A DNA stretch of 56,657 nucleotides from Bacteroidia bacterium (GTDB lineage: Bacteria; Bacteroidota; Bacteroidia; Bacteroidales; VadinHA17). Positions 1 through 56,657 of this stretch are shown one piece after another. Where the stretch lies: positions 1 to 56,657 of the forward strand of contig JAPLDY010000152.1 in assembly GCA_026391595.1 (NCBI GenBank), in the 5' to 3' direction. The position numbers were made by a program, and so were the translations under genes. Below the pieces are notes generated by a model. The model did not search any database. It had not been told where the DNA came from and saw only the letters and a list, made by a program, of their open reading frames with translations. Every line of letters begins with the position of its first letter. Within the stretch, counting starts at the first letter, position 1.

Positions 1-1407
1 AAGATCACCATAGATCAGAGGATTTGTGCTTGAGTTAGCTATGTACAACTTGTTACTGCTTGTTTCACCGGCTCCTGCCTGGTAGCCAAGAAAAACATTA
101 TAGTTTCCTGTCCTCATTGCAGCGCCTGCAGATGCTCCGACTATTGTATTGTATGATGCATTTTCAAGAACAGTTCCGGTGAACGAACCTACAAGTGTAT
201 TGTAATTTCCAGCAGGATCTGCCGGATCATTATCCGGACCTCCTCTCCCTGCCTCAGCTCCGAGGAAGGTGTTCCCGCTGCCACCATCAAACCAATATCC
301 GGAGTTGCTTCCGTAAAACGCATTATTGACACCGCTTGTCATTGCATATCCTGAATTGATACCGTAGTAAGAATTATATCCTCCGGAGGTAGTTTTATAT
401 CCGGCACCTATACCTACAAATGTGTTGTACCAGGCCGTTGTATTGCTACCCCCGGCATCCGGACCAAGGAAAACATTACATATTCCTGAAGTGTTTGCAT
501 ATCCTGCATTATATCCCACAAAAAGATTTTTATAACCGTATGTTGAACTAAATCCCGCCTGATAACCTAGAAAAGAGTTATAAAGACCTCCGCTCAAAGG
601 TTTCAGATGAATTCCAGCATCCTGTCCTATAAGATAATTTTCTTTTGTTATGTTGAGGAAATTTCCCAACGGAGTCCCTTTAGAGATATCAAAGCCACCA
701 ACGGCAAATCCTCCTTTTACAGCCTTGGCCGGATTATCATTCACATAGATCCTTGTACTATCAGATGTTACCCTTAAATATTCCTGGTTTCCCTTTGTCC
801 CGTCAAATCCTCCGACTGCAAATCCGCCCTTGACACCTTTTGCATCTCCGTCGCTGACATATATCCTTACTCCCTCACTGTAAACCGCAAAAATTGTTTG
901 TCCTCCTTTGTTTTTTACTTCGAACAACGCTTCGGTGGGATCAGTGACTACTCCTTTTATGTTCAGTTCCGGTAGTACACCGCTTACATTGCCCGCCACA
1001 TAAGCATAAGGCACTGAATATAGCTGAGCATCCCCCATAAGCAGCCATTCTCCTTTAAAATATATTGATGTTCTAAGGTAAAGAGGTTGATTTAGCCAAT
1101 TGATCTCTGTAAAACTGCCCAATGACCCTCCGGATTGTTCCGCCAGCAGATCTCCCACAATCAGTTTGAAAAGACCAAATTTGTCTGTAGTAACTAAATG
1201 TTCCTCTTCCCATAACACATTGAGTGGTGTTATTGTCTGTAGTATTCCTATCCTGATCTTAAGTTCAACATCCGAAAGGATAGTTCCTTCACCATCACGT
1301 GCTATTGCCTGATAATTGAATCCCCGGGGCACCTGGGATATTGCGGCTGTACAAATGGCACTCAATACCATTGTAAACAGGATTCCTTTGAGCAGAACAT
1401 GTTTCAT
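1..1407 (-). CDS. Secreted tail-fibre/adhesin-like glycine-rich repeat protein (runs off the window's left end; absent from the ORF track)
   Basis: Manual translation from ATG at 1407: MKHVLLKGILFTMVLSAICTAAISQVPRGFNYQAIARD...SVPYAYVA..., two KGGFAVGGFD repeats, then many NxFxGxxAG repeats; no stop before base 1. Confidence 0.8.
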   Translation of the reverse strand, partial: MKHVLLKGILFTMVLSAICTAAISQVPRGFNYQAIARDGEGTILSDVELKIRIGILQTITPLNVLWEEEHLVTTDKFGLFKLIVGDLLAEQSGGSLGSFTEINWLNQPLYLRTSIYFKGEWLLMGDAQLYSVPYAYVAGNVSGVLPELNIKGVVTDPTEALFEVKNKGGQTIFAVYSEGVRIYVSDGDAKGVKGGFAVGGFDGTKGNQEYLRVTSDSTRIYVNDNPAKAVKGGFAVGGFDISKGTPLGNFLNITKENYLIGQDAGIHLKPLSGGLYNSFLGYQAGFSSTYGYKNLFVGYNAGYANTSGICNVFLGPDAGGSNTTAWYNTFVGIGAGYKTTSGGYNSYYGINSGYAMTSGVNNAFYGSNSGYWFDGGSGNTFLGAEAGRGGPDNDPADPAGNYNTLVGSFTGTVLENASYNTIVGASAGAAMRTGNYNVFLGYQAGAGETSSNKLYIANSSTNPLIYGDL

Positions 1408-1547
1408 AGGACTGGCATTAAATGAATTAAAAGAAAAAAGATACGGCAAATTTTGAAACAAATCAATATTATTTTGACTAACTGATCAAAATGGGCAATA
1501 AATACTCAATATGCTTACATGGAATAAATAGAAAAAGGACTCAATCT

Positions 1548-1625
1548 GAAGTTAGAACATTTGAACATTCGAATTAAGAATGCAGAACTGCTGTTCTGAT
1601 TTCTTAATTCGTTTGTTCTTCATTC
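1548..1625. repeat. Imperfect hairpin with ~7-nt GAA/TTC periodicity just after the antiporter stop
   Basis: CGAATTAAGAA-TG-CAGAAC-TGCT-GTTCTG-AT-TTCTTAATTCG at 1570-1611; GAA at 1548,1555,1563,1571,1578,1585; TTC at 1594,1601,1608,1616,1623. Confidence 0.65.
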
Positions 1626-3040
1626 TACTTTATTTTTTCAAGATCGAGGTAGCTTACAACTTCTCCTGTTGCCTCCCCTTGCCCGGCCATAGGGCAGCCG
1701 GGAACCGGGCAGTTGATTACCTTATGTTCATTGTTATCGGCAGGCTCCCATCCGAGAAGAAGATAAAGAGTGAAAAAGCCAAGAATGTAAGCCACTGCTA
1801 TATGCCATCCTTTCTTGAGCCAGAGCAAAACATTCCGTCCTTCGGGGAATTTGTTTGTAATCGCAACACCAGCCGAAGAGCCGAACCAGATCATCGATCC
1901 TCCGAATCCTACTGTGTACGCAAGCATCCCCCAGTCATAATGTCCCTGGTCGAGGCAAAGTTTTGTAAGAGGGATGTTATCAAAAACCGATGAAAGGAAC
2001 CCAAGTGCAAAGGCGGTCCCCCATGATGCATTGGGAAGTTCTTCAACAGGCATTAGTGATGCACACGTAACAAGACAAAGAAGGAAAATAGTTCCTTTCA
2101 GGGCTCCGGGCACTTCTTTCCACGGAACCGGTCTTAATAAAACTCCAATGACTATTGCAATCCAGACGCCAAGCGCTGGCATGTCATAGAGAATATTGGA
2201 TATTATGGCACCTGCGAGGATCAGAACAACATTGACCAGCTTCAGCCAGTCGATTCTTACATTCTCAGCTGCCGTTTTCTGTATTCTTTGGAATTTATCC
2301 TGCTGGTGAGCTGCAAACCATGCAAAGAAAAGCAATGCAACAATTGCAGCGACATACCCGTGGAGAACATTGAACGCCGCAACCCCATCGATCCACATCA
2401 TTGTTGTAGTTGTGTCACCAACCACGCTTCCACATCCACCTGCATTGCTTGCTGCTACTATGGCCGCAATATAGCCGATATGAACTTTGTTCTTGAAAAC
2501 AACGAGTGCAATTGTACCTCCGATTAAAGCGGCAGCAATATTATCCAGGAATGATGAAAGAACAAATACAAAGATCAGTAACAGAAAAGGGCCTTTCCAG
2601 TCATCAGGCAGGTACCGCGGAAGTACCTCCGGAACATGTGATTCCTCGAAAATCTTTGAGAGGACCGCAAATCCCAGAAGCAATCCCAGAAGATTGAGAA
2701 TAATTCCCCATTCTCCCTGCCTCAGATCTTTGTCCATAAGTTGTTCACCGAACGGGGTTGTTCCAAACATGTGTTCCCCCAGATTAAAAGCGGGATCGAA
2801 AATGAACTTGAATGTCAGAAGAACAGCAAGACCAATAACTGCCACCCAGAAAGTATGCTTGTGAAACAGGGCTACACCAAGCAATATCAGTCCAAAGATT
2901 ATAAATTCTGCCCTAACGGGTCCAATGGAGGGAATATTTCCATCTGCTGCAAGAAGTGTAACCGGTGACAGGAGTATTAATAAGAAAATGAATAGCCTTT
3001 TGCTGTTGCTTTTCAGTAAAGACATAATGGCATTTTTCAT
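1625..3040 (-). CDS. NhaD/ArsB (ion transporter superfamily) Na+/H+ antiporter or citrate-transporter-like permease
   Basis: 471 aa, many TM segments, SSFLDNIAAA, ASNAGGCGSVVGDTTTTMMW and SSVFDNIP motifs. Confidence 0.8.
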   Translation of the reverse strand: MKNAIMSLLKSNSKRLFIFLLILLSPVTLLAADGNIPSIGPVRAEFIIFGLILLGVALFHKHTFWVAVIGLAVLLTFKFIFDPAFNLGEHMFGTTPFGEQLMDKDLRQGEWGIILNLLGLLLGFAVLSKIFEESHVPEVLPRYLPDDWKGPFLLLIFVFVLSSFLDNIAAALIGGTIALVVFKNKVHIGYIAAIVAASNAGGCGSVVGDTTTTMMWIDGVAAFNVLHGYVAAIVALLFFAWFAAHQQDKFQRIQKTAAENVRIDWLKLVNVVLILAGAIISNILYDMPALGVWIAIVIGVLLRPVPWKEVPGALKGTIFLLCLVTCASLMPVEELPNASWGTAFALGFLSSVFDNIPLTKLCLDQGHYDWGMLAYTVGFGGSMIWFGSSAGVAITNKFPEGRNVLLWLKKGWHIAVAYILGFFTLYLLLGWEPADNNEHKVINCPVPGCPMAGQGEATGEVVSYLDLEKIK

Positions 3041-3190
3041 ATTATCAGGGAACTATGTTTTTTCAGGGCACCAATATAGAAATATTTTTGCGTTGCATTC
3101 ACAGACCTAAATCATCTTTTTAAGCTTTATTTAAAGCTCCGGAATTGATAATTTTGGTGCCCTGGTTTATAGCCTTTGAGGATATTTTTA

Positions 3191-3226
3191 TATTTTTGTG
3201 TGTTTATTTAGATTAAATCTAATTAA
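3191..3226 (+). promoter_or_regulatory. suf promoter -7 element plus palindromic operator (Fur/PerR-like)
   Basis: TATTTTTG (TAnnTTTG) at 3191-3198, then TTATTTAGATT-A-AATCTAATTAA (3204-3226) with a perfect 7-1-7 core. Confidence 0.6.
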
Positions 3227-3247
3227 CAAATATGATCCTTAGAGAGG

Positions 3248-3336
3248 AAATCAATTTTTATTGCCCCGGCCCTAAAGGGTGAAAATTGATTTTCTTTGCT
3301 CCCTTCAGGTTATGGGGCAAACAAAGAAAATCAATT
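3248..3336. repeat. REP-like structured element in the suf leader
   Basis: TTGCCCC(3261-67)/GGGGCAA(3314-20); perfect 15-bp IR 3284-3298/3322-3336; 11-bp IR 3248-3258/3282-3292. Confidence 0.6.
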
Positions 3337-3405
3337 GAAGGAATAACATTATTAATAGCAGTTTGTTATTCTATGAGGCAATATGGAGATTTGAAAGCAA
3401 TATAG

Positions 3406-4854
3406 ATGGAGAAAGATCAGGATAAAATAATAAGTGATGTAACTTCCGGTGATTACAAGTACGGATTCTATACCGATATTGAAACTGATAGGATTACTAA
3501 GGGACTTAATGAAGAGGTCGTCCGTATTATTTCAAAAAAGAAAAATGAACCCGAATGGCTTCTTGAATTCAGACTCAAGGCATTCCGTCACTGGAAAACG
3601 ATGAAGATGCCAGGATGGGCAAACCTTAAGATACCATCAATTGATTACCAGGATATTATATATTATGCTGCTCCAATGCAGAAGATATCTCCTCAAAGTC
3701 TTGATGATATTGACCCTGAACTGAAGAAGACATTTGACAAGCTTGGCATCCCGCTTGAAGAACAGAAACACCTTACAGGAGTTGCCGTTGATGCTGTAAT
3801 GGATAGCGTATCCGTAAAAACAACTTTCAGGGAAACGCTTGCCGAATCAGGTATCATCTTTTGCTCGTTTAGCGATGCAGTGAAAGAGTACCCCGATCTG
3901 GTGAAAAGATATATGGGCACCGTAGTACCTTACACTGATAATTTCTTTGCATCACTTAATTCAGCAGTGTTCAGCGACGGCTCATTCTGTTATATCCCGA
4001 AAGGCGTTCGCTGTCCGATGGAGCTTTCAACATATTTCAGGATAAACTCTGCAAACACCGGCCAGTTTGAACGCACTCTCCTGGTGGCTGACGAAGAAGC
4101 ATATGTGAGTTACCTTGAAGGATGCACGGCACCAAGGAGAGATGAGAACCAGCTTCATGCCGCTATAGTTGAGATAATTGCAGAGAACAATGCCGAGGTA
4201 AAATATTCAACCGTTCAGAATTGGTACCCCGGTGATAAAGATGGCAGGGGAGGGATATTCAATTTTGTGACAAAACGAGGTTTATGCAGAGGTGAAAACT
4301 CCAAGATATCATGGACTCAGGTTGAGACAGGATCGGCAATAACCTGGAAATATCCATCGTGCATTCTCCGCGGCGATAATTCGACAGGTGAATTCTATTC
4401 CGTTGCTGTGACCAATAATTATCAGCAGGCCGATACTGGAACAAAAATGATACATATCGGAAAAAACACAAAAAGCACAATTGTATCAAAGGGAATTTCT
4501 GCAGGGCATGGACAAAACAGCTATCGCGGTCTCGTAAAGGTTTTGAAAAATGCGACAGGTTCAAGGAATTACTCACAGTGCGATTCGCTTTTGCTAGGAG
4601 ATAAATGCGGAGCCCATACATTCCCCTATATCGAAGTTGATAATCAGTCTGCTGTTGTTGAGCACGAAGCAACAACCTCTAAAATCGGGGAGGACCAGAT
4701 CTTTTATTGCAACCAGAGAGGTATATCGACAGAGGACGCGATAGGACTAATCGTCAATGGTTATGCACGGGAGGTGCTGAATAAGCTTCCGATGGAGTTT
4801 GCTGTTGAAGCTCAGAAACTTCTGCAGATCAGCCTCGAAGGAAGCGTTGGATAA
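3406..4854 (+). CDS. sufB: Fe-S cluster assembly scaffold SufB
   Basis: 482 aa; [45 protein letters not shown]. Confidence 0.98.
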
Positions 4855-4887
4855 AAGACAAAAGACAAAACACAAAAGATCAAAGAA
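4853..4887 (+). repeat. Heptamer tandem array in the sufB-sufC spacer
   Basis: AAAAGAC AAAAGAC AAAACAC AAAAGAT CAAAGAA. Confidence 0.75.
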
Positions 4888-4894
4888 AGAAATC

Positions 4895-5650
4895 ATGCTT
4901 GTAATTGATAATCTGAAGGCTGAAATTGATGGTAAGAATATCCTTAAGGGCATAAGCCTGCAGGTGAAGGAAGGAGAAGTCCATGCCATCATGGGACCTA
5001 ATGGTTCGGGTAAAAGCACACTCGCAGCAGTGCTTGCCGGAAGGGAATTTGCCAAAGTGACGGAGGGAACCATTACTTACATGGGAAAGAACCTTTTTGA
5101 GATGGCTGCTGAGGAGCGTTCCAGGGCAGGAATATTCCTGGGATTCCAGTATCCGATAGAAATTCCGGGTGTGAGCATGGTCAACTTCATGAAGACAGCC
5201 GTCAACGAACATCGCAAATATAAAGGCCTTGAGCCTCTTTCAGCTTCCGATTTCCTGAAGCTGATGCGGGAGAAAAAAGAGCTTGTTGAGATAGATTCCA
5301 AGCTCGCAAACAGGTCGGTCAACGAGGGATTCAGCGGAGGTGAAAAAAAGAAGAACGAGATCTTCCAGATGGCAATGCTGGAACCAAAGCTGGCAATACT
5401 GGATGAGACAGACTCGGGTCTCGATATCGATGCCCTCAGAATTGTTGCCAACGGAGTAAACAAGCTTAAAAGGCCGGATAACTCGGCAATAGTCATAACT
5501 CATTACCAGAGACTCCTCGATTACATTATTCCGGATGTGGTGCATGTGCTCTACGATGGAAGAATCGTCAAGACTGCAGGCAGGGAGCTGGCACTTGAGC
5601 TTGAAGAAAAAGGATATGAGTGGATACGGAAAGAAGTTGAGGAGTCATGA
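4895..5650 (+). CDS. sufC: Fe-S cluster assembly ATPase SufC
   Basis: GPNGSGKST Walker A, VNEGFSGGEKK, LDETDSGLDIDAL; likely ATG at 4895. Confidence 0.98.
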   Translation: MLVIDNLKAEIDGKNILKGISLQVKEGEVHAIMGPNGSGKSTLAAVLAGREFAKVTEGTITYMGKNLFEMAAEERSRAGIFLGFQYPIEIPGVSMVNFMKTAVNEHRKYKGLEPLSASDFLKLMREKKELVEIDSKLANRSVNEGFSGGEKKKNEIFQMAMLEPKLAILDETDSGLDIDALRIVANGVNKLKRPDNSAIVITHYQRLLDYIIPDVVHVLYDGRIVKTAGRELALELEEKGYEWIRKEVEES

Positions 5651-7005
5651 GCAACCAGGCAGAAAGATCGGAACAGTATCTTAATTTTTATAAGGAAAAC
5701 ATTAAGAGGATATCGGAGAGTTCGTCTCCGTATATAAACTCTTTCCGCGAGGCTGCCATAGAGAAGTTCTGTCAGCTCGGCATCCCGACCAGAAAGAATG
5801 AATCTTACAGATATACCAATCTCGACACCTTTTTTAATCATGATTTTAAGAGTTACTTCCTGCCTTCTGAATCCGATTTTGCGATGGCAGAAGAGTTCAG
5901 ATGCGATGTCACCGACCTCGATGCACATGGTCTGGTTCTTTTAAATGGATTTTATCCTACATTAAACGACAAGCTCCGGCAGCTTCCCGGAGGGATATGG
6001 ATAGGGAGCTTGAACGAAGCATCGAAAAAATTCAGCGACAAGATAGAGAAGCATTACGGAAAATATGTCAACGGAAATTCCGACGGTCTTGTTCATCTCA
6101 ACACAGCAATGGCTTCAGATGGTGTTTTTATATGGGTGCCTGAAGGAGTTGTACTTAAGAAAGCTATACAAATCGTCAATCTTGTTCAGTCTGATCAGGA
6201 TATCTTCAACCAGCACCGGAGCCTTATAATCGTTGAGAAAAATGCTGATGTCACTCTGATCATATGCGACCATACCCTTTCACCCCAGAAGTTTCTTACA
6301 AATGCAGTTACTGAGGTTTATATTGGTGAGAATGCACATTTTGACATTATACGAGTGCAGAACGAACATAACAATGCTGCCAAGATCACACATACCTTCA
6401 TCCATCAGGAGAGGAACAGCAATGCTTCTTCAAATAATATTACACTTCATGGAGGACTTGTACGCAACAGCACACATCATTATCTTGGCGGAGAAGGAGC
6501 AGAGTGTAATTCGTACGGACTCTATCTGGCAGATAAGTTTCAGCATATCGATAATTTTGTGAATGTCGACCATGCCTTCCCGAATTGCACAAGCAATCAG
6601 CTTTTTAAGGGGGTGCTTGATGATATGGCTACCGGAGCATTCAACGGCCGTATATATGTTCATAAGGATGCCCAGGGTACCGTAGCCTACCAGAAGAACA
6701 ACAACATACTTCTCACCGACGATGCCAAAATGGATACCAAACCCCAGCTTGAGATCTATGCCGATGATGTCAAGTGCAGTCATGGGGCAACAGTTGGACA
6801 GCTTGACGATGATGCACTTTTCTATCTCAGATCAAGGGGTATCGATAAGCGCCAGGCACGGCTGATGCTTATGTTCGGATTTGCCCATGAAGTGATACAG
6901 AATATCAAGGTTGAGGCCTTGCAGGAGAGAATGGATAATCTCGTGATGCAGAGACTCAAAGGTGAGTTGTCGCGATGTGCCAGCTGTATGGTTAAATGCG
7001 GTTAA
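5647..7005 (+). CDS. sufD: Fe-S cluster assembly protein SufD
   Basis: KPQLEIYADDVKCSHGATVG, FYLRSRGI; operon position. Confidence 0.97.
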   Translation: MSNQAERSEQYLNFYKENIKRISESSSPYINSFREAAIEKFCQLGIPTRKNESYRYTNLDTFFNHDFKSYFLPSESDFAMAEEFRCDVTDLDAHGLVLLNGFYPTLNDKLRQLPGGIWIGSLNEASKKFSDKIEKHYGKYVNGNSDGLVHLNTAMASDGVFIWVPEGVVLKKAIQIVNLVQSDQDIFNQHRSLIIVEKNADVTLIICDHTLSPQKFLTNAVTEVYIGENAHFDIIRVQNEHNNAAKITHTFIHQERNSNASSNNITLHGGLVRNSTHHYLGGEGAECNSYGLYLADKFQHIDNFVNVDHAFPNCTSNQLFKGVLDDMATGAFNGRIYVHKDAQGTVAYQKNNNILLTDDAKMDTKPQLEIYADDVKCSHGATVGQLDDDALFYLRSRGIDKRQARLMLMFGFAHEVIQNIKVEALQERMDNLVMQRLKGELSRCASCMVKCG

Positions 7006-8234
7006 TTATTCATGAAGTGAAAGATATAACCCACATAAGAGCAGACTTCCCGATACTTAAAACAAAGGTTTACGGGAAACCGCTTGTATATTTCGACAAC
7101 GGAGCAACCACTCAAAAACCTCAATGCGTTATAGATACTGTAAGTGATGTGTTTACATCCTATAATGCAAATATTCACCGCGGTATTCATTCACTAAGTG
7201 ATAAGGCCTCGGAAGAATATGAAAAGGCCAGAGAAAAAGTCAGATCATTCATAAATGCAGGTAAACGGGAAGAAATTGTCTTCACCTCGGGCGCGACCAG
7301 TTCTATAAATGCGGTTGCGTTTTCTTTCGGTGAACGCTTTATTGAAAATGGTGATGAGATAATTATAAGTCATCTTGAACATCATGCCAACATAGTGCCC
7401 TGGCAGATGATGTGCGAAAGGAGAGGCGCGAAGCTTAAAGTAATTCCGATAAATGACAATGGCGAGATCATACTCGGGGAGTACTATAAATTACTATCCT
7501 TCAAAACCAAACTGGTAGCAATAGCACAAGTCTCAAATGCCCTGGGAATAATCCTTCCTGTTAAAGAAATTATTGAAGCTGCTCATTCTGCGAATGTGCC
7601 TGTTCTTGTTGACGGAGCACAGGGTGTTCAGCACGGTGTGACCGATGTCTGTGCATTTGATTGTGATTTTTATGTTTTCTCCGGTCATAAAATATATGGT
7701 CCGACAGGTATTGGCGTTCTCTATGGAAAAGAAAAATGGCTCGCAGAACTGCCTCCTTACCAGGGAGGTGGTGATATGGTTGAGAACGTTACATTTGAAA
7801 AGACCACCTATAATGAGCTTCCTTTTAAATTCGAAGCCGGAACGATGAACTTCCCCGGAGCAATAGGTCTTGGAACCGCATTGGATTATCTGCTTTCGTT
7901 AGGAAGGGAAAATATTGCAGCACGGGAAAAGGAGCTGCTCGACTATGCAACGAATAGATTGTCAGGCATCGAGGGATTGCATATTTATGGGGGATCCCCT
8001 TTTAAAATTTCAACCATCTCATTCCTTCTGAATAACATACACCAGTACGATACCGGCATGATACTCGACAAGCTTGGCATTGCTGTCAGGACCGGCACTC
8101 ACTGTGCCCAGCCGGTGATGGACAGGTTTGGAATCGACGGCACAGTGCGTGCATCAATGTGCTTCTATAATACAATAGAGGAGATCGAATACCTTGGCAC
8201 GGGAATTGAAAAAGTAATTTCCATGTTTTCTTAG
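6996..8234 (+). CDS. sufS: Cysteine desulfurase SufS
   Basis: YFDNGATTQKP, FSGHKIYGPTGIG, RTGTHCAQP; exact start uncertain. Confidence 0.97.
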   Translation: MRLIIHEVKDITHIRADFPILKTKVYGKPLVYFDNGATTQKPQCVIDTVSDVFTSYNANIHRGIHSLSDKASEEYEKAREKVRSFINAGKREEIVFTSGATSSINAVAFSFGERFIENGDEIIISHLEHHANIVPWQMMCERRGAKLKVIPINDNGEIILGEYYKLLSFKTKLVAIAQVSNALGIILPVKEIIEAAHSANVPVLVDGAQGVQHGVTDVCAFDCDFYVFSGHKIYGPTGIGVLYGKEKWLAELPPYQGGGDMVENVTFEKTTYNELPFKFEAGTMNFPGAIGLGTALDYLLSLGRENIAAREKELLDYATNRLSGIEGLHIYGGSPFKISTISFLLNNIHQYDTGMILDKLGIAVRTGTHCAQPVMDRFGIDGTVRASMCFYNTIEEIEYLGTGIEKVISMFS

Positions 8235-8244
8235 ATTGAATTTT

Positions 8245-8670
8245 ATGACAGTCAATCAGGTTCAGGACGCAATAGCAGATGAGTTTTCAGTATTTGATGA
8301 CTGGATGGATAAGTACAATCTTCTCATTGATATGGGGAAAGATCTTCCTGCAATAGATCCCAAATTCAAGATGAAGGATTTTCTCATCGAAGGATGCCAG
8401 TCAAAGGTTTGGCTTCATCCTGAATTCAGGGAAAACAGGGTATTCTTCACTGCTGACAGCGATGCCATAATTACAAAAGGCATTGTAGGACTTCTTATCA
8501 GAGTACTTTCCGGAAGAACGCCTGATGAGATCATTTCCGCTGAACTCTGGTTCATCGACAAAATAGGCTTGAAGCAGAATCTTTCACCTACAAGATCAAA
8601 TGGCCTTCTGTCAATGGTGCGGCAGATGAAACTTTATGCAATGGCATATAAGGCGACAGGCTCCCGATAG
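8245..8670 (+). CDS. sufE: Sulfur acceptor SufE
   Basis: IEGCQSKVW, DSDAIITKG, LSPTRSNGL. Confidence 0.95.
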   Translation: MTVNQVQDAIADEFSVFDDWMDKYNLLIDMGKDLPAIDPKFKMKDFLIEGCQSKVWLHPEFRENRVFFTADSDAIITKGIVGLLIRVLSGRTPDEIISAELWFIDKIGLKQNLSPTRSNGLLSMVRQMKLYAMAYKATGSR

Positions 8671-8763
8671 CTATCGGGAAGGCACCAGACATCAGGAAAT
8701 TCAAATGGTTCCCCTCCCGGGAGAGCCTGTCCCGACGGTACGGCGGGAGGCTAGGGGTGGGTT
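8651..8763. repeat. Cluster of nested palindromes / REP-like remnants between sufE and sufT
   Basis: Perfect 18-bp palindrome TCCCGATAGCTATCGGGA (8662-8679) inside AGGCGAC/AGGCACC/AGACATC heptamers; then TTCCCCTCCCGGGAG...GGGAGGCTAGGGGTGGGTT. Confidence 0.6.
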
Positions 8764-8782
8764 AGATTTAATAAATTCTATT

Positions 8783-9103
8783 ATGGATGCTACAGAACAG
8801 CTTGAAATAGAAACACGGATCATCGGAGTGCTCAAGAGCATATTCGATCCTGAGATACCAGTCAATATCTATGACCTTGGTCTTATTTACAACATCAATA
8901 TCGACGACGATCATATTGTTCATATTACCATGACGCTTACAGCACCAAACTGTCCGATGGCAGAACAGCTCATCGAAGAGGTCAAATATAAAGCAGGGGG
9001 GACGAAGGGTGTGAAAGACATTGACCTGAAGCTTACCTTTACTCCGCGATGGGATAAGAACATGCTTAGCGATGAGGCGAAGCTTGAACTCGGATTCCTT
9101 TAA
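8783..9103 (+). CDS. DUF59/SufT-like Fe-S maturation protein
   Basis: DPEIPVNIYDLGLIY and MTLTAPNCP motifs; ATG at 8783. Confidence 0.93.
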   Translation: MDATEQLEIETRIIGVLKSIFDPEIPVNIYDLGLIYNINIDDDHIVHITMTLTAPNCPMAEQLIEEVKYKAGGTKGVKDIDLKLTFTPRWDKNMLSDEAKLELGFL

Positions 9104-9117
9104 AAACATTCCCTGTT

Positions 9118-10062
9118 ATGTCACCTAGTGAAAAAAATCTATCTGCGCTGATCAAGGCTAAAGCCCGTGAACTTAATTTTGATATCTGCGGAATTGCAAA
9201 AACCCGCAAGATGACAGAACGGGCAGAAATTTTACAGAAATGGTGCGAGGCGGGGATGAACGACAATATGTCGTACCTGGAGAGGAATACCGAAAATCGG
9301 GCAGATCCTGACTTATTATTCCCGGGAACCAGGTCGCTTGCGGTTGTGGGATTCAGCTACTACTCAGAATTAAAGCAGATAGATCATAGTGCACCACTTC
9401 TTTCGAGATATACATACGGGATTAATTATCATGATGTTATTGAAAACAAACTTGAGAAGCTCCTTGAATATGTAAAGGTTGAGGTCCCCGGCTGCGAAGG
9501 AAAAATATTTGTCGATTCAGATCCGCTTTTTGAGAAAGGATGGGCTCAGGAAGCAGGGCTGGGGTGGCAGGGGAAGCATTCAATAGTGATCAATAAGGAA
9601 ATTGGATCATTCTTCTTTATCGGAATTATGATGCTGAACATTGACCTTGAATACGATAAGCCTTTGAATAAGGAATATTGCGGCGAATGCAGATTATGTA
9701 CAGATGCCTGCCCGACCGGAGCGATAAATGACGACAGGACAATAGATGCACGGAAATGCATTTCAAACCTCACGATAGAAAACCGGGGGCCGATACCCGA
9801 AGAGTTCATTCCAAAGATGGGAGGAAGAGTTTATGCCTGCGACAAATGTCAGGAAGTATGTCCATGGAATAAGAATGTAAAACCAAATAATCATCCTGAA
9901 TTTGCCATTAATGAGAAAATAGCTGGTATGTCCCGCCAGGATTGGCAATCACTTACTGAGGATCAATTCAAAGAGTTATTCAGCAACACAGCCATGGGAA
10001 GGATAAAATTCGCCGACCTTAAGCGTAATATTGCTGCGGCAATCCTCTCAATGGATTTCTAA
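9118..10062 (+). CDS. queG: Epoxyqueuosine reductase
   Basis: SRY..G..YH, CGECRLCTDACPTGA and CDKCQEVCPWN Fe-S motifs. Confidence 0.93.
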   Translation: MSPSEKNLSALIKAKARELNFDICGIAKTRKMTERAEILQKWCEAGMNDNMSYLERNTENRADPDLLFPGTRSLAVVGFSYYSELKQIDHSAPLLSRYTYGINYHDVIENKLEKLLEYVKVEVPGCEGKIFVDSDPLFEKGWAQEAGLGWQGKHSIVINKEIGSFFFIGIMMLNIDLEYDKPLNKEYCGECRLCTDACPTGAINDDRTIDARKCISNLTIENRGPIPEEFIPKMGGRVYACDKCQEVCPWNKNVKPNNHPEFAINEKIAGMSRQDWQSLTEDQFKELFSNTAMGRIKFADLKRNIAAAILSMDF

Positions 10063-10140
10063 TAAGACTGATTCTCCAATAAAATTGCAATTTGTTTTTT
10101 ACCTTTCCTGTAATAATACGTCTTTATTACAGATAACAAT

Positions 10141-10692
10141 TTGATTTTGGTTAATCTCGAATTAATAGAAGAGTGCAAAAAAGGCAATCTGCAGAATTTC
10201 AGAAAGCTAATAGGAATATCTTCCCCTTTTGCCTTCTCTGTAGCCTTCAGAATGCTTGGTGATGAGGACCTTGCAAAAGATGTTGTTCAGGAAACCATGA
10301 TAACAATATGGTCGAAGCTGAATAAGATCAAATCGGCAGAAAGTTATAAGACATGGTTATACAGGATTGTGGTGAACAAGTGCTACGACGAGATGAGAAG
10401 GAAAAAGAAAATTATGGAAGATAGAGCTGACGACAAAACCTGGGCTTCGATCTCAAACCATATTTCAGACGAAAACCCATCTGAACTTGAGAACAGGGAA
10501 ACCGCAATGATCATAAATCTGATGACCAGGAAGCTTAGCCCCAGGCAAAAATCCGTTTTTGTCCTGAGCGACCTTGAGGAGATGACACCGAAAGAGATCT
10601 CTGAAATAACAGGGATGAGCAAAAGGAACATAAAGGCCAACCTTCATTATGCAAGAAAAAATATTGGTGAAATGATTGAAAAATATATCTGA
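10141..10692 (+). CDS. ECF RNA polymerase sigma factor
   Basis: DVVQETMI..W, TWLYRIVVNKCYD region 2; C-terminal region 4 HTH. Confidence 0.9.
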   Translation: MILVNLELIEECKKGNLQNFRKLIGISSPFAFSVAFRMLGDEDLAKDVVQETMITIWSKLNKIKSAESYKTWLYRIVVNKCYDEMRRKKKIMEDRADDKTWASISNHISDENPSELENRETAMIINLMTRKLSPRQKSVFVLSDLEEMTPKEISEITGMSKRNIKANLHYARKNIGEMIEKYI

Positions 10693-10693
10693 G

Positions 10694-11239
10694 ATGACAG
10701 AAGAAGAAAAAAAATATGAAAGGGTCCTCAATATCCTCAGAAAATCCAAACCTGAACTCAATGGATTGGAAGATATTGAAAAAGGGGTGTTAAAAGAAAT
10801 TCAAAAATCCGGCAGAAAGGTGCAGGAGGATTTTAATCTCTTCGATTACCTGTTTGGCTGGGTTTATATAGGCTGGGTGAGAACAACACTCATAACAGTT
10901 TCGATATTTTTTGTAGGACTGTTTCTTTATCAAAACACACTGATCCTCAGACGGTTAAATCTGCTTGAAAATCAAACAGTAACGACAGGGAGCCAGTTCG
11001 TCAACTTGAGTCCGGTTAACCAGGATTACAATATAACTGTAGACAGGCGGACAAAGCTCAGGCTCAAAACCGGAAAAGTTGCCATTACCCGTAAACAATT
11101 GGAAGAATTAGTGAATTCGTACAACGACATGGAGAATAAATATAAAAATCTGATCCATATTATAGAGGATGATCCTGAGCTTAAACAGATGTACGAAAAG
11201 AAACTCTCTGAAAAGAACAAAAAGAAATTTAATCTCTAG
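10694..11239 (+). CDS. Single-TM protein, putative anti-sigma factor
   Basis: Starts right after the ECF sigma stop; one central TM helix. Confidence 0.6.
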   Translation: MTEEEKKYERVLNILRKSKPELNGLEDIEKGVLKEIQKSGRKVQEDFNLFDYLFGWVYIGWVRTTLITVSIFFVGLFLYQNTLILRRLNLLENQTVTTGSQFVNLSPVNQDYNITVDRRTKLRLKTGKVAITRKQLEELVNSYNDMENKYKNLIHIIEDDPELKQMYEKKLSEKNKKKFNL

Positions 11240-11243
11240 TATT

Positions 11244-12305
11244 ATGAAAAACAGATCTCTTAAATTGGCTGTCTCTTTTATCCTGGTTATGCTAATTTCC
11301 TGTGATGAACCAGAGACTGTTGTGACAGATATCGTTCACACGGACGGATCAGTTACACGGAAAATTGAAATGAAAAACACAGAGAACAAATTTGAGCTAG
11401 AAAAAATTCAGGTACCCTTTGACTCAACATGGATAGTGAAAGATTCACTTGAGATAAGTGACAAGGGTGACACGACCTGGGTAAAACGGGCAGAAAAATT
11501 GTACGGAAATGTCTCTGAAATCGACCAGGCATACGTTGCCGATAGCGGCAGTAACCGTGGCATTCCCCGGAGAGCAGAATTCAAAAAAACCTTTAAATGG
11601 TTTAATACAGAGTACCATTTTGCAGAAATAATCGACAGGAAGATTAAGAATGGTTATCCTGTTTCGGATTTTCTGAATCAGGAAGAACTAAAGTGGTTTT
11701 ATTCTCCTGAAAGTGTCGTCAAAGAAAAGACAGAAGGACCTGATAGTCTGAAATATAAGGCATTTGAAGATACGGTAAAAAAGAAAACAGACCGATGGGC
11801 CTATAAATGTCTTGTATCGGAATGGTCGGCCGCATTTTTAATGCTAACTGAAGGTAAAGCCGGCAGTGATATTACAAAGGAATCATTGAAAGCGCATGAA
11901 GACGATTTAGTGAAGCTGCTTGAAACAAATGAAGAGGGTTTAGATAATAATTTTGACTCATTATGGACTAAAGGGATACTCTTGCAGAGATATTTGGGCT
12001 TGGAAAATGGTCAGAAATTCATGATTGAAGCTGATTCTGCAGCTGCTATTTCAGCCGAAAACGTACTTTTTGATTTCAAAGAGTATACTGTAAGGATCAT
12101 TATGCCGGGTAAATTGATAGGTACAAACGGCTTTGTTGATTCAACAGATATTATGCTCTGGCCTGTTAAATCAGATTATTTTACAACTCAGCAATATGAG
12201 ATGTGGGCTGAATCAAAAACGCCCAATAAATGGGCATGGTATGTGACAGGTATATTTCTGTTGTTTGTTCTTGCAGGGATCATCTTCAGGTCGGTAAGAA
12301 AATAA
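11244..12305 (+). CDS. Hypothetical lipoprotein with C-terminal TM anchor
   Basis: MKNRSLKLAVSFILVMLISC lipobox; hydrophobic C-terminal segment. Confidence 0.7.
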   Translation: MKNRSLKLAVSFILVMLISCDEPETVVTDIVHTDGSVTRKIEMKNTENKFELEKIQVPFDSTWIVKDSLEISDKGDTTWVKRAEKLYGNVSEIDQAYVADSGSNRGIPRRAEFKKTFKWFNTEYHFAEIIDRKIKNGYPVSDFLNQEELKWFYSPESVVKEKTEGPDSLKYKAFEDTVKKKTDRWAYKCLVSEWSAAFLMLTEGKAGSDITKESLKAHEDDLVKLLETNEEGLDNNFDSLWTKGILLQRYLGLENGQKFMIEADSAAAISAENVLFDFKEYTVRIIMPGKLIGTNGFVDSTDIMLWPVKSDYFTTQQYEMWAESKTPNKWAWYVTGIFLLFVLAGIIFRSVRK

Positions 12306-12308
12306 AAT

Positions 12309-12341
12309 AAGCAAGGGGCGTTATTCATACGCCCCTGCTTT
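12309..12341. terminator. Bidirectional intrinsic terminator
   Basis: AAGCAAGGGGCGT-TATTCAT-ACGCCCCTGCTT between convergent genes. Confidence 0.75.
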
Positions 12342-12372
12342 CCCTAAAAACCAAACCTGACTAAAACGAGTA

Positions 12373-12879
12373 CTACTTAACGTAATCCTTGAGCATCAGC
12401 ATGAGTTTCTGACGCGTGAAAAATATCCTGCTTTTTACTGTACCTATCTTTAAACCAAGTTCATCAGCTATCTCTTTGTATTTGTAACCATTGAGGTGCA
12501 TCCTGAAGGGGATCCTGAATTCATCCCCGAGTGAATCTATTGCACGTTCAATTTCACCTTCAGCATAATTCGACTCTGGAGATATAAATCCCTTGTCGCC
12601 CGGCTGATTGATGTAATAAAGATCCTGGGTACCATCAATAATGGTATTCTCTTTTACTCCGCGCCTGTAATTATTAATGAAAGTATTTTTCATAATAGTG
12701 AAAACCCATGCTTTGAGGTTTGTATAGTCCGCAAATTTGTCCTTATAAGTAATAGCTTTCAGATATGTGTCCTGAACCAGGTCCAGTGCATCGTCGCGAT
12801 CGGATGTTAGGCTCATGGCAAACCTTTGAAGATTGGGCTTCATTCCGATCAGACTGGTATTGAATTCAATTGTTGTCAT
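12373..12879 (-). CDS. ECF RNA polymerase sigma factor
   Basis: DLVQDTYLKA, NLKAWVFTIMKNTFIN, GYKYKEIA..L..GTVKSRIF; ATG at 12879 below a TAAATTTG -7 element (12906-12913). Confidence 0.92.
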   Translation of the reverse strand: MTTIEFNTSLIGMKPNLQRFAMSLTSDRDDALDLVQDTYLKAITYKDKFADYTNLKAWVFTIMKNTFINNYRRGVKENTIIDGTQDLYYINQPGDKGFISPESNYAEGEIERAIDSLGDEFRIPFRMHLNGYKYKEIADELGLKIGTVKSRIFFTRQKLMLMLKDYVK

Positions 12880-12959
12880 AGCTCTTATTATTTTATTTGT
12901 TATCGCAAATTTATAAACATATAAAAAGATAAGCAAATCTTAATATCCTAATATCCACA

Positions 12960-12982
12960 TATTCCAGAATCATTCTAAATAA
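12960..12982 (-). promoter_or_regulatory. Second Fur/PerR-like box
   Basis: Minus strand TTATTTAGAATGATTCTGG, with the same TTATTTAGA half-site as the suf operator. Confidence 0.4.
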
Positions 12983-13061
12983 GGCTGCATGGTAAAACAC
13001 AGATAATGAATATGATATGCAACTAAAACAGAGATGTGTATAAATTATATATAAATAGAAA

Positions 13062-13187
13062 ACCCCCTTCCCAACCTTCCCCCACGGGGAGGCCCGAGCG
13101 TAAAGAAATAGCCCGGTGGGCTATTTTAGCGGAGGGGCCGGCATGCTGCGAAGGCGTTTCCCCCCTGGGGGAAATAAGAAAGGGGGT
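13062..13187. repeat. REP-like palindromic element, copy A (with internal insert)
   Basis: Arms match 45449-45520 at 22/23 and 30/31 nt. Confidence 0.85.
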
Positions 13188-13267
13188 AAATGACAATGAA
13201 GAAATTAATATTTGTCTCCTTTTCCAAGCAGATTCCTTCAACTTTTGTACTTTTAAAGAATAAAACC

Positions 13268-14089
13268 ATGGAATACAATATAGTTCTCAGTAACCGTCAG
13301 GTATTGAAGGGTATGATATCCACTCCCGGCGACAAAGCAAAAGCTTTCATAATATTTGTCCATGGCCTGGGAGAGCATATCCAGAGGTATGAATCATGGG
13401 CAGCTCTTCTGAACAGGGAGGGGATCGGATTTACAGGTGTCGATCTGCCCGGACACGGCCGTTCCGATGGAGCACGCGGGAATATAAGAAGCTATTCGCT
13501 TACCGACGAGATGATAGAAATACTCCAGGAGAATGTCAGCAAAACTTTTCCCGGAATTCCTGTTTTTATTTATGGTCAAAGTCTGGGTGGCGGAATCGTG
13601 CTGGATTTTCTTCTGAGGAAAAAGCCCGGCTTCAAAGGTGCAATAGTGACATCTCCGTGGCTTAAGCTGTCATTCCAGCCAGGCAAATCCAAGATCATGC
13701 TTGCTGCCATGATGAAGAACATCCTACCCGGAATGGTACAGCCATCAGGTCTTGTGGTCGATCATTTTTCACACGACAGGGAGGTAGTTAAACGCTATAC
13801 CTTAGATCCTCTGGTTCATAATAAGATATCTGTAAGCCTGTTTCACAGCGCAATGAGTGCAGCAGGCTATGCATTGGCTCATGCTTCTGAACTCAATATC
13901 CCTCTTCTGCTGATGCACGGCAGCGACGATTTGCTGTGTTCGCCTGATGGCAGCCGGGAATTTGCCTCTAAGACAAAACTAGCCGAACTTAAGATATGGG
14001 AGGGGGGATACCATGAGCTGCATAACGAACTTTTCAGGGATAAAGTTTTTGAATATCTGAAAACCTGGATCAACAAGATGGTTAACTGA
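13268..14089 (+). CDS. Alpha/beta hydrolase (lysophospholipase/monoacylglycerol lipase-like)
   Basis: HGLGEH, DLPGHGRS, GQSLGG nucleophile, YHELHNE. Confidence 0.9.
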   Translation: MEYNIVLSNRQVLKGMISTPGDKAKAFIIFVHGLGEHIQRYESWAALLNREGIGFTGVDLPGHGRSDGARGNIRSYSLTDEMIEILQENVSKTFPGIPVFIYGQSLGGGIVLDFLLRKKPGFKGAIVTSPWLKLSFQPGKSKIMLAAMMKNILPGMVQPSGLVVDHFSHDREVVKRYTLDPLVHNKISVSLFHSAMSAAGYALAHASELNIPLLLMHGSDDLLCSPDGSREFASKTKLAELKIWEGGYHELHNELFRDKVFEYLKTWINKMVN

Positions 14090-14090
14090 A

Positions 14091-15077
14091 ATGGAATTAA
14101 GAACAGTTGTAAAAATCAATCCTTCACCTAACAGGATTACATATAATGATCCGGTAATGTTCATAGGATCATGTTTTGCCGCTTCAATAGGACACCGGAT
14201 GGAAACCGGCCATATGCCTGTGATGATAAATCCGTCAGGTACGGTTTACAACCCGGTCTCGGTCTGCAACACCTTAGATACAATAACCTCCGGAAGGAAC
14301 TATATGGCATCTGATCTTTACGAACATAAAAATACATGGCTGAGCTTCAATCATTATACTGATTTCTCTTCAGAGAATGCGGAAGCTGTTCTGGAAAAGA
14401 TAAACAGGAGGAGTGAAGCCGCCGGAGATTTTCTTACGGGAGCCAGGTTTCTTTTTGTCACATTCGGAACGGCAAGGGTATACAGATGGAAACATTCAGG
14501 TAAAATTGTATCCAATTGCCATAAGATACCATCATCGGAATTTACAAACGAACTGCTTTCAGTCGAGGCTATAGTCTCTCTTTGGAATAATCAGCTTGAG
14601 AGACTCAAATCACTTTTTCCTGACCTAAAAGTCATATTTACTGTCAGCCCTGTCCGTCACTGGAAAGATGGAGCCCATGGCAACCAGATAAGCAAATCTG
14701 TTCTCCTCCTGGCAGTCGAGGAGCTTCTGGGTCATCCTTCAAAACCGGAATATTTTCCTGCTTATGAGATTGTTATGGATGACCTTCGCGATTACCGGTT
14801 CTATGATGACGATATGCTTCATCCTTCAACCGCAGCAGTCGATTATATCTGGAATTCATTTTCTGACTGCTATCTGGATATAAATATTAAAAAACTCTGG
14901 CAGGAGGTTTCCTCGATTACAAAAGCCATGTCTCATAAGATTCTGACAACCTCAAAGACAGAAGTAACAAGATTCGCAAAAAATATTCTTACCAGAATTG
15001 ATGCTGTTGAAAGTAGGCAACCCGTAATCAATCTCGGACTTGAGAGATCTTATTTCAGTGCTCTTCTGAAATTTTAG
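14091..15077 (+). CDS. GSCFA domain protein
   Basis: IGSCFA, NCHKIP, TVSPVRH, YFPAYEI. Confidence 0.92.
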   Translation: MELRTVVKINPSPNRITYNDPVMFIGSCFAASIGHRMETGHMPVMINPSGTVYNPVSVCNTLDTITSGRNYMASDLYEHKNTWLSFNHYTDFSSENAEAVLEKINRRSEAAGDFLTGARFLFVTFGTARVYRWKHSGKIVSNCHKIPSSEFTNELLSVEAIVSLWNNQLERLKSLFPDLKVIFTVSPVRHWKDGAHGNQISKSVLLLAVEELLGHPSKPEYFPAYEIVMDDLRDYRFYDDDMLHPSTAAVDYIWNSFSDCYLDINIKKLWQEVSSITKAMSHKILTTSKTEVTRFAKNILTRIDAVESRQPVINLGLERSYFSALLKF

Positions 15078-15154
15078 AAAATTTCCTGATTTTATTCGAA
15101 TTTTTTTGAACAATTCCTCTGTTTACGTTGTTTTAGAGGCAAATTTTAATTTCT

Positions 15155-17548
15155 ATGAAACGCATTAATATTATACTTCTATTATTTATTTCTCTCTTCC
15201 CTGCGATTTTTGGACAGGCAAATTCAGGGGTGATCAAGGGAAGGGTTTTCAATTCAAAGACTAACGAGGGTGTTCCATTTGCAACAATACAGATATGGGG
15301 AACAACAACAGGAGCCGTATCTGATTTTGACGGAAATTTCCTGTTCACAGGAGTAAAACCAGGATATACAGAACTGAGAGTTTCCTCAGTAGGATACAAA
15401 CCGTCTATCTCTTCCGCACTTCTGGTAACAAACAGCAACCAGGTAAATATTGAGATCCCTCTCGAGGAGCTTGCTATCGATATCGGAGAAGTGGTTATAA
15501 AAGCTTCACCGTTTGTAAAGAAAGCTGAAACGCCCATTTCGGTCAGGATCATAGGGATAGACGAGATTGAAAAGAATCCCGGAGGGAACAGGGATATATC
15601 AAAGGTCATTCAATCATTCCCCGGAGTTGCATCGACACCTGCATTCAGGAATGATGTTATTGTCAGGGGAGGCGGCCCCAACGAAAACAGATTCTATGTG
15701 GATAATGTTGAGATCCCATATCTTAATCATTTCTCCACACAGGGTGCTTCGGGTGGTCCGGTTGGCATCCTTAATGTCGACTTTGTTCAATCGGTCGATT
15801 TTCTTTCAGGAGCATTCCCGGCTTCAAAAGGCAATGCCCTCAGTTCAGTTCTCAACTTTACTTTCATCGACGGGAACAGAGACAAGATGAAATACCGTGC
15901 TACACTCGGCGCTTCTGATCTTGGGCTCACACTTGACGGTCCAACCGGAAAAAACAGCAGTCTTCTGGTGTCGGTCAGAAGATCTTACCTGCAGCTTTTG
16001 TTCAGCGCACTTAAGCTTCCTTTCTTTCCGAATTATACGGATTTCCAGTTTAAGTACAGAGTGCGTCTTGATGATAAAAATGAGATCACCATTATTGGAC
16101 TAGGTGCAAAGGATGATTTCAAACTTAACATGAAAGCCAATGATACGGAGTACCAACGATATATACTCGACTATATTCCGGTTCAGGAACAATACAGCTA
16201 TGTTACCGGTCTGGTTTACAAACATTTCAGGGGAACCGGGTATGATACATGGGTCTTTAGCAGGAATTATCTTAATAATTCACAGTACAAATATGCCGGA
16301 AACGTAGAAGCTGACACTAACAAGCTGTTCGACTACCTTTCAGGTGAAGGTGAGATCAAATCGAGGTTTGAAAGAACGATAATCGGAGAGAAGGGGCTGA
16401 GAGTTAATTTTGGCGCAAGTGCCGAATATGCTCACTACAGGAATTCGACATACAGGCTTCTTTATACAGGTCTGGGAGAAAATGAACTGAACTATGAGAC
16501 AAACCTTAAGCTCGGTAAGTTTGGTGTTTTCGGTCAGATGAGCAAGTCAATACTTGAGGAGAGGCTCAGACTATCACTGGGTGTCCGCACCGATTTCAAC
16601 ACATATTCCCCCTCGATGTCAAATCCCCTGAAGCAGTTATCACCCAGACTTTCAGCATCATATATCCTTACTGAAAAGCTGAATCTGAATTTCAATATTG
16701 GCCGCTATTACCAGCTGCCGCCATACACTGCTCTCGGATACTCGACCGCAACAGAAGAGTTTGTGAATAAGAACAACAATCTGAAGTACATAAGCTCCGA
16801 CCATATTGTGGCAGGAGTGGAGCTTGTGCCAAGCGAGAACATCCAGATCACTGCAGAAGGATTTATGAAGTTCTATTCAAAGTATCCTTTTTCTGTGAGG
16901 GAGATGATTCCTATTTCAAGCAAAAGCGCCGATTACGGTATCTTTGGGGATGAAGAGCTTACTTCAACTTCAGACGGAAGAGCATACGGTATTGAATTAC
17001 TCGGCAGGCTGAAAGAATTTAAAAGGATAAATCTGGTATTCTCCTATACGTATGTAAGAAGCGAATTTAAGGATCTTGCTTCCAATTGGATCCCCTCATC
17101 CTGGGACAACCGTCATCTCTTTAATCTTACAGCAACGAAGAAGTTAAACCGCAACTGGGATTTAGGCTTCAAGTGGCGATTTGTCGGAGGCGCTCCCTAC
17201 ACTCCTTATGATATTGAGAAATCTATGCTTAAGGCTGCATGGGATCTCCAGGGGCAAGGTTATCTCGACTATTCAAATTTCAACAGCCAGCGCCTCAAAT
17301 CATTCCATCAGCTCGATCTGAGGATCGACAAACAATACTACTTCAAAGGGTGGTCGCTGATGCTTTATGCTGACGTCCAGAACGTTTACAATCACCAGGC
17401 AGACCAACCTGCAATTCTGATCAGGGAATCGGATATGAACGGCATTCCTTTTACCGATTCGTCTGACCCGCAAAAGTATGTTCCAAAGTACATCGACGGC
17501 TCATCGGGAACTGTATTGCCGACAATAGGAATTATGATCGAATTTTAA
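15155..17548 (+). CDS. TonB-dependent receptor
   Basis: Signal peptide, N-terminal carboxypeptidase-regulatory-like domain, plug (VRGGGPNEN), terminal Phe. Confidence 0.9.
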   Translation: MKRINIILLLFISLFPAIFGQANSGVIKGRVFNSKTNEGVPFATIQIWGTTTGAVSDFDGNFLFTGVKPGYTELRVSSVGYKPSISSALLVTNSNQVNIEIPLEELAIDIGEVVIKASPFVKKAETPISVRIIGIDEIEKNPGGNRDISKVIQSFPGVASTPAFRNDVIVRGGGPNENRFYVDNVEIPYLNHFSTQGASGGPVGILNVDFVQSVDFLSGAFPASKGNALSSVLNFTFIDGNRDKMKYRATLGASDLGLTLDGPTGKNSSLLVSVRRSYLQLLFSALKLPFFPNYTDFQFKYRVRLDDKNEITIIGLGAKDDFKLNMKANDTEYQRYILDYIPVQEQYSYVTGLVYKHFRGTGYDTWVFSRNYLNNSQYKYAGNVEADTNKLFDYLSGEGEIKSRFERTIIGEKGLRVNFGASAEYAHYRNSTYRLLYTGLGENELNYETNLKLGKFGVFGQMSKSILEERLRLSLGVRTDFNTYSPSMSNPLKQLSPRLSASYILTEKLNLNFNIGRYYQLPPYTALGYSTATEEFVNKNNNLKYISSDHIVAGVELVPSENIQITAEGFMKFYSKYPFSVREMIPISSKSADYGIFGDEELTSTSDGRAYGIELLGRLKEFKRINLVFSYTYVRSEFKDLASNWIPSSWDNRHLFNLTATKKLNRNWDLGFKWRFVGGAPYTPYDIEKSMLKAAWDLQGQGYLDYSNFNSQRLKSFHQLDLRIDKQYYFKGWSLMLYADVQNVYNHQADQPAILIRESDMNGIPFTDSSDPQKYVPKYIDGSSGTVLPTIGIMIEF

Positions 17549-17559
17549 ACAAAACAGAA

Positions 17560-18303
17560 ATGAACAGGATAATTATATTACTCATAGCTCTGACATTAGG
17601 TGCCTGCTCAACAGGCTCAATTAAAAAACAACCTGCGGTGCCGGAAGAAAAGACAACACTGGTTACCAACACACGGGGTGAAGGTCCTGAAATAATAGTG
17701 GACCTAGATAAAGGAGTGTCCTTTTACTACCCTCTTTTTGCAATATGGCTCGAAGATGCTGATGGCAAATATATTCAGACCCTTTATGTAGCTAAAGCCG
17801 TGGGGACGGGTTTTTTCAGATATGCAAAACAGGAAGGGAATAAATGGATAAGCGGAGAAAAACGAGCTCCACAAACCCTTCCATACTGGTCGCACAAACG
17901 AGGCATTATAGCTGCTGACGGCCTCTATGTTCCTGATGATCAATCATCCGTTCCGGATGCTTATTCAGGGGCCACACCAATAACCAGCTTTACTCTTACA
18001 TCACATGCAGATGGCTCTCTTCCTGAAAAATACAAAGTAATGATGGAGATAAACCAAAACTGGGACTGGAACGAATACTGGACCAATGACAGATACCCTG
18101 ATGATGAGAATTACAAGATCTCATGCCAGCCTGCGCTTGTTTATGAGGCAGTTATAGATACAAAACTGCCAAAGGATTCATATCAGATGAATCCGGCAGG
18201 TCATAGTCATTATTCAGGAAAAACCGGGGAATTGTTCACCGATCTCAGTACTCTGACCACGGCTTTGAATATTGTGGATAGAGTGACTGTAAAAGTGAGA
18301 TAA
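17560..18303 (+). CDS. Lipoprotein (DUF2271-like), likely partner of the TonB receptor
   Basis: LGAC lipobox; FAIWLED..GKYIQTLYV and DAYSGATP motifs. Confidence 0.7.
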   Translation: MNRIIILLIALTLGACSTGSIKKQPAVPEEKTTLVTNTRGEGPEIIVDLDKGVSFYYPLFAIWLEDADGKYIQTLYVAKAVGTGFFRYAKQEGNKWISGEKRAPQTLPYWSHKRGIIAADGLYVPDDQSSVPDAYSGATPITSFTLTSHADGSLPEKYKVMMEINQNWDWNEYWTNDRYPDDENYKISCQPALVYEAVIDTKLPKDSYQMNPAGHSHYSGKTGELFTDLSTLTTALNIVDRVTVKVR

Positions 18304-19203
18304 TCACTTCAGGCTTTCGACACAGCTTATAAAACCTGCAGGATCTCTTGTTATTAAGAGTCTATCCTGCTGTTTTTTTTCTTTTTCATCAGGAAAATCA
18401 GTGAGGATTATTTTCTTGATCATCAATGATTTGCCGATGTTGCTGAAATACACGATCTTCTTCTTAGCAAAATCAAATCCGCTGGAGTTAACCACAAGGT
18501 ATTCAAATGGTTTGATCTTGAACATTTCAATAGCTTCCGATGCGGGGAGAATGCCTCCGGTATATATAACCTCAAATCCATGTTTTCTGAGGACATATTT
18601 ATAGAACAGGAAGTTATTATCGCTCAGATTATCGGAAGTATTAATCATGGCAACTGATGGTTTTGACCTTCCGGTCCACGGCTTCAGCTGATTGTCTTCA
18701 ATAGTTATTATCTGCTTGATTATGCTTCTTATAAACTGCTCCTGTGCTCTGGATAGACTACCGGTCTGCCAGAGTATTTTAGCTTTTTCCAAAAGGGGAT
18801 GAAGGTATCTGCAATAAGCCTCTTCAATACCTCTGTATTTTATAAAAGGAGCCAGTGTCTCTTTGAAGAGATCTTCATTGAACCGGATGGCTGACATCAG
18901 TATTTTACCCGGCTGAAATTCATGATCCGGATCATCATTACTGCTGCTTACTGTCATAACCTTTTGGGTAAGCTCATCTTCGTCGAGCCTGGCAATCTTT
19001 GATATTTTCAAACCACTGCGGTTAAGATAGGCTACATTAAGTATTTTTTTAAGTTCTGATTCATTGTAGGTTCTGATATTTGAATCAGTTCTTTCAGGTT
19101 CGAGTATCCCATATCTTTTTTCCCAGATCCTGATTGTATGGGCTTTGATACCTGAAAAATTCTCCAGGTCTCTGATCGAGAATACATTATATCCTTCTTC
19201 CAT
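18304..19203 (-). CDS. MerR-family regulator, CarH/LitR-like architecture
   Basis: FSIRDLENFSGIKAHTIRIWEKRYG HTH; degenerate helical and Rossmann B12-type domains. Confidence 0.85.
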   Translation of the reverse strand: MEEGYNVFSIRDLENFSGIKAHTIRIWEKRYGILEPERTDSNIRTYNESELKKILNVAYLNRSGLKISKIARLDEDELTQKVMTVSSSNDDPDHEFQPGKILMSAIRFNEDLFKETLAPFIKYRGIEEAYCRYLHPLLEKAKILWQTGSLSRAQEQFIRSIIKQIITIEDNQLKPWTGRSKPSVAMINTSDNLSDNNFLFYKYVLRKHGFEVIYTGGILPASEAIEMFKIKPFEYLVVNSSGFDFAKKKIVYFSNIGKSLMIKKIILTDFPDEKEKKQQDRLLITRDPAGFISCVESLK

Positions 19204-19358
19204 GGCTAAATATTATAATAATATCTGTAGTTCCTTACAAATGATAAACAACCCGTGAAAGGGAATGTTTACAATTTCCAAATGGTTATTAAATTTTCAA
19301 ATTTTATTTGCGGAAAATTCCCCCGAACATCCGCTCAAATACTGAGTAATCTTTACAC

Positions 19359-19730
19359 TTATTCAGCCTGCTCAATCATAATTTTCTTCACTACCCTGGC
19401 ACCGTCATCCAGAACTATTGTTACAAGATACATCCCTCTTTTTGGATTATCAAGATTGATTTTTGTAAGTGTCTCAGGGTTATTACATTTTACCTTGAAA
19501 ATATCCTGTCCAATGATATTGGTTACCTTAACACTTGTGATCTCCTTTTCGCTTCTTATTGTAAAATAATTCTCTCTTATCGGAACAGGATATATAGTAA
19601 TACTGGCGTTTGCAGCATCGGCCAAAGCGCTTTTTTGAACCTGATAGGGTGAAACATTAACGGTATCCTTCTGTGCTTGAAGGCCTAAAGTAAAAATGAT
19701 AAAGAGAATAAAGAGCAAACTCTTCTTCAT
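19359..19730 (-). CDS. Small protein with T9SS (Por) C-terminal sorting domain
   Basis: Signal peptide; IYPVP...GMYLVTI...VVKKIMIE. Confidence 0.85.
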   Translation of the reverse strand: MKKSLLFILFIIFTLGLQAQKDTVNVSPYQVQKSALADAANASITIYPVPIRENYFTIRSEKEITSVKVTNIIGQDIFKVKCNNPETLTKINLDNPKRGMYLVTIVLDDGARVVKKIMIEQAE

Positions 19731-19781
19731 ATATACCGTTTTGTGTTATGCATCAAAAATTGTGCTAAAGTTAGCAAATAT

Positions 19782-20555
19782 TTAAACAAAATCATTAAGA
19801 TGTCTGAGAGCACTCTCCAGATCATCAGGTGTGTCAATGCTGATACTTTCACGGTCGGTTAACTCTGTCCTTATTTTAAGGCCGTTTTCAAGCCATCTGT
19901 TTTGTTCAAGCGATTCGGCAATTTCAAGGGGGCTTCTTTCCAGCAGGGTAATTTTTTTCAGGGCTTCAGTGGTATAAGCGTAAAGCCCCAGATGCTTGAA
20001 GAAAACGTGCTCTTTTGACCATAAAGCAGACTCAGTGTCCCTGTAATACGGAATGACAGCCCTGCTGAAATAAATTGCATTTCCCTCCCTATCGAGTACC
20101 ACCTTCACATGATTCGGATTAAAAATATCTTCACCCGAGCTGGTTTTCCTTATGAGTGTGGCGATCTCTACCTTTTTATCATTAAAGCATGATTTGAGGA
20201 GGTTTATCTGCTCGTGGTCAATAAAAGGCTCATCCCCCTGAATATTCAGCACAATGTCGATCTTCTGTCCTGTTTCATCCATTATTATGTCAACAGCCTC
20301 AGCACAACGGTCAGTCCCGCTTAAGTGTTCTGTCGATGTCAGTACAGCCTTGCCGCCGAAATCCCTGACTGCATTTATTATCCTTTCATCATCGGTCGCC
20401 ACATAAACCAGGTCAACTGCTTTTCCTGCCTGCTCATACACCCTCTGGATCATGGACTTGTTACCTATCCTCACAAGTGGTTTCCCGGGAAACCTTGAAG
20501 AGGCATAACGTGCAGGAATAATGGCTGCAAAGTGATTACCGGATTGTTTTCTCAT
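19782..20555 (-). CDS. kdsB: 3-deoxy-manno-octulosonate cytidylyltransferase
   Basis: IIPARYASSRFPGKPL, SGTDR, NIQGDEP, ESLEQNRWLE. Confidence 0.96.
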   Translation of the reverse strand: MRKQSGNHFAAIIPARYASSRFPGKPLVRIGNKSMIQRVYEQAGKAVDLVYVATDDERIINAVRDFGGKAVLTSTEHLSGTDRCAEAVDIIMDETGQKIDIVLNIQGDEPFIDHEQINLLKSCFNDKKVEIATLIRKTSSGEDIFNPNHVKVVLDREGNAIYFSRAVIPYYRDTESALWSKEHVFFKHLGLYAYTTEALKKITLLERSPLEIAESLEQNRWLENGLKIRTELTDRESISIDTPDDLESALRHLNDFV

Positions 20556-20629
20556 CTTGCGAATTTACGAAAATTGAATTTCCCAATGTTTTAAAAATAT
20601 CTTAAATTCGCACATTCTTTAAAAGGATA

Positions 20630-21871
20630 ATGAAAGATCTTCAAAATATTAAGCAACGGTTTGGAATTATAGGTAACGATGAAGGGCTGAACAGGGCAAT
20701 CGATATTGCCGTTCAGGTTGCACCCACCGATCTTTCTGTTCTTATAACCGGCGAGAGCGGAACAGGAAAGGAAGTCTTCCCCCAGGTCATTCACAACTAT
20801 AGCGCCCGTAAACATGGTCAGTATATTGCAGTAAACTGCGGCGCAATACCTGAAGGGACAATTGATTCGGAGCTTTTCGGACACGAAAAGGGCTCATTCA
20901 CCGGTGCTACAGATAGCCGCAAGGGGTATTTTGAGGTGGCCGACGGAGGGACAATCTTCCTTGATGAAGTTGTGGAACTGCCACTCTCCACACAGGTCAG
21001 GCTGCTCAGGGTGCTGGAAACAGGCGAGTTCATAAGAGTAGGTTCATCAAAGGTTCAGAAGACAAACGTGAGGGTCATTGCTGCCAGCAATGTAGATGTA
21101 ACAGCAGCAATAAACAACGGAAGATTCAGGGAGGATCTTTTCTACAGGCTCAACACGGTACCTATAAAAATGCCTGCTCTGAGAGAACGGGGCGATGATA
21201 TCTTTCTTCTTTTCAGGAAATTTGCTGTTGATTTTGCGGAAAAATACCGCATGCCGGCAATAAAGATAGACCATGATTCAAGAAATCTGCTTTTAAACTA
21301 TTCATGGCCAGGCAACGTCAGGCAGCTGAAGAACATCACCGAACAGATATCCATTATTGAAAGTGAACGTGAAATAACAGCCTCAACTCTGAAGGCGTAT
21401 CTGCCTGAATATGACGGTGTAAAGCTTCCGGCTGTAATAAAAAGGGAAGATGATAAAAACTACTCATCAGAGCGTGAGATTCTCTACAAGATCCTCTTCG
21501 ACATGAAGAGTGACATGAATGATCTGAAAAAGCTGGTCTATGATCTGATACAGAATGGGGGAACAGAAACTATTAAAGAGAGGGATTCCAGGGTTTTAAA
21601 GAACCTTTTCAGGGATTCTAAAATTGATATGGAGGAACCGAAGCAGGATGTCGGAACGCAGGTCGACTTCCCACTGCGGAAGGGAAGGGAGGATATCGTG
21701 GATACAGAGGAGATAATAGAAGAATCATTGTCGCTTGCTGACAATGAAGTGGAAATGATAAAGAAAGCTCTTGAAAAATACAGCGGGAAGAGAAAACTTG
21801 CAGCCCATGAACTCGGAATTTCCGAACGAACTTTATATAGAAAAATCAAGGAATATGGCATTGAAATGTAA
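20630..21871 (+). CDS. Sigma54-dependent enhancer-binding protein (AAA+ and Fis HTH, no N-terminal sensor domain)
   Basis: GESGTGKE, SELFGHEKGSFTGA, FREDLFYRLN, WPGNVRQL, LGISERTLYRK. Confidence 0.93.
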   Translation: MKDLQNIKQRFGIIGNDEGLNRAIDIAVQVAPTDLSVLITGESGTGKEVFPQVIHNYSARKHGQYIAVNCGAIPEGTIDSELFGHEKGSFTGATDSRKGYFEVADGGTIFLDEVVELPLSTQVRLLRVLETGEFIRVGSSKVQKTNVRVIAASNVDVTAAINNGRFREDLFYRLNTVPIKMPALRERGDDIFLLFRKFAVDFAEKYRMPAIKIDHDSRNLLLNYSWPGNVRQLKNITEQISIIESEREITASTLKAYLPEYDGVKLPAVIKREDDKNYSSEREILYKILFDMKSDMNDLKKLVYDLIQNGGTETIKERDSRVLKNLFRDSKIDMEEPKQDVGTQVDFPLRKGREDIVDTEEIIEESLSLADNEVEMIKKALEKYSGKRKLAAHELGISERTLYRKIKEYGIEM

Positions 21872-22397
21872 TGTAAAAACGTTATTTTCAGGAAGGAGCC
21901 TGCCATATCTGATTTTCATAGCAGGAGTGTTGCTTTTATACGGTTGCAAGATTAAATATTCCTTATCCGGAGCAAGCATCTCACCAGATGTAAAGACCTT
22001 AAGTGTCCAGTATTTCCAGAACAGGGCTAACCTTGTTCAGGCCAATCTGAGCCAGAGTCTCACGGATGCCCTTATCGACAAATGCAAGGCACAGACAAAT
22101 CTCAGCATGACGAGCAGTATCGGTGACGTAAATTTTGAGGGTGAGATAACTGACTATAACACAAGACCTCTGACTGTAGCAGCTGATGCCCTGGCGGCAA
22201 CCAACAGGTTTACAATTTCAGTCAGGGTTAAATTTACAAATGCTGTCCAGCCTGAATATAACTTTGAGCAGACCTTCTCGCGCTATGAGGACTACAGCAG
22301 CGAACTTGACCTGAGTGCGGTTGAAAAAGAGCTCTCCGACAAGATTATTGAACTGCTGATCGAGGATATTTTCAACAAGGCTTTCGTGAACTGGTAA
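21855..22397 (+). CDS. lptE: LptE-family lipoprotein
   Basis: LLLYGC lipobox, YSLSGASI, IFNKAFVNW end; conserved gene order. Confidence 0.75.
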   Translation: MALKCNVKTLFSGRSLPYLIFIAGVLLLYGCKIKYSLSGASISPDVKTLSVQYFQNRANLVQANLSQSLTDALIDKCKAQTNLSMTSSIGDVNFEGEITDYNTRPLTVAADALAATNRFTISVRVKFTNAVQPEYNFEQTFSRYEDYSSELDLSAVEKELSDKIIELLIEDIFNKAFVNW

Positions 22398-22402
22398 CTG
22401 TT

Positions 22403-23293
22403 ATGAACAGAAATGATTTTCTGAGGATGATTGAGAGCTCCGGACCAGCCGATCGCACCATGATCGGTGAGGTAAATGAGCTAATTAATATCTTCCCGTA
22501 TTTCCAGAGTGCATACCTTTTGATGCTTAAAGGGCTTCAGAATACTTCTGACGTAAAGTTTGAAAACCAGCTCCGGATCTCTGCCATGCATATTGCTGAC
22601 CGGGAAGTACTTTATTATTTGCTGAAGAAAGAGCCTGATGCTGAGGAAGTGAAGGAAGTTGTAACTGCCGGGACGACTGTTGTATCACCGGAGGATTCGG
22701 CAGAAAGCCAGCAGGTAGTGATCGAATCAGCAAAAAACAGCGAGGACTTTATCAATGAAATAGAAAAAGAGGCACTCCCGGCAGAAGATGATGAAGAACT
22801 GCTGGATCATTCTGTTCTCATCTCGGAAGAATCAGATGAAGAAGATGAAGATTCAACTATTTTTATTATCGATTCGGAATCTGGTTCAGAAGAAGAAAAA
22901 ATAATCTATATGGATCCGGGGTTTTCTGTCCCGGAACCTGAAAAGCTTCTTGAGCTTCTACCGGAAGAGAACACTACTTTATCATCAGAACCACTGACGG
23001 ATCCAGTAACTAAGAAACAGCTTCAATCGGAACTTATTGATAAATTCATAATAGCAAATCCCAGAATCGAACCCAGGAAAGAAAAATCTGAAGCTCAAAA
23101 TATAGATTTCTCGACTCCGTACATTGAAGAGAAAGGCGGATTTGTAACGGAAACACTTGCCAGAATATATATTAATCAGGGCTATTATTCGAGGGCTATA
23201 GATATTTATGAGAAACTAAGTTTGAAATTTCCGGAAAAAAGTAGTTACTTTGCGACGCAAATTGAAAAAGTGAAAGAATTATTAAAAAAGTAA
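22403..23293 (+). CDS. Conserved acidic protein with C-terminal TPR
   Basis: FPYFQ N-terminus; TETLARIYINQG...KFPEKSSYFA. Confidence 0.8.
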   Translation: MNRNDFLRMIESSGPADRTMIGEVNELINIFPYFQSAYLLMLKGLQNTSDVKFENQLRISAMHIADREVLYYLLKKEPDAEEVKEVVTAGTTVVSPEDSAESQQVVIESAKNSEDFINEIEKEALPAEDDEELLDHSVLISEESDEEDEDSTIFIIDSESGSEEEKIIYMDPGFSVPEPEKLLELLPEENTTLSSEPLTDPVTKKQLQSELIDKFIIANPRIEPRKEKSEAQNIDFSTPYIEEKGGFVTETLARIYINQGYYSRAIDIYEKLSLKFPEKSSYFATQIEKVKELLKK

Positions 23294-23297
23294 CCAG

Positions 23298-23657
23298 ATG
23301 GGAATATATATTTTTGTGTCGGTCTTGGTTCTAATAGCGTGTGTCTTCCAGATACTTATTGTTTTGGTTCAGAATTCAAAAGGAGGAGGACTTGCTGCAA
23401 ATTTTACATCAGCCGGCCAAACTATGGGAATCCGCAAAACTGCAGATTTTCTTGAAAAAGCAACCTGGACGCTTGCAGTAGCCATATTGATTTTATCCCT
23501 TGTTGCAACTGCTACCATACCTAAGAAAGACAGGCAGGCAGGCCCAAGAACGAGCCTCGATCAGGCGGTAAATCCACGTGACATACCTACGCTGCCGCAA
23601 GCAGTTCCTCCTGCATCAACTACTACTTCAACAGGGAACAATCAACCTAAAAAGTGA
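23298..23657 (+). CDS. secG: Preprotein translocase subunit SecG
   Basis: VLVQNSKGGGL, FLEKATW. Confidence 0.95.
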   Translation: MGIYIFVSVLVLIACVFQILIVLVQNSKGGGLAANFTSAGQTMGIRKTADFLEKATWTLAVAILILSLVATATIPKKDRQAGPRTSLDQAVNPRDIPTLPQAVPPASTTTSTGNNQPKK

Positions 23658-23681
23658 TATTGTTATAAGGATATATCTCTT

Positions 23682-23717
23682 AAGGTGTCAGTTTGTCACA
23701 TAAACTGACACCTTTTT
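23682..23717 (+). terminator. secG terminator hairpin carrying TGTCA/TGACA boxes
   Basis: AAGGTGTCAGTTT-GTCACAT-AAACTGACACCTT followed by TTT. Confidence 0.7.
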
Positions 23718-23742
23718 GTTTAAAAATGTCATGTTTCACCCT

Positions 23743-23758
23743 TTGGCATAGAATATGT
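23743..23758 (+). promoter_or_regulatory. Putative sigma54 (-24/-12) promoter of groES-groEL
   Basis: TTGGCATAGAATATGT; GG at 23745-46, non-canonical -12 (GT). Confidence 0.45.
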
Positions 23759-23803
23759 AAAAACAAGTCGATAATAGATTTTTAACTTTAAAACTAAAAT
23801 AAA

Positions 23804-24082
23804 ATGGCACAATTAAAAGGTAAAATTCTGGCAGGCAAGGTTCTGGTAAAACCTTATGAAGCTGAAGCTAAAACTGCCAGCGGAATAATCATTCCTGATT
23901 CCGCAAAGGAAAAACCCCGTCAGGGAAAAGTAGTACTTGTCGGTGCAGCAAAGAAAGATGAAGAAATGGAAGTCAAAAAAGGCGATGAAGTTCTTTACGG
24001 GAAATACTCAGGACAGGAACTTACAATTGATGGCGAGGATTATCTGCTTGTTTCTCAGTCAGATATACTTTTTATAGCGTAA
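23804..24082 (+). CDS. groES: Co-chaperonin GroES
   Basis: [24 protein letters not shown]. Confidence 0.98.
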
Positions 24083-25744
<1,662 letters not shown>

Positions 25745-25767
25745 AATTATTTCAAAACAGATAATTT

Positions 25768-25797
25768 CGTAGGGGCGCTGCATGCAACGCCCCTACG
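25768..25797. repeat. GTAG-type REP palindrome, probably also the groEL terminator
   Basis: CGTAGGGGCG-CTGCATGCAA-CGCCCCTACG followed by TATTTTT. Confidence 0.75.
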
Positions 25798-25841
25798 TAT
25801 TTTTATATATATTTGCACCTGATTTTCATTCCGGATTCCCG

Positions 25842-27629
25842 ATGAACAACATCCGTAATTTCTGCATTATAGCACATATCGACCACGGTAAAAGCACCCT
25901 GGCCGACAGGCTGCTTGAGAAGACAAAGACGATTACGGAAAGAGAATACCAGGACCAGGTTCTTGATGATATGGACCTTGAACGCGAACGCGGAATAACA
26001 ATCAAGAGTCATGCGATTCAGATGGAGTACATCCATGAAGGAAAGAAATATTTTCTTAACCTTATCGATACACCGGGACATGTAGACTTCTCGTATGAAG
26101 TGTCGCGTTCCATCGCTGCATGCGAGGGAGCCCTGCTGGTAATAGATGCCACCCAGGGAATTCAGGCCCAGACCATTGCCAACCTGTACAAAGCACTCGA
26201 TCACGACCTGATAATAATACCTATTCTTAACAAGATGGATATGGCCAATGCCATGCCTGAAGAAGTTAAGGACCAGATTGTCGATCTGGTTGAATGCAAA
26301 CGTGAGGACATAATAGAGACAAGTGCAAGAACTGGCATGGGCATCGATGCAATCCTTTCAGCGATCGTCAACTATATTCCCCCTCCGAAAGGAGATCCTG
26401 ATGCTCCTTTGCAGGCACTTATTTTCGATTCGATTTTTAATTCTTTCAGAGGGATAATTGCATATTTCAGAATTTTCAATGGTACAATCCGTAAAGGCGA
26501 CAGGGTAAAATTTGTCAGCACGGATCACGAATATAATGCTGAAGAGATAGGTGTACTCAAACTAAGACAGGAACCCAGGGATATCCTTGGTGCCGGTGAC
26601 GTCGGATATATAATTTCCGGAGTCAAAAACTCGGTAGAAGTAAAAGTTGGTGACACTATCACTAATGTCAAGGATCCCTGTGACAGGGCAATAGAAGGCT
26701 TTGCAGATGTAAAACCGATGGTTTTTGCGGGAATGTATCCTGTTGATGCTGATGAATATGAGGATCTCAGAAGTTCCATCGAAAAGCTTCAGCTTAACGA
26801 TGCATCATTATCGTTCATACCTGAATCTTCAGCAGCACTCGGTTTTGGATTCAGGTGCGGATTCCTTGGGTTGCTTCATATGGAGATTATCCAGGAAAGA
26901 CTCGACAGGGAATTCGACATGGACGTAATAACAACGGTTCCAAACGTATCATTTAAGGTTTTCACCACAAAAGGAGAAGAGATCGATGTACATAATCCCT
27001 CAGGCCTTCCTCCTATTACCCATATCGACCGGATTGAAGAACCATACATCATAGCTCAGGTGATTACGCTGTCGGAATATGTGGGACCCATAATGAAACT
27101 TTGCATTGACAGGAGAGGGGTGCTGAAAAATCAGATCTATCTTACAAGGGACAGGGTGGAACTTACATTTGAGATGCCGCTCTCGGAAATAATATTTGAT
27201 TTTTACGACAAGCTTAAAAGTATCTCGAAAGGATATGCATCATTTGATTATTATTATACTGCTTATCAGAATGCTGACCTGGTAAGGCTTGATATTCTTC
27301 TTAACGGAGAGATGGTTGATGCACTGTCGACATTAATCTACAGGGGGCATGCATATGAATTCGGTCGCAAGATGTGTGTCAAGCTGAAGGAACTTATTCC
27401 ACGTCAGCAGTTCGATATTGCCATTCAGGCTGCTATAGGTGCAAAAATTATTGCCAGGGAAACAGTCAAGGCTGTCAGGAAAGATGTGACAGCAAAATGC
27501 TATGGAGGAGATATTACCAGGAAAAGAAAACTGCTTGAAAAGCAAAAAAAAGGAAAGAAAAGAATGCGTCAGATAGGTAATGTTGAGGTTCCTCAACAGG
27601 CATTTCTTGCAGTACTGAAACTTGACTGA
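25842..27629 (+). CDS. lepA: Elongation factor 4
   Basis: [38 protein letters not shown]; ATG at 25842 after TATATTTG (25808-25815). Confidence 0.99.
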
Positions 27630-27749
27630 AACAAAAGAAAGCCCTTAAATTTTATATTCGACATTTGTACAAATATAAAAAAACACTATTTTAGCCGAAC
27701 GATATAAGGGGGTACTAAGAAATTTTAATCCTAATATTTAACCTAAGCA

Positions 27750-27783
27750 AAAATGCCCCGGCCTGTAAAGCCGGGGTAATTTT
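27750..27783. terminator. Bidirectional terminator
   Basis: GCCCCGGC-CTGTAAA-GCCGGGGT flanked by A and T runs. Confidence 0.75.
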
Positions 27784-28470
27784 TTAGCATAACAGCTTAT
27801 ATCCTCTTCCATGCACATTCAGGATCTTTACTGAAGCATCCTTCTTAAGGTACTTCCTCAGTCTTGTTATATAGACATCCATGCTTCGTGCATTGAAATA
27901 ATTGTCATCGATCCAGATCGATTTCAATGCAAAATTGCGTTCAAGGATCTCATTCCTGTGACGGCACAGCAGTTCAAGAAGCTCAGATTCCTTTGTCGTG
28001 AGCTTCACCGGCTGATTATCGAAAGAAAGCACCTGCTTTAGAGGATCAAATGTGTAATTCCCAATTGTGTACATCGATTCTTTCCTGGGAACCGCCGATC
28101 CGGCACTCCTTTTAAGTATTGCCTGGATCCGGTAAAGAAGCTCCTCCATTGAGAATGGTTTTGTAATATAATCATCGGCACCTGTCCGGAACCCTTCAAG
28201 AATATCTTCCTTCTGGCTCTTAGCAGTAAGAAATATTATTGGTATTGAAGGATTGATTTTTCTTATTTCCCTGGCCAGTGTCAGCCCGTCAATCTCAGGC
28301 ATCATAATGTCAAGAATACAGAGTTCAAACTGATGTCGGGGGAATTCTTCCAGTGCCTGCAATCCATTAACCAGTAATGTAGTATCATAATTTTTGACAG
28401 ATAAGTAGTCTTTAAGCAGCATACCAAGGTTGCTGTCATCTTCGGCGAGCAAAACTTTTGTGATTTTCAT
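27784..28470 (-). CDS. rprY: OmpR-family response regulator, RprY-like
   Basis: Receiver (LAEDD, LDIMMP) and winged HTH with WIDDNYFNARSMDVYI. Confidence 0.85.
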   Translation of the reverse strand: MKITKVLLAEDDSNLGMLLKDYLSVKNYDTTLLVNGLQALEEFPRHQFELCILDIMMPEIDGLTLAREIRKINPSIPIIFLTAKSQKEDILEGFRTGADDYITKPFSMEELLYRIQAILKRSAGSAVPRKESMYTIGNYTFDPLKQVLSFDNQPVKLTTKESELLELLCRHRNEILERNFALKSIWIDDNYFNARSMDVYITRLRKYLKKDASVKILNVHGRGYKLLC

Positions 28471-30026
28471 TTTCGTCCGGTTTTAGGAATTGTAATTGTG
28501 AATCGGGTACCTTTATTGATCTGGCTGTCAGCACTGATAGTTCCGCTATGGTCCTCGATCACCTTTTTGACATAGCTTAGTCCAAGACCAAAACCTTTAA
28601 CATCATGGAGGTTCCCGGAATGGACACGATAGAACTTGTCATAGATCCTCTTGAGCTCTTTTTTGCTTATCCCGATACCTTTATCCTCAATGGTAATAAT
28701 TATTGCTTTTTTCGAGTTCCTGGTCGCTATATTTATTTCGGGATTACCCTTTGAGTACTTAATTGAATTATCTATCAGGTTGGAGATTGCATTCAGAAAA
28801 TGAGCTTCGTCAATCATGACATGAGCTTCACCTGCCTGAAAGTCCTTTACGATAACACCCTGACAGCTTCTAATCTGGAGTGCAAAATTCTCAATTGCGC
28901 CTGAAAGGATGTTATGAATATCCATATCGGCAAGATTGAACTTCATTTTTGTTTTTTCAAAAATAGCCATCTGGAGCACTTTCTCTACCTGGAATTTAAG
29001 CCTCATACTTTCGTCGGAAATGACTTTAGCCAGGTTATCGATATTTTTATTTTCGTCAGATATGGTTTTGTCGGCCATCATTTGAGAAGCCAGGGAGATC
29101 GTAGAAATGGGCGTTTTAAGCTCATGGGTCATGTTGTTTATAAAGTCGTTCCTTATCTCCGATATCTTCTTCTGGCGGAATATAACAATGAAAGTGCTTG
29201 TTGCAAGAATAAGCAGCAAAAGGGTGAAAAGAAGGGACAGGAAACCCAGGGATCCGATCTTTTCAAACTTATATTGCTGTTCCTGAAGGCAGTACATTAC
29301 CAGCTGGTTCTGACCCGGAAGAGGATCATTTGGGAACAGCTGTATTATGAATTTGCTTGCCCCGGGTTTGTCAGTAAAGCCTGGTGTTTTGTAAATTGCA
29401 CCGGTACGGCCGGAACGGATTGAAAATTCAAAATCAAGGAAGATCCCTACATTATTAAGGGCGCTCCTTATCGATTTCTTTAGAACATCAGGATCAATCC
29501 TTTCTTTGATATCGGGGGTTTCAGACAGTATCTTATCCATTATCTTTTCAAGGAAGACAATTTTATTGGTGACCCTGCCCTTAAGTTCAGCACTGATAGA
29601 CTCTGCTGAAGTTTCTGTCAATTCATCAGGGTGAGAATATGCGGTGATATCTTCGGATGATATGACGATCCTTTGTCCCGAGCTGGTAATGGTTATCGGT
29701 TCATCCTTGCTGTTCAGTCCATATATCTCGAGGAGCTCTGAATTGGGTTGATATCCTCTTAGTTTTCGTGCGAGAGGTGAGTTTGCCGGGACAATTGCTG
29801 TTACTGAATCTGTTGAGTAAACATCAATTTGTTCCATTATATTCTTAATCAGCTCCTGTTCCTCAAGATCGAGAACCACTGCCTCCAATGCTTTATTCGC
29901 ATCTGTCCGGAACTGCTGGTCGGTCATCTCGATGGCATTCCTAATCCAATACAGCTGTATAAATACTATCCCTGTAATGGCAAGGAAAAAGAAAATGGCC
30001 AGCAATACAATGATTTTTCGCTTCAT
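28467..30026 (-). CDS. rprX: Sensor histidine kinase, RprX-like
   Basis: NNMTHELKTPISTISLA H-box, GFGLGLSYV G-box, two TM helices. Confidence 0.85.
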   Translation of the reverse strand: MKRKIIVLLAIFFFLAITGIVFIQLYWIRNAIEMTDQQFRTDANKALEAVVLDLEEQELIKNIMEQIDVYSTDSVTAIVPANSPLARKLRGYQPNSELLEIYGLNSKDEPITITSSGQRIVISSEDITAYSHPDELTETSAESISAELKGRVTNKIVFLEKIMDKILSETPDIKERIDPDVLKKSIRSALNNVGIFLDFEFSIRSGRTGAIYKTPGFTDKPGASKFIIQLFPNDPLPGQNQLVMYCLQEQQYKFEKIGSLGFLSLLFTLLLLILATSTFIVIFRQKKISEIRNDFINNMTHELKTPISTISLASQMMADKTISDENKNIDNLAKVISDESMRLKFQVEKVLQMAIFEKTKMKFNLADMDIHNILSGAIENFALQIRSCQGVIVKDFQAGEAHVMIDEAHFLNAISNLIDNSIKYSKGNPEINIATRNSKKAIIITIEDKGIGISKKELKRIYDKFYRVHSGNLHDVKGFGLGLSYVKKVIEDHSGTISADSQINKGTRFTITIPKTGRK

Positions 30027-30033
30027 ACCTGTA

Positions 30034-30085
30034 CAAAAGTACTACTATAAATAATGCAACTTTTACCCCTTTAACTTTCTTTAAC
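30034..30085 (-). promoter_or_regulatory. rprXY promoter with tandem GTTAA direct repeat
   Basis: TACTTTTG -7 element at 30034-30041; TTAAC at 30071-75 and 30081-85. Confidence 0.55.
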
Positions 30086-30236
30086 AAGGGAAGAATGTTC
30101 AAGCCTTGTTATATTGTACTGAAAGATAGCCGGACAATAAAAATTTTTAACATATTATTAAAAAAATGTTAATTTTCAACAGTTTAGCAAAAAACATTTT
30201 TTTATTAGGTATGCTGTATTTATCTTTGTAAAGGAT

Positions 30237-30252
30237 TTGGCACGATATTTGA
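30237..30252 (+). promoter_or_regulatory. Sigma54 -24/-12 promoter
   Basis: TTGGCACGATATTTGA (TGGCAC-N5-TTG); a TATCTTTG -7 element also lies at 30221-30228. Confidence 0.7.
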
Positions 30253-30263
30253 AAAAGAAAATA

Positions 30264-30345
30264 TAGAGGTTTTTTTCATAGGTTAGGTTAGTTTTAGGGT
30301 TATTAAAAAATGAGCCGTCCCGAGTTCTCGGGACGGCTCTTCTTA
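30264..30345 (+). ncRNA. Candidate sigma54-dependent small RNA
   Basis: Promoter, short U/G-rich body and strong terminator with no plausible + strand ORF. Confidence 0.55.
30312..30345. terminator. Strong bidirectional intrinsic terminator
   Basis: GAGCCGTCCCGA-GTTC-TCGGGACGGCTC, with T-rich tails on both strands. Confidence 0.85.
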
Positions 30346-30379
30346 TTTATATAGATCAGGTTTGAATCAGGTTGCCTGG

Positions 30380-30922
30380 TTATATTTGATTTGCATCTGC
30401 ATGGGTATGTGATTCATGATGAGCTTTGTGATGAGCCAGGGAGATAACTTTAAGAACGTCAATGTTCTTTTCCCTTGCTGTATGAAACATATGCTTCCTT
30501 ATAATGGTGGATTTTTTTCGCTGAAGATATGATACATCAATAATAAATGAAGTCCCATCCTTGAACATCACCTTTACCTTTCTCTCTTTATGAGGCATCA
30601 CAAGCTTTTTAATTTCTATCCAGAGAAATGTATATTTTTTTGGCCGGAATAAACCATATCTGAATTCTATCTTATCATTATCGATAAGAAAAAAGAGGTC
30701 TTTCCTTTTAATTGTAGATAAGAGTGCAACGGCTCCTATAATTAGCCCAATACCGAACGGCGCAAGGGAAAGGGCAGGTTTGATGGAATGTTTCCCGAAG
30801 ACCGGGCCGGCCATAGCGACATACATTCCGCCAACAAAAAACAGGAAGGTAACGATCCAGATCAATATTTTCCTGCCTTTTGTGAATTCCTCCTCCTCCA
30901 GATTGAAAAAAAGCTTTTCCAT
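30380..30922 (-). CDS. Hypothetical 2-TM membrane protein with His-rich tail
   Basis: Two TM helices, soluble beta-rich region, C-terminal HHKAHHESHTH. Confidence 0.7.
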   Translation of the reverse strand: MEKLFFNLEEEEFTKGRKILIWIVTFLFFVGGMYVAMAGPVFGKHSIKPALSLAPFGIGLIIGAVALLSTIKRKDLFFLIDNDKIEFRYGLFRPKKYTFLWIEIKKLVMPHKERKVKVMFKDGTSFIIDVSYLQRKKSTIIRKHMFHTAREKNIDVLKVISLAHHKAHHESHTHADANQI

Positions 30923-30925
30923 ATA

Positions 30926-31384
30926 CTATTGAGTTATATAGTGCAAATTCTTGTCCTTCAGAATATTCGTGTCGATATTGAATACTGCTGTCACGGATTC
31001 GGTTCCCCTGAGCATTGAAATGATCCTTTCAGTGAAAACTTCATTATCAGGATTATGGATCTGAAATAAATAATCTATATTCTTCAGTTTCCTGATAAGA
31101 TAATTCTTTTCACTACGGTTGGAAATAAGGTCAAATGCCTGTCCCTGAGATGATGATATATCAGAAAATCTGCTAAAGACGATTTCCGTACCTGCATCAT
31201 CAGTTATTGTGAGAGGGCTGATATTTTTAAGAGAAATTTTCAGTTTCCTGTTAAGCGTGAGAGAGAGTTTATAGTCGGGTTCCGCAGAAACAATTCCCAC
31301 CAGTACGGATTCGTTATTCTGATTTATTATAAGCTGTACACGTTTGATTTTCGGACTGCTCCTCATCATTTTACGCGGCATCAA
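30926..31384 (-). CDS. IPExxxVDY-family-like protein
   Basis: DYKL...LN and LIRKLKNIDY motifs; position downstream of rnc. Confidence 0.7.
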   Translation of the reverse strand: MMPRKMMRSSPKIKRVQLIINQNNESVLVGIVSAEPDYKLSLTLNRKLKISLKNISPLTITDDAGTEIVFSRFSDISSSQGQAFDLISNRSEKNYLIRKLKNIDYLFQIHNPDNEVFTERIISMLRGTESVTAVFNIDTNILKDKNLHYITQ

Positions 31385-31413
31385 TCTATAAAGGTAGAAA
31401 AAATTGGAAGATA

Positions 31414-32160
31414 CTAGGCCGAATCTCCCGAAATATCTTTAATCCTTTTCCAAGCCTGGCTTGAAGCTTCCTGTTCAGCCTCTTTCTTGGAAACACCCTG
31501 TCCTTTTCCGAATTCTTCCCTGTCTATAAACAGAGTTGTAGAGAAAACCGAATTTCTGGAAATAAAATCGTATTCTTCGTTATAAGTAAAAATGAGGTTA
31601 GCCTTATGTTTTTGAACCCATTCAAAAACAAGGCTTTTATAATCGGTGTCGGTGTTTACTATCTGTTCCAGATTCAGATATCTGTTAAAGACCTTTTTTA
31701 TGAAGAGCTTTTTAGTCTTACGGAAACCCTTGTCAATGAACACTGCCCCGATCACTGCTTCCAGGGCATCGCCGTACAGATTTTTTGTAGAATGAGAAGA
31801 GCTTACATTACTTATCAGGATCTTATTAATGCCCATTGACACAGAAAGGTTGTTAAGGACATCCCTGTTGACTATCCTTGAGCGTATTTTTGTAAGAAAA
31901 CCCTCACTGGCATCTGGGAATTTTTCGAAAAGGTAATCTGAAAGAATGGCATCCAGTATGGCATCTCCCAGGTATTCAAGTCTTTCGTTATTGATCCTCT
32001 GTCCATCCGGAAGCTTGTAGGAAGCAGATCGGTGAATGAAAGCAATTTCATATAATCTAAGGTTCCCCGGTTTGAAGCCAAGAATCTTGCTTAAACGAGA
32101 TCCGAATTCGCGTTTATCAAGGATATATGTACCGTTGTTTATTAATTTGAATAGAGACAC
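31414..32160 (-). CDS. rnc: Ribonuclease III
   Basis: NERLEYLGDAIL signature, dsRBD with SKKEAEQ. Confidence 0.97.
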   Translation of the reverse strand: MSLFKLINNGTYILDKREFGSRLSKILGFKPGNLRLYEIAFIHRSASYKLPDGQRINNERLEYLGDAILDAILSDYLFEKFPDASEGFLTKIRSRIVNRDVLNNLSVSMGINKILISNVSSSHSTKNLYGDALEAVIGAVFIDKGFRKTKKLFIKKVFNRYLNLEQIVNTDTDYKSLVFEWVQKHKANLIFTYNEEYDFISRNSVFSTTLFIDREEFGKGQGVSKKEAEQEASSQAWKRIKDISGDSA

Positions 32161-33407
32161 TAAAAGTCTGCTTTTTTGAAAATCACAGAAGCATTATGGC
32201 CTCCGAAACCAAAAGTGTTGCTCAGGCCAGCATAGACTTTTCTGTTTTGTGCCTTGTTAATTGTCAGGTTCAGATTCTGGTCAATATCAGGGTCAGGAAC
32301 TTTGAAATTTATTGTTGGAGGAACGATGTCATTGACTATTGCCATTACTGTAGCTATAGCTTCAACTGCTCCTGCTGCGCCCAGCAGGTGTCCGGTCATG
32401 GATTTAGTGGAACTAATGCCAAGTTTATAAGCATGTTCGCCAAATACATCGACAATTGCTTTTGCCTCAGATATATCACCAAGGGGGGTTGATGTGCCAT
32501 GGACATTGATATAATCCAACTCTTCTGGTTTCATGTTTGCATCTTCAAGGGCAAGCTTCATAACGTTACATGCACCCAGCCCTTCCGGATGAGGTGCAGT
32601 GACATGATATGCGTCGGCAGTCATACCGGCACCTACAATCTCTGCATAGATCCTTGCACCTCTTGATCTGGCATGCTCCAATTCTTCAACAATGAGAGCT
32701 CCTGCCCCTTCTGCCAGTACAAATCCGTCGCGTGTTTTGTCGAAAGGCCTTGAAGCCGTTTTGTACTCTTCATTGTTTGTCGAAAGAGCCTGCAATGCGT
32801 TAAAACCTCCTATGCCCGGCTCATTGACACAAGCTTCTGATCCACCGGAGACGAAAATGTCAGCTTTATTCCAGCGGATATAATTGAAAGCATCAATAAG
32901 TGCATTGGTGGAAGAGGCACATGCTGATACCGTAGCAAAATTAGGGCCTCTGAAACCGTATTTGATTGAAATTGTCCCGGCAGCTATATCGCTGATCATT
33001 TTTGGGATGAAGAAGGGGCTGAAGCGTGGTGTTCCGTCTCCCTGAACATGTTGTTTTATTGCCAGAAAAAAGGTTTCAAGCCCTCCAATGCCAGATGCCC
33101 ATATAACACCGACCCGGTCCTTGTTGATTTTTTCAAGATCCAGACCGGAATCTTTAATTGCTTCCGCAGCAGCTACCTGCGCGAACTGGGCATAAGGATC
33201 AAGCTTGTTAGCCTCTTTTCTGTCAAAATAATCTGAAGAGTCGTATCCTTTTACCTCACAAGCGAATTTTGTCTTGAACTTTTCCGGGTTGAACCGGGTG
33301 ATGATCGCGGCTCCGCTGATTCCGTTAATAAGTCCATCCCAGTATGCATGTAAATTATTGCCAATAGGAGTCAAGGCTCCAAGGCCCGTAATTACAACTC
33401 TCCTCAT
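32160..33407 (-). CDS. fabF: 3-oxoacyl-ACP synthase II
   Basis: SACASS, HGTSTPLGD, KSMTGHLLGAAG, NTFGFGGHN. Confidence 0.98.
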   Translation of the reverse strand: MRRVVITGLGALTPIGNNLHAYWDGLINGISGAAIITRFNPEKFKTKFACEVKGYDSSDYFDRKEANKLDPYAQFAQVAAAEAIKDSGLDLEKINKDRVGVIWASGIGGLETFFLAIKQHVQGDGTPRFSPFFIPKMISDIAAGTISIKYGFRGPNFATVSACASSTNALIDAFNYIRWNKADIFVSGGSEACVNEPGIGGFNALQALSTNNEEYKTASRPFDKTRDGFVLAEGAGALIVEELEHARSRGARIYAEIVGAGMTADAYHVTAPHPEGLGACNVMKLALEDANMKPEELDYINVHGTSTPLGDISEAKAIVDVFGEHAYKLGISSTKSMTGHLLGAAGAVEAIATVMAIVNDIVPPTINFKVPDPDIDQNLNLTINKAQNRKVYAGLSNTFGFGGHNASVIFKKADF

Positions 33408-33430
33408 AAATGGGTTATAAGCAATGCAAA

Positions 33431-33667
33431 TTACTTTGCATTTTCCTCGATGTACTTGATAGCATCACCAACAGTGCTGATGGTCTCTGCCTGATCGTCA
33501 GGAATACCGATATTGAATTCTTTTTCAAATTCCATGATCAATTCAACAGTATCAAGAGAGTCTGCACCCAGATCATTCGTGAAACTGGCTTCGGGAGTTA
33601 CTTCTGACTCATCAACTCCAAGTTTGTCAACAATAATCTCTTTTACTCTTGTGGCAATGTCAGACAT
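33431..33667 (-). CDS. acpP: Acyl carrier protein
   Basis: [12 protein letters not shown]. Confidence 0.99.
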
Positions 33668-33849
33668 AATGATAAATTTTAATTAATAATAAATTTAAAA
33701 CCATGCAAAGAAATATATTTGTACTATATTTTTCAAATGATTTGAGGTTTTTTTATTTGATGCTTGAATTAATTTGTTGAATATAAGCAAAATAAACTTA
33801 TTTTTCAAATAAAAAATCCAATCTGCCCGAGAGTGATAAATATCACATA

Positions 33850-34437
33850 ATGAGAAAAATAGCCATTTTTGCTTCAGGCTCAGGGACCAATGCCGAAAAC
33901 ATAATAAAATACTTTTCGACCCGCAACAGCGCAAAAGTCACTCTCGTTTTGTCGAACAAGCGTGAAGCATACGTATTGCAAAGGGCTGCAACACTGAGTG
34001 TAAAAACGATTTTTTTCGACCGTAATGAATTTTATACCAGCCGAAAAGTTCTTGATTACCTTCTGAAAAGTGATATTGATTTAATTGTCCTGGCGGGATT
34101 TTTATGGCTTGTTCCGGAGGATATACTAGAGGAGTTTAAAGGCCGTATAATTAACATACACCCGGCACTTTTACCAAAATATGGAGGAAAAGAAATGTAT
34201 GGTGAAAAGGTACACAGGGCCGTCATTGCAAATCATGACCGTGAATCGGGGATTTCAATTCATTATGTAAACATGAATTATGATGAAGGTAGCATTATTT
34301 TTCAGGCAAGATGCAGGGTAGATCCATCTGATACTGCAGATACTCTTGCCTCGAAGGTCCATGCACTGGAATATAAGCACTTCCCTGAAGTAATTGAAGA
34401 CCTGATCAGCAAGCTGCCGGATCGATCTAAAATGTAG
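33850..34437 (+). CDS. purN: Phosphoribosylglycinamide formyltransferase
   Basis: FASGSGTN, INIHPALLPKYGG. Confidence 0.96.
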   Translation: MRKIAIFASGSGTNAENIIKYFSTRNSAKVTLVLSNKREAYVLQRAATLSVKTIFFDRNEFYTSRKVLDYLLKSDIDLIVLAGFLWLVPEDILEEFKGRIINIHPALLPKYGGKEMYGEKVHRAVIANHDRESGISIHYVNMNYDEGSIIFQARCRVDPSDTADTLASKVHALEYKHFPEVIEDLISKLPDRSKM

Positions 34438-35677
34438 CAAGCATGCTCAGCACGAGCAATTTATTCTTTTCGAATCTTGACAGGTTCTCCTCTGAAACAG
34501 GTTCAACAGGTGGCGCTTCGACGCTCAGCGGATCGACAGGGGATCCATTCCTGTAAAACCTGAAATCGAGATGCGGACCTGTTGAAAGGCCGCTGCTTCC
34601 TACATAACCAATGATATCTCCCTGCTTAACCTGCGCACCTGCATAAACCCCTTTCCCGAAACCGCTTAGATGAAGATATGCAGTGGAATAGACACTGTTA
34701 TGGGTAATCCTCACAATCCTTCCTGATCCATTCTCAGTTCCGGCAAAAGTCACTTTGCCATCACCGATAGCCTCAACAGGAGTGCCTATGGGTGCCGCAT
34801 AATCTACACCGAAATGAGGCCTTCTGATCCTGAGTATCGGGTGAAGCCGGCCAGAAGAGAACCGGGAACTTATCCTTGAGAACCTAAGAGGAGCTTTGAG
34901 AAATGCCTTCCTCATGCTGTTACCGTCACCATCGAAGAAGGTCTCCTTGCCATCCTGGATGAAAGGTATGGCAGTAATGGTCTTACCAGCCCATGTGAAT
35001 TGCGCTCCATATATTTTGCCTATCCTGAGAGATTCATCATCTATAAATAGCTCTTCGTAGAACACCTTGTAGCTGTCTCCCTTCTGCAGACTGAAAAAAT
35101 CAACGGTCCAGGCAAAAATTTCTGACAATTCACCCGGAAGCTCCGGATGCATGCCTGCCGCCATCATGGATTCCCAGAGAGATGTCTCTATGGTACCTGA
35201 TGAATACCTTATGACCTTCCTGATCTCTTTCCTGTAAGGGGTTATATTCAGCGAGTCGTTGAAGCTGAAGATATAGCTTAAAGTGGGATCATGTTCATAT
35301 ACCAGATACCCGGCTCTTGCAACAGAATCTGTATCGCAGAAAAGGGTATAGTGATTTCCCGACCTGATTTTTCTGACATCAAAGACAGAATCTGAATTTT
35401 TAACTACCTGGTCTATCTCCTGCATGGTAATACCGTGCCCGAGGAGAATTTCCGAAAGAAATCCATTTCGTTTTATGTGCCCCGGAATGAGTGTGAACTG
35501 GTCTGAAGGGATTCCGAGAGTGAGTACCGGTTTCTTGATCTGGACTGCTGCCGTGTCAGTTACAGGTGGCTGTATATTTAAGTTATCCTTCTGAAAGTAC
35601 CTGCATGAAGAGGCTAAAAGCAACAACAATACCGGAATGATGAACTTTGCCCGTGAAAACATTATCGTCCGCATCAA
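34427..35677 (-). CDS. M23 peptidoglycan DD-endopeptidase, probable lipoprotein
   Basis: [21 protein letters not shown] motifs; ASSC lipobox. Confidence 0.9.
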
Positions 35678-38337
35678 TTTTTAACAACTATGTTCACGAT
35701 CCGGTTGGGAACCACAATTATGTCGGACATTTTTCCGGTTGAGAGCCATTTTTGTGCTCTTTCATCCGCAAGCACTATTCTGGCTATCTCCTCCTTGCCC
35801 ATATTTACGGGCAGCTCTATCTTGAACCTTAGCTTGCCGTTGAATGAAACCGGGTATTCGAAAGTATCCTCTTTAAGATACGTTTCATTTACAACAGGCC
35901 ACGGTTCATAGGCAAGTGTTCTGGCATGTCCCTGTTGCTGCCATAACTCTTCAGCTATATGTGGTGCAAATGGAGATAATATTTTTGTAAAGATATTTAC
36001 AGTCTCTTTTGTGACTTTTCCCTTTTTCATAGCAAGGTTAAGGAAAATCATCATCGCTGAAATTGCAGTGTTGAACCTGAGATTCTCAATATCGCCTTCC
36101 ACCTTCTTTATTGCCTGGTGGAGACCTTTAAGTATTTCAGGATTCTCATCTGCTGCAACAATATTCCCGGGATTCGAGAAGAACCTGTATGTTCTTCCAA
36201 GGAAGTTGAAGACACCTTTCACACCTTTGTCATCCCATGGCTTTGTAACATCAAGCGGACCCATAAACATTTCATATAATCTTAAAGAGTCTGCCCCATA
36301 TCTTAGAACAACATCATCAGGATTGACGACGTTTTTTAGGGATTTCGACATTTTTGCCACTATCTGCCTCACTTCCATACCTGTTTCGCTGTTGTAGAAT
36401 TTGCCGTCGCGTTCCTCAATAATGTCGGCAGCGACTTTTCCACCGGCCTCATTTTCATAGGCAAAAGCGAGGATCATTCCCTGGTTGAAAAGTTTCTTAT
36501 AAGGTTCATCAGTGGAGACGATACCAAGGTCGAACAGCACCATATGCCAGAACCGGCTGTAGAGAAGATGAAGAACAGCATGCTCTGCGCCTCCAATATA
36601 GAGATCCACCGGCATCCAGTATTTTTCCTTTGCAGTATCAAATATCAGCTTATCATTATGAGGATCTATATAACGCAGGTAATACCAGCACGAACCTGCC
36701 CATTGAGGCATTGTGTTCGTTTCACGCCTGCCCCTGCGGCCAGAATTATCTGTCACAGTAAGCCATTCGGTCGCATTTGCCAGCGGAGATTCTCCTGATT
36801 CTCCGGGAAGATATTTTTCAAGCTGAGGCAGTTCAAGAGGAAGCTCTTTTTCATCGATCAGGGATATTTCACCATCTTCCCAGTGGATCACCGGGAATGG
36901 CTCGCCCCAGTATCGCTGTCTGCTGAATAGCCAGTCGCGAAGCTTATAATTTACTTTTTCCCTGCCCAGGTTCGTTGACTCGAGCCATGAAATTATCTTT
37001 GCGATTCCTGTTTCTTTATTCAGACCGTTGATGTCGATGCCGGTCGCCATATCGGATGAATTTATATATGTACCATCTTCTGTCCAGCACTCTTCACCCT
37101 TTAATATTCTCTCTTTCTGATTATGATCAGATACATCAGGATCCTGGATGCAAACGACAGGCAGGTCAAATTTCTTTGCAAATTCAAAGTCGCGGGTGTC
37201 ATGTGCCGGAACAGCCATGATAGCTCCGGTGCCGTAGCCCGTAAGAACATAATCGGCTACCCAAATTTGTAACTTCTTATGATTCACAGGATTAATTGCA
37301 TAGCGTCCGGTAAAGACACCGGTTTTTTCCTTGGCAAGGTCGGTGCGGTCGAGATCTGACTTAAGCGAAGCTGCCTTTATATAGTCATTTACATCTTTCC
37401 TTCTTTCATCAGTGGTTATGGTTACCGTCAGTGAATGTTCCGGAGCGATAACCATATAGGTTGCTCCGAAAAGAGTATCCGGACGAGTTGTAAAAACTGT
37501 CAATTTCTGGTTCAGCCCTTCAACAGCGAAATCGACTTCAGCGCCTGTAGAGCGGCCGATCCAGTTACGCTGCATGTCTTTTATTCCTTCCGGCCAGTCG
37601 ACATTATCAATACCTGACAGGAGTCTTTCGGCATAAAGAGGTATACGCAGCATCCACTGTTTGAGGTTTTTCTTTTCAACCTTGTTGCCGCATTTTTCGT
37701 GCGACCCGTCGAAGAGCACTTCTTCGTTGGCGCATACTATCCTGCAGCTCGGGCACCACCATACCTGGGCATTGTCATAATAGGCAAGCCTTTTTGAGTC
37801 GATGTATTTTGTAACCTCCTTTTTTCCCTGTTTCTTTATTTCCTCCGGGATGATAAACTCTGATATCGGTCTCCCTTTCTGGAGTTTTTCGTCAAACCAG
37901 GTATTGTATAATTTTATAAAGATCCACTGCGTCCATTTATAGTATTTGGGATCGGTTGTGTTGATCTCCCTCTCCCAGTCGTAGCTGAGGCCCAGTTCCT
38001 TTATCTGGCGCCTGAAAGTATCGCAATTGTTTTTTGTTGTGACGGAAGGATGTGTTCCCGTCTGGATAGCGTACTGCTCAGCAGGCAATCCGAATGCGTC
38101 CCAGCCCATGGGGTGCAGCACATTAAAACCCTTCATTCTTTTATACCTGCTGAATATATCGGTTGCCGTATAGCCTTCGGGATGTCCGACATGAAGACCG
38201 GCTCCTGAAGGGTACGGGTACATATCGAGTACATAGCATTTTTTTGGATTAGTCAGGTATTCCGGAGTTCTGAAAGTCTTATTCTCCTCCCAGTATTTCT
38301 GCCATTTTTTCTCGATATCGGTGAAGTTGTATTCCAT
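35674..38337 (-). CDS. leuS: Leucine--tRNA ligase
   Basis: [24 protein letters not shown] editing motif. Confidence 0.99.
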
Positions 38338-38364
38338 TTTAGGAAGTGTAAATTATTGGTTTAT

Positions 38365-38397
38365 AGAAGACGGAAGACCGAAGACCGAAGACAGAAG
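38365..38397. repeat. Heptamer-built inverted-repeat arm downstream of the four-helix-bundle gene
   Basis: AGAAGACGGAAGACCGAAGACCGAAGACAGAAG. Confidence 0.92.
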
Positions 38398-38461
38398 ATT
38401 GACGAACGAAGTGAGGAAATTCCGCAGAGCGGAACCGAAGAAAGAAGATTTAAGTGGTATA

Positions 38462-38821
38462 TCATTTAATTTTGTTTTTAAATGCAATCATCATATTCAT
38501 TAAATTAAAAGCATACTCATATGATTTATTGAAATCCATTTCGGAAATATAAATTCTCCTGTGTGCTTTGTGTAAACAAGTAACAACCTCGGCAAGTGAC
38601 CGTATTGCAATGCTCATAAATCTTTTTTGTTCAGGATCTGACTGTCCAATAGAACCTTCTGAAATATTTAATGAGATGGAATCAACCGCCCGACGGATTT
38701 GAGAGGTCAGATTATACAACTCATCTTTGGGGAACTGCTTAGATAAAGTAAAAATCGTTTCACCATAATCCATTGATTTATGCCAGATAACAAGATTCTC
38801 AAATTTAAATTTACCATCCAT
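38462..38821 (-). CDS. Four-helix-bundle protein (23S rRNA IVS-protein-like, TIGR02436 type)
   Basis: FENLVIWHKS, FPKDELYNLTSQIRRAVDSISLNISEG, FMSIAIRSLAE. Confidence 0.93.
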   Translation of the reverse strand: MDGKFKFENLVIWHKSMDYGETIFTLSKQFPKDELYNLTSQIRRAVDSISLNISEGSIGQSDPEQKRFMSIAIRSLAEVVTCLHKAHRRIYISEMDFNKSYEYAFNLMNMMIAFKNKIK

Positions 38822-38833
38822 TGTATTAACAAA

Positions 38834-38866
38834 CTTCCGTCTTCGGTCTTCGGTCTTCCATCTTCT
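38834..38866. repeat. Heptamer-built inverted-repeat arm upstream of the four-helix-bundle gene
   Basis: CTTCCGTCTTCGGTCTTCGGTCTTCCATCTTCT; reverse complement matches 38365-38397 at 31/33. Confidence 0.92.
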
Positions 38867-38874
38867 TAAGGCTG

Positions 38875-38931
38875 CGAAATTAGAAAATCTTTAGGAAATA
38901 TTGTAAAACCGCCCTATTGATGTTACTTTTG
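38875..38931. promoter_or_regulatory. Divergent promoters for four-helix-bundle gene/leuS and for tRNA-Arg
   Basis: Minus TAATTTCG at 38875-38882; plus TACTTTTG at 38924-38931. Confidence 0.55.
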
Positions 38932-38941
38932 TTTCATAATT

Positions 38942-39014
38942 GGTCCCGTAGTTCAATGGATAGAATGGCAGATTCCGGTTCTGTTGGTTGAGAGTTCGAA
39001 TCTCTCCGGGATCA
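38942..39014 (+). tRNA. tRNA-Arg (anticodon CCG)
   Basis: GGTCCCG/CGGGATC acceptor, GCAGA-TTCCGGT-TCTGT anticodon arm, GAGAG-TTCGAAT-CTCTC T arm; CCA not encoded. Confidence 0.95.
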
Positions 39015-39024
39015 CATATCATAG

Positions 39025-39058
39025 AAAGCAGCGCTGATAATCAGTGCTGTTTTCTTTA
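39025..39058. terminator. Terminator after tRNA-Arg
   Basis: AAAGCAGCGCTGA-TAA-TCAGTGCTGTTTT. Confidence 0.7.
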
Positions 39059-39117
39059 TAGGGACTTACTTTTATTGTCCGTTCCGGGAGATCGTTTTAT
39101 TCCAGCGGAATTATATT

Positions 39118-39585
39118 TTAATTTTTAATTAATTGTTCTTTATTAGGCCTGGTTGTCAAAACAAGTTCCTTTATTTCTGATGGCAATTGTTCATTTTGCC
39201 ATTTTCTTTCTTCATCTATTGATCTGTTTGCATTTTTAACGGCTTTCAGAGCATACATTGCTGCTCCTAACGAATGATCAGCCATATGGGCTGTGGCTAC
39301 AGCCTGTCCGACGGAACGGGCAACAGCTATTGAAGTCGGATTAAAAGATTTTCTTGCTACTTCGTGAGCATCAACTGAAGCTTTTATGGCGCTACCGACA
39401 GTTGCATTCCCGGCTGCCCAATCTTTTGCAGTAATTAATGCATCTTTCAGCCGTGCTCCCAGATTTTCATCATATAAGAAAAATACATGTTCTGCACATT
39501 TACAAGCCCATTCAATTAATTGTCTGTGATGTTCTTTTATCAGAAGTCCACCCCGGTGTTCTGTTATAAATCTTTTGTCCCGCAT
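39118..39585 (-). CDS. Imm5-like putative immunity protein
   Basis: WACKCAEHV, ARSVGQAVATAHMADHSLGAAMYALKA, ERKWQ; likely start MRDKRF. Confidence 0.75.
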   Translation of the reverse strand: MRDKRFITEHRGGLLIKEHHRQLIEWACKCAEHVFFLYDENLGARLKDALITAKDWAAGNATVGSAIKASVDAHEVARKSFNPTSIAVARSVGQAVATAHMADHSLGAAMYALKAVKNANRSIDEERKWQNEQLPSEIKELVLTTRPNKEQLIKN

Positions 39586-39602
39586 ACTAAAACATGTTCG
39601 AA

Positions 39603-40091
39603 TCACTGCCAATTTCCAGATTGTTTGCCTGTTATTGAGTCTATTCTGAGTTTTAATATTATCATCCGGGAAAGGAGTGATTCATCATAATTCAGTTCCA
39701 TAGCAGCTCCGTATTTAAGCATAATCAGATCTAATCCTCTCTTTTTCGATTCCGGATCGTTTTCAAGAAAGATGGTCCCTTTCCCCATAACAGAACGATA
39801 CACAGTTGTCCAGTTACAAGGAATCTCACTTCTGATAATTTCACATGAATACTCAATCTCGAAGGTTATTCGATTATTCCGCTTTATCAAATCAATTTTC
39901 CTACCGGCCGGAGCAGAATGAATATAGATCAGCCCATTTTCATAGGCATAATTGGTCGGAACAATGTACGCTTCATCTTTATCAACCAATCCGAGTCTGC
40001 ATATCGCAGACTTTTCAAGAATTTCCTGAATTATTCTATTGTCTGTTATCTCTTTATCTTGTCTTCTCATAAATGACGAGGATTTTTTCAT
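39603..40091 (-). CDS. Pyridoxamine 5'-phosphate oxidase/NimA-like flavin-nucleotide-binding protein
   Basis: MRRQDKEI, CRLGL, YIHSA..GRK, YRSVMGKG, ITGK. Confidence 0.85.
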   Translation of the reverse strand: MKKSSSFMRRQDKEITDNRIIQEILEKSAICRLGLVDKDEAYIVPTNYAYENGLIYIHSAPAGRKIDLIKRNNRITFEIEYSCEIIRSEIPCNWTTVYRSVMGKGTIFLENDPESKKRGLDLIMLKYGAAMELNYDESLLSRMIILKLRIDSITGKQSGNWQ

Positions 40092-40164
40092 TTTGCGTCA
40101 CACCAAACTTGCTTTTATTGTTCATGTTTTGGTGCGTTAAATTTTAATGGACTGTTTAGAGTGA

Positions 40165-41253
40165 TCAGGTTAAAGCTCCTTTCGCAATTCTTAAAAAGTT
40201 ACCTCCTGTAAAAGCTATTATATCATCTTTGGATAGTCCTATTGACAGCAGTTCGTTGATCAAGTCCGGCAGTGATGAGATTGAATCCCATCCATTTACT
40301 AACCTCGGAAGCCCCCCACTATCTGTCCCAAGTCCAATATGTTCAATTCCCAATCTGGTTTTCATCAGAGCAATTTCAACTGCCCAGCTCTTTAGAGTTG
40401 TTCTGGAATAATTTCCAAGTGTGTATCCAATAGGCATACTGCAAATCACACCTCCTGATTTTGCAATTAATTCCATTTCCGCCCAACTTCTTGCTCTGTT
40501 AGGAAATGTATTTTTCTCACCATCCGGGAATGGGGCTGTATGAGAATCCAGCAGAGGCAGCTTACTGATTTCGGCAATGCTCTTTAGTGTTTTGGTGGCT
40601 GAATGTGCAACATCGACAATCATTCCAGTTTCATTCATTTTTTCAACCATCCTGGTACCGAAAGCGGATAAAGGACCATCAGCTTTTGATTCCTGATTAA
40701 AGCCTATCTCATTATCTCGCTTATGCATGATTGTTATTAATCTTACGCCGTAATCATAAAATTTTTCAATATTTAATATATCACCTTCTAAAGCGTCACC
40801 TCCTTCAATTGCCATTATCGCTCCAAAAAGGTATTCTTTCCCTTCGGGGAATACGAGATCAGAATTTTTCCTGATTATACGCAGTATCTTTTTTTCTTCA
40901 TAGTTATTTATCCTGTTAAGTTGATCCATTGCATCCGCGAAATAGTTTTTAGAAGGATTATCGGAAAGTTGTCTGTCTCCGACCGCTGCAAATACAGAGG
41001 CTACCAAACCGGCATTTCTCATCCGGTCAACTGTAGAGGTCGTTTTTAAGTGTCTTATTTTTCCGTTTAAAAAATATGGATAAGCGTTAAGATTGTACGG
41101 ATGGGAATGTGCATCCATAGCTTTGATCCCATAAAATGGTAATGTATTTTTAATATCTGACGGGGTCGTTATAAAACTATCAGATAAAGTTCTGCTAAGG
41201 GGCAATGTAATACCCACTGCCAGACAACTCTTGAGAAAATCCTTACGGTTCAT
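40165..41253 (-). CDS. Membrane dipeptidase (M19), probably Tat-exported
   Basis: MNRKDFLK Tat-like signal, DAHSH, AIEGGD, VDVAH, DSHT, IGLGTD. Confidence 0.85.
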   Translation of the reverse strand: MNRKDFLKSCLAVGITLPLSRTLSDSFITTPSDIKNTLPFYGIKAMDAHSHPYNLNAYPYFLNGKIRHLKTTSTVDRMRNAGLVASVFAAVGDRQLSDNPSKNYFADAMDQLNRINNYEEKKILRIIRKNSDLVFPEGKEYLFGAIMAIEGGDALEGDILNIEKFYDYGVRLITIMHKRDNEIGFNQESKADGPLSAFGTRMVEKMNETGMIVDVAHSATKTLKSIAEISKLPLLDSHTAPFPDGEKNTFPNRARSWAEMELIAKSGGVICSMPIGYTLGNYSRTTLKSWAVEIALMKTRLGIEHIGLGTDSGGLPRLVNGWDSISSLPDLINELLSIGLSKDDIIAFTGGNFLRIAKGALT

Positions 41254-41393
41254 TTCTCTAAGTTATTGTATTAATATGAATTATAGACGTTATGGTGCGA
41301 TCTTTTTAAAAGCGGAGATTTTAATTCTGGAATCGGATGAAGCATAAAGGCCTACAGGCATAAACGTCTTGCTTAGTCCATCCTATCAGGCTT

Positions 41394-41960
41394 CTACGAC
41401 CGCAGTATCTCGATCATCTCTGTAATAGCCTCTGTTTCTGTCGTATTTTTAACCGGAGATAAACCCAGCAGCGATCTGGCCTTGTTGAGGTCTTCACCTG
41501 TAACGAAATCCTTACCTATTAATATATAGTATAATATTGCTGATTTCAGGGTGTTCGCTTTTATCCTGAAAGAGTGAGGGCTAAGCCTTGCGGGGAAAAT
41601 ATGAACAAACTTTTTTTCATCATTGTGGTACTTAAGCATCCATAGCGATGTGTCTGATAACGCGATTGTTTTAAAGTCATCTATCTTAATTCCGGCCCAT
41701 CCGGAGAAGATATTTATTTCATCCAACTTTTCTGAATGCAGGAATTCTCTAATCTCTTTGCATATATCTTCAACAGATAATGACCCGGAATAGACATCCA
41801 TCACTGATGAACCGATATGCTTCAGTTCCTTTACAATATTCTTAATGTCAGTCTTCTTTTCTTCTGGCCAGCGGTCAGCAATAAATCCCTTAATAAAAAA
41901 AAGATGATGCTTAAGCGGATTAAACTGGAAAGGCCCGGAAATATTCTGCACCATGTTCAT
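41394..41960 (-). CDS. Conserved hypothetical protein
   Basis: 188-aa ORF with FNPLKHH, DVYSG and HIFPAR blocks; no function recognised. Confidence 0.65.
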   Translation of the reverse strand: MNMVQNISGPFQFNPLKHHLFFIKGFIADRWPEEKKTDIKNIVKELKHIGSSVMDVYSGSLSVEDICKEIREFLHSEKLDEINIFSGWAGIKIDDFKTIALSDTSLWMLKYHNDEKKFVHIFPARLSPHSFRIKANTLKSAILYYILIGKDFVTGEDLNKARSLLGLSPVKNTTETEAITEMIEILRS

Positions 41961-42105
41961 TTAATGACAAATTTATAAATTCATTGGTATATAAATCCAC
42001 TAATAAGCAATTTGAAATATACCTTAATATTGGTAGATTTATTCACAGTAATCGTTTATATTCATGAAGATTTTAAACCTGTTTTACTGAACCTATCCTG
42101 TTTTA

Positions 42106-44160
42106 ATGAAAATGTATGTTCTACAACCTGTTTTGGCCATAGTGATTATTCTTTTCTCATTTTGCGGAAGGAAAGATAAAATTACAGTTGTATCCGGACA
42201 GCTCTCTCCAAGGGAAGAATATGGAGTGGAAAAGCTTGTCGGGGCTCTGAACAATAACGGGTATGAGGTTGAAATATCGGATAAGAAGGCAGGAGAAACT
42301 GAAAAACAAGTCATTGTCGGATCATTGAAAAGCAAGCTTCTTGAGGAATTTGCACAATCAAACAGATCATCTGACACATTGGCAAAGGAAGGTTTTATTC
42401 TTCTGTCATCAGGGAATACAATATATGCTGCAGGAGCTGACAACAGCGGTACGTTATATGCTTGCCTGGAGCTGACTGAACGGCTGGGCAAAAAGGGCCG
42501 TCTGCCCAAAAAGATAAATTTCTCAGACCAGCCTGATATGATGATGCGCGGAACCTGCATAGGACTGCAGAAAACAGTTTACCTGCCTGGCCGAAAGGTT
42601 TATGAATATCCATATACACCGGAAAATTTTCCCTGGTTTTACGACAAGGATCTCTGGATAAAGTATCTGGACATGATGGCCGGTAACCGGTTCAATTCCC
42701 TTTATCTCTGGAATGGACACCCATTCGCTTCCCTTGTTAAGCTTGAATATTATCCTTATGCAGTGGAAGTTGATGAGGAGACTTTTAAAAAGAATGAGGA
42801 AGTATTTTCATTCCTTACTGAAGAAGCTGATAAACGAGGTATCTTTGTCATCCAGATGTTTTACAACATCATTGTTTCCAAACCTTTTGCCGAACATAAC
42901 AACCTGAAAACACAGGACCGCAGCCGGCCGATAATACCGATCATTTCTGATTATACCCGAAAGTCCATTACTGCATTTATTGAGAAATATCCGAATGTGG
43001 GCCTGTTGATTACACTTGGAGAGGCAATGAACACTATTGATGATGATGTTAAATGGTTCACAGAAACTATTCTTCCCGGAGTAAAAGACGGACTTAAAGC
43101 TTTGGGTCGTACCGATGAACCCCCCGTTGTGCTGCGTGGTCACGATACCGATGCCAGCCGCGTTATGAAAGCTGCACTGCCTATATACAAGAACCTGTAC
43201 ACAATGTTCAAATACAACGGTGAATCCCTTACAACATATGAACCGAGGGATACCTGGGAAAAAATTCCGAAAGGATTGTCAGAGCTGGGCACAGTGCATA
43301 TTTCAAATGTGCACATCATGGCTAACCTGGAACCTTTCCGGTATGGCTCGCCTGATTTCATTCAGAAATGCGTCAGGGCGATGATCCGGGTGCAGGGAGC
43401 CAAAGGTTTGCATCTCTATCCGCAGGCATCATACTGGGACTGGCCCTACAGTGCCGACAAAACAGAACCACGTCTTCTTGAAATGGACCGCGACTGGATC
43501 TGGTACACAGCCTGGGGCCGGTATGCATGGAATTGCCACCGTGATAAAGACAGCGAAAATATATTCTGGAAAGACCGGCTGGGAGACTTTTATGGAAACG
43601 GAAAAGAAGGGAAGAATATACTTGAAGCCTATGAACAAACAGGCGAAATCGCTCCTAAAGAAACCCCGCCTCAGATTATAGAAGATGTCGTTACCCGGGG
43701 CTGTCTGGCAGTAGAAGCTATTGAAAAAGCCAAAAGATCGGTCGATGACAACAAGGAGGAATTTGGCAGGCTTAAAAATGATATTTTTTGCTACAACGCT
43801 TTTGCAAATTGCTTTTCTGAAAAGGTAAAGGCTTCCATGCTGGTGCTGCGCTATCAATATTCAAAAGATATCACTGACCTTGAGAATGCTGTTCCATACT
43901 TAAGAAAAAGCCTGGAATATTACGAAAAACTTGTTCAGCTGACTGAAAACAGTTACCTCTACGCCAACAGTATGCAGACTGCCCAGCGCAAAATCCCTAT
44001 CAGAGGAACAGATGGTACATACAAGACATGGAAAGAGATGCTGCCTCAATACGGTAAAGAGCTGGATAACTTCATCAGTAATATCGATACGCTAAAGTCA
44101 GACACTTCTACTGTAACAAGATTATACGATTTAACTTCAATTGACTCACTCTTCTATTGA
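42106..44160 (+). CDS. GH138-like alpha-galacturonidase (apparent internal deletion)
   Basis: VYEYPYTPENFPWFYDK, YLWNGHPFASLV, HLYPQASYWDWPY blocks, as I recall them from the B. thetaiotaomicron RG-II GH138 enzyme. Confidence 0.7.
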   Translation: MKMYVLQPVLAIVIILFSFCGRKDKITVVSGQLSPREEYGVEKLVGALNNNGYEVEISDKKAGETEKQVIVGSLKSKLLEEFAQSNRSSDTLAKEGFILLSSGNTIYAAGADNSGTLYACLELTERLGKKGRLPKKINFSDQPDMMMRGTCIGLQKTVYLPGRKVYEYPYTPENFPWFYDKDLWIKYLDMMAGNRFNSLYLWNGHPFASLVKLEYYPYAVEVDEETFKKNEEVFSFLTEEADKRGIFVIQMFYNIIVSKPFAEHNNLKTQDRSRPIIPIISDYTRKSITAFIEKYPNVGLLITLGEAMNTIDDDVKWFTETILPGVKDGLKALGRTDEPPVVLRGHDTDASRVMKAALPIYKNLYTMFKYNGESLTTYEPRDTWEKIPKGLSELGTVHISNVHIMANLEPFRYGSPDFIQKCVRAMIRVQGAKGLHLYPQASYWDWPYSADKTEPRLLEMDRDWIWYTAWGRYAWNCHRDKDSENIFWKDRLGDFYGNGKEGKNILEAYEQTGEIAPKETPPQIIEDVVTRGCLAVEAIEKAKRSVDDNKEEFGRLKNDIFCYNAFANCFSEKVKASMLVLRYQYSKDITDLENAVPYLRKSLEYYEKLVQLTENSYLYANSMQTAQRKIPIRGTDGTYKTWKEMLPQYGKELDNFISNIDTLKSDTSTVTRLYDLTSIDSLFY

Positions 44161-44191
44161 AGCTTATAATTATAAACATAACAATGATCAA

Positions 44192-45445
44192 ATGTATTCT
44201 GATTCAAAAACCCAATTCCATAAAACCATCAACCACAGGCAGCCTGACAGAGTAGTAGTCGACTTCGGTGCGACGACTGTCACGGGCATTCATATTCTTA
44301 TAGTTGAAAAACTCAGGGAATATTATGGTTTGAAAAAAAAGCCCATTAAGGTAATCGAACCTTACCAGATGCTGGGTGAGTTGGATGAAGAGCTGATCAG
44401 AGAGATGGGAATTGATGTAATTGGTCTTTTCGGGGAGAAGAACATGTTCGGCATAAGCAACACGGACTGGAAAGTTCATAAGACATTCTGGGGGCAGGAA
44501 GTGCTCTTCCCCGGCGGCTTCAACTATACATATAATAATAATGGCGACATTCTGATGTATCCTGAGGGGGATATGACCGCCAGTCCAAGTTCAATGATGC
44601 CGAAATCCGGATTCTTCTTTGATGCGATAGAAAGGCAGGAACCGATCGATGTCACAACACTGAAGGTTGAGGATAACCTGGAGGAATTCGGACTCGTGAC
44701 AGACGAGAATCTGGAGTACTGGAAAAAGCAGGTTGAAGCGACGGATACTGATTCTAAAGCAGTTGTAGCCACCCTGGGGGGAACCGCACTTGGTGATATT
44801 GCGCTTGTTCCGGCTGTTGGACTGAAGAAGCCAAAAGGCATAAGGAGTGTAGCCGAATGGTACATGTCCACACTGACAAGAGAGGATTTTATGAAGGAGC
44901 TCTACAGCAGGCAGACAGACATTGCAATTGAGAATCTGAAAAAGTTTTATAGTGTAATCGGGAACAAAATAGATGCTGCATTCATATGCGGAACCGATTT
45001 CGGAACCCAGAATTCAACATTCTGTTCACCTGAAGCTTACGCAGAAGTATGGCTTCCATACTATAAAAAGGTGAATGACTGGATCCATCTGAACACAAAA
45101 TGGAAGACCTTCAAACATTCATGCGGAGCCATAGAATCATTTATGGATCTTTTTATTGAATCAGGCTTTGACATTATAAATCCTGTCCAGATAAATGCTT
45201 CAGGAATGGATCCGAAACTGCTCAAAAATAAATATGGCGACAGGATAATTTTTTGGGGAGGAGGCGTGGATACCCAGGGTGTTTTCCAGTTCGGAACGGC
45301 CGAACAGGTGAAGGAGCAGGTCAGGCGTCAGTGTGAAATATTTAACAATAAAGGAGGATTTGTTTTCAGTACCGTACATAATATCCAGGCCAATGTGCCT
45401 TTTGAAAATGTGGTTGCAATGCTTGAAGCTTTAAAGGAATTATGA
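44192..45445 (+). CDS. URO-D / cobalamin-dependent methyltransferase (MtaA/CmuA-like) family protein
   Basis: CGTDFGTQ, FKHSCG, INPVQ, FWGGGVDTQ, VHNIQANVP. Confidence 0.85.
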   Translation: MYSDSKTQFHKTINHRQPDRVVVDFGATTVTGIHILIVEKLREYYGLKKKPIKVIEPYQMLGELDEELIREMGIDVIGLFGEKNMFGISNTDWKVHKTFWGQEVLFPGGFNYTYNNNGDILMYPEGDMTASPSSMMPKSGFFFDAIERQEPIDVTTLKVEDNLEEFGLVTDENLEYWKKQVEATDTDSKAVVATLGGTALGDIALVPAVGLKKPKGIRSVAEWYMSTLTREDFMKELYSRQTDIAIENLKKFYSVIGNKIDAAFICGTDFGTQNSTFCSPEAYAEVWLPYYKKVNDWIHLNTKWKTFKHSCGAIESFMDLFIESGFDIINPVQINASGMDPKLLKNKYGDRIIFWGGGVDTQGVFQFGTAEQVKEQVRRQCEIFNNKGGFVFSTVHNIQANVPFENVVAMLEALKEL

Positions 45446-45448
45446 AAT

Positions 45449-45520
45449 ACCCCCTTCCCAGCCTTCCCCCAAGGGGGCAGGAGCTAAGCTTTCCCCCCTG
45501 GGGGGAATAAGAAAGGGGGT
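45449..45520. repeat. REP-like palindromic element, copy B
   Basis: ACCCCCTTCCCAGCCTTCCCCCAAGGGGG...TTTCCCCCCTGGGGGGAATAAGAAAGGGGGT. Confidence 0.85.
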
Positions 45521-45556
45521 CTTTTATCAAAAAAATTGAGCTTACTAAATATTCAA

Positions 45557-46954
45557 ATGGTTAACAATAAATACAACTGGAGTTACTTACTTTCTATCAG
45601 CCTGGTGTCGGCGATGGGAGGACTTCTTTTCGGATACGACTGGGTAGTGATAGGTGGTGCCAAACCTTTTTATGAACCATTTTTCGGAATAGCCGGAAAT
45701 CCTGCCGTTCAGGGCTGGGCAATGAGCTGTGCGCTGGTCGGATGCCTTGCCGGTGCAGTTATCTCAGGCTGGCTGAGCGACAGGTATGGCAGAAAAAAAC
45801 TTCTGCTGCTTTCAGCTGCTCTGTTCATAATTGCATCGATGGGGACAGGATCGGCAGATTCATTTGCGGCTTTTATAATCTTCAGGATAACAGGAGGCAT
45901 AGGAATTGGTCTTGCTTCGAACCTGTCGCCAATGTATATAGCCGAAATCACTCCCGGCAGCGTAAGAGGACGTTTTGTATCACTTAACCAGCTGACAATA
46001 GTTGTCGGGATACTTGCGGCGCAGCTGATAAACTGGAGAATAGCCAGACCTGTTTCAGCGGAGTCAACGGTTTCTGATATACTGGTATCATGGAACGGGC
46101 AGATGGGATGGAGATGGATGTTTTATGCATGTACTGTCCCGGCAGGGCTCTTCTTCATTTTGATGTGGTTTGTGCCTGAAAGCCCAAGATGGCTGGCGAA
46201 GAAACCGGATAATAACCTGAAAGCACAAAAAATCCTTTCCAGGATAGGAGGAGATGAATATGCTGCCTGTGAACTTGCCTCAATCAAAGAATCGCTGAAT
46301 GCATCTTCAGAAAAAGCAGATCTCAGGTTCCTTAAAAAACCAGGAATTTCCAGATTGCTGATAATAGGGATCATAATTGCAATATTCCAGCAATGGTGCG
46401 GAATAAACGTTATCTTCAACTACGCCCAGGAGATATTCTCAAATGCCGGATACAGTGTTTCAGACATCCTGTTCAATATTGTCATAACCGGAAGCGTGAA
46501 TCTCATTTTCACTTTTATCGGAATGTTTGCAGTTGACAGGCTTGGTAGGAAGGCACTTATGCTTATCGGAGCAGGAGGACTAGCGGTTATTTTTGCAATA
46601 ATCGGGAGCATGTATTTCTTTCATATTCAGGGAATTCCTTTATTGATTATGGTTGTGATTGCAATTGCCTGCTACGCCATGACACTTGCCCCGGTAACAT
46701 GGGTTCTGCTCTCAGAGATCTTTCCGAACAGGATCCGCGGATTTGCAATGTCTGTAGCAACATTTGCCTTGTGGGCTGCCTGCTTTGTACTGACATACAC
46801 TTTCCCGATACTAAACCAGGTGCTAAAAGCTTCCGGAACATTCTGGATTTACGGATTCATCTGTATTTTAGGCTTCTGGTTTATATTGAAAAAGCTACCC
46901 GAAACGAAAGGCAAATCACTGGAAGAGATTGAAAATGAATTAACTGGTAAATAA
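45557..46954 (+). CDS. Sugar porter family MFS transporter (XylE/AraE-like)
   Basis: GGLLFGYD, SDRYGRK, PESPRWL, PETKGKSLEEIE. Confidence 0.95.
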   Translation: MVNNKYNWSYLLSISLVSAMGGLLFGYDWVVIGGAKPFYEPFFGIAGNPAVQGWAMSCALVGCLAGAVISGWLSDRYGRKKLLLLSAALFIIASMGTGSADSFAAFIIFRITGGIGIGLASNLSPMYIAEITPGSVRGRFVSLNQLTIVVGILAAQLINWRIARPVSAESTVSDILVSWNGQMGWRWMFYACTVPAGLFFILMWFVPESPRWLAKKPDNNLKAQKILSRIGGDEYAACELASIKESLNASSEKADLRFLKKPGISRLLIIGIIIAIFQQWCGINVIFNYAQEIFSNAGYSVSDILFNIVITGSVNLIFTFIGMFAVDRLGRKALMLIGAGGLAVIFAIIGSMYFFHIQGIPLLIMVVIAIACYAMTLAPVTWVLLSEIFPNRIRGFAMSVATFALWAACFVLTYTFPILNQVLKASGTFWIYGFICILGFWFILKKLPETKGKSLEEIENELTGK

Positions 46955-46968
46955 AAAGGTTTTAAAGG

Positions 46969-49803
46969 ATGAAGAAATATTTAGTCTTACTTCTTTTTGT
47001 AGCAGGCTGTTCAGGCAGGATCCCGGAAGAACGTCAAAGCCTGTTACTTGCAGGAGAATGGAATTTCCGGATAGATTCTCTCGATCAGGGCATTCAAAAT
47101 GAATGGTACAATACAATTTTTGATGAGAAAGTCAAGCTTCCGGGTTCGATGGCGGAAAACGGAAAAGGGGACGAAGTCAGCCTTAAAACCAAATGGACAG
47201 GAGATATTATTGACAGATCATATTTCACTGATAAGAAATATGAGAAATACCGTCAGCCGGGTAATATTAAGATCCCCTTCTGGCTGAAACCGGTAAAATA
47301 TTATAAAGGTGTTGCATGGTACCAGAAAGAGGTAGTTGTTCCTGATGAATGGAAAGGGAAAAGGATAGTTCTTCATCTTGAAAGATGCCACTGGGAATCG
47401 ACATTGTTTGTAAATGGTAAAAAAGCCGGAACTCAAAACAGCCTTTCGACACCTCATGAATATGAAATTACCGATCTGCTTCTACCGGGTAAGAATATAT
47501 TAAGCATCCGTATTGATAACCGCGTGATAATTCCGATTGGCGTTAATTCGCACAGTATAAGCGATCATACGCAATCCAACTGGAATGGGATTACCGGGAA
47601 TATTTCCCTTTATGCTACTTCTCTGGTATATATTGATGAAATAAAAGTATTCCCAGATATTGAGAATAGTACAGCTAAAGTAATCGTCAGGATAAAGAAC
47701 AGCAGTAAACATGAATTTAAAGGCAAACTATCGTTTCAGGCTACAAGTGCTAACAGTAAGCAAAACATTAATCAGCTCCGCAAAAAAATAAAGGTTGCAA
47801 CGAAATCTGAAGAACAGCAGCTAATTCTGACATATTATATGCGGAATCCATGGTTCTGGAGTGAGTTCAAACCGATTTATTATAACATGACCGTAAGCCT
47901 TTCAGGAAAGAAAAGGAACGTGATTGATCAGCGGTCGGTCGATTTTGGTATGCGTGAGTTCAAAACAAACGGAACCCGGTTTGAGATAAACGGTAATCCG
48001 GTTTTTCTAAGGGGAACAACGGAATGCTGTATTTTCCCGCTGACAGGTTACCCTCCTGCAGATGTTGAATCATGGACAAGAGTTTTGCAGACCTGCAAGG
48101 ATTATGGATTGAATCATATCAGGTTCCATTCATTTTGTCCTCCCGAAGCGGCTTTCGTTGCTGCTGACAAGCTTGGCATTTATTTCCATATCGAATGTGG
48201 CTCGTGGGCCAACCAGGGAAGCTCAATAGGCAACGGGGGACCTGTCGATCAGTTCATTTATGATGAAAGCAACAGAATAATAAATGAATATGGTAGTCAT
48301 CCTTCTTTCTGTATGCTTGCTTACGGCAATGAACCGGCAGGAAGAAACCAGGGAGAATTCCTTGGTAAATTAATAACATATTGGAAGTCAATAGATAACA
48401 GAAGAGTCTACACTTCTGCTGCGGGCTGGCCTATCATCCCGGAAAATGATTATAATGTTCATTCCCAGCCAAGGATACAGCACTGGGGCGAAGGATTGAA
48501 AAGCATAATAAACGCAGAACCTCCACAGACGATGTTCGATTACAGGGATTTCGTTTCAAAATATGAAGTTCCGACAGTGAGCCATGAGATAGGCCAATGG
48601 TGCGTCTACCCTGATTTTAAGGAGATAGAAAAATATACAAGCGTTTTAAAACCAACAAACTTTGAAATATTCCGCGAAACTCTTAACGAAAACGGCATGG
48701 GCGATCAGGCTGAAGATTTCCTGATGGCTTCCGGGAAACTTCAGGTTCTTTGTTATAAGGCTGATATTGAAGCAGCATTGCGGACACCGGGCTTTGGCGG
48801 TTTTGAACTCCTTCAGCTTCATGATTTCCCGGGGCAGGGGAGTGCTCTTGTAGGCGTTCTTAATCCATTCTTTGAATCCAAAGGATATGTGACCCCTGAA
48901 GAATTCAGGATGTTTTGCAATGAAACAGTTCCCCTTGCCAGAATGAAGAAGATGACCTGGATTGGTGGAGAAACATTTGAGGCAATGGTTGAGGTTACGC
49001 ATTTCGGTCCGGAGCCCATGATGGATGCAAAAATTCTGTGCAGGATCATTAATTCTGAAGGCTCTGTTTTGCGTGAAGAGACCATGACCATGGATGAAAT
49101 TAAGATCGGGAATAATATAATTGGCGTATTTGCATGCGACCTGGACGATGTCGAGAAAGCTGAGAAGATAAAACTTGAGTTATCAATTCCAGGGACATCA
49201 TTCAAAAACAAGTGGGACTTATGGGTATATCCAGCGAACTCTACCACTGATGGAGGCGGTGTACTTGTCACCGATAAGTTCGACAATAATACTAATGAGA
49301 CTCTCAGAAAAGGGGGATCAGTTTTACTGCTTACTTGCGGCAAAGTCTCAGAAAAGAGGGGAGCAAAAGTTGCTATGGGCTTCTCAAGCATTTTCTGGAA
49401 CACTGCATGGACAAACAACCAGCCACCTCATACTTTAGGTATTTTATGTGATCCAAAACATCCTGTTTTTAAAGATTTCCCAACAGAGTTCCACAGCAAT
49501 TGGCAATGGTGGGATCCTGTTACCCATTCGCAGGCTATGATCCTGGATGGTTTTCCATCAGATCTGAAACCACTTATCCAGCCGATAGACACCTGGTTTG
49601 AGAACCGGAGACTGGCACTTGCATTTGAGGCAAAATGCGGCAATGGCAAGCTAATGGTCTGCAGTATAAATATGACAGATAGTTTGGATCAGCGGCCAGT
49701 AACAAAACAGCTTCTCAGCTCAATGTTGAATTATATGAACAGCGATTCTTTTAGTCCGAAGACTGAAATAGAAATAAGACAGATAAAAAAGATTTTAAAA
49801 TAA
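46969..49803 (+). CDS. Glycoside hydrolase family 2 lipoprotein
   Basis: VAGC lipobox, FGMREF, NHIRFHS, HPSF...GNEP, VSHEIGQW. Confidence 0.88.
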   Translation: MKKYLVLLLFVAGCSGRIPEERQSLLLAGEWNFRIDSLDQGIQNEWYNTIFDEKVKLPGSMAENGKGDEVSLKTKWTGDIIDRSYFTDKKYEKYRQPGNIKIPFWLKPVKYYKGVAWYQKEVVVPDEWKGKRIVLHLERCHWESTLFVNGKKAGTQNSLSTPHEYEITDLLLPGKNILSIRIDNRVIIPIGVNSHSISDHTQSNWNGITGNISLYATSLVYIDEIKVFPDIENSTAKVIVRIKNSSKHEFKGKLSFQATSANSKQNINQLRKKIKVATKSEEQQLILTYYMRNPWFWSEFKPIYYNMTVSLSGKKRNVIDQRSVDFGMREFKTNGTRFEINGNPVFLRGTTECCIFPLTGYPPADVESWTRVLQTCKDYGLNHIRFHSFCPPEAAFVAADKLGIYFHIECGSWANQGSSIGNGGPVDQFIYDESNRIINEYGSHPSFCMLAYGNEPAGRNQGEFLGKLITYWKSIDNRRVYTSAAGWPIIPENDYNVHSQPRIQHWGEGLKSIINAEPPQTMFDYRDFVSKYEVPTVSHEIGQWCVYPDFKEIEKYTSVLKPTNFEIFRETLNENGMGDQAEDFLMASGKLQVLCYKADIEAALRTPGFGGFELLQLHDFPGQGSALVGVLNPFFESKGYVTPEEFRMFCNETVPLARMKKMTWIGGETFEAMVEVTHFGPEPMMDAKILCRIINSEGSVLREETMTMDEIKIGNNIIGVFACDLDDVEKAEKIKLELSIPGTSFKNKWDLWVYPANSTTDGGGVLVTDKFDNNTNETLRKGGSVLLLTCGKVSEKRGAKVAMGFSSIFWNTAWTNNQPPHTLGILCDPKHPVFKDFPTEFHSNWQWWDPVTHSQAMILDGFPSDLKPLIQPIDTWFENRRLALAFEAKCGNGKLMVCSINMTDSLDQRPVTKQLLSSMLNYMNSDSFSPKTEIEIRQIKKILK

Positions 49804-49810
49804 TGTAATG

Positions 49811-49919
49811 AACCCTTCCCCCGGCCCCTTCCCTTATAATTAAGGGCAGGGGAGTGATTCTTGCTTTATCAGTACAGTTTACTTTCCCTTATGCTTAAGA
49901 GAAGGGTTAGGGTAGGGTT
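49811..49919. repeat. REP-like composite palindrome
   Basis: AACCCTTCCCCCGGCCCCTTCCCTTA..TAAGGGCAGGGG ... GAAGGGTTAGGGTAGGGTT. Confidence 0.65.
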
Positions 49920-50007
49920 AAGAAAAAGACATTGAGTTAAATAGTTTTTCTGCTTACCTTAGTAAATTATATCAACCACGATCTATTAACCTTAAAACGA
50001 GTTAACC

Positions 50008-50811
50008 ATGACATTAATAATTGTCGGAATTTTCGTACTTCTTGCTGCTGCTTCCATTGTGCAGATTGAGCCCGGAATGGTAGGGGTGAAAAAGCTTTTT
50101 GGGAAAGTGAGCAATAATACACTCGAAAGCGGATTGAATCTGATCAATCCTCTGGCCAAGGTGGTTACGTTCGACATTAAAACAGAGAATTATACCATGT
50201 CGGGGGTGCAGGATGAAGGTACTGTACAGAGGGATGACGCTATACATGTTTTATCAGCAGATGGGCTGGATGTCATTGTTGATCTTACTGTGCTGTACAA
50301 AGTTATCCCGTCGGAGGCGCCAAGGATACTCAAAGAGATAGGAACGGATTACAAGAATGTTATTGTTCGTCCTGTCTGCAGGACAGGGATCAGGGACAAT
50401 GCCGTATATTATGATGCTGTTTCACTGTTCTCATCAAAAAGAGAAGAATTCCAGGACCGCATCTTCAAATCAATTGAATCCAATTTCAGGGATAGAGGAT
50501 TGATGCTTGAACAGCTGTTAGTCAGAAACCTCACACTGCCCGAATCAGTCAAAGCTGCTATCGAATCAAAGATCAATGCTGAACAGGAGGCGCAAAAAAT
50601 GACATTTATTTTACAAAAAGAAAGACAGGAAGCAGAAAGGAAAAGGGTTGAAGCACAGGGTATTGCCGATTATCAGAAAATACTGAGCTCCGGACTGAGC
50701 GACAGGCTTCTCCAGTATGAGATGATAAAGGCTATTTCAGCTTCACCAAATGCCAAGTTAATAATAATGACAAATGATAAGGGGCTGCCGATAATGGTGG
50801 ATACCAAATAA
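50008..50811 (+). CDS. SPFH/prohibitin (Band 7) family protein
   Basis: N-terminal TM, AIESKINAEQEA, EAERKRVEAQG coiled coil. Confidence 0.92.
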   Translation: MTLIIVGIFVLLAAASIVQIEPGMVGVKKLFGKVSNNTLESGLNLINPLAKVVTFDIKTENYTMSGVQDEGTVQRDDAIHVLSADGLDVIVDLTVLYKVIPSEAPRILKEIGTDYKNVIVRPVCRTGIRDNAVYYDAVSLFSSKREEFQDRIFKSIESNFRDRGLMLEQLLVRNLTLPESVKAAIESKINAEQEAQKMTFILQKERQEAERKRVEAQGIADYQKILSSGLSDRLLQYEMIKAISASPNAKLIIMTNDKGLPIMVDTK

Positions 50812-50821
50812 GTAAAAAAAT

Positions 50822-50867
50822 AACCCATCCTCCAGCTCCTTCCCTTAAGGTTAAGGGAAGGAGGGCT
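50822..50867. repeat. Half REP-like hairpin between convergent genes
   Basis: CTCCTTCCCTTAA-GG-TTAAGGGAAGGAG (50836-50863), related to 49811-49852. Confidence 0.7.
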
Positions 50868-50868
50868 A

Positions 50869-51657
50869 TTAATCAGAATACTTTTTTACTTTTTTTTCAA
50901 TCTTTTTCCGGATCTTTTCGTAAGATATGGGAGGGCCTGTCATAACCTCTTTGCCATCTATAAAAAGTGCATCTGTAATACCATATTCATTAAGAATTTT
51001 GCTATCGGTAGTATCAATTTCCTGAACATCGATTTTCCCGGGAAAATCAAGCGCTGCTCTTTTTGCTCTCTCGCAGGTAATGTTCACTGACTGGCACCAG
51101 CCATTCCTGAACATTGTAAGGTTGACTTTTCCTTCACCTTTTTCAGGTTTCTTTCCGGGTTTTCTGAACTTCGGAGCAATTGCCTTTTCATGGAAGGGTT
51201 TCCATAACAGCCTCATGATCCCGCTTTTATCGACAACCTTATATCCGTGTTTCTTAAACCATGAAGCGCGCATGAATACAGGTATTATAAGTCCCCATGT
51301 GACCAGCCCATCAGCGCCCATTTGTCTTGCATCTTCTTCAGCTGATTTAAGCAAAGCTATCCCCATTCCTCTTTTTCTGTAATCGCCTCTGCCCTGTTTA
51401 TGACCATGGACCCATATGCAGAGGACAACATAAAGATTTCTTCCGTCACATATTGAATATTCCGATGGGATATACTGGATCATTCCGCCAATAATGTCAT
51501 TATCATCAAGGGCAAATTTTACTTTCAATCCCCTGTCCTTCATTGATTCATACCATTTCTGCTTGCAGCCGCCGGCTTCCTTCATGTCTTCCGACCATTC
51601 CTCAAGACAGCAGAAATAAGCGCTTTCGGTTTCAGGGGAGATGTCAATGATTTTCAT
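50869..51657 (-). CDS. GNAT acetyltransferase with C-terminal thioredoxin-like domain (YoaP-like)
   Basis: GMIQYIP, CIWV, RKRGMGIALL acetyl-CoA motif; GWCQS and ALFIDGK. Confidence 0.75.
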   Translation of the reverse strand: MKIIDISPETESAYFCCLEEWSEDMKEAGGCKQKWYESMKDRGLKVKFALDDNDIIGGMIQYIPSEYSICDGRNLYVVLCIWVHGHKQGRGDYRKRGMGIALLKSAEEDARQMGADGLVTWGLIIPVFMRASWFKKHGYKVVDKSGIMRLLWKPFHEKAIAPKFRKPGKKPEKGEGKVNLTMFRNGWCQSVNITCERAKRAALDFPGKIDVQEIDTTDSKILNEYGITDALFIDGKEVMTGPPISYEKIRKKIEKKVKKYSD

Positions 51658-51662
51658 TTGTT

Positions 51663-52242
51663 TTATTTTTTACATATTCTTTTCCGGACGGTACTCCAGG
51701 TTTCTGTTATCAGGAAGCTCTCTTCCATGTAACCGATCATTCTCTCAAACCTTTTCATGGGAACCGCAAATGTCAGGACATTTTCAGGTACACAGGGACG
51801 GGCAGATGGATCGAACATTCCGATTATTGCTCTTTGTCTTTCCGATCTGGTTTCCATGTATGGATAATAAATTATTGATCCGCAACCGGATCCAAAAGGT
51901 GCAATGGTCCCGTTCCGTTCGTCCTGATCAAAATTTGCAAGTGTATATAGACCGGATAAAACATCAGGCTTTGCAAAGAAGATAACTACATCCGGTTCGT
52001 TTATCTGTGTAACCCAAATATCTTTTGGCGCCACCGCATTGCACTCTTTCAGAATTATAAACTATTGAGCTGCCACTTCTGACTTTTGCCAGCTCACAAA
52101 TTACACAGCTCCATCCCTTTGGTTTATCTGCCCATTCAGCACCTCCGTTACCATCAGTATAATAAAATACAATCGGGAGCTCAGCATTACCAAAATACTT
52201 TTTCCAGAGGTGAAGGAAGGTTTCTTTGAGTATGGTGTTCAT
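51663..52242 (-). pseudogene. DUF169-family gene split by a frameshifting deletion
   Basis: N part MNTILK...CGGAKRYLGYTDK and C part EPDVVIFFAKPDVLSGL...GMFDPSARP are in different frames and join at ~52000. Confidence 0.75.
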
Positions 52243-52712
52243 TTTTAAATGATTTTGTCTCATGTAAATTTAAAGAGGGATTCGAACCTCTTTTCTATTA
52301 TTCAGATAATGAATTACTTGCAAGATTCTGATATTGCCGTAACACCGAATAGTACACCAGGTACACCAAATCATCCAAAGAACATAGCTTATCAAAGATA
52401 TGAAAAAAGTGAACCATTTTCGTTATAAATATTTCCTGGATAAATTTTTAAAAAATGTTCAGCTACCGGTCTTTTTAAATAAGGAACAATCGAAGTTTCT
52501 AATCATTATTTTCACCGGAATGGGGAGATCAATTAATTTTTTATTATTCATGCAAAGAAAATTGACCTTTCACAACCTCATCAGGTATAAAGAGTTGCAC
52601 AACTTTCCGATATCGGAAGGATCGGAGTAGCGCATTCTTTAATTAATATTTTATTTTTGCTGATCCATGGCATGTTGATTAATAACTTTTAAAAGGAACT
52701 TAAATACAATTC

Positions 52713-55067
52713 ATGAATAGAATATTATGCTTGTTTATTTTTCTGGTTTTTATCCCTTCTCTGCTTTCGGGAGAAAACTCCTTTAACAGCGGAACACAGA
52801 AAAAAATCACCATTAGCGGTCATGTTCGTGATCAGGCAAATGGAGAAGTGCTTTCAGGAGTTACGATCTTTGAAAATAACCTTAAACAGGGAACATCAAC
52901 CAATTCATATGGATTCTACTCACTTACCATCACCTCCGAAAATTATAATCTTCAATTCTCATATGTAGGTTATGTAAGCATCAATAAAACAGGATTTACT
53001 GATATGGCAATCACCCTCGATATATTCCTCGAGGCATCTGAAAACATCCTTGGCGAGGTGGTTATTTCAGATAAGCGGACCAACGAAAACGTCAGAGCAC
53101 CGGAGATGAGCATTGTCAAACTCGATATAAAAGCTATCAATCGTATTCCGGCCCTGTTCGGGGAAATTGACCTGGTAAAAGTCATTCAGCTACTTCCCGG
53201 GGTGCAGTCGACAAGCGAGGGATCCAGCGGGTTCAGCGTACGGGGCGGCAGCGCCGATCAGAACCTGGTATTACTTGATGAAGCCACCATTCATAATGCC
53301 TCTCATCTGATGGGATTCTTTTCTGTTTTTAACAATGATGCCGTAAAAGATGTCACTTTGTACAAGGGAGATATTCCGGCTGCTTATGGCGGGAGACTGT
53401 CATCACTTCTCGATATACGTATGAAAGATGGAAATGCAAGAAAATTCGGAATGTCGGCAAGCATTGGAAGCGTCTCAAGCAAACTGATGATTGAGGGACC
53501 GATAATCAAAGACAAGACTACTTTTCTGGTTGCAGGACGACGCACCTATGCCGATCTTTTCCTACTTTTAGCAAAAGATGAAAATGTGCGTGACAATAAG
53601 CTTTATTTCTACGATGTCAATGTAAAACTGTCGCATGTAATCAATGATAATAACAGGCTTTATCTCTCTGGTTATTTCGGGAGGGATAATTTTAAAAACG
53701 TTTTTGCACTGTTTGGCTTTGGAAACCAGACAGCCTCACTTCGGTGGAACCACCTTTTTTCAAGAAAGCTCTTCTTTAACATGAGCCTCATCTATTCGCG
53801 TTACAAATACGAGCTTGGAACTCCTGAAGGGGACGCAAACTCATTCCTGTGGGATTCAAAAATGTATGATTATTCGGCGCGCTTCGATTTTACCCACTAC
53901 CTTACAAACAAACACACTCTCAGGTACGGGGCTACGACAATGTATCACACATTCTATCCCGGATCAGCCTCCGGTCTTGGGACAAACAGTTCCTTTACTG
54001 AATTCATCCTCCCTGCGGAATATGCTCTGGAACACAGCCTTTATGCCACCGACGAATTCAAGCCCTGGGAAAAATTCACCATTAAATATGGATTGAGGTA
54101 TGCACTTTTTCAGAATATAGGTCCCGGAACATACTATTCATTTGATGAAAACCATAATCCGGTTGACAGCACTGTGTATGCAAAGGGTGATATTTTTAAC
54201 AGATATTCAAGTTTCGAGCCTCGTATAGCATTCACCTTGTTGCTGAATGATGTGTCGTCAATTAAGGGAAGCTATTCTCATTCAGCCCAGTTTATTTCAC
54301 TTGCACAGAATTCGACTGCCGGGACTCCTCTGGATGTATGGCTCCCGGCATCGCTGAATGTAAAACCCCAGTTATGTGATCAGGTCTCTGCAGGATACTT
54401 CAGAAACTTCAAAAAAAACATGTATGAGGTATCGACAGAATTGTATTATAAAGATCTGAAGAACGTTATAGATTTTCGCGATCATGCTCAGCTTTTACTC
54501 AATCAATATCTGGAAGGTGAGATGAGAACAGGCATAGGTTATTCATACGGAATTGAGACAATGGTGCGCAAGGATGCCGGCCGGCTTACAGGATGGATAA
54601 GCTATACATATTCAAGATCTTTCAGGATTGTAAAAGAGATAAATGATGGCAATCGTTACAATGCTCCGTACGATAAGCCTCATAGCGCTAATATAGTAGT
54701 GAACTACGATATCTCCAAACGCTTAACTGCTTCAGCTACATGGGTGTATGCCACCGGTCTTCCGGTAACTTTTCCGACAGGCAGAGCCGTGGTCGGCAAT
54801 TCAATTCTTCCGATATTTTCGAACCGAAATGCCTTCAGGATGCCGGATTATCATCGCCTCGATGTTTCAGTTTCGCTAAAGGGGAAAGAAAAGCCTGGAA
54901 GGAAATGGCGCGGAGAATTGAACCTGTCGGTATATAATGCATACAACAGGCATAACGCATGGTCTATTAATTTCGTCGCAGATCCAAATGATCCGAATAT
55001 TACATATGCTGAAAAGACATATTTGTTTTCAATCATTCCTGCAGTTACCTATTCTATCAAATTCTGA
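52713..55067 (+). CDS. TonB-dependent receptor
   Basis: GEIDLVKVIQLLPGV, VRGGSADQNL plug; terminal YSIKF. Confidence 0.92.
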   Translation: MNRILCLFIFLVFIPSLLSGENSFNSGTQKKITISGHVRDQANGEVLSGVTIFENNLKQGTSTNSYGFYSLTITSENYNLQFSYVGYVSINKTGFTDMAITLDIFLEASENILGEVVISDKRTNENVRAPEMSIVKLDIKAINRIPALFGEIDLVKVIQLLPGVQSTSEGSSGFSVRGGSADQNLVLLDEATIHNASHLMGFFSVFNNDAVKDVTLYKGDIPAAYGGRLSSLLDIRMKDGNARKFGMSASIGSVSSKLMIEGPIIKDKTTFLVAGRRTYADLFLLLAKDENVRDNKLYFYDVNVKLSHVINDNNRLYLSGYFGRDNFKNVFALFGFGNQTASLRWNHLFSRKLFFNMSLIYSRYKYELGTPEGDANSFLWDSKMYDYSARFDFTHYLTNKHTLRYGATTMYHTFYPGSASGLGTNSSFTEFILPAEYALEHSLYATDEFKPWEKFTIKYGLRYALFQNIGPGTYYSFDENHNPVDSTVYAKGDIFNRYSSFEPRIAFTLLLNDVSSIKGSYSHSAQFISLAQNSTAGTPLDVWLPASLNVKPQLCDQVSAGYFRNFKKNMYEVSTELYYKDLKNVIDFRDHAQLLLNQYLEGEMRTGIGYSYGIETMVRKDAGRLTGWISYTYSRSFRIVKEINDGNRYNAPYDKPHSANIVVNYDISKRLTASATWVYATGLPVTFPTGRAVVGNSILPIFSNRNAFRMPDYHRLDVSVSLKGKEKPGRKWRGELNLSVYNAYNRHNAWSINFVADPNDPNITYAEKTYLFSIIPAVTYSIKF

Positions 55068-55071
55068 AAAT

Positions 55072-55923
55072 ATGGGACAGCTTAGAATTATAATAAAATT
55101 ACTACTTCTTTCAATGATGGTTGTTTCCTGTACCGAACGAATTGATATCAAGCTTGATGAGAATTACACCCGGCTTGTAGTTGACGGATCTATATCTACC
55201 GAAACGATGGCACATAAAGTTGTGCTTTCAATGACATCGGATTATTTTTATAATATGCCGCCTGAAATGGTAACAGGAGCAAGTGTTACTATTACAGATG
55301 GTGTTTTCATACAGGTACTGACAGAAGGTCTTCCGGGGGTATATAGTACTGATCCCACTTATTTCGGAGAGGTCGGTCATACTTATACTCTCAATATAAT
55401 ACTTGCAGACCCCATTGGTGGATATACTGATTATACAGCCAGCTCAACGCTTATGCCTGTTGCCTCTGTCGATTCCATCGGACTTGAATTACATGATGAG
55501 TGGGCACAATATATTTATTGGGAAGTGAAGTGTTATTTGCAGGATCCTCCGACCACTGATTATTACCGCTGCAAGATTTCAAAGAACTCGCAGATGATCA
55601 CAGATACTCTTATTGAATGGTATGTGACAGATGATAAATATTTCAATGGATATTATATAGACGGAGCTGCCATTGGATATCTGGAGCAGAGTTATGCTGA
55701 TGAGTTTCTCGCTGCCGGTGATACAATTACAGCTGAAATAAACGGTATTGAAAAAGAATATGCCACCTTTATCTGGGATGCACAGGTAGAACTATGGGGT
55801 TCAAATCCGCTTTTCAGCGGTCCCAGGGCTAACATAAAAGGCAATATAAGTAACGGAGCTATCGGATATTTTGCAGCTTACTCTATAACGAGGGCTACTG
55901 TAATTGCCCCTGAGTATAAGTGA
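55072..55923 (+). CDS. DUF4249-family lipoprotein
   Basis: MMVVSC lipobox, RLVVDGSI, NIKGNISNGAIGYF; follows the TonB receptor. Confidence 0.85.
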   Translation: MGQLRIIIKLLLLSMMVVSCTERIDIKLDENYTRLVVDGSISTETMAHKVVLSMTSDYFYNMPPEMVTGASVTITDGVFIQVLTEGLPGVYSTDPTYFGEVGHTYTLNIILADPIGGYTDYTASSTLMPVASVDSIGLELHDEWAQYIYWEVKCYLQDPPTTDYYRCKISKNSQMITDTLIEWYVTDDKYFNGYYIDGAAIGYLEQSYADEFLAAGDTITAEINGIEKEYATFIWDAQVELWGSNPLFSGPRANIKGNISNGAIGYFAAYSITRATVIAPEYK

Positions 55924-55940
55924 AATCTTCCAGCCACTGA

Positions 55941-56177
55941 GGATTACCTTCGGTGATCCCCGGGGGAGAACCAGCAAAGCCAAAACAAATTCTGCGTAAG
56001 CTCAGCAGATAATATGCTTTTACTTTTTTGCCATGAAAGGGCATAATTTGAATAACCCCCGGCGACAGCCGGGGGCATAGGGCAACTAAATGATCTGAAG
56101 CCCTGAAGGGGCGTAATATTTGGGGATTATTCCCTCACTTCGTTCGCTCATGATCCCCGGAGGGGAACCTGCAAAGC
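55941..56177. repeat. Composite repeat region: two hairpin-plus-27-mer units with REP-like hairpins between them
   Basis: TGATCCCCGG(G/A)GG(A/G)GAACC(A/T)GCAAAGC at 55954-55980 and 56151-56177 (24/27); CCCCCGGC-GACA-GCCGGGGG and GCCCTGAAGGGGC in between. Confidence 0.7.
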
Positions 56178-56296
56178 TTAAATGAACCCTCCGGGTTTTT
56201 ATTTGTTTTCCCGTTGCTCCTTTAGAAAGCAAGCTTTCCTCGGAGCCCCGGTTAAACAAATAAACCCGCGTGCCGCGGGGTTCATTTAAGCTTTGC
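56171..56296. repeat. 126-bp imperfect palindrome abutting the tRNA-Ser 3' end
   Basis: GCAAAGCTTAAATGAACCC...GGGTTCATTTAAGCTTTGC outer 19-bp arms; inner TTATTTGTTT/AAACAAATAA and GAAAGC/GCTTTC. Confidence 0.85.
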
Positions 56297-56383
56297 GGAG
56301 AGAGGGGGATTCGAACCCCCGATACCCTTTTGGGGCATACTCGCTTTCCAGGCGGGCTAGTTAAACCACTCATACATCTCTCC
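56296..56383 (-). tRNA. tRNA-Ser (anticodon GGA), long variable arm, two stem mismatches
   Basis: GGAGAGA/TCTCTCC acceptor, CTGGAAA loop, ATGCCC/GGGTAT variable arm, GGGGG-TTCGAAT-CCCCC T arm. Confidence 0.9.
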
Positions 56384-56387
56384 CTTT

Positions 56388-56415
56388 GTCCACCGAAGCC
56401 TTGGCGAAGGTGGGC
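56388..56415. repeat. Short REP-like palindrome just upstream of tRNA-Ser
   Basis: GTCCACC-GAAGCCTTGGCGAA-GGTGGGC. Confidence 0.55.
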
Positions 56416-56479
56416 GATATTAATATCCTGCCAAAAAAATGGCGGCGAAAATTACAAAAATATTTTCAATTGTCGCCTC

Positions 56480-56657
56480 TCAGGAGATTTCTCCGGCAAG
56501 AGGCATGCTTAAAAACTTAATGACATCCTTCTTCGTTTTGCATGTCCCAAGCAGATGCATAAGCTTTGTGACAGAAGCTTCTGAAGTGATGTCCTTTCCG
56601 CTCACTACACCTGCTGAAAGAAGCTGGCGGCTGGTCTCATATAATCCCATTTCTACG
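56480..56657 (-). CDS. ansA: Type I L-asparaginase, C-terminal fragment (runs off the window)
   Basis: Manual translation VEMGLYETSRQLLSAGVVSGKDITSEASVTKLMHLLG...LAGEIS*. Confidence 0.85.
   Translation of the reverse strand, partial: VEMGLYETSRQLLSAGVVSGKDITSEASVTKLMHLLGTCKTKKDVIKFLSMPLAGEIS

Follow-up and report, generated by a model that had tools for sequence, protein, structure and literature searches.

A gene of the PF05635 family in the leader of leuS is enclosed by two arrays of short tandem repeats inverted with respect to one another, and the recurrence of this gene-in-repeat-hairpin design across Bacteroidota suggests that housekeeping transcripts harbor a kind of cassette not described before. 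We consider it probable that the element is a promoter-less PF05635 cassette within inverted tandem-repeat arms that has been gained and lost over evolution and is co-transcribed with its host genes. The copy in the window (the whole stretch of 56,657 nucleotides analyzed here) would be one resident of this family-wide cassette, with inverted arrays hugging its start and stop codons.

The cassette in the leuS leader

The cassette lies in the leuS 5' UTR, downstream of a conserved promoter element of leuS and upstream of its ATG (Table 1). An earlier note made from the sequence alone had placed it between a -7 element and this ATG, which is confirmed (38875-38882 and 38337), and had described two heptamer arms around 38462-38821 that are reverse complements at 31 of 33 positions, which an inverted-repeat search and TRF both recovered. 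The arms (38365-38401 and 38830-38866) are 37 nt each, 92% complementary and separated by 428 nt, and no inverted repeat spanning up to 1.5 kb is longer anywhere in the 56.6-kb window. TRF reports them as GAAGACC x4.7 at 38366-38398 and CTTCCGT x4.6 at 38834-38865. Read on the minus strand, the inner 33 positions form 31 Watson-Crick pairs plus one U.G and one G.U, the plus-strand equivalents of which are A.C and C.A, and the claim that both mismatches are wobbles on the minus strand and of the A-C type on the other thus held on direct reading. Two sense-strand wobbles alone are not significant, because the chance of this outcome with two transitions is about 1 in 4. RNAfold of the minus strand of 38330-38900 predicts an unbroken 33-bp stem that closes the ORF (z = -5.2), with 0 of 100 shuffles folding equally well.

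Table 1. Features of the leuS leader cassette in the window, and copies of its 76-nt module on other contigs of the genome
Feature	Location	Strand	Identity	Basis
leuS promoter -7-like element TAATTTCG	38875..38882 (read 38882-38875)	-		sequence reading
5' arm, purine-rich heptamer array GAAGAYN x ~4.6	38830..38866	-		sequence, inverted-repeat search, TRF
PF05635/TIGR02436 four-helix-bundle gene, 119 aa, Avd-like fold	38462..38821	-		profiles, AF2, Foldseek
Spacer, stop codon to 3' arm; small hairpin and degenerate units	38402..38461	-		blastn, sequence
3' arm, pyrimidine-rich heptamer array GTCTTCN x ~4.7	38365..38401	-		sequence, inverted-repeat search, TRF
leuS, 887 aa, host gene, ATG at 38337	35674..38337	-		ORF, Pfam
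tRNA-Arg(CCG), divergent neighbor	38942..39015	+		Rfam
76-nt module copy	C158:5951-6026		92%	blastn
76-nt module copy	C14:322-391		91%	blastn
76-nt module copy	C175:25763-25823		90%	blastn
76-nt module copy	C46:21696-21726		97% over 31 nt	blastn

The 5' arm begins 8 nt downstream of TAATTTCG, which we take to fit the Bacteroidetes -7 consensus TAnnTTTG, so that the predicted transcript start falls at or beside the base of the stem. Another 8 nt separate the end of this arm from the ATG of the ORF, and these two short intervals leave no space for a promoter belonging to the ORF itself; at the other end, 27 nt lie between the 3' arm and the leuS ATG. A TTTTCTA(A/T)TTTCGC motif was found again upstream of leuS at same-genus loci, at most of which the tRNA-Arg/leuS synteny is also conserved. 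A sigma-70 promoter scan of the leader was set aside as not applicable to Bacteroidota promoters. There are no terminator-like sites in 38200-39200, including the interval between the cassette and leuS, and the sole Rfam match in 37800-39400 (E<=1) is the tRNA-Arg, the cassette not being in 23S rRNA. The hairpin in the spacer reads TTCCGC-AGA-GCGGAA on the plus strand (38420-38434).

The neighbors of the cassette include leuS, tRNA-Arg and an Imm5-like gene, and none of the seven neighboring ORFs encodes a transposase, in keeping with the earlier note's inference of a cassette that rides without one. An integrase was likewise found neither nearby nor in the genome, and a search of the genome (95.5% complete) gave 0 matches to the reverse transcriptase profile PF00078. 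Direct reading of the arm ends of the window copy revealed no target-site duplication.

The encoded protein

The ORF at 38462-38821 matches PF05635 (E 4e-30, 104.6 bits; cut-off 33.8) and TIGR02436 (E 1.7e-28, 99 bits; cut-off 24). Its AF2 model (pLDDT 95.6) consists of four long helices, and a Foldseek search with this model retrieved 2gsc (TM 0.94), 2rld (0.81-0.83), Avd (4dwl, 0.79) and a DGR RNP (8ube, 0.78), which identifies a predicted four-helix up-down bundle of the 2gsc and 2rld type. Avd was not reached by sequence searches from the cassette protein. Both solved homologues were deposited with five chains. To our knowledge PF05635 has no known catalytic motif, and all that we know to have been said of its function since 1993 is that it occurs in rRNA intervening sequences and is similar to Avd. 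The family motif R-x3-S-x3-N-x2-E, printed as GxxRxxxSxxxNxxE (PMC3936711), is present, with R44, S48 and N52 invariant and E55 nearly so among 27 sequences and the leading G replaced by Q41 here. The protein is under purifying selection (median dN/dS 0.126), and the ORF is intact in 81 of 81 cases. PF05635 occurs in 162 of 201 Bacteroidota genomes, at up to 19 copies per genome and roughly 1000 loci overall. A reading as a defense system was dropped, as PADLOC returned no match for three paralogues.

Repeat arrays at other loci

Paralogues were expected to carry arms, and by direct reading arrays built of a locus-specific unit stand on both sides of the gene at six of the eight PF05635 loci of this genome; of the other two, one has an upstream array only, next to a 3'-truncated ORF, and one is ambiguous. 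To gauge generality, arrays were counted by TRF in the 160-nt flanks of each PF05635 gene in other Bacteroidota. Both flanks carried arrays at 80 of 134 loci and one flank at 42, giving arrays on at least one side at 122 of 134, against a background of 59 of 1522 160-nt windows (4%). The counts for both sides, one side and none were 54, 19 and 4 in subfamily A (n = 77), 19, 7 and 1 in subfamily B (n = 27), and 7, 16 and 7 among the top 30 phylum matches. Relatives were sought with a single protein as query, the seven paralogues being too divergent for an alignment query. A typical flanking array has about 4.5 units, and the arms often lie 0-10 nt from the start and stop codons. Across 79 loci, 307 GAAGNC occur upstream and 303 GNCTTC downstream, against background rates per 160 nt of 0.22 and 0.13, respectively. 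The repeat unit stays with the protein subfamily across orders.

Arrays are also abundant away from PF05635 genes. The genome holds 174 short tandem arrays, most without such a gene, and only 28 of them fall in long ORFs, though long ORFs cover 85% of the genome. Several large array families, such as the 10-mer CTCTGTGTCA (18 arrays) and AAGCCTG (16 arrays), have no PF05635 gene beside them. Part of the spacer together with the 3' arm forms a module of about 76 nt (38366-38441) that recurs at four other sites in the genome. In 101 genomes of the same genus, the median number of matches to three-unit GAAGWC arrays was 20 in gene-positive genomes (n = 23) and 1 in gene-negative ones (n = 78; Mann-Whitney p 1.3e-6, related genomes not being independent), with at least five matches still present in 27 of the 78 gene-negative genomes.

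Pairing of the arms

The arms vary from locus to locus, yet match within each locus. The inverted score of a gene's own upstream and downstream arrays exceeded the 95th percentile of cross-locus pairs at 20 of 28 loci and at 15 of 30 in a second set. In an orthologous thioesterase-IVP-thiolase series, both arms change jointly between two types, TAGTATT and TAAGAT, in step with the protein clade, and at leuS the arms are GAAGAC/GTCTTC in three loci and GATGAC/GTCATC instead in L017 and L029. Many stems are imperfect because mismatches recur once per unit (174 such transversions across 79 loci) and arm lengths are unequal, as in L022 with about 27 units versus 4. Some loci have direct instead of inverted arrays, or extra hairpins, and high direct scores were seen at 9 of 28.

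The earlier note proposed that the arms may be selected as RNA structure, and looked to an excess of G-U pairs on the coding strand as the sign of this. With the register set by Watson-Crick matches only, sense and antisense wobbles numbered 50:53 (79 loci), 13:28 (21 loci) and 9:10 (15 loci), or 72 versus 91 in total, and the predicted bias is thus absent in all three sets. RNAduplex energies split the 79 loci almost evenly, favoring the sense strand in 41 and the antisense in 38. Neither measure bears out selection as RNA, and G-U strand bias is discarded as proof of it; therefore sequence alone cannot show RNA-level over DNA-level selection, and the arms could equally be held complementary as DNA.

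Orientation, contexts, and gain and loss

Orientation was assessed for 139 loci representing 77 contexts, with neighbor strands taken from stop-to-stop ORFs rather than gene calls. The downstream neighbor lies on the cassette's strand in 56 of 60 contexts, the upstream neighbor in 56 of 61, and both in 47 of 52. Among ordinary genes of the genome, 70% of adjacent pairs are co-oriented and 52% of genes share a strand with both neighbors. Cassettes are far more often co-oriented with their neighbors than ordinary genes are, which fits the suggestion that they ride in host transcripts. Relatives with 67-82% protein identity (81 subfamily A sequences) spread over about 37 contexts, an approximate figure because clustering chained some loci through translated repeat arrays, the stricter count being the 77 contexts above.

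At leuS the cassette is not fixed, in line with the earlier note's idea of a mobile or processed cassette: of 24 same-genus leuS loci, 5 carry the gene, and on the LeuS tree 12 of the 24 leaders have neither hairpin nor gene. Gene-less leaders with hairpins built of other units are those of L011, L012, L018-L020, L028 and L038. A further 17 copies in the genus comprise 9 at leuS and 8 elsewhere. Three leaders (L030, L032 and L193) contain empty hairpins with an identical junction, and the gene-bearing L031 is nested among them; a clade of these empties, named after the tree was seen, is rejected by the AU test (p 0.0034). Over evolutionary time the cassette has been gained, lost and relocated, in some cases through loss of the ORF with the hairpin left behind. 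L017 was left out of both LeuS trees (short frame) and L194, L195 and L199 out of the later one (500-aa limit); permutation tests omitted L005 and L171, near-twins of L004 and L170. The 16-nt pattern of the empty junction has five exact matches, namely the three leuS leaders and two chance occurrences in coding DNA; searches allowing one mismatch returned mostly noise, with counts similar to controls.

The thioesterase-thiolase site provides an independent case, occurring in filled, empty-hairpin and hairpin-less forms, and of its 30 loci 7 are filled and 5 or more are clearly empty; here the thiolase ATG follows the cassette stop by 19 nt. The 22 proteins from leuS contexts group together in the protein tree with support 88, and the leuS copy seems to have descended vertically with repeated losses, rather than to have moved recently. 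No near-identical copies were found in different contexts of one genome, the top pairs being orthologous sites; the C56 and C64 copies are 85% identical.

Four sets of metagenome DNA contigs were also inspected. High depth over 38351-38432 means that the arm and module sequence is repeated there, and no more. One contig joins arm to arm over 445 nt (depth 4, short side 23 nt, 90% likeness). A joint at 38506-38834 has 37 replaced letters, which identify it as the cassette of a relative. As single contigs with 90% likeness and short sides, such joints were not counted as evidence. Contigs end at the arms, which is of consequence for assembly and annotation.

A proposed course of expression

Transcribed from the leuS promoter, the cassette would make up the opening ~530 nt of the leuS mRNA, where the arms would have to meet as a 33-bp duplex looping out the ORF. 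By analogy with the 23S rRNA intervening sequence (IVS) that carries a PF05635 gene, RNase III may cut this stem, and the genome contains an RNase III gene (rnc homologue, 31681-32055). Such a cut would release the host mRNA from the cassette, with the ORF remaining on an RNA capped by the stem. Translation of the ORF would take place mainly before stem closure, since the 3' arm is the last part to be made. If the protein behaves like pentameric Avd, it may then bind arrays built of its subfamily's repeat, among them the copies that stand without a gene at other sites in the genome. We offer only tentatively the fuller proposal of a cognate system, in which each PF05635 subfamily would recognize arrays of its own 7-10-nt unit, with each subunit of a pentameric ring taking up about one unit, the gene would sit in the hairpin loop and could leave precisely, and the gene-less hairpins of Bacteroidota, perhaps also the heptamers of Cyanobacteria and Beggiatoaceae, would represent its targets or the traces it has left.

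Comparison with known systems

The closest parallel is the 23S rRNA IVS of Leptospira and Coxiella. In both, a long inverted-repeat stem within a housekeeping transcript holds in its loop a PF05635 ORF of about 120 codons, the distribution is sporadic and there is no transposase, and the cassette shares with the IVS an extended stem enclosing the insert (33 bp, z -5.2). The IVS with its PF05635 ORF goes back to Ralph & McClelland 1993 (cited in PMC4990558), and RNase III cuts mid-stem in an inverted-repeat rRNA IVS bearing a PF05635 gene (PMC4990558). Unlike the IVS, which is inserted in helix 9, 25 or 45 of 23S rRNA, the cassette resides in mRNA leaders and operon spacers and in no 23S rRNA helix. 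Its arms are short tandem repeats with a unit tied to the protein subfamily, and gene-less repeat hairpins are scattered through its genome. Its protein is also under clear purifying selection, whereas the Coxiella authors conclude in their abstract that the IVS protein is probably not made in vivo.

Homology between PF05635 and Avd of diversity-generating retroelements (DGRs) is stated in PMC10053308, and the predicted structure of the cassette protein has the same fold (4dwl TM 0.79; 8ube TM 0.78). The cassette genome differs from a DGR in having no PF00078 match and no template/variable repeat pair, and a role as DGR component was rejected since no reverse transcriptase was found in the 95.5%-complete genome. 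Avd is a nucleic-acid-associated pentamer. In REPIN-RAYT systems, a gene with flanking inverted repeats coexists with gene-less copies and repeats cognate to its subfamily, and RAYT is a Y1 transposase. The cassette recalls REP/REPIN-RAYT in its single gene between inverted short repeats, its many gene-less intergenic copies, its repeat units that differ between subfamilies, and, with exceptions among gene-negative genomes, a repeat abundance that tends to follow gene presence. This is an analogy only, as PF05635 proteins are small helical bundles without a known catalytic site and the cassette repeats stand in tandem instead of forming single palindromes. With MITEs and small IS elements the cassette has in common that its ends are inverted, that it is polymorphic for presence and that short derivatives lack the gene. 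The cassette has no transposase in or near it and no visible target-site duplication, although an enzyme acting in trans is possible; its ends are tandem arrays of variable length, and its orientation is tied to host transcription.

Intergenic heptamer arrays such as the cyanobacterial STRR and TAACTGA are likewise short tandem 7-mers, often just upstream of start codons. As far as the available part of PMC4679880 goes, TAACTGA repeats occur patchily across phyla, in Beggiatoaceae, Cyanobacteria and some Bacteroidetes, with their function unexplained, and differ from the cassette in being mostly direct repeats, not inverted pairs around a gene; that part has 0 mentions of 23S, four-helix or intervening-sequence proteins. 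No link between PF05635 genes and flanking inverted tandem arrays was found in the literature searched, which covered only a minority of subscription journals, so an earlier description is possible.

Alternative explanations

The absence of a G-U strand bias suits a DNA-level element, whose arrays would be terminal inverted repeats of protein-binding sites, or DNA prone to cruciforms or slippage, mediating insertion, excision and recombination of the ORF module through the PF05635 protein or a host enzyme, with the RNA stem as a by-product. The many insertion contexts and the gene-less copies of units and of the 76-nt arm module scattered through the genome point the same way, as does the loss of the ORF at identical, microhomology-free end points in non-sister lineages, which resembles site-specific excision; the arm-to-arm metagenome contig adds a weak indication. 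Against these stands the orientation of about 92% of contexts with host transcription, needless for a self-expressed element. Neither a transposase, integrase or reverse transcriptase, nearby or in the genome, nor by eye a target-site duplication at the window copy accompanies the cassette, PF05635 has no catalytic motif known to us, and near-identical copies in different contexts of one genome were not found, the C56/C64 pair reaching 85%. On balance we regard this explanation as unlikely. We give still less credence to a host regulatory device, in which the repeat hairpin would set the stability or translation of flanking genes (through 5'-end protection or translational coupling) and the small protein would be a trans regulator, like a ring protein on tandem RNA repeats, for which TRAP is a precedent. 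Arrays are strongly intergenic, arms abut downstream start codons, as ahead of thiolase, hairpins of other units persist in gene-less leuS leaders, and the typical array of ~4.5 units may be set beside the five chains of the solved homologues. A post-transcriptional role was proposed for TAACTGA arrays by MacGregor 2015 (PMC4679880). However, half of the same-genus leuS leaders (12 of 24) do without hairpin or gene, which makes the device dispensable for leuS, one protein subfamily stands before genes as unrelated as leuS, nuoK, an ftsZ-like gene and thiolase, and presence on the host tree is patchy.

It is also conceivable, though we think it very improbable, that slippage simply makes arrays and hairpins in AT-rich intergenic DNA where PF05635 genes merely persist, with arm complementarity arising by gene conversion between nearby inverted arrays. 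The predominance of arrays without a PF05635 gene, the freely varying copy numbers of the arms and the absent G-U bias would all be compatible with such a neutral origin. It accounts poorly for arrays beside 122 of 134 PF05635 loci when 4% of background windows have them, for a unit retained with its protein subfamily across orders, for arms that hug start and stop codons, and for the joint switching of both arms at orthologous sites. The promoter-less cassette carried in host transcripts remains our preferred reading.

Significance

In conclusion, the analysis offers an architecture, an ORF in the loop of a repeat-built stem within host transcripts, and ties the common PF05635 family to the unexplained short intergenic tandem repeats of Bacteroidota and Cyanobacteria. 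PF05635 genes have been placed "in" cas operons (PMC3936711), and these may more economically be seen as insertions into operons. The cognate protein-repeat system, if true, would constitute a new selfish or regulatory element that spreads in host transcripts without a transposase.

The cassette in the leuS leader

The earlier note described a four-helix-bundle gene, its heptamer arms, a -7-like box and the leuS ATG, and this description of the sequence holds at each element; the pairing it claimed is likewise borne out, as the inner 33 positions of the arms comprise 31 Watson-Crick pairs, one U.G and one G.U on the minus strand. An inverted-repeat search gives 37-nt arms that are 92% complementary, the longest inverted repeat with a span of at most 1.5 kb anywhere in the window, and TRF counts 4.7 and 4.6 copies of the 7-mer in the two arms. 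In RNAfold, a 33-bp stem closes around the ORF (z = -5.2; equally good shuffles 0/100). We take the -7-like box to be a promoter element by the Bacteroidetes -7 consensus, and the transcript would start at the position that this consensus indicates.

Features of the leuS cassette and of related repeat sites in the window and its genome (C, contig)
Feature	Position	Strand	Remark
-7-like box TAATTTCG	38882-38875	-	sequence reading
5' arm, purine-rich heptamer array	38866-38830	-	8 nt after -7-like box
ORF, 119 codons, ATG start	38821-38462	-	8 nt after 5' arm
Spacer between ORF and 3' arm, 60 nt		-	sequence reading
3' arm, pyrimidine-rich heptamer array	38401-38365	-	27 nt before leuS ATG
leuS ATG	38337	-
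Module (3' arm + spacer), ~76 nt	38366-38441
Module copies elsewhere	C158:5951-6026, C14:322-391, C175:25763-25823, C46:21696-21726		90-97% identity
Gene-less hairpin	C114:9649-9732		window's own unit
Arrays of 10-mer family CTCTGTGTCA	C104:22098-22136, 23065-23160, C263:11585-11687		examples
Array AAAAGAC x4.4	4853-4884		~10 nt upstream of an ATG
RNase III homologue	31681-32055		within window
Imm5-like putative immunity gene	39118-39612	-	PF21805, E 7e-38; just past tRNA-Arg

Insert-free leaders of the same genus carry a box, TTTTCTA(A/T)TTTCGC, ~45-60 nt upstream of the leuS ATG, and in gene-bearing leaders the arm starts 8-12 nt downstream of it. This gap leaves no space for a promoter of the ORF's own, and with an arm starting right after the leuS box both arms must belong to the leuS transcript. 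No terminator-like sites were found between cassette and leuS. The cassette is an ORF with no promoter of its own, lying in the loop of a stem built from repeats. At one same-genus locus (L022, G013:C15) the 3' arm has ~27 GTCT(T/C)CN units and the 5' arm ~4, so arm lengths change independently.

In profile searches the ORF product hits PF05635 at E 4e-30 and TIGR02436 at E 1.7e-28. Its AlphaFold model, built from a 27-sequence alignment, has four long helices (pLDDT 95.6), and Foldseek ranks 2gsc highest (TM 0.94), then 2rld (TM 0.81-0.83), followed by the DGR protein Avd (4dwl, TM 0.79; 8ube, TM 0.78). The two solved homologues were each deposited as five chains. R44-x3-S48-x3-N52-x2-E55 is conserved in the alignment, a motif also noted for the family in PMC3936711. 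No PADLOC model matched in a defence-system search of three paralogues. In subfamily A, which groups the window protein with its relatives, 81/81 ORFs are intact and dN/dS has a median of 0.126 across 259 pairs; selection on the protein maintains the cassette.

Repeat arrays at PF05635 genes

The genome's nine HMM matches represent eight PF05635 loci, one gene being split. Its paralogues do carry arms, as the earlier note anticipated: read directly, the flanks have arrays on both sides at 6/8 loci, each with its own unit type (GGGAGAG-type, GCAAGTCGT/CTGCAAGAC at two loci, GAAAATTT, GCACAGG/CTGAGCC and GAAGACC). At another locus the array is confined to the upstream side (AATGGTAC x ~14) and the ORF is 3'-truncated; the last locus is AT-rich, its arrays ambiguous on direct reading. 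TRF finds 522 arrays genome-wide, most commonly of period 7 (70 arrays) or 9 (61); among the 174 with period 6-11 and at least three copies, only 28 have their midpoint inside a long ORF, though long ORFs make up 85% of the DNA. By unit, arrays fall into a 9-mer family (28 arrays, four adjoining PF05635 genes), a GAAGACC-like family (23, two), the 10-mer family (18, none), an AAGCCTG/AGGCGTC-type heptamer family (16, none) and the TTGTACCG family (15, one). Some arrays of the two PF05635-free families are pyrimidine-first hairpins 3' of genes. Several hairpins in the genome are gene-less, consisting of an array, a 5-80-nt loop and an inverted array. The ~76-nt module, a GAAGAC array plus GATTGACGAACGAAGTGAGGAAATTCCGC-NGA-GCGGAAC that includes a 6-bp hairpin (TTCCGC-NGA-GCGGAA), recurs at four further loci, and all five copies lie among GAAGAC units; the C46 copy and metagenome contigs contain an additional GC-rich insertion bearing GCGAAGC-like mini-hairpins. 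The window's AAAAGAC array resembles start-codon-proximal TAACTGA arrays described for Beggiatoaceae.

Searching species-representative genomes turned up 448 proteins related to that of the window. The flanks of the best 80 (67-82% identity), from Bacteroidales, Flavobacteriales, Cytophagales, Saprospiraceae and Marinilabiliales records, are rich in GAAG(A/T)CN units on the upstream side and in the complement on the downstream side: over 79 loci, GAAGNC and GNCTTC number 307 vs 11 upstream and 48 vs 303 downstream, with background frequencies of 0.22 and 0.13 per 160 nt. Subfamily B, represented by 29 separate genomes within the order, is the C64 type; its proteins are 38-55% identical to the query, and its arrays are built of 7-10-mers quite unlike those of subfamily A. 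In a phylum sample, PF05635 occurs in 162/201 genomes at up to 19 copies each, and at the 30 best matches the mostly shorter arms close against start and stop codons. In 160-nt flanks, TRF detects arrays on both sides, one side and neither side at 54, 19 and 4 of 77 subfamily A loci, at 19, 7 and 1 of 27 subfamily B loci, and at 7, 16 and 7 of the 30 top phylum matches (background windows with an array, 59/1522; median array, 4.5 copies). The gene-in-repeat-arms architecture is family-wide. Some subfamily A loci (L048, L055, L060-L062, L064, L091, L104, L107) have an extra downstream hairpin (purine array, short loop, pyrimidine array) or a hairpin on each side; there the 3' array would have two possible partners, a local one and the distal 5' array, each giving a different structure.

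Three-unit GAAGWC arrays number a median of 20 in 23 gene-positive vs 1 in 78 gene-negative genomes of the same genus (Mann-Whitney p 1.3e-6, with kinship among the 101 genomes ignored and the arms themselves adding matches), and at least five matches occur in 19/23 vs 27/78. That array abundance tracks the gene is suggestive only, given non-independent genomes, the arms' own matches and cassettes that are hard to assemble. Among sequencing runs, only DNA metagenome contigs were listed for the locus; contigs from four of these sets end within the arms, with high depth on the arm module; contigs also end within arrays at C56 and C220:1-84 of the window's genome and, in public assemblies, at 38396-38425. 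Cassettes and gene-less hairpins are thus probably under-represented in short-read assemblies.

Arm complementarity and strand

Arm matching was scored as the ungapped inverted match of each locus's own upstream/downstream pair vs cross-locus pairs. Permutation tests exclude L005 and L171, near-twins of L004 and L170, respectively. Own pairs exceed the cross-locus 95th percentile at 20/28 subfamily B loci (expected 1.4) and 15/30 phylum loci. Direct-repeat scores are also high at 9/28 subfamily B loci, as a full hairpin may flank the gene on one or both sides. Seven loci at the orthologous thioesterase-IVP-thiolase site (IVP, the PF05635 gene) have two arm types, TAGTATT and TAAGAT, which follow protein clades and score 10-21 within type vs 5-8 between types; leuS arms are GATGAC/GTCATC at L017 and L029 vs GAAGAC/GTCTTC elsewhere. 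Such joint switches indicate that both arms change together. At L159, L162 and L174, thioesterase-IVP-thiolase loci, the arms directly touch (0 nt) the ATG and stop codon. Only 19 nt separate the cassette stop from the thiolase ATG, so the 3' arm overlaps the downstream gene's initiation region.

The coding-strand G-U bias proposed in the earlier note is absent. With the register set by Watson-Crick matches alone, which is strand-neutral, and transitions then counted, sense vs antisense wobbles are 50:53 at 79 subfamily A loci, 13:28 at 21 subfamily B loci and 9:10 at 15 phylum loci. Transversions are frequent (174, 60 and 35, respectively), often once per unit, and RNAduplex energy is better on the sense strand at 41/79 loci and on the antisense strand at 38/79. 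These counts leave the sequence silent on whether pairing is selected at the RNA or DNA level.

Orientation, gain and loss

Merging loci with common neighbours (ORFs no shorter than 150 aa and no farther than 500 nt away, strands from stop-to-stop ORFs) reduced 139 loci to 77 contexts. The downstream neighbour shares the cassette's strand in 56/60 contexts, the upstream in 56/61 and both in 47/52; genome-wide, 70% of adjacent ORF pairs are co-stranded and 52% of genes are co-stranded with both neighbours. Cassettes sit sense-oriented within host transcription units, and this bias is the strongest sequence-based argument that they depend on host transcription. Named by eye from translations, the contexts take in the leuS leader, with 21 of the best 80 loci, and nuoJ-nuoK-like spacers, with nine; an ftsA/ftsZ-like spacer, moxR-like/DUF58-like genes and thioesterase/thiolase are also among them.

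Fixation at leuS would speak against the mobile cassette of the earlier note, and only 5/24 same-genus leuS loci carry it (L010, which is the window's own, and L017, L022, L029 and L031), with the tRNA-Arg/promoter/leuS order mostly retained across the 24. The subfamily occurs in 23/101 same-genus genomes, and of 17 further genus copies nine are at leuS and eight elsewhere. On a LeuS tree (700 aa; L017, with a short frame, was left out of both trees, and L194, L195 and L199, below 500 aa, of one), gene-bearing leaders are dispersed, the presence label changes seven times with 10 gene-bearing rows among 31, and the window locus has a gene-less sister, L013 (99/96 support). In three relatives, L030, L032 and L193, the GAAGAC hairpin is empty and its junction identical, ...GACAG|TATTTCTT...; subtracting the short leader and ORF from the L031 cassette gives this sequence, and microhomology is absent. 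Gene-bearing L031 is nested among these empties (100/99); an empties clade, a group named after the tree was seen, is rejected by an AU test (p 0.0034). This implies either two ORF-module losses at the same nucleotides, or exact regain, or allele exchange. In the protein tree, the proteins from leuS contexts, 22 in all, group together (support 88), which suggests for the leuS copy a single old insertion followed by many losses; proteins from the nuoJK context form three groups, one sister to a moxR-context pair (99*). Among 30 thioesterase/thiolase spacers from another family, by eye, seven hold the gene and at least five a clear empty hairpin, the rest having neither or being ambiguous; this is an independent site with the filled/empty pattern of leuS. 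The cassette can lose its ORF with the hairpin left behind, and its arms co-vary.

Proposed mechanism and relation to known systems

Of known systems, the 23S rRNA intervening sequence with an ORF comes nearest, and the cassette has gene, stem and lifestyle in common with it, the stem enclosing the insert being present at the window copy. Unlike that element, defined by its place in rRNA, the window cassette lies in the leuS leader. RNase III cuts the inverted-repeat stem of rRNA intervening sequences (PMC4990558). By homology, the leuS pre-mRNA would fold the 33-bp stem and RNase III would cut out the cassette. Translation of the ORF would take place largely ahead of 3'-arm synthesis, or else on the stem-capped RNA after excision. 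More speculatively, the protein may bind arrays of its own unit, as suggested by the subfamily-unit link, gene-less arrays, arrays of ~4.5 units and five-chain homologues.

The chief competing reading is an element acting at the DNA level, in which the arrays would serve for recombination or binding. The missing G-U bias and the precision of the ORF losses favour it; the orientation bias of the cassettes and the absence of any recombinase count against it. The window cassette's neighbours (purN-like, M23 peptidase, leuS, tRNA-Arg(CCG), Imm5-like, PNPOx-like and M19 dipeptidase) include no transposase, and direct reading of the arm ends shows no target-site duplication; the cassette is not a classical transposon. 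A DGR component was ruled out by the absence of a PF00078 reverse transcriptase from the genome (95.5% complete). Nor is the cassette a REPIN; REPIN-RAYT offers an analogy only.

PF05635 genes have been reported inside cas operons (PMC3936711), which is consistent with insertion into operons, and our literature search found no description of tandem-repeat arms around such genes. We consider it a realistic prospect, though less likely than not, that the family and its arrays constitute a new protein-repeat system.
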